Source: an uncultured Phycisphaerales bacterium (lineage in GTDB: Bacteria > Planctomycetota > Phycisphaerae > Sedimentisphaerales > Anaerobacaceae). Taken from it: a DNA stretch of 64,000 nucleotides. Shown here piece by piece: positions 1-64,000 of the stretch (positions within the stretch are counted from its first letter, which is position 1; each line of letters starts with the position of its first letter). The stretch covers positions 1,568,001 through 1,632,000 of the forward strand of contig OY970359.1 in the NCBI GenBank assembly GCA_963718665.1. Direction: 5' to 3'. The translations under genes were made by a program, and so were the position numbers. Under the pieces are notes generated by a model. It saw only the letters and a list, made by a program, of their open reading frames with translations, was not told where the DNA came from and searched no databases.

Positions 1-2
1 GG

Positions 3-344
3 AAGAACGGCGAGAGCAAGAACGATTACTTCGGCATAAAGTATGAGTTCCCCAAAGGCATAATTCACACCTTCTACCCCGATTATTTAGTTCAGTTTGC
101 TGATGGTAGAATAGGCATCTTTGAAACAAAAGACCAACGGGATCAAGACGGCAGCACTTTTACCAAAGCCAAAGCCGAAAGATTGCAGGCCTACATCAAG
201 GAGCATAACAAAAAAGGCAGAATACTCTTTGGCGGTATTGCGATTCAGGTCAACCGTATCTGGCGAATAAATCAGAATCCGGTCTATGATTGGGACAAAT
301 GCCTTCACAATGATTGGTCCGATTGGTCCGACCTGATAATATAA
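3..344 (+). CDS. 3' end (partial) of a type III restriction-like Res subunit, PD-(D/E)XK nuclease domain
   Basis: Own translation of frame 3: KNGESKNDYFGIKYEFPKGIIHTFYPDYLVQFADGRIGIFETKD...DWSDLII*. The FYPD...FETK motif is typical of Res C-termini. Not in the ORF track because the start lies outside the window. Confidence 0.7.
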   Translation, partial: KNGESKNDYFGIKYEFPKGIIHTFYPDYLVQFADGRIGIFETKDQRDQDGSTFTKAKAERLQAYIKEHNKKGRILFGGIAIQVNRIWRINQNPVYDWDKCLHNDWSDWSDLII

Positions 345-484
345 AAATTAATCAAAACTCCCAATCCCTAAAATAAGTCCCGATTTTTTTGAAACATCCG
401 CATCCCCAAATCGACATTCGGCAATCGACAATAAAAACTTCCCCAAACCCCGTCTTTCGTCAATAATCGCTTTTCCCTGCCTCC

Positions 485-508
485 CGCCGTTTGGCGTCCC
501 TCACGGGA
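485..508. repeat. 24-nt double-hairpin mini-element, copy 1
   Basis: cgcc-gttt-ggcg-tccc-tcac-ggga; near-identical copy at 8037-8060. Confidence 0.7.
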
Positions 509-530
509 GGCGGTATCCTAAATTACGATA

Positions 531-590
531 TACTAAACTAACGACTAAATACTAACAACTATCGACTAAACACCAACGACTAACGACGAG
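531..590. repeat. Degenerate heptamer tandem array (ACTAACG-like)
   Basis: tactaaa ctaacga ctaaata ctaacaa ctatcga ctaaaca ccaacga ctaacga. Confidence 0.75.
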
Positions 591-603
591 TTAAATCCGT
601 GTG

Positions 604-747
604 TTTTGCTCGGCTTATACAAAGAAGCCCGTTTTTTCGGGTTTCTGCGGACAAGGCAAAAGGGTATCGCAGATGCTCGTATCGAGAATACTCTTAGCCG
701 CAGAACGTTTACCCGCCGTGCTCTTTGGCGGGCCAAGCCGAGCAAAA
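604..747. mobile_element. MITE-like element, 144 bp, 13-bp perfect terminal inverted repeats
   Basis: TTTTGCTCGGCTT (604-616) and AAGCCGAGCAAAA (735-747); nested internal IRs ttctgcgg/ccgcagaa and cccgcc/ggcggg. Confidence 0.6.
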
Positions 748-769
748 GCAGTGTTAATCAGTGTCTAAG

Positions 770-875
770 CAGTCAGCTTTATAAAAGGGCGATTAGCCCT
801 TGTGGATGAAGGCGGGTGGCAAGCACACAAACAACGTTTGGAGCATTGCCTCCGCCAAAAACACAAAGCTGACTG
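770..875. mobile_element. MITE-like element, 106 bp, 11-bp perfect terminal inverted repeats
   Basis: CAGTCAGCTTT (770-780) and AAAGCTGACTG (865-875); internal hairpins aagggc/gccctt and ggcgg-tggcaa/ttgcc-tccgcc. Confidence 0.6.
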
Positions 876-876
876 T

Positions 877-1046
877 CCTCTGTGCTCTCTGTGTCCTCGG
901 TGGCTAAAAAACCGTGAAACCTGTGTAATCTGTGGCTAACAAAAAAACAGCGTTATTTTGCGTTAATCAGCGTCTGAAAAAAAACTCTGCGGTCTCTGCG
1001 TTCTCCGCGGTAAAAAAACAGTGAAATCTGTGTAATCCGTGGTTAT
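877..1046. repeat. Stack of five 9-10-nt-period three-unit arms separated by A-runs
   Basis: ctctgtgct-ctctgtgtc-ctcggtggc; ccgtgaaa-cctgtgtaa-tctgtggc; cagcgttatt-ttgcgttaat-cagcgtc; ctctgcggt-ctctgcgtt-ctccgcggt; cagtgaaa-tctgtgtaa-tccgtggt. Confidence 0.8.
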
Positions 1047-1167
1047 GAATTCCTTTGAATTTCGCATAAGAGGGCGTTATACTACCAACTTTTGAACGGT
1101 TGGCCCCTTGGGGGGTTTTTCCCGAATAAGCAGCAATGAACATATATAACGGAATAAGGAGAACAGT

Positions 1168-2112
1168 ATGCCATTGGTAACGACGAAAAAGATGTTTGAG
1201 ATGGCCTATAAACACGGCTACGCCGTCGGGGCGTTCAACGTCAACAACATGGAAATCACGCAGGGTATCATCGAGGCGGTAGCCGAAGAGAAGGCACCGC
1301 TGATTCTGCAGGTGTCAAAAGGCGCCCGCGAATACGCCAGCAACAGCTATCTTACCGCGATAATGAATGTGGCGGTGAAGGAAAACCCCGATATTCCAAT
1401 CGCGACGCACCTTGACCACGGCGACAACTTCGAGACGTGCAAGCAGTTCGTCGATGACGGGTTTACATCGGTGATGATAGACGCATCGAAATACCCCTTC
1501 GAAGAGAACATCAGGATGACCAAGGAAGTAGTTGAATATGCCCACAAACACGGGGTAGTGGTGGAGGCGGAACTTGGGCAGCTTGGCGGTATCGAAGAAC
1601 ATGTCGTTGGCGTGGATGACGTCGAAAAGCACCTGACAGACCCCAAGCAGGCGGTCGAATTCGTCGGAAAGACAGGCGTTGACTCATTAGCCGTAGCGGT
1701 AGGAACCAGCCACGGGGCATATAAGTTCAAAAGTGTGCCGAAGCTGGCGATTGGCCGTATAAAAGAAATACAGAGATTAATACCGGGTTTCCCGCTGGTG
1801 ATGCACGGGTCGAGCACCGTTTTGAAGGAATTTGTTGACCTGATTAACAAATACGGCGGCAAGATGCCGAACGCAATGGGCGTGCCTGAAGCAGCAATAA
1901 CCGAGGCCTCTAAACTTGCCGTCTGTAAAGTGAATATCGATACGGATTTAAGAATGGCGATGACGGCGAAGATTCGTCAGGTGTTCGCGGAGAAGCCAAG
2001 CGAGTTTGACCCGAGGAAGTATTTGGGGCCGGCCAGGGACGCTATAAAGGCGATGGTAAAGCACAAACTGCACGTTCTGGGATGCGCTGGCAAGGCGGCA
2101 GAGTGCCTGTAA
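1168..2112 (+). CDS. fba: Class II fructose-1,6-bisphosphate aldolase
   Basis: GAFNVNNME, HLDHG, VEAELG, GTSHGAYK, LVMHGSS, KVNIDTD motifs; RBS AAGGAG. Confidence 0.96.
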   Translation: MPLVTTKKMFEMAYKHGYAVGAFNVNNMEITQGIIEAVAEEKAPLILQVSKGAREYASNSYLTAIMNVAVKENPDIPIATHLDHGDNFETCKQFVDDGFTSVMIDASKYPFEENIRMTKEVVEYAHKHGVVVEAELGQLGGIEEHVVGVDDVEKHLTDPKQAVEFVGKTGVDSLAVAVGTSHGAYKFKSVPKLAIGRIKEIQRLIPGFPLVMHGSSTVLKEFVDLINKYGGKMPNAMGVPEAAITEASKLAVCKVNIDTDLRMAMTAKIRQVFAEKPSEFDPRKYLGPARDAIKAMVKHKLHVLGCAGKAAECL

Positions 2113-2138
2113 AGTATTTTCGATTTACGCTTTGCGAA

Positions 2139-2212
2139 TGGGTCCCCTGTTGCGGAACCAAACCCCTGCCTACGACTTGCAGGGGCAAGGAAGCTGTTTG
2201 GCGGGGATGACG
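2139..2212. repeat. CGTC-type REP-like palindrome with a nested CCCCTGC...GCAGGGGCAAG element
   Basis: Outer tgggtcccc...gcggggatgacg; inner 2163-2189; same architecture at 12427-12486. Confidence 0.6.
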
Positions 2213-2350
2213 CAAGGCGTCAATTTATGATTGACGGTGCGGGCTCTGCGCTCCGCTACGTGTGCGATTGATGATTGATTATTAAAATGGGTGTCTGTTG
2301 ATTTTAAGGCGTAGGTCAGGACGCCCATTTAGCTATTGAAAGAATAAATA

Positions 2351-4744
2351 ATGCGGATGAATCGCGGGTTTTGGATAAGGTCGCGGGTTTTATGGCCCGT
2401 GATGATGATTGGGTTTTGCGCTGCGGCGATATGCCTGTGGGCTGCGCCGCACGGAATCGAGATAAACCGTCCGGCGGAAGTTGCTGACCCGTGCGTAATT
2501 GCATCTCCGCCGGCTGATTTCAACAGCGAGCGAGGGGTTGTCGACCAGGTAAGCGGGCTAATCGAGGAGGGTAAGTTCGACGAGGCGGGCAGGTGCATAA
2601 ATGAATCCGGCTGGTTAAAAAAGGGGTCAAAACAGGTCTCGGATTTGAATGATATAGTGGCACAGTGGCAGCAGATGCAGAAGGGCAGGCAGGCGCAGAA
2701 AGAGGCGGCGTATAAGGAGGAATTAGCAAAGTTTGAGCGGCTGATTTCGCCCCGCGGCGTCGGGAAGAAAGGCACTGACGGCAATGATGTAAATGACTCG
2801 AATGAGCCGAATGGGCCGACTGCGGTACTTGCGGCAGCAGTTCGGACGATGGAGTTCGCGGACGAAAACCAGAAGCAGAGGTTGTTGAATGAGCCGTGTT
2901 TGCTGGACGCGATTGTAAAGGCCAAAGCGGACGCTACGGGATATGAGCGGAAGGGCAAGTGGCTTGACGCGTATGTAACATGTTATAGCTGGCTTACCGC
3001 TCTTGAGCCGAACAACAAGGCATATTCGGATTACACGGAGCAATTGATAACCAAGGCGGAGATAGCCGGTTCGTTCCAGGACAGTCCCTGCGAGACGGGC
3101 AAGCAGCGGCTGGAGGGCGTAAAGAGGCGGATATTTGTGCGTGCGGTTGACGAGCTGAGTTTCCGTTACATAAGCAAGATCGACTACCGTGAAATGGCGT
3201 CTAAAGGGGTTCGGCGATGCAAATTGCTTGCGGATGTGGTAGGGACACTGACCTCGTTGCGGGATACGAACACAGCCGGGACAGCATCGGCTGCCCCGTC
3301 CGGAACACTAATCCCCGACACTGAAGGCGACACCGATATTATTGAAGAGCGCAAAGCCGAGCCGAATAACCGGATGGCGGCGCTGGGAGAGAGTTTCAAG
3401 GATTTTAAGCCCGATACCAACGCGATAGCGGCGTTTGGTTTGGCGATGGTTTCGCTGGAAAATGAAATAAACAGCTGGCCCGAGGATGGGAGCAAAGACA
3501 GCTTTATATCGTCATTCGAGAAGGTTTTGGAGCTAAACCTGACGACCGCCGGGATGCCCGAGGGGGTTGTAATCGCTCAGTTTTCAGAGGCGTCATTTTT
3601 GACGCTTGATCCTTATACGGTCCTGGTCTGGCCGAGAGACGTTTCGGAATTTGAACAGCAGATGACGAATGAATTTCCCGGGATAGGCGTAGAAATATCG
3701 AGGCAAAACGGACAGCTTACGATTGGGAGTTTGCTGCCTGATACCCCCGCGTATAGCTCGGGGCTTGACGTTGGAGACGTTATAGAAAAGATTGACGGGA
3801 TGCCTACGAAGGATGTGCCGCTTTCGTGCGTGGTCAGTCGTATAAAAGGGCCGGCGGGGACTAAAGTAACACTGACGATTCGCCGCAACGGCAAAGACAA
3901 GACGCGTGATATAACACTGACTCGCGCCAAGATTGTGGTTCCTACGCTTATGGGGTTGCAGAGGACCGGCGAAGGCAAATGGCTGCGGATGATTGATGAG
4001 CAGAACAAGATAGGGTACATTCGACTGACGAGTTTTGCGGAAACGACGGCCAGCGATACTGAAGCGGCGTTGAAGTCGCTGGAGTCGGCCGGTATGCGGG
4101 GATTGATACTGGATTTACGGTTCAATCCGGGTGGATATTTCGACAGCGCCGTTGCGGTGGCTGATGAATTTCTGGATGACGGTTTGATAGTGATAACGCG
4201 GTCGCGGTTCGGGACGCCGGATTACAAGACGGCTCGCAGCAGGGGGACGCATCCGAATTACCCGATGGTGGTGCTGATAAACGCCGGCTCGGCGAGCGCG
4301 TCGGAGATAGTCGCGGGCGCTCTTGCGGACCCGTCGCACAAGCGGGCGACACTGGTCGGAGAACGGACGCATGGCAAAGGTGTTGTGCAGGGGATATCGA
4401 CATATCCGGGCGAGGGCTCGCAGTTGAAATACACGATGGCAAACTGGTATCTGCCTTCGGGTCAGAAGATAAAAAGCCAGGAAGAGGCGAAAAAAGAGAA
4501 TAAGAGCGACTGGGGCGTTGGGCCGGATGTCGCGGTGTCGCTGCGAAGTGATGAGTTTCGCAAGATGTTCGAGCTGCAGCGAGACAACGACGTGCTTGTG
4601 AACGCGGGGCACGACGACGCCAATTCGCCTTTGAAGAAACACACAATTTCACAGACCGTCGAGGTTGACCCGCAGTTAACGACAGCGATACTGGTGGTCA
4701 AGAGCAAGCTTATAAGAGAACAGGCAGACGCAAATAAAAAGTAA
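2351..4744 (+). CDS. ctpA: S41 family carboxyl-terminal processing protease with PDZ domain and long N-terminal extension
   Basis: GIGVEI PDZ loop, ILDLRFNPGG, SASASEIVAGAL, GERTHGKG; N-terminal signal/TM. Confidence 0.9.
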   Translation: MRMNRGFWIRSRVLWPVMMIGFCAAAICLWAAPHGIEINRPAEVADPCVIASPPADFNSERGVVDQVSGLIEEGKFDEAGRCINESGWLKKGSKQVSDLNDIVAQWQQMQKGRQAQKEAAYKEELAKFERLISPRGVGKKGTDGNDVNDSNEPNGPTAVLAAAVRTMEFADENQKQRLLNEPCLLDAIVKAKADATGYERKGKWLDAYVTCYSWLTALEPNNKAYSDYTEQLITKAEIAGSFQDSPCETGKQRLEGVKRRIFVRAVDELSFRYISKIDYREMASKGVRRCKLLADVVGTLTSLRDTNTAGTASAAPSGTLIPDTEGDTDIIEERKAEPNNRMAALGESFKDFKPDTNAIAAFGLAMVSLENEINSWPEDGSKDSFISSFEKVLELNLTTAGMPEGVVIAQFSEASFLTLDPYTVLVWPRDVSEFEQQMTNEFPGIGVEISRQNGQLTIGSLLPDTPAYSSGLDVGDVIEKIDGMPTKDVPLSCVVSRIKGPAGTKVTLTIRRNGKDKTRDITLTRAKIVVPTLMGLQRTGEGKWLRMIDEQNKIGYIRLTSFAETTASDTEAALKSLESAGMRGLILDLRFNPGGYFDSAVAVADEFLDDGLIVITRSRFGTPDYKTARSRGTHPNYPMVVLINAGSASASEIVAGALADPSHKRATLVGERTHGKGVVQGISTYPGEGSQLKYTMANWYLPSGQKIKSQEEAKKENKSDWGVGPDVAVSLRSDEFRKMFELQRDNDVLVNAGHDDANSPLKKHTISQTVEVDPQLTTAILVVKSKLIREQADANKK

Positions 4745-4777
4745 TAAGCAAAAAGGAAAAAGTAAAAAGCGGAAGAC

Positions 4778-4806
4778 CCTGCTTCGCTAAAGCTACGCCG
4801 GGCAGG
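4778..4806. repeat. Mini palindromic element (CCTGCTTCGCTAAAGCTACG...GGGCAGG type)
   Basis: Related copy at 30747-30782; sits within purine-rich heptamer runs upstream of lysS. Confidence 0.6.
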
Positions 4807-4823
4807 CAGAAGACGGAAGAAAC

Positions 4824-6296
4824 ATGGAAAATCGAGTATCGAATATTGAACAGGCCCGAGAGGGAAAGTTACGCGCGATAAGAGAAATGGGTATTGACCC
4901 ATACGGCGGCAGGTACGATTGCGCAGAGCCGGCGGCGGATACCAAGGCGCGATATAAAGACCAGAAGACAGAAGACGGAGGACAGAAGACAGAGGACGAA
5001 CAACAAAGGGCGAGGTGTGCAGGCAGAATAGTGCTGTTAAGAGATATCGGGAAACTCATATTTATTACATTGAGGGACAGCTCAGGCCCAATACAGGTTG
5101 GTTTGAGCAAAAGCTTGCTGGATTCGAAGTGGAGCTTTGTGAAGCTGCTTGAGCTTGGGGACATTATCGGGGCGTCGGGCGGCCTGGGCAAGACGAAGAC
5201 GGGCGAGATAACGATATGGGCGGACGAGGTTGTGCTGCTGAGCAAGTCGCTGATGCAGCCGCCGGAGAAGTGGCACGGTCTTGCGGACATAGATTTGCGA
5301 TACAGGCAGCGATACGTTGACCTGTGGGCGAACCCTGATGTGATGGAGCTGTTCAGGAAGCGAATCGCGATATTGCGGACGGTGAGGGAGTATTTGACGG
5401 GCCGCGGGTTTATGGAAGTCGAGACGCCGATGATGCAGACGATAGCGGGCGGCGCGGCGGCGAAGCCATTTATAACGCATCATAATTCGCTTGATATGGA
5501 TTTATACTTGAGGATTGCGCCGGAGCTGTTTTTGAAACGGCTGCTTGTGGGCGGGATGGAGAAGGTTTTCGAGATAAACCGCAACTTCCGCAACGAGGGG
5601 CTGAGCACGAGGCATAACCCGGAATTTACGATGCTGGAATTGTACCAGGCGTACGCCGACTACAATATTATGATGGATTTGACGGAAGAACTGATTTGTC
5701 TTCTGGTGGAGAAATACTGCAAAGACAACAAGACGATGTTCGGCGAAAAGAGCGTTGATTTTGCGCGGCCGTGGAAGCGGGCGAAATACGCGGAGCTTTT
5801 GAAGGAATACGCCGGATGCGATATTGCGGATATCGGCGGTATTCGCAAAAAGGCGGAGTTGTTGAAGATTGACCATAAGAATATGGACGACGCGGTGGTA
5901 ATCAACGAGGTTTTCGAGCAGACGGTTGAGGAGCATTTGACCAACCCGACGTTTGTGATTGATTACCCGGCGGCGCTGTGTCCCCTGACGAAGCGGAAGA
6001 AAGGGCAGCCCGAGGTTGCGGAGCGATTCGAGATGTATATTGCGGGGATGGAATTGGCCAACGCCTATACGGAGCTGAACGACCCGGCGGTGCAGGAGGA
6101 AAATTTCCGGCAGCAGCTTCGGGGACAAAAAGAGACGATGGCGACGATGGACCATGATTTTGTGACTGCGTTGAGGTACGGGATGCCGCCCGCCGGCGGT
6201 CTGGGAATCGGTATAGACCGGCTTGTAATGATATTGACCGGCGCGACGAGCATCAGGGACGTTGTGCTGTTTCCCCTTTTAAAGCCGACAAAATAG
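4824..6296 (+). CDS. lysS: Lysyl-tRNA synthetase, class II
   Basis: RYRQRYVDL, GGAAAKPFITHHN, FRNEG, HNPEF, GLGIGIDRL. Confidence 0.97.
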   Translation: MENRVSNIEQAREGKLRAIREMGIDPYGGRYDCAEPAADTKARYKDQKTEDGGQKTEDEQQRARCAGRIVLLRDIGKLIFITLRDSSGPIQVGLSKSLLDSKWSFVKLLELGDIIGASGGLGKTKTGEITIWADEVVLLSKSLMQPPEKWHGLADIDLRYRQRYVDLWANPDVMELFRKRIAILRTVREYLTGRGFMEVETPMMQTIAGGAAAKPFITHHNSLDMDLYLRIAPELFLKRLLVGGMEKVFEINRNFRNEGLSTRHNPEFTMLELYQAYADYNIMMDLTEELICLLVEKYCKDNKTMFGEKSVDFARPWKRAKYAELLKEYAGCDIADIGGIRKKAELLKIDHKNMDDAVVINEVFEQTVEEHLTNPTFVIDYPAALCPLTKRKKGQPEVAERFEMYIAGMELANAYTELNDPAVQEENFRQQLRGQKETMATMDHDFVTALRYGMPPAGGLGIGIDRLVMILTGATSIRDVVLFPLLKPTK

Positions 6297-6303
6297 TGAA
6301 CTC

Positions 6304-6330
6304 ACCGCAGAGACCGCTGAGCACGCAGAG
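6304..6330. repeat. Left arm of 9-nt-period element
   Basis: accgcagag accgctgag cacgcagag. Confidence 0.8.
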
Positions 6331-6367
6331 AATAAAGTAGTAAGAGTCAAAAGCGGGAGGTGCCGAC

Positions 6368-7198
6368 ATGTCAAAATTGTTGGTGATTGACAAAAGTGTT
6401 TTTCATAAAAGTGTTCTTCATAAAGATTTCGCGGAGCAAATCTTTGAGTTTGTCCAAAACCATAAAGTTGTTTTTCCTCATGCCTTGATCGCTGAATGCT
6501 TGATGAGCGAAAATAAGTCGGTAGATTTACTCCGAAGATTTGTTGAATGCGTTAAGTGCGGTGGAGTAATAGGATGGGGTTCGCCGAGTATTTTTCAGCA
6601 TGAAAAACAATCGCATAATCCTACGGTTAGCATCATTAATGAACATGAAACCCAGAAGGCGAGGGAAAGTAATTTGTGTACAGACGAGGGACTTTTAAAA
6701 AGTGAGGCCCGGTTATGCCAACAGCATTATAAACCTCATATTGATTGGTTGCGCAAAATTTCTAAGGCATTCTTCAGTAACGTTAAGACAAAGAAATTAA
6801 TACAAAGATTCATCGGAGAATCTCCTAATAATTGCCAGTTGAGGCGTCTTAAAGATTATGTTGACGCAGTGGATACGTCAAAGTCGAAATTCCTTAGTCA
6901 TTTCGTACCCTATTTGAGTCAGCATACTGAGTTGGATTGGTTTACATGGCACTTGATAAGACTTCATTTTGCTTGGGGTTTGGAGTGGACTTGCAAAAGA
7001 GTGGCAAGCGGGGTGTCATTTGAACGGTTTGACATTTCAAACGATTTTTGGGATATAGAGTATGTCGTATCTTTGTCTCGTGCTGATGGGCTGTTGTCGG
7101 CTGACAGTAGATTGGTCAGACCGTTGGCCAAATCTGCTTATCCTGAAAAAGATGTATTTTCCTGTCTTGAGGAGGTGACGGAAGATTATCGGTGCTAA
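6368..7198 (+). CDS. Hypothetical protein, probable PIN-like nuclease fold
   Basis: N-terminal LVIDKSVF and C-terminal NDFWD...LLSAD acidic pattern; GGGAGG RBS; AT-richer than neighbours. Confidence 0.55.
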   Translation: MSKLLVIDKSVFHKSVLHKDFAEQIFEFVQNHKVVFPHALIAECLMSENKSVDLLRRFVECVKCGGVIGWGSPSIFQHEKQSHNPTVSIINEHETQKARESNLCTDEGLLKSEARLCQQHYKPHIDWLRKISKAFFSNVKTKKLIQRFIGESPNNCQLRRLKDYVDAVDTSKSKFLSHFVPYLSQHTELDWFTWHLIRLHFAWGLEWTCKRVASGVSFERFDISNDFWDIEYVVSLSRADGLLSADSRLVRPLAKSAYPEKDVFSCLEEVTEDYRC

Positions 7199-7217
7199 AG
7201 GCGGATTTTTTTAATTT

Positions 7218-7263
7218 CTCTGTGGTCTCTGTGTGCTCTGTGGCTTAAAATAATCTCTGTGGC
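7218..7263. repeat. Right arm of 9-nt-period element plus one extra unit
   Basis: ctctgtggt ctctgtgtg ctctgtggc ... ctctgtggc. Confidence 0.8.
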
Positions 7264-7269
7264 GGAAAA

Positions 7270-7590
7270 ATGGTAGCGATTAATGAGATAGAACTGTTTG
7301 GTAGGCGGATCGGCGAGGAGTTTGGGGCCGAGAAGGTGATTTTGTTTGGCTCATACGCACAGGGCACGGCCAAACAGGATTCGGATGTTGACCTGCTTAT
7401 AGTCGCTTCATTTGAGGGCAGAAGCGTAGATAAGTCGGTTGAAATCCGGCTCAAACTTCGACCATCGTTTCCCGTTGACCTGCTTGTTCGCACGCCCGAA
7501 AAGATACGTCAGCGTTTAGAGATTGGCGACCAGTTCATAAAAGACATTCTCAAGTGTGGGAAGGTTCTCTATGAAGCCGACAACCTCTGA
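7270..7590 (+). CDS. Minimal nucleotidyltransferase (MNT antitoxin)
   Basis: VILFGSYAQG...DSDVDLLIV motif. Confidence 0.9.
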   Translation: MVAINEIELFGRRIGEEFGAEKVILFGSYAQGTAKQDSDVDLLIVASFEGRSVDKSVEIRLKLRPSFPVDLLVRTPEKIRQRLEIGDQFIKDILKCGKVLYEADNL

Positions 7591-7957
7591 ATGGATTGAA
7601 AAGGCGGAAGGCGACTTTGCGACAATGCAGCGGGAGTCCCGCGCAAGGAAGAATCCCAACTATGACGCAATTTGTTTTCACGCCCAGCAATGTGCGGAGA
7701 AATATCTTAAAGCGCGATTGGCTGAAGCGGACATCTCTTTTGGCAAAGTTCACGACCTCGTAGCGTTACTTAACCAGGTATTAGTTATTCAGCCGGATTG
7801 GGAGGTTTTCCGTGAAGATTTGGCTTATCTTTCTGATTTTGCAGTGAGTTTTCGCTATCCAGGTGAGTCGGCCAATAAGGAATCTGCTCTCGATGCTGTT
7901 AGGAGATGCCGGTTCTTCAGAAAGATTGCTCGCAGTGTTCTTGGTTTGCCGACATAG
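7571..7957 (+). CDS. HEPN domain protein (partner of MNT)
   Basis: WIEKAEGD, ICFHAQQCAEKYLKA, HDL, RYPG; overlaps the MNT stop. Confidence 0.9.
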   Translation: MKPTTSEWIEKAEGDFATMQRESRARKNPNYDAICFHAQQCAEKYLKARLAEADISFGKVHDLVALLNQVLVIQPDWEVFREDLAYLSDFAVSFRYPGESANKESALDAVRRCRFFRKIARSVLGLPT

Positions 7958-8023
7958 ATACGAATATTGTTATTCGACAACGATTAGTGGTATATTACGG
8001 CCAAATAGTAGTTTTATTGATTT

Positions 8024-8091
8024 CTCTGTGTCCTCTTGCCGAAAGGCGTCCCTTACGGGAGTGGCTAAAAAAAATTGTTATTCTCTGTGGC
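8024..8091. repeat. Right arm of 9-nt-period element interrupted by the 24-nt double-hairpin element (8037-8060)
   Basis: ctctgtgtc ctct[tgccgaaaggcgtcccttacggga]gtggct ... ctctgtggc. Confidence 0.75.
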
Positions 8092-8100
8092 TAAAATAAG

Positions 8101-9465
8101 ATGCTGAAGATATTTTTATGGCTGCGATACCTTAGGAAGAGGAGGGTAGTGCTGCTGAGTATCGCAGCGGTTGCGCTTTCGACGGCGCTTCTGGTAGTTG
8201 TCGCCAGCTTATTCAACGGGTTCATAAACGCATTCGAGCAGAGCGCGGTTGACGGCATGGGAGACGTTGTTTTGTCGCCTGGGAAGAATTTCGCGGGATA
8301 CGCAGAGCTTGAAAAGCGATTGGAGGAGATAAAGCAGGTTGAAGCAACAACTGCGACGCTGTCTGCGCAGGGGCTTTTGCATTTAGGCAGAGGTAATGTT
8401 CGGGCGGCGGAGATTTGGGGGATTGAGCCGGCAAAATTCGGCAAGGTGACGGCGTTTGACAAGTCGCTGCTGAAAACAAAACAGGCGACGTCTGCCGGCA
8501 GCGGAGACATTACGGGTTATGTCGGAATAGGGGTCCTTGCTGAGCCGAATGAGAAAACCGATGAGTATGATGTCAACGGCGCGGAAAGGATGATTGGACA
8601 ACAATTCGTAATTACGACTGGTTCGACTTCGCTCACCACGAGCAGTTCGGCGATTGAAGGGAAAGACAAAGAACCCATCGATTCCACTCAGGGCAGGCAG
8701 AAATTCAGGCGCAAGACCATACAGTTTACGATGGCGGACGCCGTATTTACGGGGATTTATTATTTTGACAGCCGGCTGGTGTATTTGCCAATAGAGCAAT
8801 TGAGCAGGGCGATTTTCCCGGATTCGCAGGAACCGGTTGCCGGCAGGATTCAGATTAAACTTCACAAGGGGGCTGACGCGGCCCTTGCGATAGCGCAGAT
8901 TCGCGGCGTGTGGAAGGTTTTCGCTTCGGAGAAACTCGGGTGGGAGGATTACGACATTCGAGCAACAATGATAGAGACCTCCAGGCAGATGCAAAGCCGA
9001 TACATTGCGGAAATTCGCAAGCAGATGGGGGTTTTGCTTTTGATATTCGGCGTGGTGAGCTTGAGCGCGGTGCTTTTGATATTCTGCATTTTTTATATGA
9101 TTGTCGAGACACGCCGCAAAGACATCGCGATAATGAAAAGCTGCGGGGCCGACAGCGGGTCTATCGCGATGATTTTCGTGGGGTTTGGCGCGTTTGTCGG
9201 GATATTAGGGACATTGCTGGGGACCGCAGCCGGGTACGTAGTTACGAAGAACATCAACGGGGTTGAGGGCTGGATAAGGGTTGCGTTCGGCCTGAAGCTG
9301 TGGAAAGCGAGCGTTTATATGTTCAGCAGAATACCGGCTGAAGTTTACTGGCAGGCGGTCTGGTGGATAGTTTTATCGGCGATACTTGGAGCGATGATTG
9401 GCGCGATTATACCGGCATTGTCGGCAGCGATAACGCGGCCCGTGAACGTTCTCAGATACGAATAG
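8101..9465 (+). CDS. LolC/E-like ABC transporter permease
   Basis: N-terminal TM, large periplasmic domain, KDIAIMKSCGA, FtsX-like C-terminus ending PVNVLRYE. Confidence 0.88.
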   Translation: MLKIFLWLRYLRKRRVVLLSIAAVALSTALLVVVASLFNGFINAFEQSAVDGMGDVVLSPGKNFAGYAELEKRLEEIKQVEATTATLSAQGLLHLGRGNVRAAEIWGIEPAKFGKVTAFDKSLLKTKQATSAGSGDITGYVGIGVLAEPNEKTDEYDVNGAERMIGQQFVITTGSTSLTTSSSAIEGKDKEPIDSTQGRQKFRRKTIQFTMADAVFTGIYYFDSRLVYLPIEQLSRAIFPDSQEPVAGRIQIKLHKGADAALAIAQIRGVWKVFASEKLGWEDYDIRATMIETSRQMQSRYIAEIRKQMGVLLLIFGVVSLSAVLLIFCIFYMIVETRRKDIAIMKSCGADSGSIAMIFVGFGAFVGILGTLLGTAAGYVVTKNINGVEGWIRVAFGLKLWKASVYMFSRIPAEVYWQAVWWIVLSAILGAMIGAIIPALSAAITRPVNVLRYE

Positions 9466-9469
9466 GAAT

Positions 9470-10825
9470 TTGGAATTGTATAAGCTGATATTGGCATCTC
9501 GTTATCTTTATCGCAGGCGGATAAGTTTCCTTGCGCTTGCGGCAGTTGCGCTGTGCGTTTTTATCGTCGTCGTAGTAATGACTGTAATGGACGGGCTGGT
9601 CGGCGATTTCAAACGGAAGAACCATAATTATACGGGCGATTGCGTGGTTGGAACCGAATCGCTTGTCGGGTTTACGTATTACGAGGACTTCGCGGGAATT
9701 ACGGAGAAAGCGGATTACGTTGAAGCCGTAACGCCTGTGATTAAAAGTTACGTTCTTGTGGGAGCGGAAAGCTCATCGCGGAATATCGGTGCGGAATTGA
9801 CGGGGGTTGATGCGGCGGGGTTCAGCAGGGTAACTGGTTTTGGGCGAACGCTGCATTATCATAAAAATGACCCGTCGAAGGCGTTTAATATAAAAGGCGA
9901 CGCGAATCTTCCAGGTTTTGTAATTGGCGTGGACATGTGGATTGGGCGGAACGAAAAAGGCGGATATTATTATGACCCGAATCCCGCGGCGACGGCATTG
10001 TCTGTAACTTGTTTTCCGCTGACGGCCAAGGGCGCGCTCGCCAAGGCAGGGACGGATATGGCGAACACAAAGACGTTTTATTTCAGCGATTGTTCGCAAA
10101 GCGGGCTGGCGAGGGTCGATGGAGCGATTATATATCTGCCGTTTGATGAGGCCCAATTGCTTTGCGGGATGACTGAGCCGGTCAAAAGGGCGTCGTGGAT
10201 TCATATCAAGTTCAAGCAGGGGACAAACATTGAAGAAGGATGCCGGCAGGTTCGCCAGATGTGGGGGAAATTCTACGATGAGTATAAAGGGAAGGATAAC
10301 GCGGATTTGCTTTCGCAGGTGAGCGTGCAGAGCTGGAAGGAGCACAGGAGAGAAAGTATCGCCGGGATGGAAAAAGAACAGGCGATGCTGATGATGATGT
10401 TCGGGCTTGTGGGGCTGACAACGGTGTTTATTGTTTACGTGGTCTTCTATATGATTATCAGTCACAAGACCAAAGACATCGGCATCCTCAAAAGCATAGG
10501 GGCATCGTGCGGCGACGTGATTGTTTTGTTTTTAGGTTTTGCGGCAGGACTCGGCGTTATTGGTTCGGCGGTCGGTGTCGCGGGCGGGATGCTTTTCCTG
10601 CGGAATATAAACAGGATAGAGGGCTGGCTGTTTGAGCGGTTCGGTTTTCAGTTATGGGACCGGACGATTTACGCGATAGGCGAGATACCGCATCGATTAG
10701 ATTTGACGATGTTGGTGGTGGTAACAGGTTGTGCGATTTTGGCGTGTCTGGCGGGCGCTGTGCTGCCCAGTGTTGGAGCGGCGAGGGCCAGGCCGGCGGA
10801 TGTTTTACAGGTGAGCCAGTTATGA
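9470..10825 (+). CDS. LolC/E-like ABC transporter permease, second paralogue
   Basis: KTKDIGILKSIGA; same topology; TTG start. Confidence 0.88.
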   Translation: MELYKLILASRYLYRRRISFLALAAVALCVFIVVVVMTVMDGLVGDFKRKNHNYTGDCVVGTESLVGFTYYEDFAGITEKADYVEAVTPVIKSYVLVGAESSSRNIGAELTGVDAAGFSRVTGFGRTLHYHKNDPSKAFNIKGDANLPGFVIGVDMWIGRNEKGGYYYDPNPAATALSVTCFPLTAKGALAKAGTDMANTKTFYFSDCSQSGLARVDGAIIYLPFDEAQLLCGMTEPVKRASWIHIKFKQGTNIEEGCRQVRQMWGKFYDEYKGKDNADLLSQVSVQSWKEHRRESIAGMEKEQAMLMMMFGLVGLTTVFIVYVVFYMIISHKTKDIGILKSIGASCGDVIVLFLGFAAGLGVIGSAVGVAGGMLFLRNINRIEGWLFERFGFQLWDRTIYAIGEIPHRLDLTMLVVVTGCAILACLAGAVLPSVGAARARPADVLQVSQL

Positions 10826-11517
10826 GCAAAGATGAATTTATAATAGAGGCACAAGGGGTTCATAAATCATACCGGATGGGAGCGGCGCAGGTGCAGGTTT
10901 TGAAGGGGGCCGACATCGCGGTCAAAAGAGGTGAGTTTGTGGCGATAGTCGGCGCGTCGGGCAGCGGCAAAAGCACGCTGCTGCATATACTTGGCGCTCT
11001 TGACAGGCCTGATAAGGGGGTTGTGCGGTTTGAAGGGCGGGACCTGAGCGGGATGGGCGGGGGTGAGCTGAACGAATACCGCAATAAAATGATTGGGTTT
11101 GTCTTTCAGTTTTACCATTTGTTGGACGAATTAAATGTGTTGGAAAACGTGATTTTGCCCGCGATGGTGCCCGCAGGTATAATTGGGTGGATGTCAAAGC
11201 GGGCAGGCGTTAAAAAGCGGGGGCTGGAGCTGCTGAAAGCAGTTGGTCTTGAACAAAGGGCGACGCATAAGCCGTATCAGTTATCGGGCGGGGAACGGCA
11301 AAGGGCGGCGATTGGGCGTGCCCTTATCAACGAGCCGAGGTTGCTATTGGCGGATGAGCCGACAGGTAATCTTGACTCTGCTACAGGAAATGGTATTCTG
11401 GAGTTGCTGGAAAGATTGAATCGTGCGGGTCAGACGATAGTTATGGTAACGCACGATGAAAGGGTTGCCCGGCGGGCGGGTCGGACAATAACGCTGGCTG
11501 ACGGCAAAGTCAAGTGA
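10822..11517 (+). CDS. lolD: LolD-like ABC ATPase
   Basis: GASGSGKST, LSGGERQR, LLLADEPTGNLD; ATG at 10822 overlaps the upstream stop. Confidence 0.88.
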   Translation: MSKDEFIIEAQGVHKSYRMGAAQVQVLKGADIAVKRGEFVAIVGASGSGKSTLLHILGALDRPDKGVVRFEGRDLSGMGGGELNEYRNKMIGFVFQFYHLLDELNVLENVILPAMVPAGIIGWMSKRAGVKKRGLELLKAVGLEQRATHKPYQLSGGERQRAAIGRALINEPRLLLADEPTGNLDSATGNGILELLERLNRAGQTIVMVTHDERVARRAGRTITLADGKVK

Positions 11518-11559
11518 TTTTGGCGATTGTGGTCGCCGCAAAATACTGGGAAAAGATGT

Positions 11560-12426
11560 ATGGCATTAAAGATTTGGCTTGGCGATAAACTTGTTGATGA
11601 GCAGGACGCGAAGATATCCGTCTTCGACCACGGGATGCTTTACGGAGACGGTGTATTCGAGGGGATACGGATTTATAACAAGAAGATATTCGAGTTCGAG
11701 GCGCATATCACGCGTCTTTACAACTCTGCGAAAGGGATTCGCCTGGATATACCGATGAGCCGGGAAAAGCTTATGGAGGCGACGCAAAAGACGGTTGAGG
11801 CCAACGGGGTTATCGATGGCTACATCCGGCTGGTTGTTACTCGCGGCGTGGGGTCGCTGGGGCTGAATCCGTTTACCTGCGAGACGCCGATGGTGTTCAT
11901 CATCGCGGACAATATCCAGTTGTATCCGCAGGAGCTATATGAGAAGGGGATGAAGATAATCAGCGCGACGACGGTGCGCAATCATCCGCTGGCAATACCG
12001 CCGCAGGTGAAGAGCTTGAATTACCTGAATAACATCCTCGCGAAGATTGAGGCGCTGGATAACGACGTTCCTGAAGCGATAATGTATAACCACGAGGGAT
12101 ACGTTGCGGAGGCGACCGGCGACAACGTGTTTACGGTGAGGAAAGGCGTTGTATATACGCCGCCCGCGGAGGCAGGCGGTCTTGAGGGGATAACGCGAGA
12201 AGTTGTTATTCGACTGGCGAAAAAAGAAGGCATCGAAGTAATCGAGAAGAACCTGACGAGGTTTGATTTGTATATCAGCGACGAGGTATTTTTGACCGGG
12301 ACGGCGGCGGAGGTCATCGGCATAGTTGAGATAGACGGCCGGGTAATCGGCGACGGCAAGCCGGGACCTGTCACGAAACATCTCAGGGACAAGTTCTTCC
12401 GGTACGCACACGGAAAGGAGAAGTAG
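11560..12426 (+). CDS. ilvE: Branched-chain amino acid aminotransferase
   Basis: DHGMLYGDGVFEG, VKSLNYLNN, LEGITR, GTAAEV. Confidence 0.94.
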   Translation: MALKIWLGDKLVDEQDAKISVFDHGMLYGDGVFEGIRIYNKKIFEFEAHITRLYNSAKGIRLDIPMSREKLMEATQKTVEANGVIDGYIRLVVTRGVGSLGLNPFTCETPMVFIIADNIQLYPQELYEKGMKIISATTVRNHPLAIPPQVKSLNYLNNILAKIEALDNDVPEAIMYNHEGYVAEATGDNVFTVRKGVVYTPPAEAGGLEGITREVVIRLAKKEGIEVIEKNLTRFDLYISDEVFLTGTAAEVIGIVEIDGRVIGDGKPGPVTKHLRDKFFRYAHGKEK

Positions 12427-12486
12427 TCCCTGCTGTCCCCCTGCTTTCTTGCGAAAGCAAGAAGGGGGCAAGACGCGGGGGTTACG
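12427..12486. repeat. Nested REP-like palindrome
   Basis: tccctgc[ccccctgc-tttcttgc-gaaa-gcaagaa-ggggg-caag]gcgggggttacg. Confidence 0.6.
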
Positions 12487-12496
12487 GGTCGGCGCA

Positions 12497-13519
12497 ATGC
12501 AATCATCTGCAAAAACGGGCGTCGCTTCGGCGAAGGGTTCAAACGCTGCAGGTCGTTCACCTGGCGTTTTTTCTGTTATCGAATCCGAGTTATCGCGCGT
12601 GAAGACGCTTATTGAGAGGGATTTGTCTGATTGCGGCGAGCCGATTCATGGTCTGGTTGCCTGCGTGAATGCCGGTAAGGGCAAGATGATAAGGCCGGGG
12701 CTGGTGTTGCTGTCTGGTCTTGCGTGCGGGGGGGTAACGGAAAAGCACATTCGGTCGGCGGCGATATTCGAGATTATACATAACGCGACGCTTTTGCATG
12801 ACGACGTTGTGGATGAGGGTAAAAGCCGACGCGGAGTCCCCACGGTTAACAGTATTCACGGGAATGAGTCGGCGGTTTTATTAGGGGATTTTTTGCTTGG
12901 CCGGGTCATCAGGATGTGCGTGGGGCTGGGAGACCGGGTGTCAGAAATAATAGCCGTGGCGTCGATGCGGACCTGCGAAGGTGAGCTTAGGCAGATATCA
13001 CAGAGGGGCAACTGGTTGCTGAGCGAGCCGGAATATATCGAGATAATAGCGGGAAAGACGGCGGCGTTGTTTGAGGGGGCGTGCGCGGTGGGGGCCGTTC
13101 TTGCGGGGGCGGATGAATTGACGGTGCAGGCATTGGCGTCTTATGGACGCAACGTCGGCATCTCGTTTCAGATTACCGATGATTTGCTTGATTTGGTCGG
13201 CGAGCAGGACAAGACGGGTAAGCCCGCGGGCAATGACCTTGACCGCGATAAACTGACGCTGCCGCTCATTCATTTATTAAAAACCGCAGGCGAAGCGGAA
13301 AAACTAAAGGTAAAACAGATTCTGTCGCGGCAAAATGGAGACGCCGGCAGAATGGATTTAATAGAAAAGCTAAATACCTGCGGAAGTATCGAATATGCGA
13401 GGAAACGTGCGGAGGAGTTTGTCGGGCAGGCGATTACGGCAATAGCGGGAGTTGGGGATAACAGGGGCAGCAAGTCGCTTGTCGAAACGGCAAGATTTAT
13501 CACCAGTCGGACATCCTGA
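12497..13519 (+). CDS. ispB: Polyprenyl diphosphate synthase (IspB-like)
   Basis: GKMIRP, LLHDDVVD..RRG, GKTA, FQITDDLLD; start uncertain. Confidence 0.85.
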   Translation: MQSSAKTGVASAKGSNAAGRSPGVFSVIESELSRVKTLIERDLSDCGEPIHGLVACVNAGKGKMIRPGLVLLSGLACGGVTEKHIRSAAIFEIIHNATLLHDDVVDEGKSRRGVPTVNSIHGNESAVLLGDFLLGRVIRMCVGLGDRVSEIIAVASMRTCEGELRQISQRGNWLLSEPEYIEIIAGKTAALFEGACAVGAVLAGADELTVQALASYGRNVGISFQITDDLLDLVGEQDKTGKPAGNDLDRDKLTLPLIHLLKTAGEAEKLKVKQILSRQNGDAGRMDLIEKLNTCGSIEYARKRAEEFVGQAITAIAGVGDNRGSKSLVETARFITSRTS

Positions 13520-13540
13520 GAGATTTATCAGCTTTAAATG

Positions 13541-13572
13541 AAAAAGGCCGGCTTGTTTAAGCCGGCCTTTTT
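13541..13572. terminator. Bidirectional intrinsic terminator
   Basis: aaaaaggccggctt-gttt-aagccggccttttt between convergent genes. Confidence 0.9.
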
Positions 13573-13597
13573 GGTTTTGAACACAGAGAAGCTGTTT

Positions 13598-14458
13598 TTA
13601 GAATTTGTACTTTATGGTCAAGGTTGCCCATGTGATGTCATGTTTGGGGGAAACGCCCTTGTTCCCGTCATCTTCCATAGTAATCTGCTCATTGATTCCC
13701 GGTGTGAATATGAAGTTGCTGCCGAGGTCGAAGTCGGTCGAGACGCCCATTACAAAATCGGTCCAGTCACTGCTGGTATAGCCGCCGTATGGTCTGGGGT
13801 CAATATGGTTATTATAGACCAACTCTGTATGGAAGTCGAGGTTCTGCTTGGGAATTTCAGGAGTGATATTCTCGAGAGGCAGGGCATAGTTGAGCATAAA
13901 GACGTGGGCCCAACCTGAAGCGGAGCCGCCGTTAGGATTGCCGGCTCCAACCACTGTATCGCTCATTGAGGGCCACACCTTGATGATGCAGTAAGCCGGG
14001 ACGAGGCCTTTTATGCCTGTGATGTCAGGCCAGGAGAACAGGACGTTGAATTCCTGGAGGTCGATGGATGTAGCGGAGTGGCGTGCGTCCGTATCCGGAA
14101 AGTTGTAATAGACATAGCTAACTTTGTAATCGGTTTCTAATGGATCACCAGCGACAATCTTGTTCTGATAGAACAGGGTGTAATCGGTTCGTTGTTCTTG
14201 CGAATAGCCGAGGGGGCCGTTGTTGCCGGTTCCATTGGCCATATGATCCTCGATGCTCATACCAAAGCCAGAACCAAAGAAGTCGAGGTCGACAAATAGA
14301 TTGCTGCCACTATGTTGCCCCCATGTCATGAAACCTCTCCAGACTTGCATACTGTTGTATGTGTAACCGAAATCGCCGTGGAGGTCGCCTTCCTGGGCGA
14401 GCACCGGGGCAACCATACCAAACAGAATCGCAACTACTAACAAGACACACTTTTTCAT
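13598..14458 (-). CDS. Putative outer-membrane beta-barrel protein
   Basis: Signal peptide MKKCVLLVVAILFGMVAPVLA after AAGGAG RBS; alternating aromatic strands; C-terminal LTIKYKF. Confidence 0.65.
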   Translation of the reverse strand: MKKCVLLVVAILFGMVAPVLAQEGDLHGDFGYTYNSMQVWRGFMTWGQHSGSNLFVDLDFFGSGFGMSIEDHMANGTGNNGPLGYSQEQRTDYTLFYQNKIVAGDPLETDYKVSYVYYNFPDTDARHSATSIDLQEFNVLFSWPDITGIKGLVPAYCIIKVWPSMSDTVVGAGNPNGGSASGWAHVFMLNYALPLENITPEIPKQNLDFHTELVYNNHIDPRPYGGYTSSDWTDFVMGVSTDFDLGSNFIFTPGINEQITMEDDGNKGVSPKHDITWATLTIKYKF

Positions 14459-14707
14459 TGTATTGGTCTCCTTAAAAAATACCCTCAACATACTTATTTT
14501 ACTATGTTTTCGTCCGTTCCGTCGGCACCGCACCGAGGGCGATAAAACAGTATATCAACACTGATAAGTGAGGCAAGCACAAATTCATTTTTTTTGCCTG
14601 CATTCCCATAAGAGCCGTAATTCCGTTCAGACGGCCTTACAAACAACTATATTATCGGGCTATTCCTTGAAATATCTTTAATTTAGCTGTTTACGCTGTC
14701 AAGGAAA

Positions 14708-16096
14708 TTACCATTTTCCGGTTTTTTTCGCCTCTGCCTTGGGGAAGTTTTTCAGTGGAGCGGTGAATTTTTTGAGGTCTTCTTCGGGCAGTTCGTAATC
14801 GGTTAGTTTTCCAGACAAAAAGGCGTCGTAGCCGGAGAGGTCCATAAGGCCGTGGCCGCTGTAGTTGAACAGGATGACCTTTTCCTTGCCTTCTTCCCTG
14901 GCTTTGATGGCTTCGTCGATTGTAGCGGCAATCGCGTGGCTGGTCTCGGGTGCGCAGATAAACCCTTCGGTTTTCGCCCAGGTAAGCGCCGCCTGGTAAC
15001 ACTTGGTCTGCGGATATGCCTTTGGTTCGAGCAATCCCTCTACGATTGACTGACTGACCAGAGGCGCCATACCGTGATAACGGAGACCACCAGCGTGAAT
15101 GGGGGCGGGGATAAAGGTATGGCCTATTGTGTACATCGCGAGCAAGGGTGTCGTTCCCGCCGTGTCGCCGAAGTCGTATGCGAAAGGTCCGCGCGTCATA
15201 GAAGGGCAGGAGCTTGGTTCAATGGGCATAATTTTGATGTTTGCGCCGTTGATTTTGTCTGTGACGAACGGGAATGAAAGGCCGGCGAAGTTTGAGCCGC
15301 CGCCCGCGCAGCCGATGATGATATCGACTTTCTTTTCGCCCGCGGTTTTGAGCTGCTGTTTGGCTTCGAGGCCGATGATTGTCTGATGGAGCAGAACGTG
15401 GTTTAAGACACTTCCGAGCGAATAGCGTGTTTTACCTGACTTATCGGTTACGGTTTGCTCGATTGCTTCGCTGATGGCGATACCGAGTGAGCCGGGGGTA
15501 TCGGGCATTTCTTTGAGGATTTTTCTACCGGCGTTTGTTTCGTTACTCGGGCTTGCGACGCAATTAGCGCCCCAGACCTGCATCATAAGTTTTCTGAAGG
15601 GCTTCTGGTCGAAGCTGATACGTACCATAAAGACCTTGCATTCGAGACCAATCAACTGGCAGGCAAAGGCAAGCGCGCTACCCCACTGGCCTGCGCCTGT
15701 TTCGGTGACGAGCCGTTTTATGCCGAACTGTTTATTATACCAGGCCTGCGGGACAGCAGTATTTGGCTTGTGGCTACCCGGGGGGCTGGTGCTTTCGTCT
15801 TTGTAGTATATGCGGGCCGGGGTTTTGAGGAACCTTTCGAGGTAAACCGCCCTTCGCAGCGGTGCCGGTCGCCACCTGTAGAGGATATCGAGGATTTCCT
15901 CGGGGATATCAATCCAGCGTTTTGTGCTGACTTCCTGCTCGATGAGGTTCATCGGGAAGACCGGCGCCAGCATTTCGGGGCCGATGGGCTTGCCATCAGG
16001 GCCCAGAGGCGGCAGCAGCGGGGTCGGCAGGTCGGCGGCGAGGTTGTACCATTTGCGGGGTATGTCTTTTTCTTTCAGATGAATTTTAACTTCCAT
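14708..16096 (-). CDS. trpB2: TrpB-like PLP enzyme (TrpB2)
   Basis: [35 protein letters not shown]. Confidence 0.93.
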
Positions 16097-16212
16097 TTTT
16101 ACTCTCCTATCGGACTGCGGTTACGTTTAATAACACGGGTAAGTGCCTTTATTGCTAAAATATTAGGGTCCATCTGTCAAGAAGATTTATTCGCGATTTT
16201 TTGGGGTTTTCG

Positions 16213-16236
16213 CTTGCCCTGAGCATCGTCGAAGGG
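16213..16236. repeat. REP-like element of the CCCTTCGAC..GCTCAGGGCAAG type
   Basis: cttgccctgagcatcgtcgaaggg; relatives at 56950-56972, 8619-8642, 8674-8697. Confidence 0.65.
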
Positions 16237-16414
16237 TCTGAAAATATGTCGTCGAATTGAAGTTGAAAAAGTCATTATTGACAGCGAAGCAGCGATTACC
16301 TATAACCATTGAAAAAGTAAGTTGCAATGGTGTGTGGGAATACATATACACCGATAATGAAATGCTAATCTTTATAATCTGTGATATGCTTCCGTAAAAG
16401 AGAGGATAAGCGTT

Positions 16415-17182
16415 GTGAACAGAATAACCCTGAAAATACCGGAAGAATCGCCCGACTATGGTGAGTGCTCTGATTTCGTAGTTGGTCAAATTTCCAATAT
16501 CATAAAAAATGCTATAGACACTAAGAACAACCGCATTTTTATTCATACCAACTTAAAGCGAGGCCTACCCTTGGAGAATATCAACAAGGTTGCCGGTCCC
16601 TTTGTTGAAGCGTGGGCACTAGAGAAGTTTGAGGATATCGTTGCTGATCCAAAGAATCAGTATCAACTGATTAATGTCCAAGCAGGTCGAAGATTAGACC
16701 CCTTTGACATTATTCTACAATTCAAACGAAAGAAGAATAACAACCAATACGCATCAGCCAATATCGATGTTAAGGCGACATCGGAAGATATCAAGACATC
16801 AGGCCGAAGCCCCAACATTACCTCATATGCGAGAATTCGGACCGAATACTTGGGGGACCCTGATTATATTTTTGTGATCCTTTCACTTAAACATAGGGTA
16901 TATGGCGAGAGAGAGCCGAAGACTGGGATGACGAACGGTATTATGGAGGTTGTGGGGCAGTCGGTCTATGATTTGAAATTCATCGGTAAATCCGACATTA
17001 GTTACAATCCTGCTTTGGGCACAGGTCAGATTCAAATTCGTGATATCCATTACGTGGAAATTCAACGCCGCACTGCCCGTGAATTCATTAAGATACTTGA
17101 TGAGAAATTCATTCGTTCTCAAGGCAAGGATGTCTGGCTTGAAATGGCACGTAAAAACGAATGGGTTAAAGAGACGGAATGA
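16415..17182 (+). CDS. Putative type II restriction endonuclease
   Basis: PFD...NIDVK PD-(D/E)XK-like motif; coupled to a DNA methyltransferase; AT-richer. Confidence 0.7.
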   Translation: MNRITLKIPEESPDYGECSDFVVGQISNIIKNAIDTKNNRIFIHTNLKRGLPLENINKVAGPFVEAWALEKFEDIVADPKNQYQLINVQAGRRLDPFDIILQFKRKKNNNQYASANIDVKATSEDIKTSGRSPNITSYARIRTEYLGDPDYIFVILSLKHRVYGEREPKTGMTNGIMEVVGQSVYDLKFIGKSDISYNPALGTGQIQIRDIHYVEIQRRTAREFIKILDEKFIRSQGKDVWLEMARKNEWVKETE

Positions 17183-18042
17183 TCAAAACTAACCAGCTTA
17201 TTTGCGGAGACGCTTGTGTTGAGCTTGGTAAACTGCCAAGTGAAAGCGTTGATCTTGTTATCGCCGATCCCCCTTACAACCTTGGCAAAGATTATGGCAA
17301 TAATATAGATCTGAAGGCTTGGCATGAATACGAGGATTTTACCCGTAAATGGTTGTGGGAAATAAAACGCATACTAAAGTCCACAGGGACACTATATGTA
17401 TTTATGGGAGTACGATTCATTTCCAAATTATTTCTGATCCTTGATGAGGAAATGCATTTTATTTTTAACGGATGGATTACATGGCACTACACACAAGGAA
17501 TGGGAAGAAAGCAGGGATTTTCACCTCGCCATGAGGATATTTTATATTTCACTAAGACCGACGATTTTGTTTTCCACTTGGATGACGTAAGAATACCTCA
17601 GAAGTACTATCGCATGCGAAACAATATGCAAGGCGCAAACCCAGGTGATGTATGGGAATTCTCACATGTGCATTTTTGCAGTGCCGAGCGAGAGAAACAT
17701 CCAACACAAAAACCAGAGGCGCTTATCGAGCGAATGATTCTCGCGAGTTCCAGCAAAGGGGATATAGTTATAGATCCGTTTGTCGGGAGTGGAACTACTT
17801 GTCGCGTTTCACAAATTCTTGGTCGCAAATGGGTCGGTATTGATATCAATCCAGCTTATATCGAAATGACAAAAACGAGAATCTCAAAGCCTTACGATGG
17901 GTTTGATTCTTATGATCCACGCACGGAAAGAACTCCTCGCGATCTGCCTTCAATTACGGCCAATAAGCAGATGGTTTTTCTTGAGGAACACGGGAGCAGC
18001 CATTCACACTTCGCTCACAAATCTACGCAGGGCAAGCAGTAG
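17179..18042 (+). CDS. Site-specific DNA methyltransferase, beta class (N4-C/N6-A)
   Basis: DPPY precedes HPTQKP and DPFVGSGT. Confidence 0.93.
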   Translation: MIKTNQLICGDACVELGKLPSESVDLVIADPPYNLGKDYGNNIDLKAWHEYEDFTRKWLWEIKRILKSTGTLYVFMGVRFISKLFLILDEEMHFIFNGWITWHYTQGMGRKQGFSPRHEDILYFTKTDDFVFHLDDVRIPQKYYRMRNNMQGANPGDVWEFSHVHFCSAEREKHPTQKPEALIERMILASSSKGDIVIDPFVGSGTTCRVSQILGRKWVGIDINPAYIEMTKTRISKPYDGFDSYDPRTERTPRDLPSITANKQMVFLEEHGSSHSHFAHKSTQGKQ

Positions 18043-18251
18043 GAAGGCGACAAAATTCGCTATGCGCTAGATGCTGTCCGCGGTCCTATCTTTATCTGGC
18101 CAGCACAAAATCTTGTCCTACTTTGTCTAACAACGTTTTTTAGCTTAAAAATGATACTTAGGCATACTTAGACATAGTTAGACAACAGTATTGAATGAAT
18201 AACTTGGCAGGTAAGTCGACAGCAATAGGAGGCAAGCGTATAATAGCGGCA

Positions 18252-19643
18252 ATGGTAATGGGCAGGGATGACAAGACGTTGTTTGCGAAAGGCGAGCAGG
18301 CGAAGTTAACGGCTGCTGCGCCGTTGGCGGTTCGGATGAGGCCAAGGACCCTCGATGAGTTTGCGGGTCAGCAGCACTTTATCGGCGAAGGGAAACTGTT
18401 GCGGAGGATACTGGAAGCCGACGCATTAAGCAGTTTGATATTTTACGGGCCGCCGGGGGTGGGAAAGACATCGCTGGCAATGGTGATTGCCAACCAGACA
18501 AAGGCGGAATTTCGATATATCAGCGCACCAGCGGCGAGCGTCAAGGATATTCGCGACGTTATAGCTGAGGCGAAAGACCGATTAACATCATCGAGCAAGC
18601 GAACCATATTGTTCATCGATGAAATACACCGTTTCAACCGGGCACAGCAGGACGTGCTTTTGGATGATGTGGAATCGGGGATAGTGATATTCATCGGAGC
18701 GACGACGGAAAACCCGTTTTTTGCGGTCAATTCGCCATTGATAAGCAGAAGCACGGTGTTTTATTTTGAGCCATTAAGCGAAGATGATGTTGTTGGATTA
18801 TTGAAGCGGGCGATAGCGGACAAAGAGCGCGGGCTTGGCAAATACGAGATTGAAGCGGAAGAAAAGGCGTTGAAGTATCTCGCGGCGGTATGCGATGGCG
18901 ACGCAAGGAAGGCGTTAACTGCCCTGGAAGTCGGGATTTTGTCGCAGAAGACAGTTAAAAAGATTAAATTCGATTTTCAGACGGCCAAGGACTCCATTCA
19001 GGGCAAGACAATCGATTATGACCAGACGGGCGATACGCATTATGATTTGGCGAGCGCGTTTCAGAAGAGTATGCGGGGGAGCGACCCGGACGCGACGGTT
19101 TACTGGCTCGCCAGAATGATTGCGGGCGGGGAGGACGTGAGGTTTATCGCCAGAAGAATCGCGGTTTGTGCCGCGGAGGACGTGGGTAACGCGGACCCGA
19201 TAGCGACGGTTTTAGCGGCATCTGCGTTTCAGATTAGCGAATTTGTGGGGCTTCCTGAGGCGCAATTAGCGTTGGCTCAGGCGGCGATTTACGTGGCTTG
19301 TGCGCCGAAATCTAATGCTTCCTCATCGGCGATTGGCAGCGCGATTGGTGATGTTCAAAATGAAAAAACCGTGGCGGTTCCGAAGCATTTGAAGGACAGC
19401 CATTATGCCGCGGCGAAAAAGATGGGTTTTGGCATAGATTATAAGTATCCGCACAGTTTTGAGGGCGGATTTGTGGTGCAGGAATACCTTCCGGGCGGTA
19501 TAAAGAAGAAGTACTATAAGCCGACAGAGCGGGGGTATGAAAAAAATATACGGGGTTATTTACAAAAGCTCGAAATACTGATAAAAGATAACAAGGCCAA
19601 AAGGATTGAAAGTAGCGGCCAGGCGGAGCAGGGTAACGGTTGA
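18252..19643 (+). CDS. rarA: Replication-associated recombination protein A (MgsA/RarA)
   Basis: PLAVRMRP, GPPGVGKT, DEIHRFN, GATTENP, SMRGSDPD; start uncertain. Confidence 0.94.
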   Translation: MVMGRDDKTLFAKGEQAKLTAAAPLAVRMRPRTLDEFAGQQHFIGEGKLLRRILEADALSSLIFYGPPGVGKTSLAMVIANQTKAEFRYISAPAASVKDIRDVIAEAKDRLTSSSKRTILFIDEIHRFNRAQQDVLLDDVESGIVIFIGATTENPFFAVNSPLISRSTVFYFEPLSEDDVVGLLKRAIADKERGLGKYEIEAEEKALKYLAAVCDGDARKALTALEVGILSQKTVKKIKFDFQTAKDSIQGKTIDYDQTGDTHYDLASAFQKSMRGSDPDATVYWLARMIAGGEDVRFIARRIAVCAAEDVGNADPIATVLAASAFQISEFVGLPEAQLALAQAAIYVACAPKSNASSSAIGSAIGDVQNEKTVAVPKHLKDSHYAAAKKMGFGIDYKYPHSFEGGFVVQEYLPGGIKKKYYKPTERGYEKNIRGYLQKLEILIKDNKAKRIESSGQAEQGNG

Positions 19644-20279
19644 ATGGAGTACCGTAGTATGGACAAGGCGCAGTTACGGCAGGAGCTTCAAAAGAGTTTA
19701 GCCGGGATATCGGCTGAGCAGCGGAAGGAAAAAAGCCGGAGGGCGTGTCGAAAGCTGATTGCGACGCCTGAATTTCAAAACGCTCCCACGGTGATGATGT
19801 ATCTGTCACTTCCTCACGAGATTGATACGTCGGAGGCGATACTTTCCGCGTGGCAGATGGGTAAGACCGTGGTTGTGCCTAAGGTGTCCTGGCAGCAAAG
19901 GCATATGATACCTGTGCAGATAAACTCATTGGAGACGGGTTTTTCGGAGGAGGTAGGCGGGTTGCGAAATCCGACGACCGGTGCGCCTGTGCCGTTTGAA
20001 GATATTCATCTGGTGGTTGCGCCGGGTCTTGGGTTTGACGGGAAGGGCAATCGGCTTGGACGCGGTGGATCTTATTACGACAGGTTTTTCTCCAACAAGG
20101 ATTTGAAGGCGATGAAATGCGGCTTCGCGTTCGCCGAGCAGGTAATAGAAACGGTGCCGGTTATGGAGCACGACGTGCCGGTTGATATGCTGGTTAGCGA
20201 TGAAGAAGTTTTGTATTTTGGCAAAGATAAGCCCGCAGCGGGCACAAAAATAAAAAAATCAGGAATGAGCAGTAAATAA
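19644..20279 (+). CDS. ygfA: 5-formyltetrahydrofolate cyclo-ligase
   Basis: PGLGFD..GNRLGRGGSYYDRF, HDVPVD. Confidence 0.92.
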   Translation: MEYRSMDKAQLRQELQKSLAGISAEQRKEKSRRACRKLIATPEFQNAPTVMMYLSLPHEIDTSEAILSAWQMGKTVVVPKVSWQQRHMIPVQINSLETGFSEEVGGLRNPTTGAPVPFEDIHLVVAPGLGFDGKGNRLGRGGSYYDRFFSNKDLKAMKCGFAFAEQVIETVPVMEHDVPVDMLVSDEEVLYFGKDKPAAGTKIKKSGMSSK

Positions 20280-20289
20280 GGAGATTGAA

Positions 20290-21273
20290 ATGGCTGTTAA
20301 TCCGGGTGGTTATGGAGAGCATCGTTCGGCTCAGGTTCGCAGAATTCTGTATATATCTATAGTTGTGATTGTGGTGGCCGTGGTCGCAATAGCGGGATTT
20401 ATTCTTAAGCGCAGCCGGGGCGGCTCGCAGGAGGTTACGCCGGAGCCGCAGGCGAATACGACTGAGCAGGGTCAGCCGGCGTCGCCTGCGGTCGCAGCGA
20501 TGGATGCCAATGGTTCGGTTGTATCGACGCAGATTGCGCAGGCGATGGAGTTGTTGAATCAGCCGACGCCTAAAATTATCGAGGCGAGAGACCGGCTTAA
20601 TGAGCTTTTGCCCATGGCACAGGGACAGGAGCTTGTGTTTATCAAAGGCAAACTCGCAGAGTTGTCGGACAAGTGGCTGTTCAGCAAGCTTGTTTACCCG
20701 GAGGACAAGTTGACAGCCAGTTACAAGGTTGCTCCGGGCGATATGCTTTCGACAATCGGAAAGAAGCGCAATGTGCCCTATGAGATTTTGATGCAGATAA
20801 ACAATATGGCCAAGCCGGAAGCGCTTCAGTCGGGCGTGGCGATAAAGGTAATAAACGGGCCGTTCCACGCGAGGGTCTATCGCTCAACGTTTACGATGGA
20901 TTTGTATCTGCAGAATACTTATGTGAAGAGTTTCTCCGTCGGGCTTGGTAAGCAGGGTATGGAGACGCCGACGGGGCGATGGCGTGTGAAAGAGGGCGGC
21001 AAACTGATACAGCCAATCTGGACGGACCCGGTGAGCGGCAAGACGTATCATCCTGAAGACCCGGATTATCCGCTTGGTTCGCGGTGGATAGCGCTTGAGG
21101 GAATTGAGGGTAATGCAGTGGGCAAAAAGGGTTTTGCGATTCACGGCACGAAGAACCCGGAGCAAATCGGGACACCCGGTTCGCAGGGTTGTATCCGGCT
21201 GCACAACGGCAATGCGATACTGGTGTATAACCTTATGATGCCGGGGCAGTCGCTGGTGGATGTGGTTGACTAA
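20290..21273 (+). CDS. LysM-containing L,D-transpeptidase
   Basis: YKVAPGDMLSTI LysM; IHGT...SQGCIRL YkuD motif. Confidence 0.9.
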   Translation: MAVNPGGYGEHRSAQVRRILYISIVVIVVAVVAIAGFILKRSRGGSQEVTPEPQANTTEQGQPASPAVAAMDANGSVVSTQIAQAMELLNQPTPKIIEARDRLNELLPMAQGQELVFIKGKLAELSDKWLFSKLVYPEDKLTASYKVAPGDMLSTIGKKRNVPYEILMQINNMAKPEALQSGVAIKVINGPFHARVYRSTFTMDLYLQNTYVKSFSVGLGKQGMETPTGRWRVKEGGKLIQPIWTDPVSGKTYHPEDPDYPLGSRWIALEGIEGNAVGKKGFAIHGTKNPEQIGTPGSQGCIRLHNGNAILVYNLMMPGQSLVDVVD

Positions 21274-21280
21274 TTATTAT

Positions 21281-21343
21281 TACCGCAGAGCACGCTGAGA
21301 CCGCAGAGAAAAAATAAAAATAAAATCCGCGAATCAGGCGGTG
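21281..21343. repeat. 9-nt-period left arm with a degenerate right arm
   Basis: accgcagag cacgctgag accgcagag, A-rich loop, atccgcgaatcaggcggtg. Confidence 0.7.
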
Positions 21344-22354
21344 AAAAAGGAATCCTGCGTTGTGAGCCAGGGAACGGTAAAAAACCATCGGAGGATAAAG
21401 TTATACGCACTGGGGGTGTCTGTTTTTGCGCATATCGTGGCGTTGTCGGTTTTCGCTGCGATAAAAATTTCGCAGTCGGCTCCTGTGCCGCTGCAAACGA
21501 CTACAACCGTGAGCATCAATCAGGCGATCAGGCTCGCTGACAGGCAGGCGGTTACGCCCAAGCCAAAGGTTAATCCCGTCGATAGCAAACCATTCGATTC
21601 TTCCGGCTCGCTCAAGGCGGACATCGTTCAGGGCAGACCAATAGTTAAAGCGGACGGAAAAGGAACACAGGCGAATGTTCGGCCTGTATTTGATGCGCCG
21701 AAAGAGGATAATCGGCGACAGGCGGAAGATGTAAAGCCGCCGATTCAGCAGGAAGTATCAAATGCGGCAGGCAGCGAGGAGTCGGCTGGCAATATCGAAT
21801 TTTTCGACAGCCCGGCGCAGGGCAGGAGGATTTGTTACGTCGTCGACTGCTCGGGGAGTATGCGGGGATTGTGGAATCGTGTGCGGGAAGAGCTTATTGA
21901 CTCGATAGGGAAACTGCCGCAGGATTATTATTTCTGCATGATTGTTTTTGGCGGGGGGAGCATACTGGAGACGGGCGGCGGGAAAATGGTGCGGGCAACC
22001 GAGCAGGCGAAACAAGAAGCATACGAATTTATCGCGGCTGTTGAGCCGAGAGGGGGGACAAACGCGGCGGATGCGCTGGAACGAGCGATTATGATTAAAG
22101 ACAGGACCGGCGTCGGGGCATCGGCGATATATTTTCTTACAGATGGTTTTGAATTGAGCGAGCAGGATGGTTCGCGTTTTGCGCACAAGGTCGCTACAAT
22201 ACACAGGAGTTTTGCGCCGAAGACGCAGATAAACACGATTGGCTTCTGGTGCACCGAGCAGGACGGCAAAGTGCTTGAGACAATAGCGAAAGAAAGCGGC
22301 GGAAAATTCGTGATGGTCGGAAATACAGGCGAACAAAAGGACGGGGACAATTGA
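21341..22354 (+). CDS. Membrane-anchored VWA domain protein
   Basis: DCSGSM MIDAS, GGTN, FLTDG; start uncertain. Confidence 0.8.
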   Translation: MKKESCVVSQGTVKNHRRIKLYALGVSVFAHIVALSVFAAIKISQSAPVPLQTTTTVSINQAIRLADRQAVTPKPKVNPVDSKPFDSSGSLKADIVQGRPIVKADGKGTQANVRPVFDAPKEDNRRQAEDVKPPIQQEVSNAAGSEESAGNIEFFDSPAQGRRICYVVDCSGSMRGLWNRVREELIDSIGKLPQDYYFCMIVFGGGSILETGGGKMVRATEQAKQEAYEFIAAVEPRGGTNAADALERAIMIKDRTGVGASAIYFLTDGFELSEQDGSRFAHKVATIHRSFAPKTQINTIGFWCTEQDGKVLETIAKESGGKFVMVGNTGEQKDGDN

Positions 22355-22369
22355 GGCGGGGATGCGGTA

Positions 22370-23218
22370 ATGAATAAAGGAATTTTGTTAAAGCTGTTTT
22401 TTATGGCGGCAGCTCTTGTTGTGGTTGTGATGATACTGATAACGGCCGCGAAGACAGATTTCAACGGCGCATCGGCGGGGCTGGCCAGGCCGAAAACGTA
22501 TTTCGAGCAGTTTTTTGTGGCGGGCGGACCGGTCGTCTGGTTTGTTCTTTTGCCGATGTCGATGGTTACGGTTTATCTGGCGACGGAGTATTGTTTTATC
22601 ATTCGCCGGAAAAAACTTTTGCCGGACGATATTTGCGGGACAATCGCCGATATTACGCGGCAGGCGGGCCTGGCTCAACTGCCAGGGCGGCTTGTCGAAA
22701 AGAGCGATTTTATCAGTGTTGCTGTTTCGGGCGCGGTTAGCAAGTGCGGCGGCGATTTGAATCGAATGCGGAGTATGGTTATTGAATCGCTCCAGGAGCA
22801 GGCGATGGCGCTATTACGCAGAATCGAGTGGATGAACATCATGGGCAATGTTTCGCCGATGGTGGGTCTGTTCGGGACGGTCCTGGGGATAATCAAGATG
22901 TTTAACGCGATGGCGGCGGTCGGCGGCCAGCCGCACCCTTCGCAATTGGCGGGCGGAATTTCAATCGCACTGGTAACAACATTGTGGGGACTGATGATTG
23001 CGATACCGGCGTTGACCATTCACGGCGTCTTCCAGAACCGAATTGAAATGCTCGCCAGTGAATCGGCTGAGCAGGCGGAAAAAACCCTTTCGCAAATAGC
23101 TTATACTTTAAGAGAGCAGAGGCGAACAGAGCAGCCCAAATCGGGCCTGGGACAGCCGATTGCCGAAATTCCGCCAAAATCGGGCGGGACAATTCGGACA
23201 TCGACGCTGTCGTCATAA
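22370..23218 (+). CDS. MotA/TolQ/ExbB proton channel protein
   Basis: SPMVGLFGTVLG, LAGGISIALVTT. Confidence 0.9.
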   Translation: MNKGILLKLFFMAAALVVVVMILITAAKTDFNGASAGLARPKTYFEQFFVAGGPVVWFVLLPMSMVTVYLATEYCFIIRRKKLLPDDICGTIADITRQAGLAQLPGRLVEKSDFISVAVSGAVSKCGGDLNRMRSMVIESLQEQAMALLRRIEWMNIMGNVSPMVGLFGTVLGIIKMFNAMAAVGGQPHPSQLAGGISIALVTTLWGLMIAIPALTIHGVFQNRIEMLASESAEQAEKTLSQIAYTLREQRRTEQPKSGLGQPIAEIPPKSGGTIRTSTLSS

Positions 23219-23236
23219 TTTTTGCGGAAAGTATTT

Positions 23237-23710
23237 ATGGCTTTTGAGGTCCCAAAAAAATACCGCGGCACGGTTCAGACACTAAACGTGATACCGTTCG
23301 TGGATGTTTTGTTTCAGCTTATTATATTTTTCGCGCTGGCCTGCCAGCTCATCGCGACGGAGAATTTACAGGTTTACGTCCCCGACAACTGCAATTTTGC
23401 CAGTTCCGACGACCAGCGTGAGGCGCAGATTACTACCGTTACAGTTATGAAAGATGAGCGGGGCAAAAGCAGTTTTGCGGTAGGTTCTCAGAAAATTGCG
23501 TTGTCGAATTATGACCAAATGGCGGAGAAAGTCGCCGAACTATTGGATGCCCGGCTCAAAGACCTGCCCGCCAACGGCAGGGTCGTAACGCTGCGGATTG
23601 ATAAGGATATTCCATACGCTGAGGCCCAGTATGCTCTGGCCGCGGTTGCCAAAAGCACCGCAACTGACATACGCTTAGCGGCGATAAAAGAGTTCTCTGT
23701 TGCCAGATAG
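23237..23710 (+). CDS. ExbD/TolR family protein
   Basis: LNVIPFVDVLFQLIIFF; VTLRIDK. Confidence 0.85.
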   Translation: MAFEVPKKYRGTVQTLNVIPFVDVLFQLIIFFALACQLIATENLQVYVPDNCNFASSDDQREAQITTVTVMKDERGKSSFAVGSQKIALSNYDQMAEKVAELLDARLKDLPANGRVVTLRIDKDIPYAEAQYALAAVAKSTATDIRLAAIKEFSVAR

Positions 23711-23730
23711 TCCGCGTTCAAATCGCAAAC

Positions 23731-25005
23731 TTACGCGGATTCTTTTTTAGCGGGGAGTTGTCTTGCTGCGGAGAGCGGCACTGTTCCTTCGACGATGTCC
23801 TTTGTAATGACGTATTTAGCGGGTTTTGGCTCTTCGGGCAGTTGATACATCAAATCAGTCATCAGCGTTTCGGCAAGCGAACAAAGCGCACGGGCGCCGG
23901 TGGCGTGCTTGAGGGCCTTTTTGGCCAGCGCGTGCAGGGCGTCTTCGGTAAACGCCAATTCGGCGTTTTCCATTTCGAAGAATTTCTGATACTGCCTGAT
24001 GAGCGCGTTTTTGGGTTTTGTCAGGATATCGATAAGGGTGTTTTCATCGAGAGGCGCAAGGACCGTGATAACGGGCACTCGGCCGACAAATTCGGGAATC
24101 ATTCCGAATTCGATAACGTCTTCGGGGATGACCTGTTCAAGAACATTGGTCAGCTCGGCCTGCTCATCGGGCAGTTGCGACATTTCCGAACCGAAGCCAA
24201 TCATTTTTTTGCCTAAGCGTTTTTTGATGATGTTGTCGAGGCCGACGAACGTTCCGCCGCAAATGAAGAGGATGTGCGAGGTATCCAGCTGGATATAGGA
24301 TTGTTCGGGATGTTTTCTGCCTCCCTGGGGCGGGATATTGGCGATTGTGCCTTCGAGCATTTTCAACAGGGCCTGCTGGACGCCTTCGCCTGAGACGTCC
24401 CGTGTGATTGAGACGTTCTGGTTGGTCTTGCCGATTTTATCGATTTCATCGACATAGACGATACCTCGCTGTGCGGCTTCGAGGTCGAAGTCGGCGTTTT
24501 GTAAAAGGCGCAGGAGAAAATTTTCGACGTCTTCGCCTACGTAGCCGGCTTCGGTAACGGTGGTGGCGTCGCAGATTGCGAAGGGGACATCGAGGAATTT
24601 GGCGAGCGTCTTGGCGAGAAGCGTTTTGCCTGAGCCGGTGGGGCCAATGAGCAGGACGTTTGATTTATCGACTTCGACTTCGCTGTCTTTGCTGTCAACG
24701 TGAAGCAGGCGTTTGTAGTGGTTGTGCACGGCGACGGCGAGATATTTTTTGGCGTGCTCCTGGCCTATGACGTACTGGTCGAGGTATTCTTTTATGCCTC
24801 TGGGGTTCGGCAGTTTTTTGCTGCCGAAGGCCGACCGGCTGGCCTGCTTTTTGTTTTGCCTGATAATGTCGCCGCAAAGCCCGACGCAGTCGGGGCAGAT
24901 ATAGACCTTGTTCGGGCCTTCAATAAAGGTGTCCTGCTGGGTGCTTGCCCTGCCGCAGAAGCTGCATACGGCCCTTGGTTTATTGATATCATTTTGTTTT
25001 GCCAT
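23731..25005 (-). CDS. clpX: ATP-dependent Clp protease ATP-binding subunit ClpX
   Basis: CSFC/CPDC zinc finger, [19 protein letters not shown] and IGF loops. Confidence 0.97.
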
Positions 25006-25082
25006 TGGTTATTCCAAGTCAGATTTAAGTTTCAGTGTTGTTATAGTTATATATTCTAAATCGGCTGAAGGTTCGTTGCAAC

Positions 25083-27143
25083 TTAATTGGCTGCGCAGTA
25101 TTGTTTCAGGATATCGAGTTTTTCGGCCCAGGGGGCGGGAATTTGGGGATAACTGCCGCAAAGCACGTCGATAGCATGGGCGATATTTTGCTTATCTGCC
25201 TGCGGTGATTTGGCAAGGCAGTCGAGTTCATAAAATTTGGCCTGCCACCAGTGCCAGCTTTTTTGAGTTTGTGCGGGTGTTTCGTTTCGCCGAAGCTCAG
25301 CGATTTTTGCCCAGAGTTTGGCGGATTGTTCGAATTTTTCCTGTGCCATCAGCAGTCGTGCCTGCACACGCAGCCAGGTTACGTCGTTTTCGTCAGGAGA
25401 AAAAGGCGTCAGGAAGATTTTTCCCTGTAAGATTGACGTCTCAGCAAAAAGCAGGTTGGTTTGGATATTATTGTTGGATTTGTGGGCAAATTCGGCAAGG
25501 GTGTCGCAATTTAGCAACAATTCGTTGAAGTCGTTGGCATCCTTTTGCCAGAGTTCGATTTTATCGATTGTGTCGGAAGCGATTTGAGCAGCCAATGCTG
25601 TCGATGAGTTACTGTCCCCGATTACGGCTTTCGACATATACCGAGCCGATTCTTCAAGTCGTCCCAATTGGTGCAACGCCTGTGCTTTGAACAGGTCATA
25701 TCGCAGTCCCGGCGTTTGTTCTGCGGTATCGAGCAGGTTCAGGACCTGTGCTGCGGAATCGTTGATGTCGCTGCCAAGAATTGTCCGGCAGTATATATCC
25801 ATCGCTTCGAGGCGAAGTAAGCGTTTTTGCTCATCCTGCCCCGTGCAATTGAGAACAAAGTTTCGCAGTTGTGGAATCGCCTCTTTGCGGCCTGCGTTAA
25901 TTTTTATTTTTAGAAGTTCGAGCGATGCCTTATCGTGCCAGATTGTTTTCGGGTCATTGGTCAGCCGGGTGAATATTTCGGATGCTTCCTGAGTTTTGCC
26001 GCAGTCGAATAAAATTTCACCATAAAGATACTGCATCTCTTCGGCCATTTTATCTGAGGTGATGTGGGCGTAGTTATCGAAGGCGGCGATTGCAAGATTG
26101 CAATCGACATTTTTTTGAGTGAAGCTGTCGTAAGCAAGCCGGGCGGCATATTCAGCGGTTCCGCGGACGTCGATATCGAGCAGCGGTTCTTTTTGCCGGA
26201 GCTGCAAATTGCTTGATTCCATTAAAAGTTCGATGGCTTTTCCCGGATCGGATTCGATGACTGACCTGCCCGTGATACAAAGGGTGCCGGGCGTTTTTAA
26301 TTTGTCGGCGTCAGCAATGGCAAGCAGCAGTTCTTTGTGTGCGGGAAAGTTTGTTGTCGAGGCGGCATACGCGACAAGCTCGGCGGTGAGGGGATTTAAT
26401 GAATTGAGGTCGGAGCCGGAAGAAAGGTCCGCGAGGATGATTTTGCCGAGGAAATTCCCTGTTTGCGAAGAATGTAACAAGGTATTTTGCAGTGTATCGG
26501 GAGCGTATTTATTCTGGAGGATTGCAAGCGTGAGGAGCATTTCGGGGTCGTCGGAACAATCACTTTTGGCAAGCGAGTCGGTGATATCATCAAGCTCGTT
26601 TGGTCCAGATGGGCCAAGATATTTTATTTTTTCGAGTGAGGCCTTGAGGAGAGCGCAGTGGCTCAAGTCGGATTTGGCCAATATTTTGAAAAGCTGTTGT
26701 TCGGTTTCGCGGTTGCCGGCTATTTGTGCGAGATAGTAGTCGATTTCGAGTTTACCGGTTTGTGTATTAGTGAGGTCTGCGGCGAGTTTACGCCACAGGC
26801 CCGTTTGGCCGAACAGGGTTTCCCAGTCGTCTTTCTGGTATGACTCGATTGCCTGTTTCATAGCGGACTGGGTATTCGCGATTTGCTCAAGGTCGGCTGA
26901 CGTCTGCTGTGCGACCTTGCAGAGTGCATCTTTATCCTGCGGATTCAGAAATCGGCCTGAGTATTCATACTGCATTCGTATTATGAAGGTCTGCGTGAAG
27001 AACGAGTTGTAAGTTTGTTTTGCCTTTTGAGCGGCGTCATTTATATCCTGAACGGTCGGCAGAGAATCGGCGGCAATGGCAGGCAGGGAGATTGTCAGCA
27101 GCACAAGCGGCAGAAAATATCTTTTGCTAATCGGACTTATCAT
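25083..27143 (-). CDS. Secreted alpha-helical (TPR-like) hypothetical protein
   Basis: Signal peptide; helical repeat composition; downstream of exbD. Confidence 0.6.
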   Translation of the reverse strand: MISPISKRYFLPLVLLTISLPAIAADSLPTVQDINDAAQKAKQTYNSFFTQTFIIRMQYEYSGRFLNPQDKDALCKVAQQTSADLEQIANTQSAMKQAIESYQKDDWETLFGQTGLWRKLAADLTNTQTGKLEIDYYLAQIAGNRETEQQLFKILAKSDLSHCALLKASLEKIKYLGPSGPNELDDITDSLAKSDCSDDPEMLLTLAILQNKYAPDTLQNTLLHSSQTGNFLGKIILADLSSGSDLNSLNPLTAELVAYAASTTNFPAHKELLLAIADADKLKTPGTLCITGRSVIESDPGKAIELLMESSNLQLRQKEPLLDIDVRGTAEYAARLAYDSFTQKNVDCNLAIAAFDNYAHITSDKMAEEMQYLYGEILFDCGKTQEASEIFTRLTNDPKTIWHDKASLELLKIKINAGRKEAIPQLRNFVLNCTGQDEQKRLLRLEAMDIYCRTILGSDINDSAAQVLNLLDTAEQTPGLRYDLFKAQALHQLGRLEESARYMSKAVIGDSNSSTALAAQIASDTIDKIELWQKDANDFNELLLNCDTLAEFAHKSNNNIQTNLLFAETSILQGKIFLTPFSPDENDVTWLRVQARLLMAQEKFEQSAKLWAKIAELRRNETPAQTQKSWHWWQAKFYELDCLAKSPQADKQNIAHAIDVLCGSYPQIPAPWAEKLDILKQYCAAN

Positions 27144-27714
27144 TTTTCGGCGACTCGGTCCGGCTGCGGCTCGGCGTCGCTATTACTCCTGTAACCTCAT
27201 CGGTGCCTTCGCCGAGACGAGTCATCTGGAACGTGATATCGGTCAGGCCCATTCCGTAAAGGACGTTATAAATTTGGGCGAGGTTTTCCCATTTGACTTT
27301 GCCCGCACATACGATTTCGACGGGGTCGGCGGCGTATCGCTTTTGTTCGAGCAGGCACTCTCTGGTTTGCTCCATCAGCGAAGCGAGGCCCCGTTCGGGG
27401 TTTTGGGAGGATATATTGACGGCACGGGATAAGCCGATTTGCACACGGCAGCCGGCGTTTGTCGGCGTGATTTGAATTGTCAGCGGCTCCGGCCTGATGG
27501 AGGTTTGGGTGACCGTGCCCGCGCTGGCTACGGGCAATTGAAGCGGGAGAAAATCCTCCTGCGGACTCCATCTCGCGGCGACGAGAAAGAAAATCAGCAG
27601 AAGGAAAATCATATCAATCATCGGCGCGATTCGCAGGCCGATGGCCGACCGGCGCAGACCGACTGTCCTGCTTAGTATGCTTTTGTCTTTATTTGTGCGT
27701 CCAAGGATTTGCAC
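27127..27714 (-). CDS. ExbD/TolR family protein with a palindrome-derived C-terminal tail
   Basis: IAPMIDMIFLLLIFF motif. Confidence 0.85.
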   Translation of the reverse strand: MQILGRTNKDKSILSRTVGLRRSAIGLRIAPMIDMIFLLLIFFLVAARWSPQEDFLPLQLPVASAGTVTQTSIRPEPLTIQITPTNAGCRVQIGLSRAVNISSQNPERGLASLMEQTRECLLEQKRYAADPVEIVCAGKVKWENLAQIYNVLYGMGLTDITFQMTRLGEGTDEVTGVIATPSRSRTESPKNDKSD

Positions 27715-27743
27715 GCCTAACCTCCGTGTCAGCGTCGCCGGTA

Positions 27744-28316
27744 TCAGCCGACGGATTCTTTTACGAACTGAGCGCCTTTTTGCATCGCCTTTTTATTTAA
27801 CGGTATTATGACGTGGTATCGTTCCGCCAGCACATCCGGCAGTGATTCGGCTGCCTCGTCGGGGCTGAAGGTTCCTCGTTTTTGCAGGTATGCGCCAAGT
27901 GCCACCATATTTGCGACTTTGGCGTTGCCAAGTCCCACCGCGATTTCGTCGATTGGTATTTTCACAACCTCGACGGAGTCATCGACTTTGGGCTGCACGT
28001 CTATCTGCGAGCTGTTTATTATCAGTGTTCCGCCTTTTTTTACGGATTTTTCGAATTTAGCAAGCGCGGCCTTGCTCATAGCGATTACGCATTGGGGATT
28101 GCTCACTACCGGCGAAGGAATCGGCTGGTCGGAAATGACGACCATACAATTGGACGCGCCGCCTCGGACTTCCGCGCCATAGGATGGCATAAAGGTAACT
28201 TCTTTGCCCGCCTTCATCGCGGCCTGCGCGAGGAGTTTGCCCACGAGGATAATCCCCTGTCCGCCGAACCCGGCTATTGTAACTTCTTCGTAAAGATGGT
28301 TAGTTTGTTTTCCCAT
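27744..28316 (-). CDS. 2-oxoacid:ferredoxin oxidoreductase gamma subunit
   Basis: AGFGGQG, PSYGAEVRGG, NMVALGA. Confidence 0.92.
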   Translation of the reverse strand: MGKQTNHLYEEVTIAGFGGQGIILVGKLLAQAAMKAGKEVTFMPSYGAEVRGGASNCMVVISDQPIPSPVVSNPQCVIAMSKAALAKFEKSVKKGGTLIINSSQIDVQPKVDDSVEVVKIPIDEIAVGLGNAKVANMVALGAYLQKRGTFSPDEAAESLPDVLAERYHVIIPLNKKAMQKGAQFVKESVG

Positions 28317-28611
28317 GCGAGCTTAGATATTCACGAATATAAGTCCTAACCACCGATGTAATGGTTTGGTTCAATATAACACCACCTATGAAGCATCCTA
28401 TAACTGCGCAAAGTATTCTCCAATGAATGCCACCAAATCTCATACCTACGGCCTGCCCCAATGCAAAGCAAGCACAAAGAACAAGGATCGCAATCCAGGT
28501 TTGCCAGTGGCACCAAGCTTTCCGATAGAATTTCCTCCAAACTTCTGTTTGTTCCTGTTCAGATAGGTCTGTCAATTCTGGAATCGATTTAAGCGACCAG
28601 TATAGTTTCAT
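28300..28611 (-). CDS. Small two-TM hypothetical protein inserted in the oxidoreductase operon
   Basis: 103 aa, two hydrophobic segments, exactly fills the beta-gamma gap, AT-richer. Confidence 0.65.
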   Translation of the reverse strand: MKLYWSLKSIPELTDLSEQEQTEVWRKFYRKAWCHWQTWIAILVLCACFALGQAVGMRFGGIHWRILCAVIGCFIGGVILNQTITSVVRTYIREYLSSHGKTN

Positions 28612-28614
28612 AGG

Positions 28615-29349
28615 TCAGCCCTTTAACCTGCCAAAGGGGAATACCTTGGTCATTTCATTTTGAATATAGAGCATAGCATCAGGCGACGATAATCGCCAGT
28701 AGGTCGGGCAGGGCGAGAGAAGCTCGACTAAGCTAAGACCCTTGGCGTTATTTATTTGCAGTTCAAACGCGTGTTTGAGAGCGGCTTTCGCTTTGCGGAT
28801 ATGGGCTGGGCTGCAAAGTCCGCATCGCTCGACATAAATTGCCCCGGGCAGAACAGCCAAAAGTTCTGAAACATTTAATGGGTATCCCTGGCCGTCAGCT
28901 TTTCTTCCATTCTGGGTGGTGGCGGTGATTTGGCCAAGCATCGTTGTCGGGGCCATTTGTCCGCCCGTCATACCGAATACGGCGTTATTGATGAAGACGA
29001 CTGTGAGTTGTTCGGCACGATGGGCGGCGTGGATAATTTCGGCTGTTCCGATTGCCGCGAGGTCGCCGTCGCCCTGGTATGAGAAGATGATTTTGTCGGG
29101 GTTGGTTCTTTTCATTCCTGTCGCGACCGCGGGGGCTCTGCCGTGAGCGACTTCGACCATATCGACGTCGAGATAATCGTAAGCGAGAACCGCACAACCC
29201 ACCGGTGCGATGCCGATGGTTTTGCCGTGGATGCCTAATTCGTCGATTACCTCGGAGACGAGCCGATGCGCGATGCCGTGGCCGCAGCCCGGGCAATAAT
29301 GCGTCGGGCAATCTTTAAGCGTCGGCGTTCTTTTAAATACGGTCTGCAT
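28615..29349 (-). CDS. 2-oxoacid:ferredoxin oxidoreductase beta (TPP-binding) subunit
   Basis: YCPGCGHG, HGRA, GDGD..NN, LSPCP. Confidence 0.93.
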   Translation of the reverse strand: MQTVFKRTPTLKDCPTHYCPGCGHGIAHRLVSEVIDELGIHGKTIGIAPVGCAVLAYDYLDVDMVEVAHGRAPAVATGMKRTNPDKIIFSYQGDGDLAAIGTAEIIHAAHRAEQLTVVFINNAVFGMTGGQMAPTTMLGQITATTQNGRKADGQGYPLNVSELLAVLPGAIYVERCGLCSPAHIRKAKAALKHAFELQINNAKGLSLVELLSPCPTYWRLSSPDAMLYIQNEMTKVFPFGRLKG

Positions 29350-29354
29350 CGGCT

Positions 29355-30434
29355 TTATTTCTTCGCTTTTTTAAGCAACTGTTCGATTTTTTCGAGGACT
29401 TTTTCAACGGTTACTATTCCGCCGCCGGGCCTGCCCCAGAATACAACTGGCGATTTGCCCGCGACTGCCAAACGGACGTCCTCTACCATTTGGCCGCAGC
29501 TCATTTCGACGACAAGGAAAATTGGTGACTTATCCGCAACCTTACTTATCTGCTCGGCTGGGAAGGGCCAAAGCGTAATCGGCCTGATACAGCCGACTTT
29601 GATTCCCTGCTCCCTGGCTTGTTGTGCGGCGCGTCGGGCGATTCTGGCGCAGATGCCATAAGCGACGATGATAATATCAGCGTCATCAATATCTGACTGT
29701 TCGCAGCGTGTTTCATTTTTTTCGATTTGGCGATACTTGGCCTGGAGGTCGTAGTTATGCTGTTCGACCGCACCATCCGCCAGCCACAGCGAGCGGACGA
29801 TATTTTGTTTTCTGCCGTCGGCTCCCGTTAAAGCCCAGTCCTTCTTTGGCAGTTTCGAGTTTTGAGTCGTAAGTTTTGAGTTCGTTGGTATCACGACGGG
29901 TTCCATCATTTGGCCGATTATGCCGTCGGCGAGAATAATAGCAGGTATTCGATATTTGTCCGCCAGGTCGAAGGCAAGCGGCATAATATCGGCAAATTCC
30001 TGGACGCCCGATGGGCCGAAGACGATGCAGTGGTAATCGCCGTGGCCTCCGCCTTTTACGGACTGGAAGTAATCACCTTGTGATGGGGCGATATTGCCCA
30101 GGCCGGGGCCTCCCCGCATAACATTTACGATTACACAGGGCAGTTCCGCGGCGGCGAGATAGCTTATGCCTTCCTGCATCAAACTGATGCCCGGGCTGGA
30201 AGAGCTGGTCATAGCTCGTTTACCTGTCGCTGCTGCGCCGAAGACCATATTTATCGCTGCCAGCTCGCTTTCGCTCTGGACGAAGACCCTTTTTTCTTCG
30301 GGCATTCTTTGCGACATATAGGCGGTAACTTCATTCTGTGGCGTGATGGGATAGCCGAAATACGCATCAAGCCCGGCCTGTATCGCCGCCTCCGCCATCG
30401 CTTCATTACCGCACATTAAAACTCTATCGCTCAC
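29355..30434 (-). CDS. vorB: 2-oxoacid:ferredoxin oxidoreductase alpha subunit (VorB-like)
   Basis: GYPITPQ, SESELAA, TSSSSPG, RGGPGLG. Confidence 0.9.
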   Translation of the reverse strand: MSDRVLMCGNEAMAEAAIQAGLDAYFGYPITPQNEVTAYMSQRMPEEKRVFVQSESELAAINMVFGAAATGKRAMTSSSSPGISLMQEGISYLAAAELPCVIVNVMRGGPGLGNIAPSQGDYFQSVKGGGHGDYHCIVFGPSGVQEFADIMPLAFDLADKYRIPAIILADGIIGQMMEPVVIPTNSKLTTQNSKLPKKDWALTGADGRKQNIVRSLWLADGAVEQHNYDLQAKYRQIEKNETRCEQSDIDDADIIIVAYGICARIARRAAQQAREQGIKVGCIRPITLWPFPAEQISKVADKSPIFLVVEMSCGQMVEDVRLAVAGKSPVVFWGRPGGGIVTVEKVLEKIEQLLKKAKK

Positions 30435-30721
30435 TTCGATTCTCTGGCTAAGTTATTTATTTCGTTTTTTTTTATTGGGTTGACGGACTTTATGTCAATT
30501 TTATCAGAGCCGGCTTTGTCCCGATATACCTCGATGGCACAATCCGGGCAGATAATCGCACAGTTGGCGCAGCCGGTGCAATTTGGCCCTGTGGATTCAG
30601 CGGGGAAGTATCCCTTGCTGTTGGACTTCTCCGAAATGGTTATTACGTTGTTGGGGCACGCGGTAACACAAAGGGTGCAGCCCTTGCAACGTTCGATATC
30701 GATTATAATTTTTCCGGTCAT
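30431..30721 (-). CDS. 2x[4Fe-4S] ferredoxin (delta subunit)
   Basis: CKGCTLCVTACP and CTGCANCAIICP; start at ATG 30721 or GTG 30736. Confidence 0.9.
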   Translation of the reverse strand: MTGKIIIDIERCKGCTLCVTACPNNVITISEKSNSKGYFPAESTGPNCTGCANCAIICPDCAIEVYRDKAGSDKIDIKSVNPIKKNEINNLARESK

Positions 30722-30733
30722 TTGCGTCTCATT

Positions 30734-30833
30734 CACCGCAGAAAACCCTCCTTCGCCCATACAACGGACTACGGAGGGCAGGCAACGGAGAACGCTGAGA
30801 AAATTTTTAAATAATGCCCGTGGTCTCCGCGGT
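30734..30833. repeat. 9-nt-period hairpin element with a nested mini-palindrome (30747-30782)
   Basis: accgcagaa..[cctccttcgc...ctacggagggcagg]..cggag aacgctgag, loop, cccgtggt ctccgcggt. Confidence 0.65.
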
Positions 30834-30897
30834 AATTGTCGCAACATTATACCGAAGGAGCCAGCGGTTGTAAAGAATAATGAGGCGTATCAACCGC

Positions 30898-32094
30898 TCA
30901 ATAACCGGGCTTGAGGAACAGGTAATATAGTCGGCCTTCCTGGTATGTTTGGCCTGCGAGTTTGCCCGCCGAGTCGCCGATTCCGAGGTAAATATCGCAT
31001 CTGCCTGCCGCGCGGATAGCGCCGCCTGTATCCTGGTCGAGGGCGAAGCCGGCGAACGGGTCGGTATAAGTCATATTGCCTATCTGGCGGGGGAGATTTG
31101 TTGTGAAAAACGTAAGAGCACCGCGGGGGAAGATGGATTTGTCGGTGGCTATGCTTCTGTAAGCGATGACCGGCTCATTCAGACTGCCGTGAGGTCCGCC
31201 TTGTTCTGCCTGCCTGAAAAATACGAAGCGGGGGTTAATCTGGGTGTATTGGCGGACAAGCGCCGAGTTGGCTTTGAAATAATCTATAAGCGATGCCAAA
31301 CTGACACGGTCCGCTGGTATTTTCCCTTCGTTGATGAGCTGTTTGATGATGCTTTTATATTCGTAGCCGTTGTTGGCGGCGTAGCCGTAAGTTACAAGCC
31401 GACCATCGGGCATGCGAATGACCGCTGAACCCTGAACGTGGGCGATATATACCTTGAAGGGGTCGTCGAGCCAGACGATTTCGTTTCCGGCGAGTATATT
31501 GGAATTTTCGATTTCAGCGCGTGCCGGGTATGGTGTAATTTGGCCGTCGGCGCCTTTTCTGCCGAGAATTTGGCCGTTTTCGCCTTTGACTAAGTCATTG
31601 GGCTGGCGGTAGAGGGGATACTGATATTGTGCTGTTTTAACGGTTGAGCCGGAGAAGATGGGGGTGTAGTAGCCGGTGAACAGAACGGTGCCTGCGTCAT
31701 CGCAGCCGACGGACATATAAACGTCGAATTTCTGACGGATGGCGTCGTTGAGCTGACTGCCCGTCAGACCTGATTTGAGCAGGTCTTTAAAGGCAGTAAG
31801 GGATTTGACGACCTGTTCGTGTGTGATGTCTGCGTATGGATAAAATTGGTTGCTCGACGGTTTTTTAAGGTAGTCGAGCGAATTATCAATGGCTGTGGAG
31901 AGATTGGCCAGATTGTGACAGGCGCTGGTGAAATCCGGGATTTCAGCGGGATTGGTAATTTTTCGCAAGGCGAGCTGACCCGGGGCAAGGGGCTTGTCGT
32001 ACTGGGGAGCGACGACTGCGCTGGGTTTTTGGCAGCCGACGGCTGTAAGAATAATGGCGGTCAACACGGCGTAAAGCAATATCCTGATTTTCAT
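30898..32094 (-). CDS. mltA: Membrane-bound lytic murein transglycosylase A, lipoprotein
   Basis: Lipobox TAVGC, FTGYYTP, VQGS, NPRFVFF, QDTGGAI. Confidence 0.9.
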   Translation of the reverse strand: MKIRILLYAVLTAIILTAVGCQKPSAVVAPQYDKPLAPGQLALRKITNPAEIPDFTSACHNLANLSTAIDNSLDYLKKPSSNQFYPYADITHEQVVKSLTAFKDLLKSGLTGSQLNDAIRQKFDVYMSVGCDDAGTVLFTGYYTPIFSGSTVKTAQYQYPLYRQPNDLVKGENGQILGRKGADGQITPYPARAEIENSNILAGNEIVWLDDPFKVYIAHVQGSAVIRMPDGRLVTYGYAANNGYEYKSIIKQLINEGKIPADRVSLASLIDYFKANSALVRQYTQINPRFVFFRQAEQGGPHGSLNEPVIAYRSIATDKSIFPRGALTFFTTNLPRQIGNMTYTDPFAGFALDQDTGGAIRAAGRCDIYLGIGDSAGKLAGQTYQEGRLYYLFLKPGY

Positions 32095-32257
32095 ACGATT
32101 CCTTCTTTGCATAAACGAACAGACCCCCCTTCGTGCCTTTCAAGCGGCACTCGATGGATTCGACTAACAAATCAGGGTCTTATAATTAGTGTGTCGGCGA
32201 AGCAGGGAGTGAATCTTTAATGGTATTAGCCAGGTACGAAGAATGGTGAAAATGCGC

Positions 32258-32390
32258 AAAAAAAAGGAGCATCACTGGGGTCCTACGAGCACCCACACCC
32301 AAAATGCCCTGTAAGAGCCGCGCGGCGATACTCCTTATATTGTTGACTGCTGCCACAGAATATAGCAGTCGGAATATCTGTTTATAATGA
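32258..32390 (-). ncRNA. Candidate small RNA or structured terminator region
   Basis: Stem GGAGTATCGC/GTGATGCTCC followed by T8; upstream hairpin GACTGCT/AGCAGTC; TATAAT at 32394-32399. Confidence 0.35.
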
Positions 32391-32473
32391 CGTATTATAT
32401 CACAGATTTATTGCAAACTGCTATCAGAGCAACCCTGATTTTGATGGCAAAAATACCTGATTGGGTTTTTGGG

Positions 32474-33127
32474 TCAATCTTCCAGGGAGGTGATGCCCTT
32501 GCGGATGGCGTATTTGGTCAGTTCAGCAACATTATGAATATTGAGCTTGCTCATTATCTGCCTGCGGTGCGTTTCGACTGTTTTGACGCTGATATGCAGT
32601 TTTAGGGCGATTTGCTTGGTGGAATTGCCCTCCGCTATAAGCTGGACGACCTCTTTTTCCCTGTCAGTGAGGATGTCCGGGCCTGCGAACTCGGTTGTGG
32701 CAAGCCGATGGAGATAATCCTCGATGACGACGCCGGATATGGCGGGGCTGAGATAAGTTTTGTCGTCGGCGACGGTTCGTATGGCTCTTGTAAGCTCCTC
32801 GAAGGCGCAATCCTTGAGCAGGTATCCGGCTGCGCCGCTTTTGAGCATTTCTGTTACGAAAAGGGCGTCTGAATGCATCGAAAGGGCGATAATTTTAATG
32901 TCGGGTGATTTTGCGAGTATTTGCTTTGTGGCTTCGACCCCGTTGAGGTCGGGCATAGTTACGTCCATAATTATGACATCCGGGGCAAGCTCAGCGGCCA
33001 GCCGAACAGCAGCCCGACCATTATCCGCCTCGGCTACAACCTCCATATCTTTTTGTTTTTCGAGCAGTGAACGGAGACCCTGGCGTGTGATTTTGTGGTC
33101 ATCTGCCAACAGGATTCTTGTGCTCAT
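32474..33127 (-). CDS. NarL/LuxR family response regulator
   Basis: REC (ADDH, MDVTMP, GYLLK) plus LuxR HTH (LTDRE, SVKTVETHR). Confidence 0.95.
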   Translation of the reverse strand: MSTRILLADDHKITRQGLRSLLEKQKDMEVVAEADNGRAAVRLAAELAPDVIIMDVTMPDLNGVEATKQILAKSPDIKIIALSMHSDALFVTEMLKSGAAGYLLKDCAFEELTRAIRTVADDKTYLSPAISGVVIEDYLHRLATTEFAGPDILTDREKEVVQLIAEGNSTKQIALKLHISVKTVETHRRQIMSKLNIHNVAELTKYAIRKGITSLED

Positions 33128-33169
33128 TTTCGTTCTCCTGTCCCGCTGGTTATTTCGACACAGACCGGG

Positions 33170-35584
33170 TTACACGGGTTGTTTTTTCTTTGTCCGCCGC
33201 CGGCCGTTTTTTCCAGAGCGGGCGCCTGAAAAACGGATGCGTGGTATCTTTGGTTTTTCTATTGGGGCAGTCATGATGATTTGCGTGCCTTTTTTTCGCC
33301 CTGACTGTATGATAACACTTCCGCCTATCTGGTCAAGTCGTTCCCGGATATTAAACAGTCCGAAACCCCCTTTTGTAAAGTCCTTGGCAGGATTTAGGGC
33401 CGTGATGTCGAAGCCGACGCCGTTGTCCTCGACAGTAACCTGAATATTGTCATCAACTGCGCGGGCGTAAACTTTCGCCTTTTTGGCTCTGGCGTGCTTG
33501 ACTACGTTGACTAAGAGTTCTCGCACCGCCTGGAACAGCAGCACCCGGATATCAGCGTTAAGTGGTTTTGGTTTTTCGTCGTTTATGAATTCGACATCCA
33601 GGCCGAATCGCTGCCTGGTTTGTCTGGTTAACCAGCCAACGGCTGCCTCGAAACCAAACTCGTAAAGAACGGGCGGGCTTATTTCGAAAGTAAGCGACCT
33701 AGATGCATCGATGGTCTGCGAGATTAGGTTGATTACCTCTTTGAGCGATTTGGCCAGGCTTGGTTTGACGTCGTCTTTCAGCGATTCGAGTTTAATTTTG
33801 GAAATGGCGAGGTTCTGGGCTATGTGGTCGTGGAGCTCGGCGGCGATTCGTCTTCTGAGCCGTTCCTCAGCCAGCGAAAGTTCCGAGGCGAGAGAGCGCA
33901 GTTGCTGCTGATAGAGCATAAGTTTTTCTTCCGCCTCTTTTCGTTGTGTGATGTCCTGGGCCGTGCCTTCGTAATAGAGAATTTTGCCTTTGGCGTCTTT
34001 TACGGCAAAGGCGCTTTCGGAAACGAAAAGCTTTGTGCCGTCGGGTCTGAGCCAGATGGACTCAAGACCGATGACCCTGCCTTCTTTTTTTATGAGTTTT
34101 TTGAATATGGAGCGTGGCGTTGACGGGTCAAATCCCTTTTTTTCAATGTTGAATTTTGCCAGTTGTTTAAATGACCGGCAGCCCATCATTTTGATAAGAG
34201 CGGGGTTGGCAAGCAGTATTTGCCCGTTTGGTGTGGTTCTGTAAAGTCCGACGATTGTGTTTTCAAAGATGCTTCTGAATCGCACTTCGGCGTCTCGCAG
34301 GGACTTTTCGGCGTGTTTGCGCTCGGCGACTTCTTTTTGTAAAGTTTCAACTGCCTTGGCCAGGTCGGCGGTTCTTTGCTTTACTCTTATTTCAAGCTCT
34401 TCGTGTGCTTTTTGAAGCTGTTCTTCTGCCTTTTTGCGTTCAGTGATGTCTTTTATGATTCCCTGCGTTCCGGCGGTTTTGCCGTCCTGTATGATGAGGG
34501 ACGAGCTAAGTTCGATAAATACGCGGGAGCCGTCTTTCTTTTTGGCCTCGAGGTAGAGGACGCCGTGCTTTTTACCCTGCAGTTTTTCGGCGAATTTATT
34601 AACGGCTTTTGGTATTTCAGATTCGACCAGAAAATTTGTGAAGTTTTTACCGACCATTTCTTGCGGCTTGTAACCGAATATCTTTTCGCTGGCAGGCGAC
34701 AGGTATGTTATGAAACCTCTTGTGTCGGTCATAAAAACCATATCGGAGCTTCGTTCGGCAAGACCTCTGAATTTTTCTTCGGACTGCCGCAGGGCATCTT
34801 CGGTGTGTTTGCGTTCGGTTGTGTCGGTGAAAAAGCCGACAAAACAGGCCTTGTTGTTGATGACAATGCGGGTTGCGCTGATATCGGCGTAAAAAACGGT
34901 TCCGTTTTTGCGAAGACACGGTATGTTTTGGGTGAATGCTACTTCACTTCGCATAAGAGCTTCGAATCGGCCCGACACATACCGCAAGTGTTCCTTTGGG
35001 TGTATATCGTTTACGGCCATACGAGTCAGTTCTTCAGCGGTGTAGCCGAACATTTTGCAGATAGCCGGATTGGCGTAAATAAACTGCCTCGTTTCAATAG
35101 TTCCGACTATGATTCCTTCCCTTGCGGATTCGAATATCGCCTTATATCTGGTTTCGGATTCCAGCAGGGCCAGCTCTGCTTTTTTTCGCTCGGTGATATC
35201 CCGGTTTGCGCCGATGATGCCTATTATATTTCCGTTTTTGTCCCGCCAGGGCAATTTTGTGCACAAGCTCCAGTTTTCCTGCCCGTCTTTGCGGCGGGTC
35301 CTGTGCACTTCCTCGTTCATAATTGGCTTGCCGGTTTTTATTATCTCCTGCTCGGCTGTATAGAATGTGCCGGCTAATTCGGGCTCAAATAAATCAAAAT
35401 CACTCTTGCCGGTCGGGTCTCCCGAAAAAGGCAGGTCTGAGTCCTTTTCTACTGCTTTATTGCAGATGACGAATCGGCCTTTCGTGTCCTTTACATAAAG
35501 GCGGTCAGGCAGGGCGTCTATAAGGGTTCGCAGGAGTTCAATTTCCTGGATAAGCTGTTCTTTGGTTTTATCTGAATCGTTCAT
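33170..35584 (-). CDS. Cytoplasmic multi-PAS sensor histidine kinase (HisKA_3)
   Basis: Four PAS/PAC repeats ending D(I/T)T(E/Q)RK; RRIAAELHD, NVVKHA, DNGVGF, GFGL. Confidence 0.93.
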   Translation of the reverse strand: MNDSDKTKEQLIQEIELLRTLIDALPDRLYVKDTKGRFVICNKAVEKDSDLPFSGDPTGKSDFDLFEPELAGTFYTAEQEIIKTGKPIMNEEVHRTRRKDGQENWSLCTKLPWRDKNGNIIGIIGANRDITERKKAELALLESETRYKAIFESAREGIIVGTIETRQFIYANPAICKMFGYTAEELTRMAVNDIHPKEHLRYVSGRFEALMRSEVAFTQNIPCLRKNGTVFYADISATRIVINNKACFVGFFTDTTERKHTEDALRQSEEKFRGLAERSSDMVFMTDTRGFITYLSPASEKIFGYKPQEMVGKNFTNFLVESEIPKAVNKFAEKLQGKKHGVLYLEAKKKDGSRVFIELSSSLIIQDGKTAGTQGIIKDITERKKAEEQLQKAHEELEIRVKQRTADLAKAVETLQKEVAERKHAEKSLRDAEVRFRSIFENTIVGLYRTTPNGQILLANPALIKMMGCRSFKQLAKFNIEKKGFDPSTPRSIFKKLIKKEGRVIGLESIWLRPDGTKLFVSESAFAVKDAKGKILYYEGTAQDITQRKEAEEKLMLYQQQLRSLASELSLAEERLRRRIAAELHDHIAQNLAISKIKLESLKDDVKPSLAKSLKEVINLISQTIDASRSLTFEISPPVLYEFGFEAAVGWLTRQTRQRFGLDVEFINDEKPKPLNADIRVLLFQAVRELLVNVVKHARAKKAKVYARAVDDNIQVTVEDNGVGFDITALNPAKDFTKGGFGLFNIRERLDQIGGSVIIQSGRKKGTQIIMTAPIEKPKIPRIRFSGARSGKNGRRRTKKKQPV

Positions 35585-36078
35585 TGTTTAGTCCGCGGAT
35601 GCTGGCGGTCAAGACCGAAGGTCCTGAGCCAGAGTTCGGTTTCACTTTCTGTCAGGCCCGTGCGTTTGGCGGCCGGTTCTTTGCCTCGTTTTTGTTTGCT
35701 GAGCCGTTTTGTTACTATGGCCCAGAATTCATCGGATTTGATGGAGGTTGCTTTTCGTGCGGAAGCAGCGTCTCGAATTTTACGGTCGGTGCTGACGATA
35801 GTCAGGTGTGCGGGGGCGGTGCTGTCGAGTATTCTCTGTTCAATAATGGTGTCGCAATCGGTATTGCGGCCGGAGAAGGTGATTTCCAGATTGCTTAAAT
35901 TGTTGAATCCGGTTTTGTCGGGCGGGCCTATGCCGTCGAAGATGATTTCGGCTTTGTCGCGTGTAATGCCGAAGTATGTATCGAGGGCCTGACACATCGC
36001 GACATCGGTTACGGATGTGTCTTCATCGGGGTTTTGAATGGCCCACAGCAGATTGTGTCCGTCGATAATAACCGGCAT
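35581..36078 (-). CDS. YacP-like NYN domain protein
   Basis: IIDGHNLL, IIFDG, VSTDR. Confidence 0.8.
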   Translation of the reverse strand: MPVIIDGHNLLWAIQNPDEDTSVTDVAMCQALDTYFGITRDKAEIIFDGIGPPDKTGFNNLSNLEITFSGRNTDCDTIIEQRILDSTAPAHLTIVSTDRKIRDAASARKATSIKSDEFWAIVTKRLSKQKRGKEPAAKRTGLTESETELWLRTFGLDRQHPRTKQ

Positions 36079-36096
36079 CGTTCAACACCGCCTTGC

Positions 36097-37422
36097 TTAC
36101 GGCGGACAGGATTTCGCAGAAAACCTTATTTCTCCGCCGACGATTGTTTTTTCAACCCTGCCCTTAACGATCCAGCCGTTATATGGGCAGTTTTTGCTTT
36201 TTGAGCGGAATGTGTTTACGTCGATTTTGTATTCGGCGTTGGGGTCGATGATTGTTACGTCGGCCTGTTTGCCTTTTGACATTGTTCCCTTGTCCACGCC
36301 GATGATTTTCGCGGGCTTTTCCGCCATCAGCCGAATTAGTCCGGGCCAGTCGAGGATTCCCGGCTCAATCAGCGCCTTGATATACAGAGGCAAAGCGCAC
36401 TCCAGCCCGATGAGTCCGAACGGCGCCGCCAGAAACTCAAGCTCCTTTTCGCTTTGCAGGTGCGGGGCGTGGTCGGTAACTAATGCGTCAACCAGCCCGT
36501 TGGCAATCGCTTCTTTCAGGGCCTCGATGTCCTTTTCGGTTCGCAAGGGCGGGTTTACCTTGTAGTTGGTGTCGTATTCGGCGCAGCATTTTTCAGTCAG
36601 CAGCAGGTGATGAGGTGTTACCTCGCAGGTTACAGGCAGGCCCAGTTTTTTTGCTGCTCGAATCAGCTCGACGGAGCCGGCGGTCGAGATATGCTGTGCG
36701 TGATAGCGAACCGTTCCCGCCTTTATTTTTTTGACGAGCTGAATATCGCGCCAGAGCATCGCTTCTTCGGCAAGCGGGTCAAGACCCGGCAGGCCGAGGA
36801 TTGTTGAGTAATAGCCGGAGTTCATCACGCCTTTGCCGGCGATTTTATCATCCTGGCAGTGCTGGGCGATGACGATGTTAAACATCTGGGCATACTTGAG
36901 CGCACGCAGCATTACCGAGGCGTCCTGAACGCCTGAGCCGTCGTCTGTGAAACCGACTGCTCCGGCCTGGGACATAAAGCCCATCTCGGCAAGCTCAACG
37001 CCTTCTCTTCCTTTAGTTATGGAACCCATTGTGTAAACGTGCGTTTTCCTGGCTTTTCTCGCTTTTCGATGGACGTATTCGACGTCTGTTTCATCTTCTA
37101 TTGGAGGGGTTGTATTGGGCATACAAACAACCGATGTGAATCCCCCCGCGACCGCGGCGGCTGAACCGCTGGCGATTGTTTCTTCTTCTTCATCGCCGGG
37201 TTCGCGGAAATGAACGTGTATATCAATAAGGCCCGGCACGACGAGTTTGCCCGTCGCGTCGATAACATTTGCGACGGGTTTCCTGACGCGTCCGACCTCG
37301 ACAAATTTTTCGTCGGCAATCAGCACGTCGCATTTTCTGTTGATTCTGTTTGCCGGGTCGATTACGTGACCGTTTTTTATAAGCAGCTCATCGCCCATAA
37401 GTTTTTTTGCTTTATTAACCAT
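36097..37422 (-). CDS. pyrC: Dihydroorotase
   Basis: DIHVHFREPG, MPNT, KVNPPLR, TDHAPH. Confidence 0.95.
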   Translation of the reverse strand: MVNKAKKLMGDELLIKNGHVIDPANRINRKCDVLIADEKFVEVGRVRKPVANVIDATGKLVVPGLIDIHVHFREPGDEEEETIASGSAAAVAGGFTSVVCMPNTTPPIEDETDVEYVHRKARKARKTHVYTMGSITKGREGVELAEMGFMSQAGAVGFTDDGSGVQDASVMLRALKYAQMFNIVIAQHCQDDKIAGKGVMNSGYYSTILGLPGLDPLAEEAMLWRDIQLVKKIKAGTVRYHAQHISTAGSVELIRAAKKLGLPVTCEVTPHHLLLTEKCCAEYDTNYKVNPPLRTEKDIEALKEAIANGLVDALVTDHAPHLQSEKELEFLAAPFGLIGLECALPLYIKALIEPGILDWPGLIRLMAEKPAKIIGVDKGTMSKGKQADVTIIDPNAEYKIDVNTFRSKSKNCPYNGWIVKGRVEKTIVGGEIRFSAKSCPP

Positions 37423-38392
37423 TTTGTACTTGTGCCTGTTTTTCAGCCGCGGCCTGGTTCACCAGGAACAGCACAGCCATTCTTACGGTGACGCCGTTGG
37501 TTACCTGCTGGAGTATGACACTGTTTTTACCGTCGGCGACTTCACTTTCTATTTCGAGTCCCCTGTTGATTGGGCCGGGGTGCATAACGAGTATGTCGGA
37601 CTTTGCCCTTTTCATTCTCTCCACGGTCAGGCCGAAGTAGTGAGAGTATTCGCGTACCGAAGGGAACGGGTTGCCGCCTAAGCGTTCAAACTGGATTCGG
37701 AGCATATTTATTACGTCAACTTTTTCGATAACGTCATCGAGCGAGTAGCTGATTTTGACGGGCAGCTGCTCGACTTTGGGCGGCATCAGCGTCGGAGGCC
37801 CGACGAATGTTACCTCGGCCCCGAGTTTTGTCATTGCCCACATATCACTGCGGGCAACCCGTGAATGCGATATATCGCCTACGATTGCGATTTTTAGTCC
37901 CTTGAGCGAACCTTTGCGTTTGCGGATAGTGAAGACGTCTAGCAGGCCCTGGGTGGGGTGTTCGCAGTAGCCGTCGCCGGCGTTGACGACGCAGGCGTTG
38001 ATATATTTGCTGAGAAGCGTAGGCGCGCCGCCCGCGTTGTGACGGATGACAACGATATCGATGCCCATCGCTTCGAGGTTACGTGCGGTGTCGAGAAGCG
38101 TCTCGCCCTTGCTGACGGAGCTGTCTTTTTTGGTGAATTCGACGACATCGGCACTTAGCCGATTGGCGGCCAGGGCGAAGCTGTTTCGTGTGCGGGTGCT
38201 GTCCTCGAAGAAGAGATTGACCACGAGCTTGCCTCGCAGGGGCGGGGCTTTTTTTACCGCTCTTGCGCTTATTTCCTCGAAGCCCTGCGCGGTGTCGAGG
38301 ATGTAAGTAATTTCCTGGGCGGTTAATTCTCTAAGGCCGAGCAGATGTTTACGCTGCCATTTAAATTCCTTTATTTTGCCCTTTTCAGCCAT
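37415..38392 (-). CDS. pyrB: Aspartate carbamoyltransferase catalytic subunit
   Basis: STRTR, HPTQ, HSRVARS, MHPGP. Confidence 0.96.
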   Translation of the reverse strand: MAEKGKIKEFKWQRKHLLGLRELTAQEITYILDTAQGFEEISARAVKKAPPLRGKLVVNLFFEDSTRTRNSFALAANRLSADVVEFTKKDSSVSKGETLLDTARNLEAMGIDIVVIRHNAGGAPTLLSKYINACVVNAGDGYCEHPTQGLLDVFTIRKRKGSLKGLKIAIVGDISHSRVARSDMWAMTKLGAEVTFVGPPTLMPPKVEQLPVKISYSLDDVIEKVDVINMLRIQFERLGGNPFPSVREYSHYFGLTVERMKRAKSDILVMHPGPINRGLEIESEVADGKNSVILQQVTNGVTVRMAVLFLVNQAAAEKQAQVQNG

Positions 38393-38427
38393 ACCTGGCG
38401 ACCGCCTTAACTTAATTTTTAATCAGG

Positions 38428-38955
38428 TTATTCGACTATGACCTGTTCTTTGTTGTCCGATTCTTTCAAAAGCACCTGGACCAATTTTCCCGGTTTTGCG
38501 TCCGTCTTGTAGCCGGCGTAGTCGGCCTGGACGGGAAATTCTCTCCCGGCCCTGTCAACGAGCACCGCCAGACGAATTGCCTTTGGTCTGCCCAGGTCAA
38601 TCAGCGCGTCCATCGCCGCCCTGGCTGACCTGCCCGTATGCAGAACGTCATCGACCAGGATTATGATTTTGTCGTCGATATCGAAGCGAATTTCCGTGGT
38701 GCGGACCCGCGGTTGCGAGCCGCTTTTTGGCGAATTTAGGTCGTCGCGGTAGAGAGTGATATCGAGCGTCCCGCAAGGTATGTCGCTGCCGATTTTTTCG
38801 GAGAGCCGTTTTGCTAATCGTTGCGCGACGATTTCGCCTCTGCTGCGAATTCCTATTACGGCTATTTCAACGCCCTCGGGAATATCAGCGACAATTTGGC
38901 TTGTCAGCTTGTTGAGGATACTGACGATTTGTTTGGCGTTCAGCAATACCTTCAT
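38428..38955 (-). CDS. pyrR: Pyrimidine operon regulator / uracil phosphoribosyltransferase
   Basis: DITLYRDD, VDDVLHTGR. Confidence 0.94.
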   Translation of the reverse strand: MKVLLNAKQIVSILNKLTSQIVADIPEGVEIAVIGIRSRGEIVAQRLAKRLSEKIGSDIPCGTLDITLYRDDLNSPKSGSQPRVRTTEIRFDIDDKIIILVDDVLHTGRSARAAMDALIDLGRPKAIRLAVLVDRAGREFPVQADYAGYKTDAKPGKLVQVLLKESDNKEQVIVE

Positions 38956-39089
38956 TTGTCGCTATTGGCCCTCTTTTGGAACATGCTTAAGTTTGAAAAA
39001 TTATATCAATTCCGGGTTTGAAAAGCAAGACCAGATAGCAACTGTTTTTTCATTTTCTATCCAACGGCTTTGAAGGTATAATTGATTTT

Positions 39090-39278
39090 ATGATTCGTAA
39101 AACCGTGCAAAAACATCGCTTGGACAAAGATTCTGAAATCAGGAAGAACTTGGAGTATTGGCTTAGCAGGACGCCTGAAGAACGTCTTTCGGCTGTGGAG
39201 ATATTAAGACGGCAGGTATATGGAGATTCACAAGGACTTCAAAGAGTTGTTAGAGTTGTTAAACTCTCACAAAGTTGA
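39090..39278 (+). CDS. Small hypothetical protein, partner of the downstream nucleotidyltransferase
   Basis: YWLSRTPEERLSAVEILR pattern; overlaps the next gene. Confidence 0.7.
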   Translation: MIRKTVQKHRLDKDSEIRKNLEYWLSRTPEERLSAVEILRRQVYGDSQGLQRVVRVVKLSQS

Positions 39279-39666
39279 GTATCTTGTCGTGGGCGGATAC
39301 GCGTTGGCATTTCACGGTGCTCCCCGCTTTACCGGTGATATCGACCTTTTTGTTAAGCCGGAGGATGCGAATGCGAAGCGTATTTTATCGGTGCTCGACG
39401 AATTCGGTTTCGGCTCACTGAATTTTTCGGAGTCGGACTTTACGTCGCCGGATAATGTTGTGCAGCTTGGGGTGTCTCCTGTGCGTGTTGATATTATGAC
39501 TTCACTTACCGGCGTATCATGGGAGAAGGCACAAGCAGGCAAAATTCGTGGCAGTTACGGCACGACAGTCGTTTCCTTCATAAGCAAGGAAGATTTAATC
39601 GCCAATAAAAAGGCGCTCGGCAGGAACAAAGACCTGGCTGATATCGAGGCGCTGGGCGACAAATAA
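39220..39666 (+). CDS. Nucleotidyltransferase-fold protein
   Basis: YLVVGGYA...PRFTGDIDLF...GRNKDLAD. Confidence 0.85.
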   Translation: MEIHKDFKELLELLNSHKVEYLVVGGYALAFHGAPRFTGDIDLFVKPEDANAKRILSVLDEFGFGSLNFSESDFTSPDNVVQLGVSPVRVDIMTSLTGVSWEKAQAGKIRGSYGTTVVSFISKEDLIANKKALGRNKDLADIEALGDK

Positions 39667-39725
39667 TCCACGTTTATTCAGCAGTGCAGTTAATAGGATG
39701 CCTCTGCCGAAAAGCGGCAGAAATG

Positions 39726-39752
39726 AAAAAGCCCCGTGGAGAGGGGGCTTTT
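39726..39752. terminator. Bidirectional intrinsic terminator
   Basis: aaaaagcccc...ggggctttt between convergent genes. Confidence 0.8.
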
Positions 39753-39787
39753 GTAATCAGGTTAGCAAATATACACTTGTGGCGTAA

Positions 39788-41290
39788 TTAATCTTTCGGA
39801 ATTGTCAGGACGACGAATATACTGCTTTTTTCGTATCTGACACGGAGCATTACTTTTCCTTCTTTAGCAGCCGCTTCTACCGCTTCTTTGAATTCCCTGA
39901 CGTTTTCAACCGGCTTACGGTTCACTTCCTGGATTAAGCTTCCGGGCTGAATACCCGCCATTGCTGCCGGAGAGTCGGATTCCACGTCGGTAACGAGGAC
40001 TCCTTTTTGTCCAACGAACCCAAACTGTTTGGCTAAATCGTCGGTGAGATTCTGGACGGTGATACCGAGTTTTTCTGATGCCTGCTCTTTTGTAGTATTT
40101 GCGGCAATTTGCTCATCGGATGGTCTTTCTTCGAGTTTGGCGGTAAGCGTCTGCTTTTTGCCATCCCGCAGGATGGTGATTTCAACTTCGCTGCCCGGTT
40201 TTTTCATTGCTACGCGTCTTTGGAATTCCGCTGCTTTTTCGACCGGCTGGCCGTCAAACGCAGTGATGATGTCTCCGGCTTTGAGACCCGCCCTGGCTGC
40301 CGCGGAATCAGGTGAAACATCGGGAACAATGACGCCCTTGGTGTCCTTTAGTTTGAACGATTCCGCCAGGTCGGGCGTGATGTCCTGGATGGTAACGCCA
40401 AGGAATCCACGAACGACTTTTCCTTTTTGGACAAGCTGGTCGTAAACGGACTTTGCCATATTTATCGGGATAGCCAGACCAATGCCTATGTTAATGTTTG
40501 CCCCGACTATGGCGGTGTTGATGCCGACGACTTTTCCGTCGAGGTCAATCAGCGGGCCGCCTGAGTTGCCGGGGTTGATTGCCGCGTCGGTTTGTATAAA
40601 GTCCTCGTATGTTGAAAGCCCCAGGCCGCTTCTGCCTTTTGCGCTGACGATGCCGACTGTAACTGTGTGGCTAAGCCCGAAGGGATTGCCTATGGCGATT
40701 ACCCACTCGCCAACTTCAATTGTGTCGGAGTCGGCCATTTCAAGGGTGTGCAGGTCGTTGGCGTCAATTTTGATGACCGCTACTTCGGTGGACGGGTCTG
40801 TGCCGACGAGTTTCGCCTGCAATTCCCGGCCGTCGAGCAATGTTACCGTGATTTTCTCGGCGTCTTCGACGACGTGATTATTTGTGAGGATGTAGCCGTC
40901 CTTTGAGACGATAAAGCCGGAGCCCTGAACGGGCCTGATGATTTTTCTTTGCTGTGGTTGTCGTTGCTGTTGTTGTGGTTGTTGCCGGCGGAACTGCCTG
41001 CCAAAAAATTGCTGGAAGAATTCATCGTCAAAAGGCGAATCGCCAAAGGGCCCGGAATATGTCTGGGTTATGGCCTGGTTTGCTTTGATACTTACTACGG
41101 CTGGCGAATCCTTTTCCGCGATTGAGGCAAACGCCTTACCAAGCTGGCGAAGAGTATCGATACTTTTTGAATCCTCAGCAAGGGCTGATAATGGCGAAAT
41201 TAGCGAAAAAACGATGAGAACGAAGCTGATACGAGATAGTGTTTTGTGTTTAGACGGTTTTACTATAGTAGTCATTTTCCTGGTCTCCAA
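39788..41290 (-). CDS. degP: Do/DegQ family serine endoprotease with two PDZ domains
   Basis: TNNHVV, TDAAINPGNSGG; signal peptide. Confidence 0.93.
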   Translation of the reverse strand: METRKMTTIVKPSKHKTLSRISFVLIVFSLISPLSALAEDSKSIDTLRQLGKAFASIAEKDSPAVVSIKANQAITQTYSGPFGDSPFDDEFFQQFFGRQFRRQQPQQQQRQPQQRKIIRPVQGSGFIVSKDGYILTNNHVVEDAEKITVTLLDGRELQAKLVGTDPSTEVAVIKIDANDLHTLEMADSDTIEVGEWVIAIGNPFGLSHTVTVGIVSAKGRSGLGLSTYEDFIQTDAAINPGNSGGPLIDLDGKVVGINTAIVGANINIGIGLAIPINMAKSVYDQLVQKGKVVRGFLGVTIQDITPDLAESFKLKDTKGVIVPDVSPDSAAARAGLKAGDIITAFDGQPVEKAAEFQRRVAMKKPGSEVEITILRDGKKQTLTAKLEERPSDEQIAANTTKEQASEKLGITVQNLTDDLAKQFGFVGQKGVLVTDVESDSPAAMAGIQPGSLIQEVNRKPVENVREFKEAVEAAAKEGKVMLRVRYEKSSIFVVLTIPKD

Positions 41291-41488
41291 ATAATCGATG
41301 TTTAGAAATACACGCCCAAAACCTCTTTATACCACCGGGGTTACATGGCTTTAATACGATTTTATCGACCTTGTGTTCGGCTGGTCTAAAGCTTTTTTGG
41401 AAAGGGGGTTGACAGGATGCCGGGACGAGGTTAGAAGCAGTAATAAGGCGATAGTGTTAAATAAAAGAAGATTTTTGGGAGGTCAGAT

Positions 41489-41953
41489 ATGCTGGTGCTG
41501 GAGTATCTAAAGAAATCGGGGGTAAAATACGAATCAAGGGAGCACAAGCCGACGTTCAGCGCACAGCAAATGGCGGCTGTTGAGCATGAGCCGGGCAGGT
41601 TTGTTGTCAAACCGGTTGTGGTCAAGGTTGACGGCAAATACGTAATGTGTGTGCTCGCGGCCTGCTGTAAAGTGGATTTGGGGGCGCTGAAAAAGCAGCT
41701 TGGGGCCAAATCGGTGGAGCTTGCCGAAGAAGAAGAGATTGGACGTCTCTTCGGCAATTGCGAGCTTGGCGCCGAACCGCCTTTCGGAAATTTGTATGAC
41801 ATCCCCACGATTATGGATAAGGCGCTTGAAGGCGACGACCATATAATGTTCCAGGCGGGTGTGCACGACAAGGCAATCCTGATGAAGATGGACGACTACC
41901 GCAAGCTGGTCAAGCCGAAGATTCTGGAATTCAGCTACCACCTCGGCTCGTGA
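41489..41953 (+). CDS. YbaK/EbsC family aminoacyl-tRNA editing protein
   Basis: VVKPVVV, CELGAEPPFG; GGGAGG RBS. Confidence 0.85.
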   Translation: MLVLEYLKKSGVKYESREHKPTFSAQQMAAVEHEPGRFVVKPVVVKVDGKYVMCVLAACCKVDLGALKKQLGAKSVELAEEEEIGRLFGNCELGAEPPFGNLYDIPTIMDKALEGDDHIMFQAGVHDKAILMKMDDYRKLVKPKILEFSYHLGS

Positions 41954-41969
41954 ATTAGTAGGCGTGAAC

Positions 41970-42001
41970 AAAAAAAGACCCCCGATGAATCGGGGGTCTT
42001 T
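41970..42001. terminator. Bidirectional intrinsic terminator
   Basis: aaagacccccgat-ga-atcgggggtcttt. Confidence 0.88.
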
Positions 42002-42014
42002 ATAATGAATCATT

Positions 42015-42039
42015 GTAGCACGGCCATCTTGGCCGTGCT
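42015..42039. repeat. GTAG-tagged REP-like palindrome
   Basis: GTAG-cacggcca-tct-tggccgtg. Confidence 0.55.
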
Positions 42040-42043
42040 TTCA

Positions 42044-43132
42044 CTATTTCAGTTCTGCGTCAATCCAGCCGGTCAGTTCCTTGATATCTTTCAGAGTGAT
42101 ATCGCCCATGTGAGCGATTCTGAAGGTTACCTCTTTGAGCTTGTTGTAGCCGTTGCCGAAGGCGGTCTGGTGCTTTTCCTGAACCGCTTTGATGATGTCG
42201 GCGACGACGACGCCCCTTGTGTTCTTGACGGTTGTCAGCGTGTTGGAGGCGTATTTCTCTTCGCAGAACAGCCCGAACTTCTGCTTTGCCCAGGTCCTTG
42301 TGTAATCGCCCATTTCCTTGTGGCGTTTCCAGACGTTTTCCATACCTTCTTTCAGCAGCTTGGTGCATTGATAATGCAGCCCGAAGATATGCGGTATGCT
42401 CGGGGTAGTCGGCGTCTGATTTTTCTCATTGGATTTGACAAATGGCGCGAAGTCGAAGTAGTAACCCCTCTGCGGGACCTTTTTGCATTTTTCCATAGCG
42501 CGATTGCTGATAGCCGCGACAGTGAAGCCGGGCGGGAGAGCAAACGCCTTCTGGACGGACGCAAATACGACGTCCCAGCCGAGCTGGTCGAAGTGCGTCG
42601 GCAGACCTACCAGTCCGCTTACGGCGTCAACAAGGACCAGCACATCGGGATATTTCTTCTTCATCATTTCGCTGACTTCATAGAGCGGGTTTGTAAGCCC
42701 GGTGCTTGTCTCGTTATAGACCAGCGTGACGGCGGCGTATTTGCCGGACGCCAGTTTCTTATCAATCATTTCCGCGGTAACGGCCTGACCCCATTCGACC
42801 TTTAGCTCGTCGCAGTTTCTTCCGCAGCTTTTCACGACATCAGCCCATTTATCGCTGAAGGCGCCGCAGCAGGTGGCCAGAACGTTTTCATTGAAATCGA
42901 CGCAGTTACGGATGGAGGCCTCCCACATTCCTGACGCTGATGAAGTAACAAGGAAGACATGCTGATTGGTGAAAAGGACTTTCTTGAGCATGTCAATCAC
43001 TTCACCATGCAGTTGTGCGTACTCTTTGCCGCGATGTCCCAGCGTCGGCCGAGCCAGTTGCTGAAGGACATCTTCCTTGACCAGCACAGGTCCAGGAATG
43101 AACAATCTTGGGGGTTTTCTCCAGTCAGCCAT
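42044..43132 (-). CDS. Class V PLP aminotransferase (alanine-glyoxylate/serine-pyruvate type)
   Basis: LFIPGP, NETSTG, VDAVS, SVQKAFALPPG, FRIAHMG. Confidence 0.9.
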   Translation of the reverse strand: MADWRKPPRLFIPGPVLVKEDVLQQLARPTLGHRGKEYAQLHGEVIDMLKKVLFTNQHVFLVTSSASGMWEASIRNCVDFNENVLATCCGAFSDKWADVVKSCGRNCDELKVEWGQAVTAEMIDKKLASGKYAAVTLVYNETSTGLTNPLYEVSEMMKKKYPDVLVLVDAVSGLVGLPTHFDQLGWDVVFASVQKAFALPPGFTVAAISNRAMEKCKKVPQRGYYFDFAPFVKSNEKNQTPTTPSIPHIFGLHYQCTKLLKEGMENVWKRHKEMGDYTRTWAKQKFGLFCEEKYASNTLTTVKNTRGVVVADIIKAVQEKHQTAFGNGYNKLKEVTFRIAHMGDITLKDIKELTGWIDAELK

Positions 43133-43154
43133 AAACTTCTCCTCTTATAAAACG

Positions 43155-44465
43155 TTAGTGTTTATTTATCACCAGCCCGGTATAGACCTTCGGATAAAAG
43201 AAAGTCGATTTCTGAGGCATCCTTTCGCCGGTTGCGGTGACCATTTCAATTTGTTTCATTTTTGTCGGATTCATAAATAAGGCGGCCTGTTTGGCGCCTT
43301 CGTCAACCTGTTTTATGGAATCGTCTATTCCTTCACCGGTATCTTTTACATATTCGATATTGGCGCCTTCGGCGAGTCCTTTTTCGTCGATGCCAAGATG
43401 CTTTTCGATAATGAGCTTATGGAGCACGGCCACGTCTAAGGATTTCCAGTGTTCGCTTTTGTCCGGCGCGACGGCATCCATAAGATGCTTGTCTTTCAGC
43501 ACGGCCACGTAAAATGCTCCGTCAGCCGTGTATATGCCGAAGGCGTTTTTGTCTGCATCGAATTCGGCCTTCATTTTGTCCGACATTTTTTGCCTGGCCT
43601 GCTGTTTGGCCTTTTCATCGCTGAAGGCGAATGTTGTCAGGTCGAAGTCCTTTTTCAGTGCAGCGAGGAACTTTTTGCTGTCGTAGGTCTTGACATTTTG
43701 TATAAGCCGATGTGTTGCCAGTATAAGCAAGCCCTTCTGCCGCGTATTGACGAAGGCGGTCAGGACATATTGAGCCGATGGCTCGCCGGTTTCCTTATAA
43801 TAATTGAGAGCGGTTTCGTATCTGTGATGGCCGTCGGCTATGACGCAGGTCTGCGTGCTCATCATTTTTGTGATTGCGTCGATATCATTATTGTCCGTAA
43901 CGGCGAACAGCCGATGGCGGACGTTCTGCTCATCAACGAAATCGATAAGCGGTTTTTGCTTCATTGCTTTTTTGATGGTTTTGTCCGCGATGTTTTTGGC
44001 GTCTTGGTAGAGCATAAAAATAAGGCCGAAGCTGGCCTTGGTTGCCCTTCGCAGGTTCAGGCGGTCCGCTTTGGGCCCGGTAAGCGTGTATTCGTGGGGC
44101 TTGATGTTTTTGCCAAGCTCTTCGAGCTTTGCGAGCGCGATGAAACTCAGCCGTTGCGCCTTTATGCCTGCAATTTCGAAATCCTGGACATATCCGTAAA
44201 CGCTGTCATTGGTGTCGCGTTTGAGTGCCCCCGTCTGAAACCAGTCGTTAATCAGTTTGGCTGCTCGCGTATATTGATTATTGTCCGGGCTGTCGGATGG
44301 GGTTGTTTTGCCTTTGGTAATCCGGGCGATGTTGAATTTGTTTTTTTTGTAGAGCCGGTCCTGAAGGTCGGCGTCTATGACGTCATAAGGAGGCGCAATA
44401 CAACTCCCGACGTCGCCTACGACCGCCTCGTTAAACCTGTACGCTTTGAATGCTTTAATTTCCAT
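43155..44465 (-). CDS. DUF1015 family protein
   Basis: APPYDVI, PHE, IADGHHRYETA, MPQKSTFFYPK. Confidence 0.9.
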   Translation of the reverse strand: MEIKAFKAYRFNEAVVGDVGSCIAPPYDVIDADLQDRLYKKNKFNIARITKGKTTPSDSPDNNQYTRAAKLINDWFQTGALKRDTNDSVYGYVQDFEIAGIKAQRLSFIALAKLEELGKNIKPHEYTLTGPKADRLNLRRATKASFGLIFMLYQDAKNIADKTIKKAMKQKPLIDFVDEQNVRHRLFAVTDNNDIDAITKMMSTQTCVIADGHHRYETALNYYKETGEPSAQYVLTAFVNTRQKGLLILATHRLIQNVKTYDSKKFLAALKKDFDLTTFAFSDEKAKQQARQKMSDKMKAEFDADKNAFGIYTADGAFYVAVLKDKHLMDAVAPDKSEHWKSLDVAVLHKLIIEKHLGIDEKGLAEGANIEYVKDTGEGIDDSIKQVDEGAKQAALFMNPTKMKQIEMVTATGERMPQKSTFFYPKVYTGLVINKH

Positions 44466-45068
44466 TTTCACACGCAGGATACCGCTATAACTTTGGGTTG
44501 TAACTACTGGTAAACCCCACAGTGCTGAGCGATTCAAATTGTCATGCTAAGCAGAAAGAATACCAGATTGAGATGCGGTTTGTCAATCGACAGGAAATGT
44601 TTTTTTGATTACACAAATGACTCTCAGACGATATCGACCAGGATGAATCTCTGCTCTTTTTAGAAGACGATATGGCTGCATTTGCCGCAACTTTGAGCGC
44701 GAGGCGGATGTCCCAATGTCTCAGTTATGCGGCTTAGGTTCCACAACTTTCTGGTTTGCGGTCTGATGGCCGTTGGGCCATTGCCCGCACCGTGTGTATC
44801 GCCCCGTTAATTTTCTCCATACATATCTCATCGCCGCCAATCCTCCAAAAGGCAGCTAACTAATCGTGGATTATATAGGAATAAACCCAAAATTAGGGCA
44901 GAAAACGCGGAGATTCTGGGACTTTGGCGGAATTTACGGCGAGGGGAAGAAGAATTTATAAGGCAGAGAATAGATGCGGAGCAGATGTAATCATTGAAAA
45001 TTACCCCGACGCTTAATATACTGCCCTGTTGAGATGATTTTATCTTTTGAGCAGAAAGGGCGGTTAAT

Positions 45069-46388
45069 ATGCTTGCTAAGTTCCTGAATTTCATCCGAAC
45101 GGATATCTGGCGAATGCGTTTGCGGGACCACTCACCCGGCAAATCCCTCGTTATCAGGTTTCTGCGGATAGTAGCTCTTGCTGTCCGCGGCTTTAATGAG
45201 AATAAGTGCAAATTCAGAGCGTCTGCGCTGACTTTCTTCTCGTTGCTTTCGATTGTGCCGGTTATTGCCTTGATGTTCGGAATTGCCAAGGGATTCGGTC
45301 TGCAGGAGCGCGTAGCAGCGCAGATTCTCGAAAAGATGAAAGGTCAGGAAGAAGTTGCTAATAATGTTATTGCTTTTGCAAATTCACTCCTCGACAAAAC
45401 AAGCGGCGGCGTTATCGCCGGAGTGGGTGTGGTATTTCTGTTCTGGACTATCATCAGTTTGCTGGGCAATGTCGAAGGTTCCTTCAATGATATATGGGGC
45501 GTAGTTAAGCCCAGAACTTTTGGCAGGAAATTCAGCGATTACCTGGTAACGATGCTTGTGTGTCCGATTCTGCTGGCCATAGCCGGCGGGGCAACAATTT
45601 TTCTCAGCGGCCAGATTCAAACTTTAACCGAAAAATTTCCCGTGTTGAAAGATTTGGGGCCGGCGTTCTGGCTGGTAATGAAACTGCTGCCTTATTTTAC
45701 AATCTGGGTTTCATTCACGTTTATTTTCATTTTTATGCCTAACACAAAGGTAAGGTTTATTTCCGGCCTGATAGCCGGAATAGTCGCCGGTACTTTATTC
45801 CAGCTAATTCAGTGGGCATACGTGAATTTCCAGGTTCAGATTACCACAAGATACGCCATATACGGCAGTTTCGCCGCGATGCCTCTGTTTTTGCTCTGGC
45901 TTCAGATAAGCTGGCTTATTATTTTGTTCGGCGCGGAGGTCTCGTTTGCGCATCAGAACGTCGAGATATACGAGTTTGAGCCGGATTGCCTTTCGGCGAG
46001 CCATTCGTTCAAGACACTGCTTTCTATTCTTATTACTCAACGGCTTGTGCACAGATTTTGCGCCGGCGAAAAACCCAGTAACGCTTCCGGGCTCTCGCAT
46101 GAGCTGGAAATTCCTGTCCGGCTGGTCAGGCAGCTTTTGTATGACCTGTCGGAATCCGGTATTTTGTCGGAGGTCAAAAAAGGAGAAGACAAAGAGCTTG
46201 CGTATCAGCCCGCCACCGACGCTGATAAAATTACCGTGAAATTTGTCATCGACCGGCTTGAGCAGCGGGGCACTTCCAGCATACCGGTGCTTCGGTCCGC
46301 TGAAATGGACAAGCTTTCCGATTGTCTGCGGCAACTCGATGCGACCATCGAAAAATCGCCGGCAAATATGCTTTTGAAAAACCTGTAA
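45069..46388 (+). CDS. YihY/BrkB family membrane protein with C-terminal wHTH
   Basis: RASALTFFSLLSIVP, FNDIW, IYGSFAAMP, LFGAE. Confidence 0.9.
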   Translation: MLAKFLNFIRTDIWRMRLRDHSPGKSLVIRFLRIVALAVRGFNENKCKFRASALTFFSLLSIVPVIALMFGIAKGFGLQERVAAQILEKMKGQEEVANNVIAFANSLLDKTSGGVIAGVGVVFLFWTIISLLGNVEGSFNDIWGVVKPRTFGRKFSDYLVTMLVCPILLAIAGGATIFLSGQIQTLTEKFPVLKDLGPAFWLVMKLLPYFTIWVSFTFIFIFMPNTKVRFISGLIAGIVAGTLFQLIQWAYVNFQVQITTRYAIYGSFAAMPLFLLWLQISWLIILFGAEVSFAHQNVEIYEFEPDCLSASHSFKTLLSILITQRLVHRFCAGEKPSNASGLSHELEIPVRLVRQLLYDLSESGILSEVKKGEDKELAYQPATDADKITVKFVIDRLEQRGTSSIPVLRSAEMDKLSDCLRQLDATIEKSPANMLLKNL

Positions 46389-46432
46389 TCTGCCGGTTTA
46401 TGTCTGCCTAACCAACTGGTCTCAGGGCACAG

Positions 46433-47226
46433 TTATTTTTTGCCGCCGAATATTCCTTTGACGCCTTCGACGACGTTCTTGCCCGCTTCGGTAGTAGTTT
46501 TCACGGCGCCTTTGCCGAATTCGGCGGTTTTGCCGAGCGTCGAGCCGATGCTTTTAACCATATCATCGGGCAATACCCCCGCACCCTGCTTGGCGACGCC
46601 GGCAGCCAGTGCGCCCATAACCTTCGACACAAGCGTGGCTACGCTGAGTTTTTTGTCCGTGCCGAGATTTTCCATTACTATCGGGTCAAGCTTCAAGCTG
46701 ACGGTATCGCTTTTTCCGGGGATAGGCAGCAGTTTTACCCTGACGTTGGTGTTAGTTACTTCCAGCTTGTTAACGGTCAGGTTTTTGCCCGGTTTTTCGG
46801 TTTTTGGCGTTGCCGATTTTTCTTCTTTGGGCATCTTGTCCAATATTTCGTTGAGGTTGTTCGTCAGTCCTTTTTGCTCAATCGTTAGCTTCGTATCGTT
46901 GAGCTTAATCAGTTGTATTTTTATTGTGTCGCGCATTAGTGAGCCGATATCGAGATTTATCACTCCATCGCCAAGCTCCAGCAGCGTCTCATTGGCGTAA
47001 CCGGGCGGATTTTTGACCACAAGGCCTTTAATCTTGACCTGCCCGCGCATAATCGACAAGCTGATGTCCTTAACTGTAACCTGGACGCCGAGGGTGCTGC
47101 TGGCCACTTTTTCGACTTCGGCTTTAATCATTCCTGCACCGAACAAATAGATGCTGACAATCAGGACAAGCAGGATTACCGCAATCGACACAACTACATA
47201 GGTAGCGTTTTTTTTGCCGATTTCAT
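46433..47226 (-). CDS. AsmA-like protein; apparent 1-nt frameshift in an A8 run near the start
   Basis: GGAGGG RBS then ATG AAA TCG GC(A)8 is out of frame with the TM segment unless the run is A9. Confidence 0.7.
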
Positions 47227-47305
47227 TTTGTTGCCCTCCAAAAGGTTTAAATTGGTTGCCGAGTTTAGGTATCATAAATTTTATCCACATCGTTATCATA
47301 GTATT

Positions 47306-48070
47306 TTAGAACCTGTACATTATGCCGGCAAGGATAGATATTGTGTAATCCTTATCGACTATCGGGCTGTTGCGAATGTTACTGTCTAACCAGTAATAAG
47401 TTATGCTTGTAAGCAGAGTCCAGTTGTCATTGAGTTGGTAGTTTGCGTCAAGTCCGACAAACCAGTTGACGGATGCGCCCGGGTTGTATGCGGGTCTGCC
47501 CGGCCGTGCCTCGTCATTGCGGACGCCGTAGTAATAATCGGCGAGATTACTGCTGAGCAGGGCAAAGCCGACGGACGGCGATATATTTGATTTTTCAAAT
47601 TTGAATGGTTTGGCGTATGTTACCCGAAACTCCTGGCCGTCGTGCTGGCCTAGGGCATCGGTAAGGATTCTTGTATGCAGGTTGCCCCAGTCGCCGGAGA
47701 TTCCAAATTCGCCGCCGACGTCAACGGTCATATTCCGGTTGTGCATACCATCTAATTTTTCACTATCCTCGCCGTTGTAACCATCGAGCCGCAGTTTGCC
47801 TATAACGTCAAACGTCATATTGGAGTCGGAGAACAGTCGGCAGCCCGCGGTATCGATAGCGAAATAAAATGGTGCGCTGACAGCCGTGATAACGGGTATT
47901 GGATATATAGTCGGATTCATTCCCTTGTATGGCTTGATGGTAATCAGCGTGCCGGGGCCTACCAAAAGCATTGAGTTAGGGTCCTTCTGTGAGATTTGGT
48001 TGTTACCTTCAGCCAGGCCGGCTGAGCAAATAAACAGCGTCAGGAAAATTATCAGTTCCTTATTTGCCAT
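47306..48070 (-). CDS. MipA/OmpV family outer-membrane protein
   Basis: PYKG, DYYYGV, SPIVD, C-terminal YRF. Confidence 0.88.
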   Translation of the reverse strand: MANKELIIFLTLFICSAGLAEGNNQISQKDPNSMLLVGPGTLITIKPYKGMNPTIYPIPVITAVSAPFYFAIDTAGCRLFSDSNMTFDVIGKLRLDGYNGEDSEKLDGMHNRNMTVDVGGEFGISGDWGNLHTRILTDALGQHDGQEFRVTYAKPFKFEKSNISPSVGFALLSSNLADYYYGVRNDEARPGRPAYNPGASVNWFVGLDANYQLNDNWTLLTSITYYWLDSNIRNSPIVDKDYTISILAGIMYRF

Positions 48071-48148
48071 CTATAAGCATCCTTTCAAGTTCGCTGATTT
48101 TCCGGACGTACCCATCGGCATTCAATTACACCTTATTCATATTTATCG

Positions 48149-49120
48149 TCATCCACCGATATTTATCTTGCCCGCATTTTTTATCGAAATTTCCCGTTGC
48201 GGGAATGGTATTGTTATGCCGTTGTTTTCCAGGGTGGTTTTAAGTTTGGCGGTAGTGTCGAAGTAAACATCCCAGTAATCCGCTGATTTTACCCACGGGC
48301 GAACAACAAACTTTACGGAGCTGTCGGCAAGTTCCGAGACAGCAACCGTTGGGGCCGGGGTTTTGAGTATTCTTGCGTCAGCGGTGAGGACGCCTTCGAT
48401 GACCTGTTTGGCTTTTTTGATGTCGTCGCCATACGATACGCCAACCGTCAAATCGATTCTTCTTGTAGCGTTGGTGGTATAATTGCTGATAGTGCTTCCG
48501 GTTATCTGGGCGTTGGGAATTATGATGCGGACGTTGTCGAGGGAGTCGAGCACCGTATTGAGAATCTGAATTTCCCGAACTGTTCCCTGGATTCCTGCCA
48601 CTGTCACATAATCCCCGATTTTGAAGGGCTTGAAAATCACCATAAGTATGCCGGCGGCAAAATTAGACAGCGAACCCTGCAGGGCGAACGCGACCGCCAA
48701 TGCCGCGGCGCCGAGCACAGCGATTGCCGCCGTTAGCTTTATGCCAATCTGGTCAAGTGCCGCGATAATCACGAACGCAAGCAGGCCGAAGTAGCACAAA
48801 TGCTGCACGAAGGTAACAAGGATTTGCTCAACATGTGCCTTGGTCATTGCCTTGCCGACAAGCGTAGAAATCCACTTTGCCAGCCAGCGGCCGATTGCGA
48901 AGATAAGAATCGCTGCCAGAAGGTCAACAGCGAAAGCGGTCCCTTTTGTAATCAGGAAATTTTTTATTATTTCGGCTACATTTTGCGGCCCGGCCTTGGC
49001 GGCATCGGCGATGGTTTGAGCGGCGTTTACATCCTGTGCCATCACGGGGATAACGCTTACGAGCAGGATTACCAATATGACCAGGTAATAAATGCTCATC
49101 TTTTTGATTTGAAGTTTCAT
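48149..49120 (-). CDS. mscS: Small-conductance mechanosensitive channel
   Basis: ALQGSLSNFAAG, PFKIGD, IPFPQRE. Confidence 0.93.
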   Translation of the reverse strand: MKLQIKKMSIYYLVILVILLVSVIPVMAQDVNAAQTIADAAKAGPQNVAEIIKNFLITKGTAFAVDLLAAILIFAIGRWLAKWISTLVGKAMTKAHVEQILVTFVQHLCYFGLLAFVIIAALDQIGIKLTAAIAVLGAAALAVAFALQGSLSNFAAGILMVIFKPFKIGDYVTVAGIQGTVREIQILNTVLDSLDNVRIIIPNAQITGSTISNYTTNATRRIDLTVGVSYGDDIKKAKQVIEGVLTADARILKTPAPTVAVSELADSSVKFVVRPWVKSADYWDVYFDTTAKLKTTLENNGITIPFPQREISIKNAGKINIGG

Positions 49121-49299
49121 TTGGTACCCTCAAGAAACATGTTCGAGCTTATCCTTTCCCAAAATCATCGGGAAGGCAACATAATTTGGTTCTGTGCGTA
49201 ACAATAACTGCCGATGAATCAATCCCTGCGCCGAACTATTGGCGTAAAATCTACCCGCTCCGGCCAATAACGCAAGCAAAAAAACGGCCTGTCGGATTC

Positions 49300-49710
49300 T
49301 CATTGGCTCTTACGCAGAATGTCGCGGATATCGGTCAGCAGTATAACCTCAACCGACGGGAGAGCTGGCTCCGATGGCTTTGCTGCTTCATTTCTTTTCA
49401 GGGTGTTGATCGCCTTGACAACCATAAAAATCGCGAAGGCGATGATAACGAAATCAACGACTGTCTGGATAAAATTGCCGTAATTGAGCGTTACCGCGGC
49501 GGTTTTCTCCGTTGCCTCCTTCAGCGTTATGACCCGCTTGCTGAAGTCGATTCCGCCTATAACCAGCCCTATCGGCGGCATTATCACATCGGCCACGAAA
49601 GATGACACGATTTTCCCGAATGCCGCGCCTATCACGATACCAACCGCCATATCTACCACGTTACCCCTGACTGCGAACGTCTTGAATTCCTGTAACCATT
49701 TCATAGCCAT
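49300..49710 (-). CDS. mscL: Large-conductance mechanosensitive channel
   Basis: [26 protein letters not shown]. Confidence 0.96.
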
Positions 49711-49872
49711 CTCCTTTTAATTGATTCGCTTGATATTAAATCACCCGCCGTTTGTTGCGACGTTGAAATGCCGTGGGTAAAGTTTGCTGTTTTTACCGAA
49801 GTTTGTCAATGGCTTTGAGGATAGAACAGGAAAGGTCTTTTGATTATGGCTCAACGGAGGCCGTTGGCTGTG

Positions 49873-51267
49873 TTACTTTTTGCTTTCGAGGACTTTTAAC
49901 ATGTCGGGGTCGATTGCTTTGCCCAACCGTTCAGCGATTTTTATGTGCTTCAGGGCCAGGTCGTAATCCGCTGTTTTGTAATAGGCAAGCCCCAGTGCGT
50001 AATGAGCGTCAGCCATTTTCGGCGCAAGCGCCACGGTTTTCAGATGGCTTTTGATGGCATTCGCGTAGTCGCCTTTCTGGAAATATGCGACGCCAAGCTG
50101 GTAATGAATTTCGGCGTTATCCGGTTTTACGCGGGCGGCCCTGCTGTATTGCTCAATGGCGGCGTCGAAATCGCCTTTGTTGAAATAAACATTGCCGAGA
50201 TTCGCCATCGCCTCGTACATATTCGGATTAACCGCCAGCGCCTTGAGATACGCGTCGATTTCGTTTTCCGGCTGGTTGAGTTTATTGTAGCAGGTGCCCA
50301 TCCCAAGGTATGCCTCGGCGACATTGGAATCAAACCGTATTGCGGCGGTGTATTCGTTTATCGCGTCATTAAACCATTCGCGTCTTTGATATGCGTTGCC
50401 GAGGTTGTAGTGGGATTCTGCATCGTCGGGGCTGATTCTTGTCGCGGCCTGATACTCAGTTATCGCGTCATCCACGCGGTTCTTCAGTAGGTAGATATTG
50501 CCGAGATTCATTCGTGATTCCGCCAGCGACGGGTTGATATAAACGGCCCACTGCATTGAGGCCATCGCCTGGTTGACGTTGTTGATATCTTTGTAAACGT
50601 TGCCGAGGTTATTGAAGAAACAGCCCAGCGCCTGGCGCTTATTCAGGTTGGTCATATAAATAGTGTTGGTTTTGGGGACATTGAACTGCTCAAGATAGTA
50701 GCTGTCGGGGGCGCTGTTGCCCTGGTGTGTGGCCTCGATATTGAATCGTATTTTGCCGTCGTCGTATCTTACGAAGAAATGCCCCGGCACAACTACGCCG
50801 TAGAGAGGCAAACCAAGCCGTTCACCGATAGCCAGGTATAGAACGGACAAGCTCAGGCAATAACCCTGGCGCCTGTCCATAACCGAGTGCAGAAACAGGT
50901 CGTATGGGTCGGTGGCTTTACTGATTGTTTTGAAATTCAATTCATTGAACAGGTAATCGTTGATAATGGGGATTGCCGCAATGCCCATCGGTGCGTTTTT
51001 TGCTTTGAGCCGGCTGCGGATTTCCGTCGCGATATCGTCAAGCTGCTGCTGGTAACGCCTGCCCGCCACCATATCGCTCCACGCCTCGGAGACAATCAAA
51101 GCCGCTGTCCCCAGGTCAATCTGCTCAGGCGGCAGCCGTAACACCTCCTCGATTGATTTGGCGTACAGCCCGTCGAGATTCGCGTTTGCCAATGGCTCAT
51201 CTGCAAGGCAGGGCGTAACGACCAGAACAACAGTCAAACCAATTATTGAAAGCAAAAGCATTTTCAT
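49873..51267 (-). CDS. SirB1/transglutaminase-like domain plus TPR repeats
   Basis: GYCLSLSVLY, PGHFFVRY; C-terminal TPR array. Confidence 0.85.
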   Translation of the reverse strand: MKMLLLSIIGLTVVLVVTPCLADEPLANANLDGLYAKSIEEVLRLPPEQIDLGTAALIVSEAWSDMVAGRRYQQQLDDIATEIRSRLKAKNAPMGIAAIPIINDYLFNELNFKTISKATDPYDLFLHSVMDRRQGYCLSLSVLYLAIGERLGLPLYGVVVPGHFFVRYDDGKIRFNIEATHQGNSAPDSYYLEQFNVPKTNTIYMTNLNKRQALGCFFNNLGNVYKDINNVNQAMASMQWAVYINPSLAESRMNLGNIYLLKNRVDDAITEYQAATRISPDDAESHYNLGNAYQRREWFNDAINEYTAAIRFDSNVAEAYLGMGTCYNKLNQPENEIDAYLKALAVNPNMYEAMANLGNVYFNKGDFDAAIEQYSRAARVKPDNAEIHYQLGVAYFQKGDYANAIKSHLKTVALAPKMADAHYALGLAYYKTADYDLALKHIKIAERLGKAIDPDMLKVLESKK

Positions 51268-51466
51268 AAATCACCATTATAATTTATCTTCGGCTGCCCA
51301 CAACCGCATAAATGTCCTGCTTAACAAAAATTGGCCGGCGAGACCATTATCCGGTCAACGAATTGCAGAAGCGTAAAAGAAATTGTGGTAATGACAATCG
51401 GCCCCGCTAACCTGAGTATAAACCTTAGCGATGTCTCATCAACAACAAATGGCTTGGTTGGGGTGT

Positions 51467-51769
51467 TCATTTACAAAAGCAGTTTAGTTTATCTAACAGG
51501 TGTCCCGTCGAACTGCCTGTGATTTGGATTGTTTTGACAGGTGAGGTATGGCCGGAGGTTATTGTTATCGTATTTTTTTTGACACCAAGCACATCGGCTA
51601 AAAATTCCACAAGCGATTCGTTGGCTTTACCTTTTTCCGGTGCTGCCGCGAGTTTAACTTTAAGCATACCCCCTAATATGCCTGCTGCTGCGGTTTTGCT
51701 CGAACGGGGAACGACTTTGACTGAGAAGATGACCGCGTTAGCCGATTGTTGTATTTTCAATTGCTCCAT
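51467..51769 (-). CDS. DUF167 (YggU) family protein
   Basis: VKVVPRS, AAPEKGKAN, GHTSPVK. Confidence 0.9.
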   Translation of the reverse strand: MEQLKIQQSANAVIFSVKVVPRSSKTAAAGILGGMLKVKLAAAPEKGKANESLVEFLADVLGVKKNTITITSGHTSPVKTIQITGSSTGHLLDKLNCFCK

Positions 51770-51781
51770 ATATCGCGGCAC

Positions 51782-52090
51782 TCAGGACATGTCCGTTCGT
51801 TCGCGGAGATTTGCGCCGATGGCAAGCTGGACGTATTTTTCAATCTGTTCGGCTAATTCATTAAGCGACGGCAACTGGAAATCCTCGAAATGCCCCGGCA
51901 CAAATTCGCCGTTGAGGGCTTTTTTGAAGACGCGCACGCGAATGACCGACGGCTGTGAGCTGGCCCTGGTGTAATCGCTGTCTTTGTGCTCGGTCAGCTC
52001 GACCCGCCAGTCCTCACTTATAAATACCAGGCACTTGCCCGTATAAACGGCCGTCGGGAAATACTCATATAACGATTTCAGCGTTTCCAT
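51782..52090 (-). CDS. Hypothetical protein
   Basis: 102-aa ORF abutting the DUF167 gene, host-like codon use. Confidence 0.65.
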   Translation of the reverse strand: METLKSLYEYFPTAVYTGKCLVFISEDWRVELTEHKDSDYTRASSQPSVIRVRVFKKALNGEFVPGHFEDFQLPSLNELAEQIEKYVQLAIGANLRERTDMS

Positions 52091-52215
52091 CGTCAGCTAT
52101 TATACACCGGCCGGTAACAATAGCAAATCACACTTGTCCGCTGAAGATTGAAAGATTATATTGCCCATGCCGGGCCACAGGATTAGTGGAATTGGCAAAA
52201 AACAGGAGGTCTTAA

Positions 52216-52839
52216 ATGAAAAGGTTGATAGCGCTTGCTGTTATAATGCTGGTTATAACCTCGTGTGCAACGAATCGGGCGAAAGAATCGGGCAAGGAGA
52301 ATATACCTTCCCTTGAGCCGCCGAAAGCCCTTGATGATGACTGGAGCAGATGGCTTGTCGGCAACTGGCAGGGCACAGCTAAATCGGACTTCGGCGAGCA
52401 CAAGGACTGGGCAAAAGGCAAATGTCGGCTGAATATCGAATTGGTCTTGAATGGTCAGTTTCTTGTCCGTAAAGGTCAGTCCCAGATAGTCAGTTTATCC
52501 GACGAATATGTAAAGCAACTTAAAGGGCAGCACCTGTCCGATTCGGACATTGAAAAGATACGCAATTCAACCTTCGAGAGCATGGAAGTTTACACCATAG
52601 ACCCTAAAACAGGGGAGATTACCGGCTACCTTTTTGACAGTTTGCGTTGTGTCGCCAAAGGAACAGGCAAACGGCAAGGCAATAAAGAAATTATTAGCTG
52701 GGTCTGGCCGGGTCAGGGGCAGGGTTCGAGCACGCGTGTCACCGAAAAAATAAGCGACGACAAGTTTATATCCACCGAAAAATATACGATGCCCGACGGC
52801 AGCGCAATGGAGGATAAAGCGGAAATGACCCGCAATTAA
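52216..52839 (+). CDS. Lipoprotein, DUF1579-like
   Basis: AGGAGG RBS, lipobox ITSC, WLVGNWQG, LNGQFL. Confidence 0.65.
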   Translation: MKRLIALAVIMLVITSCATNRAKESGKENIPSLEPPKALDDDWSRWLVGNWQGTAKSDFGEHKDWAKGKCRLNIELVLNGQFLVRKGQSQIVSLSDEYVKQLKGQHLSDSDIEKIRNSTFESMEVYTIDPKTGEITGYLFDSLRCVAKGTGKRQGNKEIISWVWPGQGQGSSTRVTEKISDDKFISTEKYTMPDGSAMEDKAEMTRN

Positions 52840-52874
52840 AATACGCCGGACCTGGGACGCAGAAGCAAATCGTA

Positions 52875-53342
52875 TCAGCTTGTCTGGTTGGACAGATACT
52901 GAGGCAGACCCATCTGCTTAATCTGGTCCTGCTGTGCCTCGATTTCATCGACGTGGGCGTCCTCGTCCTTCAAAATTGAATCAAGAAGTTCTTTAGTGGC
53001 GTTATCGTTGACATCTGCCGCAAGCTTGATGGCCGCGTTGTAAGATTTGACCGCGCCAATTTCCGCGGCATGGTCATTTTCGAACTGCTTGGGGACGTCG
53101 GCACCGATATGAATGTCGCTGAGCTTACTGACTATTGGCGTGCCTTCGAGGAATAGGATACGTCCGATGAGCTTCTCGGCGTGCTTCATCTCCGTAACCG
53201 CCCGTCCCTGTATCATTTTCCCAAGCTTTTCATAGCCCCAGTTTTCGACCATTTCCGCGTGAACCATGTACTGGTTGATTGCGCCCAGCTCATCGGCGAG
53301 CAAGCCGTTGAGTGCCTTAAGTAATTGTGCGTTTCCTTTCAT
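52875..53342 (-). CDS. bfr: Bacterioferritin
   Basis: ELGAINQY, EMKHAE, RILFLEG, EDAH. Confidence 0.95.
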   Translation of the reverse strand: MKGNAQLLKALNGLLADELGAINQYMVHAEMVENWGYEKLGKMIQGRAVTEMKHAEKLIGRILFLEGTPIVSKLSDIHIGADVPKQFENDHAAEIGAVKSYNAAIKLAADVNDNATKELLDSILKDEDAHVDEIEAQQDQIKQMGLPQYLSNQTS

Positions 53343-53490
53343 TTTAGTAACCCCTTTCCTGAATCAAAAAGTAGTATCTCGCTTTCCTGCCTCACAGCAG
53401 CATTCTAAAAAGAACAGCTTTCATCCGTTAGGTTAACGTTCTGTCACTCATTCGTCAAGACGAAAAGTAAGCAAAAATGCCGATTGACAT

Positions 53491-54519
53491 TTATCGTTTT
53501 TGGGGCGGTATCAACGCTTCCAGTAACGGCTTGCGGAACGACCTGGTGCTAAGGTCATACACGCCGAAGTATTCACTGCAAAAGTCCCAGTATGCGAAAC
53601 TAAAGCCCCGCTCAATCGCGGTATCGGCGACGAATTTGGTCCATAGAACGCGGGAGTCCATATCTGCCTTGCTGTTTGCGCCGAACTCGCCTATGAAAAT
53701 CGGGCGGTTGTTCTTTTTCGCCCAGGCCGCGGCATCGTCAAAGTCCTTTGTTATCATTTGCTTTTCCGAATCCGTCCCTGTCCATTTTGTTCCTAACCAT
53801 GCGTTTGAGTCGGCCGCCCAGTGAGCCCCCTGATGAGTAAATTCGTATGGCAGATAATAGTGTGCGGTAACGATTATGTTGGGGTCGTTTTTGGGCAGCT
53901 CCAGGGTGTTGAGCATGCGGATATCGTTGTAGTTGGCCGGGCCGAAAATAACCGTCCTTTTCGGGTTTGACTTGCGGATAACAGCAAGAACGTCTTTGAG
54001 GAGTTTATTCCACTTGTCGGCATTCAGATTATCGTGCGGTTCATTGAGAGGTTCAAAGAGGACAGAAAGGTGGTAATCCTTGTAGTGCTCCGCAATCTGT
54101 TTCCATATTGCGAGGAACCTTTCTTTTTGGCCCGCCGGGTCTTTATAAAGCTCGTTATAGTGATGCATAGTGACTATCACAATTACTTCCCGCTGCATTG
54201 CCTGGGAGATGACCCAGTCCATTCTTGTGAAGAAATTAGGGTCTATGGTGTAGGGTTTTTCCTTCAGTGCGTGGGCGGACCAGCAGACGGGGAAGCGGAA
54301 TGAAGTAAACCAAGCTTCTCTTGCGATGTTAAAATATTCCACTTTGATGGGGGGGCCCCAGTCGCCTTCTTTCGGCGCCTCGAGGGCATTGCCGAAGTTG
54401 ATTCCGCGATAGATGTATTTGTTGATTCCAAAAGAGTTCGGCTCCTGGTAGGCATTGCAGGCGGACTCAAACACAACTATTACCATTAAACATACGGCAA
54501 AAAATACTCGTTTCGACAT
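53491..54519 (-). CDS. GH5 glycoside hydrolase (endoglucanase-like), paralogue 1
   Basis: GINFGNALEA, NEP, HYY, IGEFG. Confidence 0.92.
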   Translation of the reverse strand: MSKRVFFAVCLMVIVVFESACNAYQEPNSFGINKYIYRGINFGNALEAPKEGDWGPPIKVEYFNIAREAWFTSFRFPVCWSAHALKEKPYTIDPNFFTRMDWVISQAMQREVIVIVTMHHYNELYKDPAGQKERFLAIWKQIAEHYKDYHLSVLFEPLNEPHDNLNADKWNKLLKDVLAVIRKSNPKRTVIFGPANYNDIRMLNTLELPKNDPNIIVTAHYYLPYEFTHQGAHWAADSNAWLGTKWTGTDSEKQMITKDFDDAAAWAKKNNRPIFIGEFGANSKADMDSRVLWTKFVADTAIERGFSFAYWDFCSEYFGVYDLSTRSFRKPLLEALIPPQKR

Positions 54520-54565
54520 AATCTGTTACTCCAATAATGCCAATAAATGTCCTGACAAATCAGCG

Positions 54566-55621
54566 TTATTGTTTCGGCAAAATCAACGCTTCCAGCAGCG
54601 GTTTTATCCATGTATTGGTCTTGGTGTCGTAAACCGCGAAATCGGAGTCGAACTGCCAATAATCAAAGCTGAATCCCCGTTCGATTGCGGCGTCGGCGAA
54701 AAATTTAGTGTAACGTGCCCGCGAGTCCATATCGGCTTTGTTGTAAGAGCCGAACTCGCCGAGGTTAATCGGGCGGTTATTCTGCTTTGCCCAGGCGACG
54801 GCCTTATCGAATTGGCTTACTATGGCCTTCTTTTCGTTGTCGGCCCCTGTCCATTTTGTACCCAACCAGGCATTGGAGTCCCTGTCGGTTATCCAGAAGG
54901 CGCCCTGATGAGTGAATTCAAGCGGGTCGTAACAATGAATCGAGACGATAATGTTGCGGTCATCTTTGGGTATTTGGAGAGAATTGAGGTTTCCAATGGT
55001 ATTGGACCAGGCGGGACCTATGGCAAGTATCCTGTCGGGATTGGACTTGCGAATGACGGCAATGGCCTGTTTAAGCAGTGAGTTCCATTCGCTGACACCG
55101 AGTTTACCCTGCGGTTCATTGAGCGGCTCGAGGATAAGCGTATTGGGATAGCCCTTGTAGTGCTCTGCAATCTGCTGCCATATCGCCAGGAACCTTTCCC
55201 TGTGACCGGCCGGGTCGCTGAGAAGTTCGAGGTAATGATGAACGTTGAGCATTACAGGCATATTGCGAGATAGCGCGCAGTTAACCGCCCAGTCCACCCT
55301 TTTCAAAAAGTTGGGGTCGATGGTGTAAGGCGGTTCGGCCAGTGCATGGGCCGACCAGCGGACCGGTATGCGCACAGAATTGAAGCCGGCGTCTTTGGCC
55401 GCCTGAAAATATTTCTCTTCGAGAGTGAACCCCCACGCGCCTTCCTCCGGCGCATCAAGGGCGTTACCCATATTGACGCCCCTGCCTAAAAGTTGGTTCA
55501 TTTTGAAGGGGTCCATTTTTGCCTGTTGCGTGTTCGGTTCAGCAGCCATAACAGGATTAAGTCCAAATGTTACAGTAAATGCCATTGTAATAAACACGAT
55601 TGTTGCCACTGTCTTCAACAT
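54566..55621 (-). CDS. GH5 glycoside hydrolase, paralogue 2
   Basis: GVNMGNALDA, NEP, HCY, LGEFG. Confidence 0.92.
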   Translation of the reverse strand: MLKTVATIVFITMAFTVTFGLNPVMAAEPNTQQAKMDPFKMNQLLGRGVNMGNALDAPEEGAWGFTLEEKYFQAAKDAGFNSVRIPVRWSAHALAEPPYTIDPNFLKRVDWAVNCALSRNMPVMLNVHHYLELLSDPAGHRERFLAIWQQIAEHYKGYPNTLILEPLNEPQGKLGVSEWNSLLKQAIAVIRKSNPDRILAIGPAWSNTIGNLNSLQIPKDDRNIIVSIHCYDPLEFTHQGAFWITDRDSNAWLGTKWTGADNEKKAIVSQFDKAVAWAKQNNRPINLGEFGSYNKADMDSRARYTKFFADAAIERGFSFDYWQFDSDFAVYDTKTNTWIKPLLEALILPKQ

Positions 55622-55663
55622 AATTTTTCACTCCAATAATAAAAACAGGACACATAGTTTACC

Positions 55664-56689
55664 CTACTTTTTCGGCGGAATCAACGCTTCGAGCAGTTCC
55701 TTGCGCCAGGATTTGGTTTGCAGGTCATACATTCCGAAAACCGAGCAGAATTCCCAGTATGATATACTGAATCCGCGTGCTGTCGCCGCATCAGCTACGC
55801 GCTTGGTCCAGCGGACGCGGGAATCCATATCCGCTTTTTCATAAGTGCCGAACTCATTTAAGTAAATAGGCCGGTTGTTCTTTTTTGACCACTCGGCAAC
55901 GATATCGAAATCCTTTGCTATTCGTTGTTTCTCATCTTCCGACCCGACCCATTTTGTGCCCAGCCAGGCCTTGGCCTCTGGCAGCCAACTTGCACCCTGT
56001 TGGGTGAATTCCTGCGGCGAGTAATAAAAAATGCTGACAATTATGTTGCGGTCGTTCTTGGGCAGTTCAAGGAGGGAAAGGTTCTCAATGCAGGAAAGCC
56101 CGGCGGCACAGATGACAATCGTCCTTTTTGGATTGGACTTGCGAACAGTAGCAATCGTCTCCTTCAGGAGTGAATTCCATTTATCGGCGTCGAGGTTTCC
56201 GGTTGCCTCCATAAGAGGGTCGAAGATAAGGATATCGGGATAATCCTTGTATCGCTCCGCGATTTGCTTCCACATGGCCACGAACTTGTCTTTTTGTCCG
56301 TCGGGGTCGCTGTAAAGCTCATCGTAGTGATGAGTGGTAAGCACAACGGGGATATTTCGCGACAGGCAGTTGTTGATTGCCCAGTCGATTCTTTTGAAAA
56401 AGTTCGGGTCTATTGTGTAAGGCGGTTTATCCTCGGCGTGGGCGTTCCAGCGGACAGGCAGCCGAATCGAATTAAACCCGGCGTCTTTAATAATCTGGAA
56501 ATATTCGTCCTGGAGAGTAACGCCCCATTCGCCTTCTGTTTTGGGAGTATCAAGCGCGCCGCCGATATTGATGCCCCGACCAATGAGTTTGTTCATTGTA
56601 AATGCGTTTGGTTCTACTGCCGCCACACAGGCAGACGTTAGCAAAGTTATTACCAACAGGACTATAACAGGCAATGCTGGCTTAGACAT
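55664..56689 (-). CDS. GH5 glycoside hydrolase, paralogue 3, altered active site
   Basis: Clear homology but NEP>MEA, HYY>FYY, GNAL>GGAL. Confidence 0.88.
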   Translation of the reverse strand: MSKPALPVIVLLVITLLTSACVAAVEPNAFTMNKLIGRGINIGGALDTPKTEGEWGVTLQDEYFQIIKDAGFNSIRLPVRWNAHAEDKPPYTIDPNFFKRIDWAINNCLSRNIPVVLTTHHYDELYSDPDGQKDKFVAMWKQIAERYKDYPDILIFDPLMEATGNLDADKWNSLLKETIATVRKSNPKRTIVICAAGLSCIENLSLLELPKNDRNIIVSIFYYSPQEFTQQGASWLPEAKAWLGTKWVGSEDEKQRIAKDFDIVAEWSKKNNRPIYLNEFGTYEKADMDSRVRWTKRVADAATARGFSISYWEFCSVFGMYDLQTKSWRKELLEALIPPKK

Positions 56690-56949
56690 AATTTTTCACT
56701 CCATCCAATTCTTGAAATACGTAATCCGGTTCAAAATTGCGCCCCAGCGCCGTTCCCAAAAGGGTAGTGTAACATTTTGGCGTTTCCGTGAAACTGGTAA
56801 AATCGAAAATCCGTCTGCGGGATTGACGACTATTTTTGCTCGTCGTGCCAGATTTTTTTTGACAAAATCACTTTCGGCTGTTACACTCTTTCCTGATTTA
56901 CTCACGGATGGTCATCATACAATTGCAGAGGGTGATAAAAGGTTTTCGG

Positions 56950-56972
56950 CTTGCGGTGAGCTTGTCGAAGCC
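56950..56972. repeat. REP-like element (reverse complement GGCTTCGACAAGCTCACCGCAAG)
   Basis: Same family as 16213-16236. Confidence 0.65.
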
Positions 56973-57069
56973 GCTGTTTCAATAACATGGACGTTATTTG
57001 CAACGGGTAACCTTTGTTTATAGTGGCATCGTTTTTTCCGCCATTGGCGGATTTATAAAGGAGTGCGTC

Positions 57070-58388
57070 TTGGCCGGCGGTGAAGTTGAAAATATCTTCG
57101 CTGAAATACTCGACCGAGCAAGGACTCTGGATCCTGTCAACACCCGTAAGTGGTTTGACAATCTTCATCTCGTGCGGTTGACGGGCGGGTCGCTCGAGGT
57201 TGGCTGCCCGGATGAGGCGTGTGCCCAGTTTTTGCAGAGTAAATGCAGAAGCGCCTTTACCGCGCCGCGCAGCAGATAACGGGCCATCTTGTCAGCGTGC
57301 AGTTTTCCACAAATGGCCAGGTCAAACAGCAACCCTCCGAACAAGAGCAAAAAGACAGGCCCGCCCTTCACCCGGATTATACCTTTGAGAATTTCGTCGT
57401 CGGTCCTTGCAACCGGCTCGCCCACGCAAGCTGCATAGCAGTAAGCCAGTCGCCGGGCGATACTTATAATCCATTGTTTATCTATGGGAATTCCGGCTTA
57501 GGCAAAACCCATCTGCTTCAGGCCGTCTGCCACGAGGTCAAGCGAAAATCCGCCTCGGCGGTCATTCAATTGTTAAGTTGCGAAGAGTTCGTCAATCGTT
57601 TCATCCAGGCAATCGAAAAGGGCGATTTGCCCGGCTTCCAGAACCGCTTTCGCACCGTTGATACCCTTATTATCGACGACGTGCAGTTTTTGCGGGAACG
57701 CGAGCAGAGCCAGGAGGAATTTTTCCACACCTTCAACGCCCTCTACAGCAACGGCAAACAAATCATCCTCAGCGCTGACAGCCCGCCCGGCGAAATACCC
57801 TCTCTCGAAGAGCGACTCATCAGCAGGTTCAACTGGGGTTTGGTTACCCGAATCGACCCGCCGAGTTACGAGACGCGAATTGCCATCGTGCAGAAAAAGG
57901 CGCATCTTCGCGGCCTTGACGTCAGCGAAGAGGTCGCCGGCTACATTGCCCAAAAAGTGCACGCCAATATCAGGGAGCTTGAAGGCGCATTGACGACGAT
58001 ATACGCGGTATCAATGACGACGGGCGAAAAAATCACCCTCGATATGGCGCAAACCGCACTGGATGGTCAGGTTGACCTCGGCACAAGACACATAAGAATC
58101 AGCGATATTATCGATACCGTCTCACGCCATTTTAACGTCCGCTTAGCCGACCTTCAGAGCCAAAAGCGCAGCCAGAGCATCGCCGAACCGCGACAGATTT
58201 GTATGTATCTTGCAAGGCAGCTCACAAAGCACAGCTTGGAGGAAATCGGCGGCCACCTCGGCGGCAGGGACCATACAACCGTTATGCACGCCTATGCCAA
58301 AATCGAAGACCTCCGCAAACAAGACCCCAAGATGCATGCCACCCTCGACCAGTTAGCAGGACAAATCACTCAATCCGCAAGAGCGTAA
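57070..58388 (+). CDS. dnaA: Chromosomal replication initiator DnaA, with an apparent 1-nt frameshift near 57260
   Basis: AAGGAG RBS plus TTG 57070; domain I (..KWF..) in one frame, YTFENFV/GNSGLGKTHL/GGRDHTTV in the next. Confidence 0.9.
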
Positions 58389-58527
58389 TTTTTAATTTCC
58401 GATTGTCGATTGTCGATTTGGGATGCGGACTCTTAAAAACTTGCTTTTATTTACAGTTTAACGATATACTGCTTCTTTAGGGCCGGAAGAGATTCGCACC
58501 TTTGCCCGTCAGCTTTGCCGTTTGCTT

Positions 58528-58564
58528 CGACCCGGTTTATACAGAATATATAATCATTGTTAGG
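58528..58564 (+). repeat. 37-bp cassette-proximal site, copy 1
   Basis: 27/37 ungapped identity to 59141-59177. Confidence 0.7.
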
Positions 58565-58575
58565 AGGCAACCTAT

Positions 58576-59091
58576 ATGAAACCACTCTCTTTGCATGCGC
58601 TAGAAGAAAGTATTGCCGATCAATGTTGGAAAGTTACATCACTCGTTCTAGCCCGGTACGATTTTTCTGAGTTGTCACACCCATGGCAGGAGTACTGGTG
58701 TCCATTCATTGACTTCTGTAATAAGTTCGATGCTTTTTTCATAAAATCAGTGCTTGAATTAGCCGCCATCGCGAGAGTAAACCTCGATGTTGAAGACGTT
58801 GGCACAGCAAATTTAATAGTTGGGACACTCACTCAAAACAACGAGACAAAAGATCTGACGTTTCGGGAGGCATGCAATAAGCTCATTCACGCAATGCAAT
58901 ACGAGATACTTTTCGATTGGGAAACAAAACATCCCTTGGATAATGGTACGAACGGCTATTTCGAGACAAAATTAGAACGATTCAAAAATCCGAAGATTCG
59001 CACCACAGGCAAGTATCAGTCAGATAATTGGGAAGCAGTAATCCGGTTTCTTCCATTTATCACCGAACTGAAGGATACGTTCGGTTCTTGA
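58576..59091 (+). CDS. Hypothetical protein, possible HEPN-like
   Basis: AGGAGG RBS; LTFREACNKLIHA motif; AT-richer. Confidence 0.55.
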   Translation: MKPLSLHALEESIADQCWKVTSLVLARYDFSELSHPWQEYWCPFIDFCNKFDAFFIKSVLELAAIARVNLDVEDVGTANLIVGTLTQNNETKDLTFREACNKLIHAMQYEILFDWETKHPLDNGTNGYFETKLERFKNPKIRTTGKYQSDNWEAVIRFLPFITELKDTFGS

Positions 59092-59140
59092 GTGTGAGGA
59101 CCGTGTAACACGATGATACTACCTAATAAATCGGCGAATT

Positions 59141-59177
59141 GGACCCCGCTTATGTAAATTGTATAATCATTGATGGG
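59141..59177 (+). repeat. 37-bp cassette-proximal site, copy 2
   Basis: ggaccccgcttatgtaaattgtataatcattgatggg. Confidence 0.7.
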
Positions 59178-59184
59178 CACAAAT

Positions 59185-59982
59185 ATGAGAATAGAACATA
59201 AGAATTGCCTACAGAGCTATTTGGGTGAGTGGCTTCAGATCATGGATGTTAAAGCTCGTGCGGAGGGAAAGCCCAATTCGGGATTGAGAGTCCCACAACC
59301 GGTGCAATCTCTAATGCGTCACGAGCTAAATTTGTGTCTTATGCTTGAGCTTTTTGACGAACGCCTAACACGTTTTGAGAGATCGTTAAATGGCAAGAAG
59401 GAAGATTGCGATTTTGGTGCATATTCCGAAGCTATATGTTTTCTTGATGCAATATATTTTTTTTCAAGAATGCTTTTGGACAGTACGGCGGGAATTATAG
59501 GGTATTTCTACAAATACAATAATAAAGGCCATGAGCTTCCCGATAGCTTTAACGGCATATTGGAGAAAGCGCGCAAAGGGGAATTGCTTAATAATCTCAA
59601 TACAATAATCTTAGGGTGCGAGACATGGTTTCCTCAGTTAAGAGATCGGAGAGATGATATAGTTCATCGCTATGAGACATACTTCATTGTCTTCGGCCAG
59701 AACTCTGAGGGTGAGAAAACAGCCCAACAGTTCTCACCTCGAAAAAACGCTCCTACAAAAGGTGATGAAGATTTGCGTTCATATATTGGTATGGTGATGG
59801 CTGGATATCAGTGCTTCATAGATAGACTGCTCGACTACTGGGATGAAATGTTCATAGGTTGGTACAACGTTAGTGTCTTTCGCCATTCAACTCATCTCTT
59901 GGGCCGGAGAGCAAATATTCTTTGGTGGGCTTATCAGTATGGCGGATACAGGAGCGATAACATGGTTGTTAGTGAATCATAG
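59185..59982 (+). CDS. Hypothetical protein with a HEPN-type Rx4H motif
   Basis: LRDRRDDIVH in a helical protein; AT-richer; start uncertain (59170-59185). Confidence 0.6.
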   Translation: MRIEHKNCLQSYLGEWLQIMDVKARAEGKPNSGLRVPQPVQSLMRHELNLCLMLELFDERLTRFERSLNGKKEDCDFGAYSEAICFLDAIYFFSRMLLDSTAGIIGYFYKYNNKGHELPDSFNGILEKARKGELLNNLNTIILGCETWFPQLRDRRDDIVHRYETYFIVFGQNSEGEKTAQQFSPRKNAPTKGDEDLRSYIGMVMAGYQCFIDRLLDYWDEMFIGWYNVSVFRHSTHLLGRRANILWWAYQYGGYRSDNMVVSES

Positions 59983-60023
59983 GTAGTTCCGGTAAATTCT
60001 GAATAGTGGTCTCCGCATGGATT

Positions 60024-60605
60024 TTAAACCAAATCGCAGGCGTCGGGTGGCATCCAGTGGGCGTCTTTGCCATCCCATTTTACATTGCAGCCAATCGGGT
60101 TGGTCATCGGCGTAGTTACCTTTTTGCCCGCGAGAATTTCCGTAAGTGCGTTTTCGAGGTCATTTACAGTCATCCTGGCGGTTTCACGGGGATTGTCAAC
60201 GCCTCGGCCGGTATAAACGAGCTTTCGTTTTTCATCGAAGACAAAAAAGTGAGGCGTGCGCAGCGCGCCGTAAGCCCGTGCGATATCCTGGGTATCATCA
60301 TAAAGATACTTCCAGGGAAATTTGTGCTCATTCATTCGTTTGACCATATTATCAAACGAGTCCTCCGCGTAGGTATTGGGGCTGTTCGAGTTTATGCCGA
60401 CAAACTTCACGCCTTTGGGCTCGAACTTCTTCGCGGTCTGTCTTGTTACTTCATCCGACCCGATTACGAATGGACAGTGATTGCAGGTGAAAAAGACGAC
60501 TAAGGTTTTGGCGTTCGAGAAATCTTTGAGTGAATACGTCTTGCCGTCGGTGGCCCGAAGCGAAAATTTCGGAGCCCCTGAACCAATTGCTAAGGTAAAG
60601 GCCAT
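60024..60605 (-). CDS. Thioredoxin-fold protein (AhpC/TSA family)
   Basis: [24 protein letters not shown]. Confidence 0.9.
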
Positions 60606-60735
60606 ATTACCTCCTGCTATTTAATAAGTTTTCTTGTTTTTTTAGTATAAGCCATTCTCACTTTACGGCTGCTCACATTCTATTGTTCAGCCGATTTAAT
60701 TAACAGCCCAAATTCGGAAAAGTTTGCCCACCCAA

Positions 60736-61953
60736 GGCATAGCGCACAGCGGGCAGCGTATAGTGTTTAGGGGACATTAAAAAACTGCCGCAACTTCAGT
60801 TTTTATAAGTAGTTACAAATCCGTGTCATCTGTGAAATCTGTGGTTGAGACCTTGTTTTTTGTGCATTTTTGTGGCCTAAAAACCACTCTTTTTTCGTGA
60901 CAATTTTTGCTGTAACCTCTTTCCTTATAACGGCTTAAATTCTGGATATGAACAGTCGTATAAAACAAATGTATCAAACAGTTGTATGATACAACTGTTA
61001 TCCATTTTCGCGCAAGTCGAAAACCCTTAGATTCAAAAATTTCAAAATTTTTTTACTCCTTACGCAGTAAGGACTTATCAATTTTGGCCCCATCAGGAAA
61101 TCCCTTAGTTTTCGTCAAAAGCGCGAAGTTCGCGCCATAGGATAGAGGGACCTTGTGGGTAACTCAGGCGGGCAGGCACAACTGATATTAAAAATCAAAA
61201 AGTAAAAGGCAAAAAGACAACGCAAAGCTCAAAAAGGTCTGTGCCGTTCGGCTGGCGAAAGTGTCTACCGAAATGTTTCCGCATTTTTGCTTTTTTATAT
61301 TTAATTTTTGATTTAAGAAGGGGGAGGATATTATGGCAAGTATCACAATCAAAGTTCCAAACTGGTTAGACCGTATCTGCACCTGGCCTGTGATGTTTTA
61401 TCGCAGGCGTAAGTATGGTTACGACTTTCGCAGGATATACCTCGGCGAAGGGGAATGGACGATAGTTGACGCCGATGTCTATTATCGCCTCGGAAATATC
61501 AAATGGTGTTTAAAAGGGCACAAGACAAAACTATACGCCATTGGAGGCGTCAGGAACGAATGCGGAAAAGGAATAGAAATGGTACATTTGCACAGGAAGG
61601 TTGCCAATGCGCCAAAGGGGCAGATTGTTGACCATATAAACGGCGATTCCCTCGACAATCGAAGGGCCAATCTCCGTTTGGCAACACGGTCTCAAAATTG
61701 CCAGAATGCGAAAAAAAGAAAAAATACCTCATCGCGATTCATTGGCGTTAGTTTTCAGAAATCGCATAAAAAATGGTGGGCATATATTAGCTTTGAGAGA
61801 AAAAGAACGCATTTGGGCTATTTTGACAATGAAATCGAAGCTGCCCGCGCTTATGACGCAGCCGCCAGGAAGTATTACGGCGAATTCGCAAGGTTGAATT
61901 TTCCGGAGGAAAATTCACTATCCGCTACTCGCTGAACGCTGTCCGCTGTATAT
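60736..61953. mobile_element. Candidate element carrying the HNH-AP2 gene, bounded by inverted heptamer arrays
   Basis: (AGCGnnn)x4 at 60741-60770 and (nnnCGCT)x4 at 61918-61947. Confidence 0.45.
61333..61935 (+). CDS. HNH endonuclease with C-terminal AP2 DNA-binding domain
   Basis: LHR...[28 protein letters not shown]...[15 protein letters not shown]...[10 protein letters not shown]. Confidence 0.92.
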
Positions 61954-61985
61954 ATCATGGCGAAGCCGTTATCCGGCTGACAAAA

Positions 61986-62023
61986 CAGCGTAAATCGGCG
62001 TTAATCTGCGTTAATCTGCGTCT
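61986..62023. repeat. 10-nt-period arm (AATCTGCGTT type)
   Basis: cagcgta aatcggcgtt aatctgcgtt aatctgcgtc. Confidence 0.75.
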
Positions 62024-62108
62024 AAATAATCCCTCCGGCTCTGGGGAGAATAAACGGTTTGCAAAAGGGGGGGAAATTCGTTAAATTAACACAGCAGAGC
62101 AAAGATTC

Positions 62109-62211
62109 ACCGCTGAGCACGCGGAAACCGCTGAGACACGGAGCGATAGTGACGAGCCCGCTTCGGAAAAGAATATAAAGTAAACTCTGCGTCCTCTGCG
62201 ATCTTTGCGGT
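62109..62211. repeat. Empty 9-nt-period hairpin element 5' of the tRNA
   Basis: accgctgag cacgcggaa accgctgag ... ctctgcgtc ctctgcgat ctttgcggt. Confidence 0.8.
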
Positions 62212-62219
62212 GAAAAACC

Positions 62220-62302
62220 GGCTGAGTGGCGGAATGGCAGACGCTGGGGACTTAAAATCCCCTGTCCTCACGGACGTATGGGTTCGACTCCCATCTCGGC
62301 CA
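62220..62302 (+). tRNA. tRNA-Leu(TAA)
   Basis: Acceptor GGCTGAG/CTCGGCC plus A; anticodon arm GGGGA-CTTAAAA-TCCCC; long variable arm; T arm ATGGG-TTCGACT-CCCAT; CCA not encoded. Confidence 0.95.
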
Positions 62303-62307
62303 ATTTT

Positions 62308-62376
62308 ACCGCGGAGTTCGCAGAGACCGCGGAGAAAAAATAAAATAACCTCTGCGCTCTCCGCGTGCTCTGCGGT
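62308..62376. repeat. Empty 9-nt-period hairpin element 3' of the tRNA
   Basis: accgcggag ttcgcagag accgcggag, 15-nt A-rich loop, ctctgcgct ctccgcgtg ctctgcggt. Confidence 0.85.
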
Positions 62377-62405
62377 GAGATTGAATAATGTGAGGTGTTA
62401 AGAAT

Positions 62406-63734
62406 ATGGCGAAAAAGGTTTTCAAACTGGCTGACGTGGCAGAGCCGAATCTGTACCGGGAAGTGTTCCCTTATACCGAATTTCCTATTACGAAATTCGA
62501 GAAGCGGGGCGTGCCTTATGAACTGCCCGAGCAGATATGGATAACGGACACGACTTTCCGCGACGGCCAGCAGGCAAGGCCGCCATATACGCCTGAGCAG
62601 GTTTTGAGGATATACGACCTGCTGCACGAGATAGACGGCGATACCGGTCTGATTCGGCAGTGCGAGTTCTTTTTGTATTCGGACCGCGACCGCAAGGCGG
62701 TTGAGCTTTGCAAGGCACGCGGCTACAAGTATCCGGAAATCACCGGCTGGATTCGTGCGGTCGCGGAGGATTTCAAGTTAGTCAAGCAGATGGGGCTTGC
62801 GGAGACGGGAATTCTGACGAGCGTGAGCGATTATCACATATTCCTGAAACTTCGAAAGACCCGTGCACAAGCGCTGGCAGGATATTTGGATATTGTGAAG
62901 GCGGCTTTGGACCAGGGTGTTTTGCCGAGATGCCATTATGAGGATGTAACGCGGGCGGATTATGATGGATTTATACTGCCGTTTTCCGCGGAGCTGATGA
63001 AGCTGGGCGAGGAGTATAAAAAGCCCATTAAAATTCGGCTGTGCGATACGCTTGGTTTTGGATTGCCCTGGGCGGGTTCTGCGCTGCCGAGAAGCGTGCC
63101 GAAACTTGTTGCGGGGCTTCGCAAGATTGGTGTGCCGGGTGAGCAGCTGGAATGGCACGGGCATAATGATTTGCACAAGGTGGAGGTAAATGCCGCGACG
63201 GCGTGGCTGTACGGGTGCTGTGCGGCGAATAGTGCGATATTCGGCGTCGGCGAGCGGACGGGCAACCCGCCTCTGGAAGCGATGATTATCGAACATGCGC
63301 AAATCAAGGGGATGATGAAAGGCGTTAATTACGCGGCGATAACCGAGCTTGCCCAGTATGCCGCAAAAGAGCTTGGTTTCGATATAGCCAGCAATTATCC
63401 GCTTGTGGGCAGGGACTTTAATGTAACCCGCGCGGGTATTCACGCGGACGGCCTGCTGAAAAACGAGGAGATATATAACTGCTTCGATACCGATAAACTG
63501 CTGAACAGGCCCGTTGAGGTCGCGATTACGGACAAGACGGGTGCGGCAGGGATAAAGCACTGGATTGAATCAAGGTTCCAAATGGAAATTATGAAGCATG
63601 ACCCGCGAGTGATAAAGATAAGAGACCGGATAGCGGCGGAATACGCTTCGGACAGGTCGTCGGCCATATCGGACGACGAGATGTTTAAGTGGATAAAAGA
63701 GGCGTTCGGGGACGAGATGCCTCCTTTGAGGTGA
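62406..63734 (+). CDS. DRE-TIM metallolyase, Re-citrate synthase-like
   Basis: EPNLYREVFPY, ITDTTFRDGQQ, EFFLY, ITGWIRA, LEWHGHND, GERTGN; resembles clostridial Re-citrate synthase. Confidence 0.8.
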   Translation: MAKKVFKLADVAEPNLYREVFPYTEFPITKFEKRGVPYELPEQIWITDTTFRDGQQARPPYTPEQVLRIYDLLHEIDGDTGLIRQCEFFLYSDRDRKAVELCKARGYKYPEITGWIRAVAEDFKLVKQMGLAETGILTSVSDYHIFLKLRKTRAQALAGYLDIVKAALDQGVLPRCHYEDVTRADYDGFILPFSAELMKLGEEYKKPIKIRLCDTLGFGLPWAGSALPRSVPKLVAGLRKIGVPGEQLEWHGHNDLHKVEVNAATAWLYGCCAANSAIFGVGERTGNPPLEAMIIEHAQIKGMMKGVNYAAITELAQYAAKELGFDIASNYPLVGRDFNVTRAGIHADGLLKNEEIYNCFDTDKLLNRPVEVAITDKTGAAGIKHWIESRFQMEIMKHDPRVIKIRDRIAAEYASDRSSAISDDEMFKWIKEAFGDEMPPLR

Positions 63735-63738
63735 TAAA

Positions 63739-64000
63739 ATTAAACCACAGATTTCACAGATTACTCAGATAAGAGCGGTGGTGTTTGACCTGGGCGAGAC
63801 CCTGCTGAATTTCGGCAAGTTGGAGACGATGCAGATCTTTAGGCAAAGCGCGAGGTTGACTTACGATTACCTGAAGAGCCACGGTCAGCCCGCGGGTAGT
63901 TTCTGGTGGTATTTTATTCGCAACATTGCTGCAATCCAGGTGAGGACTTTGTGGGGGAATATTACGGGCAGAGATTTCGATGCTTTATCGCTTTTGAAAA
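63739..64000 (+). CDS. HAD-superfamily hydrolase, 5' part
   Basis: IRAVVFDLGETLLNF motif I; open to the window end; start codon unclear (ATT 63739 or GTG 63778). Confidence 0.7.
   Translation, partial: MKPQISQITQIRAVVFDLGETLLNFGKLETMQIFRQSARLTYDYLKSHGQPAGSFWWYFIRNIAAIQVRTLWGNITGRDFDALSLLK

Follow-up and report, generated by a model that had tools for sequence, protein, structure and literature searches.

Integron cassettes are promoter-poor single-gene units with imperfect palindromic attC sites of R''-L''...L'-R' type that are kept by structure; they stand in tandem beside intI and attI with one site per cassette, and toxin-antitoxin (TA) genes are frequent among their cargo. In the pdif modules of Acinetobacter plasmids, resistance, TA and other accessory genes lie between inverted 28-bp XerC/D sites, and the minimal mobile elements of Neisseria are accessory genes between conserved flanking genes, with no specific arms. 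Mobile insertion cassettes (MICs) are described as passenger genes with no transposase, bracketed by two inverted repeats (PMC3913671). The PeSLs of T4-like phages are described as short repeated motifs around non-essential ORFan genes in plastic regions, where recombination inserts, deletes and replaces genes (PMC2839356, PMC4122927). REP and BIME are presented as abundant extragenic palindromic repeats that often lie between co-directional genes, are mosaic and vary in copy number among species, the REP palindrome being tagged at one end by GTAG or CGTC (PMC3733652).

The locus analysed here lies in a stretch of 64,000 nt (the window) from an uncultured Phycisphaerales bacterium, whose genome is referred to as G000. 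We consider it probable that its positions 6304-8091 are a two-cassette array, [PIN-like gene] then [MNT-HEPN], inserted between lysS and lolE, and that such cassettes are non-autonomous, bounded by inverted repeats in the manner of MICs or MITEs, spread through the Sedimentisphaerales (Phycisphaerae, Planctomycetota), and subject to exchange of cargo by recombination at their arms. With MICs (MIC231 of Bacillus cereus, mic-qnrD) and TIME-COMP MITE composites they share non-transposase passengers bracketed by inverted repeats and cargo-less MITE-like forms alongside. MIC ends are simple repeats of 20-40 bp, whereas the ends here measure 46-60 bp and consist of four 9-nt iterons; no cognate insertion sequence (IS) with matching ends was found in G000, and the present family is conserved across the order and occurs in viral contigs; its cargo consists for the most part of small defence, TA and nuclease genes and is distributed over many places in the chromosome. 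In PeSLs, too, short motifs flank exchangeable genes, but these are direct repeats of one phage genome with demonstrated promoter/terminator activity, while the arms described here are mirror-inverted, chromosomal and dispersed.

Single-gene units delimited by palindromic sites, one site per tandem cassette and TA cargo are also features of integron cassettes; unlike those, the present cassettes have no adjacent intI, are scattered over at least seven loci instead of one platform, and have iteron arms with a conserved core. The likeness to REP/BIME is that the arrays are extragenic, palindromic, often between co-directional genes, mosaic and variable in number. They differ in having no GTAG/CGTC tag, in that the hairpins around the Y1-like genes of G000 are of other, GC-rich kinds and these genes do not follow the arrays, and in the cargo genes, which are absent from REPs and present between the arms here. 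The lack of an own recombinase and the alternative cargo at one site recall pdif modules and minimal mobile elements, but neither of those is known to use 9-nt repeated units. Our search of the literature on planctomycete repeats, Phycisphaerae miniature inverted repeats and REP returned general papers on REP but no description of these elements, and that on four-helix-bundle protein and GxxExxY genes nothing on flanking repeats.

The lysS–lolE locus and its arms

The GC content is 0.39-0.43 over positions 6250-7300, as compared with 0.50-0.58 in the flanks. The parts of the locus, and the arrays found elsewhere in the window, are collected in Table 1. Array orientation is given as R or F; an R..F pair faces inward and an F..R pair outward.

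Table 1. Features of the lysS–lolE locus and other arrays of the window (window positions)
Feature	Positions	Strand	Remarks
Two solitary forward arrays	878..1009		CTCTGTG type at 878-902, CTCNGCG type at 985-1009; GTGAAAYCTGTGTAATCYGTGG module after each
lysS (lysyl-tRNA synthetase)	4824..6296	+	Conserved left flank; Pfam tRNA-synt_2 4.6e-95 plus OB fold
Left arm	6304..6330		Three 9-nt units, CTCNGCG family, R orientation (CGCAGAG on + strand), then AATAAAG
276-aa predicted PIN-fold protein with helical insertion	6368..7198	+	Probable cassette 1 cargo; GC 0.40
CTCTGTG-type arm, F orientation	7218..7263		Closes probable cassette 1; 6 nt ahead of MNT
MNT-type nucleotidyltransferase, antitoxin-like	7270..7590	+	Probable cassette 2 cargo; Pfam NTP_transf_2 (PF01909) 1.4e-12; PADLOC PDC-S09 3.4e-11
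HEPN-domain protein	7556..7957	+	Probable cassette 2 cargo; Pfam HEPN (PF05168) 4.4e-22; 35-nt overlap with MNT
CTCTGTG-type arm, F orientation	8024..8091		Right end of probable two-cassette array
lolE-like FtsX permease	8101..9465	+	Conserved right flank; Pfam FtsX 1e-11
Solitary R arm, CTCNGCG family	21284..21308		10 nt past stop codon
Cargo-less CTCNGCG-type inverted pairs	62109..62374		Either side of tRNA-Leu (62220-62302)

The first cargo protein gave no match in Pfam, NCBIfam and PADLOC searches, and is predicted from its AlphaFold2 model (pLDDT 83) to have a PIN fold with conserved acidic residues. The best 36 rows of a VIA-align comparison were nearly all PIN/VapC/Nob1/HARP (Z 6.0-8.2), with 103-145 residues aligned to PIN chains at an rmsd of 2.5-3.8 A; Foldseek alone gave no match with E < 0.001. 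Residues D8, E43, D226, D229 and D246 were invariant in 12 homologues. The two adjacent, overlapping ORFs that follow are a predicted MNT-HEPN toxin-antitoxin pair, as judged from their family matches.

The canonical arm is a terminal inverted repeat of 46-60 bp. Read inward, it has an outer unit GCCACAGAG (often with TTA before it), a T-rich spacer of 5-20 nt, TAGC and three CACAGAGNN units, and the right end mirrors the left. The termini GCCACAGAG...CTCTGTGGC were present in 18 of 18 units, with a single mismatch at one right end, and mirrored inner triple units were also seen in most of these. The arm at 7218-7263 follows the scheme, with three CTCTGTG units (7218-7242), GC, a 10-nt A-rich spacer and the outer fourth unit CTCTGTGGC (7255-7263); in G009 and G001 a CTCTGTG-type arm likewise leads into the 5ʹ end of MNT. 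The arm at 8024-8091 has CTCTGTG at 8024-8030, a degenerate unit split by a GC-rich stem, and finally, as its outer unit, CTCTGTGGC at 8083-8091, which ends 9 nt ahead of the lolE-like ATG at 8101. A similar GC-rich stem was noticed inside a CTTCGTG-type array upstream of an HNH-AP2 copy at genome position 1059343.

The left arm is different. Its units read CGCAGAG/CGCTGAG/CGCAGAG at 6306-6330, the outer unit of the CTCTGTG-type ends is absent, and its shape is that of the left half of the 11 R-loop-F hairpins of G000. The arms at 6306 and 7218 match at 21 of 27 positions, and random R and F arms at a mean of 22.7, so that they were rejected as a cognate pair. Since the left arm belongs to the sister CTCNGCG family, the lysS–lolE unit is a hybrid.

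The earlier note on this DNA described the repeats as cores separated by trinucleotide spacers, but the spacing is better taken as 2 variable nt between 7-nt cores. The pattern CTCTGYGNNCTCTGYG (two units, at most one mismatch) had 16 occurrences in the window, where 0.06 were expected, a count that was reached in 0 of 100 shuffles, and Tandem Repeats Finder reported period 9 with 3.0 copies at 7217-7243 and at 985-1011. Cognate hairpin arms could pair at 3.0 of 9 variable positions and non-cognate arms at 3.9. As cognate arms are no more complementary than non-cognate ones, covariation is absent, selection for an RNA or DNA hairpin was rejected, and recognition by a protein, for which the earlier note had also argued, is supported over base pairing.

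Arm pairs with nothing to carry exist in both families. The CTCTGTG type occurs as arm-53 nt-arm in G019 and as arm-18 nt-arm in G034, and the MITE-type form (two terminal inverted repeats, no coding capacity) is present in G019, G034 and G000. G000 has 11 CTCNGCG-type inverted pairs with loops of 16-27 nt; across the six genomes inspected, this type was almost always a cargo-less hairpin, and its arrays numbered between 10 and 70 in five congeners. The hairpin ends TTTACCGC...GCGGTGAA/GCGGTAAA carry no GTAG or CGTC tag. CACGAAG and CACAAAG are further 9-nt unit families, and TTAGCCACA resembles a DnaA box.

The proposal of the earlier note, that inverted arms of 9-nt period in filled, empty and orphan forms delimit small nuclease and TA genes, held for CTCTGTG-type arms in relatives. 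Within the window it held in part: inverted arrays are present, but the left arm and all the hairpins that it named belong to the sister family, which is mostly cargo-less. The hairpin at 62308-62376 is a clean inverted pair, that at 62109-62211 an inverted pair with a GC-rich insert, and the orphan stacks at 877-1046 are indeed two forward arrays. At 21281-21343 one arm and an A-rich loop were found with a degenerate partner, and at 30734-30833 isolated single units only, which did not convince us as a hairpin. The placement noted earlier, right after stop codons or beside a tRNA, was seen again: the array at 6306 begins 10 nt past the lysS stop (ORF end 6296), and an Rfam scan of the window found the tRNA-Leu alone. 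Units occupy very short intergenic regions, after the stop or ahead of the start of housekeeping genes, and leave the genes unbroken. In G006 the module content of the 878-1009 region is wholly different and another repeat stands in place of the arm at 21284-21308, and hairpins of other 9-nt units occupy the tRNA-Leu places in G006 and G007. A restriction-modification (R-M) insertion at 16201-18290 has no arms.

In G000 as a whole, arrays occur in 62 of 2219 intergenic regions, mostly beside ordinary genes such as thyX, HAD, LysR and LpxR. Most are solitary or cargo-less hairpins, and only 2 R..F units were observed. The enrichment around low-GC genes that the earlier note had proposed to look for was weak here: the odds ratio was 1.2-2.2, and p ranged between 0.68 and 0.003 with the choice of threshold and the inclusion or exclusion of short regions.

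Orientation, cargo and orthologous sites in relatives

The array pattern was found in 34 of the 41 genomes searched, and reversed-pattern controls gave 0. The exact motif was present in 23 of 23 same-genus genomes and, outside the genus, in 10 of 17 genomes of the order; it also occurred in 77 stretches of viral contigs, whose GC was 0.46-0.63. We compared the orientation of consecutive CTCTGTG-type arrays on one contig in 17 Sedimentisphaerales genomes, among the matches listed (150 of 505 in one search). At a spacing of 0.6-1.6 kb there were, among these matches, 17 R..F, 0 F..R, 4 RR and 4 FF pairs; at 0.3-4 kb R..F exceeded F..R by 19 to 3 (two-sided binomial p 0.00086), and above 4 kb the counts were 16 and 23. 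In 21 of 21 R..F brackets the interior GC was below that of the flanks (mean 0.368 vs 0.488), whereas five controls of F..R or same orientation had interiors of 0.476-0.537.

The R..F brackets hold one, seldom two or three, small low-GC genes. Among 31 cargo ORFs scanned we found matches to T5orf172/MUG113 (3), PDDEXK_3/GxxExxY (4), FRG (2), weakly to SIR2_2 (2), and to DUF5677, FGE-sulfatase and MNT plus HEPN, the rest (about half) having no match; PADLOC assigned SIR2, PDC-S31 and PDC-S09. Tandem units share a single array at the inner border, G000 and G011 having the form R-X-F-Y-F, G023 and G034 the form R-X-R-Y-F.

For 6 filled loci at 4 sites, G000 has neither arms nor cargo and the flanks abut, being 1-15 nt apart in BLAST coordinates, with intergenic regions of ~30 nt. 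The earlier note had set breakpoints unrelated to the arms against its own idea; what was found is that relatives without the cargo are also without the arms. This joint presence or absence of arms and gene gives the appearance of a dispersed gene-cassette system. Three sites bear different cargo in different species: site 1 has T5orf172 fragments in G009 and a SIR2-like gene plus PDDEXK_3 in G011, and site 2 has T5orf172 in G003 and PDDEXK_3 plus a 194-aa ORF in G023, the outer junctions being identical. Filled alleles of site 5 occur in G000 (FRG), G006, G008 and G033. T5orf172 was found at three sites, one of them in another family of the order, and the cassettes are spread over at least seven loci. 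The best 8-nt match between flanks averaged 5.0 for cognate and 4.47 for non-cognate flanks (permutation p 0.035), with at least 7 of 8 positions matching in 3 of 18 units and one perfect 8-mer (G008, site 3), which hints weakly at a target-site duplication.

Alternative alleles of the lysS–lolE junction, which the earlier note had suggested looking for, do exist. In this as in our other junction comparisons, which span 7-25% divergence among relatives that are all draft MAGs of different species, lolE directly follows lysS in 7 of 13 same-genus relatives and the junction is polymorphic, with repeats but no cargo in G011, G003, G005, G007 and G004, MNT-HEPN without arrays in G013, and neither in G006 and G009. 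A cargo-less allele in other samples is represented by contigs of relatives in which 6283 is linked to 8100 through 59 letters of different sequence. The contig joints 7249->8038 (X4, side 34) and 7252->8012 (X2, side 25), considered as a deletion of MNT-HEPN between F arms, were set aside because their overlaps are short and borne by the repeats. The succession of PIN-like gene, arm and MNT follows lysS in G000 and aroE in G009; between the two, a patch of ~250 nt centred on the F array is ~88% identical, whereas the rest of the PIN gene is ~30% identical at the protein level. R arrays lie upstream of 4 of the 12 PIN-like homologues.

Candidate mobilising enzymes

None of the 31 cargo ORFs matched transposase, integrase or resolvase families of Pfam, about half of them having no match of any kind. 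As the earlier note had stated, there is no recombinase in the window: all 7 PF00589 matches of G000 lie outside it, and none is near lysS or the site-5 cassettes. No integrase was found next to any cassette examined, and rve was not found in G000. The tyrosine recombinases found in all 41 genomes are two Xer-like genes. In one viral contig a 276-aa tyrosine integrase lies between two arrays, a single instance in F..R arrangement, and it was set aside as the mobiliser, its relatives in the 41 genomes being merely those two Xer-like genes.

The earlier note had also proposed a search for genes whose presence follows arm abundance, but the HNH-AP2 and Y1-like genes and one IS transposase all failed to track it. 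The HNH_3-AP2 homing-endonuclease-like genes (28 HNH-AP2 matches in G000) have a CTCTGTG array directly upstream in three of ~25 full copies; they were rejected as a required partner because several array-rich genomes have none, such as G034 with 39 arrays and 0 HNH-AP2. Y1_Tnp-like (RAYT-like) proteins were likewise rejected, a homologue being missing from G034 and from six same-genus genomes; in G000 there are three Y1_Tnp-like ORFs, and the hairpins at their flanks are other GC-rich ones. The sole multi-copy IS of G000, of 1044 bp (7 copies, DDE_Tnp_1), has CTCTGTA in its ends in the opposite orientation. It was rejected as the cognate IS, its ends being different and its presence limited to 3 of 41 genomes. 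MAGs frequently lack ISs.

Readings of the arrays and their meaning

The conservation of the motif throughout the genus, in the order and in viral contigs of varied GC agrees at least as well with a functional motif recognised by the host as with a selfish repeat. The arrays could then be regulatory punctuation read by host machinery, the R side terminator-like and the F side promoter- or leader-like; phages would share them, and the accessory genes would be shuffled by homologous recombination alone, in the manner of PeSLs and with no dedicated transposition. We regard this as unlikely, yet several observations agree with it. In G000, 50 of the 62 array-bearing regions lie between co-directional genes, and in these R arrays are closer to the upstream stop in 15 of 23 cases and F arrays to the downstream start in 14 of 19; F-type arrays stand 10-60 nt ahead of many start codons, including those of MNT and of three HNH-AP2 genes. 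The different cargo at identical outer junctions, and the conserved patch on the F array within otherwise diverged PIN genes of G000 and G009, could also be explained in this way. Against it, empty orthologous sites have no array, so that the first arrival must go beyond homologous recombination between arms. The ends are exact mirrors, the outer unit included, which is unexpected if one were a promoter and the other a terminator, and orthologous intergenic regions of species 90-92% identical have entirely different array content, unlike conserved regulatory sites. A scan for sigma-70 and terminator consensus found no site within the arms, although the promoters used in this phylum may be of another kind.

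REP/BIME-like repeats unrelated to cargo were our first main reading of G000 on its own, which was dropped once the relatives were compared. That fast-turnover repeats and foreign genes independently share permissive intergenic regions, with bracketing as a by-product, now seems improbable to us. Most arrays of G000 do flank housekeeping genes with weak enrichment near low-GC ones, the lysS–lolE junction is found with repeats alone, cargo alone or neither, the R-M insertion has no arrays, and the CTCNGCG hairpins vary severalfold in number among congeners. Independence leaves unexplained, however, the excess of R..F over F..R pairs at single-gene spacing among the matches listed, the low-GC interiors of all R..F brackets against the normal GC of controls, the joint absence of arms and cargo at 4 sites, and the R arrays upstream of PIN-like homologues. 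We give similarly little credence to the arms being sites of a site-specific recombinase, used in the attC or pdif manner by the Xer-like pair or an unrecognised enzyme, with circular units of cargo plus one arm inserted beside an existing arm to build R-X-F-Y-F. The one shared array at inner borders in four genomes, the Xer-like genes in 41 of 41, the integrase between two viral arrays and the lack of selection for pairing, as expected of protein-read units, all suit such a scheme; but the window and the surroundings of every cassette examined yielded no integrase, by eye the arms look unlike the dif or attC consensus, the empty sites have no resident arm, and the viral case is a single one.

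In the preferred reading of non-autonomous cassettes, units would be bounded by TTAGCCACAGAG...CTCTGTGGCTAA, and a trans-acting protein that reads the iterons would insert whole units at new sites, as in MICs and MITEs. Once arms are in place, cargo could be exchanged by recombination between them, as at the PeSL motifs of T4-like phages, and such exchange would account for identical junctions with different cargo and for single arrays between tandem cassettes. That the units move, how they do so, and that they need no integrase is what we infer. More tentatively, and at distinctly lower confidence, we put forward a dispersed, previously undescribed cassette system for small defence and toxin genes, common to Sedimentisphaerales and their phages, with four-unit inverted repeats of 9-nt iterons as ends. 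It would be served by an enzyme other than IntI, RAYT, HNH-AP2 or a known IS transposase, and would act as a chromosome-wide, integron-like exchange, in which units enter array-free sites after stop codons and are then swapped between arm-bearing sites.

The question raised is which protein reads the 9-nt iterons. The arms provide a sequence signature with which unknown defence genes can be mined; no family could be assigned to about half of the cargo. If the cassette reading is true, it may account for the repeated finding of GxxExxY and four-helix-bundle genes alone between low-complexity repeats. An uncultured and environmentally common order of planctomycetes would then carry a simple cassette system with no recognisable recombinase. 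This system would place individual defence, toxin-antitoxin and nuclease genes in the gaps between housekeeping genes, reshuffle them from species to species, and count as a third kind of bacterial gene cassette, next to integrons and pdif modules.

The lysS-lolE locus and its PIN-like gene

Our best reading of window positions 6304-8091 is R-(PIN-like)-F-(MNT-HEPN)-F, where R and F are the orientations of arrays (arms) of 9-nt units, MNT is a nucleotidyltransferase and HEPN its partner gene. The window has 16 occurrences of the two-unit array pattern, where 0.06 would be expected, and GC is about 0.40 across the 276-aa ORF region, compared with 0.50-0.58 in the surroundings. Both right-hand arms are canonical arms of the CTCTGTG family (cassette arms), and the outer unit of the second stops 9 nt short of the lolE-like ATG. 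The left arm belongs to the sister CTCNGCG family, found mostly as hairpins, and is without the outer unit, so the unit is a hybrid. The match between its two inner arms was no better than between random arms. In the stretch 7249-8038, one contig each in X4 and X2 (sequencing runs) connects arm 7218-7250 with arm 8012-8038; such joints would delete MNT-HEPN and may belong to another organism or, since the overlaps span just 25-34 nt and come from repeats, be an assembly artefact.

Features of the window and of its source genome (G000)
Feature	Position	Remark
lysS ORF	window, end at 6296	
Left arm, three 9-nt units	window 6306-6330	cores CGCAGAG, CGCTGAG, CGCAGAG; directly 3' of lysS
276-aa ORF (PIN-like)	window 6368-7198	
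CTCTGTG x3 arm	window 7218-7242	then GC, A-rich spacer, fourth unit CTCTGTGGC at 7255-7263
MNT gene	window 7270-7590	overlaps HEPN gene
HEPN gene	window 7556-7957	overlaps MNT gene
Second CTCTGTG-type right arm	window 8024-8091	GC-rich stem breaks up inner units
R-M pair	window 16201-18290	GC 0.42
FRG-domain ORF	G000 ~49680-50606	fifth site
HNH_3-AP2 copy	window 61333-61917 (+)	just upstream of tRNA-Leu hairpins
Extra low-complexity modules	window 948-973, 60817-60843, 61988-62021, 63746-63770	
Site 1	G000 972435/972440	
Site 2	G000 61440/61449	
Site 3	G000 706054/706056	
Site 4	G000 385195/385179	
PDDEXK_3 (GxxExxY) gene	G000 1519990-1520379	arrays at 1519977, 1520391, 1520442
Four-helix-bundle genes	G000 395754, 1235622, 140582	
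Leader-bearing HNH-AP2 copies (examples)	G000 278601, 301448, 666267, 929042, 1715791, 2219394	
1044-bp IS (example)	G000 501130-502170	
Y1_Tnp-like ORFs	G000 442788-443231, 1274075-1274527, 210799-211257	all (-)

The 276-aa protein had no match in Pfam, NCBIfam or PADLOC, and Foldseek alone gave none at E < 0.001 with its AlphaFold2 model (pLDDT 83). The PIN-like label of the earlier note nevertheless holds, because D8, E43, D226, D229 and D246 are invariant across 12 homologues and the top 36 rows in VIA-align (Z 6.0-8.2) were nearly all PIN-domain chains. Of 200 further genomes of the order, 13 had homologues, and an R-oriented array lies directly upstream of the gene at 4 of 12 loci (G000 included). 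In the relative G009 a homologue, 28-31% identical, lies 3' of aroE, with an inverted four-unit arm on one side and, on the other, a forward arm that is followed by a leftover of the MNT 5' end; the DNA of G000 and G009 is ~88% identical over this forward arm, the ~100 nt at the end of the ORF before it and the beginning of MNT. The aroE junction is empty in G000.

Arrays in the source genome and at the lysS-lolE junction

G000 is a 2.61-Mb single-contig genome, whose LysS is 89-90% identical to that of MAGs labelled Sedimentisphaerales. A loose regular expression gave 102 arrays of at least two units, 77 of them intergenic on a crude map from a home-made ORF caller (87% of the genome called coding), and arrays occupy 62 of 2219 intergenic regions. 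The CTCNGCG arrays include 11 R-loop-F pairs with loops of 16-27 nt and the consensus TTTAC(CGCNGAGNN)x3, AT-rich loop, (CTCNGCGNN)x3GTGAA, and in five other genomes this family (10-70 arrays) consists nearly throughout of cargo-less pairs. The 41 CTCTGTG arrays, which continue with GCTAAAAAA and an additional CTCTGTGGC, contain no R-loop-F pair. The window hairpins, taken before as cargo-less arms, belong to the CTCNGCG and not the CTCTGTG family. Base pairing is not the conserved property of hairpin arms, because cognate arms pair at 3.0 of 9 variable positions and non-cognate arms at 3.9 of 9, in agreement with the hint that a protein recognises the units.

The 70 CTCNGCG-type arrays of G014, compared with 10-16 in its congeners G006, G015, G017 and G020, suggest that the cargo-less hairpin element has recently multiplied in a burst. 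Extra low-complexity modules of 9-10-nt period (GCGTTAATCT repeats and the GTGTAAATCYGTG type) lie beside arrays in either orientation in the window and in many intergenic regions; together they form BIME-like mosaics, whose make-up at a given intergenic region changes from species to species.

We initially doubted that arms delimit cassettes, because several results in G000 and at the lysS-lolE junction spoke against it. The genes between neighbouring G000 arrays were mostly ordinary and of normal GC (thyX, HAD hydrolase, LysR, Ppnp, LpxR and others), just 2 of 19 neighbouring pairs were R..F (inward-facing), and array enrichment beside low-GC genes was weak. The second accessory insertion of the window, an R-M pair absent from G006 and G007, has borders without 9-nt arrays. 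Its two ORFs, one of 255 aa and one of 287 aa that resembles a DNA methyltransferase and contains a DPPY motif, probably encode a type II R-M system. Among 13 same-genus relatives, the lysS-lolE junction holds a 22-nt spacer with no repeat (G006, G009), other repeats (G007, G004), a solitary inverted CTCTGTG arm (G011), hairpins of CACAAAG/CACGAAG units (G003, G005) or genes other than lolE after lysS (five further genomes). G013 carries MNT-HEPN (89% identical) there and lacks both arrays and the PIN gene. Relatives' contigs from two other samples join position 6283 to 8100 through 59 unrelated nucleotides, and the repeat modules that G006 and G007 (90-92% identical) carry in orthologous intergenic regions are wholly different.

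Bracketed genes, empty sites and unit ends in relatives

In the relatives, which are MAGs, all of other species, consecutive CTCTGTG-type arrays were counted in 17 genomes among the matches listed (in one search 150 of 505), with a pattern requiring three units plus GCT and with coordinates entered by hand. Pairs 0.6-1.6 kb apart comprised 17 R..F, 0 F..R (outward-facing), 4 RR and 4 FF; at 0.3-4 kb the numbers were 19, 3, 8 and 12, and beyond 4 kb 16, 23, 18 and 28. The excess of R..F over F..R at 0.3-4 kb had p 0.00086 among the matches listed. We examined 21 brackets (18 fetched R..F pairs, the aroE unit of G009 and two G000 units), and in all 21 the interior GC was lower than that of the flanks (0.368 vs 0.488). 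The interiors of five control pairs in other orientations had GC 0.476-0.537 and held ordinary genes, except for one HNH-AP2 copy. Inverted arms around small low-GC genes, as first proposed, are well seen in relatives for the CTCTGTG type.

The cargo varies between brackets: T5orf172/MUG113 with HNH_repeat (3), PDDEXK_3 (4, the commonest cargo of CTCTGTG-type cassettes in relatives), SIR2-like (2, weak in Pfam, one backed by PADLOC), FRG (2), DUF5677, a PDC-S31 candidate, the PIN-like gene, MNT-HEPN and a dozen ORFs without family. No transposase or recombinase family was found among the scanned cargo. The sole PDDEXK_3 gene of G000 is bracketed by 9-nt units of the CTTCGCG/CACGAAG type. Four-helix-bundle (23S_rRNA_IVP) genes stand singly between housekeeping genes in G000 and at locus L137 (G003:C120); at another G003 locus (L097) a putative four-helix-bundle ORF, with inverted low-complexity repeats of the ATGTCCAAT type on either side, splits lolE1/lolE2, and these repeats may be another arm family with the same role.

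Both flanks of six filled loci could be placed side by side in G000, at four sites, where the intergenic region of G000 is short (~30 nt where read, sites 1-3) and lacks both arms and cargo; for the remaining loci one flank or none was placeable. Site 1 is occupied in both G009 and G011, which share the left arm there and differ in cargo. Site 2 is occupied in G003 and G023, whose cargo differs and whose outer junctions are identical. G000, G006, G008 and G033 are all occupied at a fifth site.

The aligned ends gave the consensus GCCACAGAG, a T-rich spacer of 5-20 nt, TAGC and (CACAGAGNN)x3 toward the cargo, mirrored at the right end. All 18 units compared carry the termini GCCACAGAG...CTCTGTGGC, apart from a single mismatch at one end. 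Tandem units share one common array as inner border (R-X-F-Y-F in G000 and G011, R-X-R-Y-F in G023 and G034), and cargo-less arm pairs were found in G019 and G034.

Candidate enzymes and possible modes of movement

As mobilising enzymes we rejected the HNH-AP2 proteins and the Y1-like proteins, which do not track the arrays, and the seven-copy IS of G000, found in 3 of 41 genomes. The HNH_3 plus AP2-domain family (~200 aa; 28 matches in the 2.6-Mb G000 and 0-32 in relatives; internal stops interrupt several) looks like a large set of free-standing homing-endonuclease-like genes. A conserved GC-rich leader of ~60 nt, starting GGGTCCCCTG, directly precedes the ribosome-binding site of ~10 G000 copies and may act as a target site or form a structured RNA. 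The IS (1044 bp, seven identical copies, 328-aa DDE_Tnp_1 transposase) has ends starting TGCTCTGTAGAAA and 8-bp target duplications, and is nearly confined to G000. The three Y1_Tnp-like (HUH) ORFs of ~150 aa are all flanked by GC-rich hairpin repeats; this layout resembles a REPtron and appears separate from the 9-nt arrays.

The only universal recombinases among the genomes were two Xer-like ones. Among the explanations, an unrecognised site-specific system takes joint third place, together with a coincidence of arms and cargo. An 8-nt target-duplication test was weakly positive (5.0 vs 4.47, p 0.035), with a perfect 8-mer in one unit and 7 of 8 in two. In IMG/VR, 77 stretches of viral contigs, which vary in GC, carry the CTCTGTG pattern too. 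Exact matches lie, for example, in loci L163-L165, L204-L206 (one 44.5-kb contig) and L232; one viral contig has more than ten arrays between small genes, and a different one has a 276-aa tyrosine integrase enclosed by two arrays. On this evidence we place second a regulatory motif that homologous recombination alone would shuffle, like the promoter-terminator cassettes (PeSL) of T4-like phages (PMC2839356 and PMC4122927), and first a non-autonomous element similar to a mobile insertion cassette (MIC) or MITE, whose movement we infer. In such a MIC/MITE-like unit the cargo would be reshuffled through recombination at the arms.
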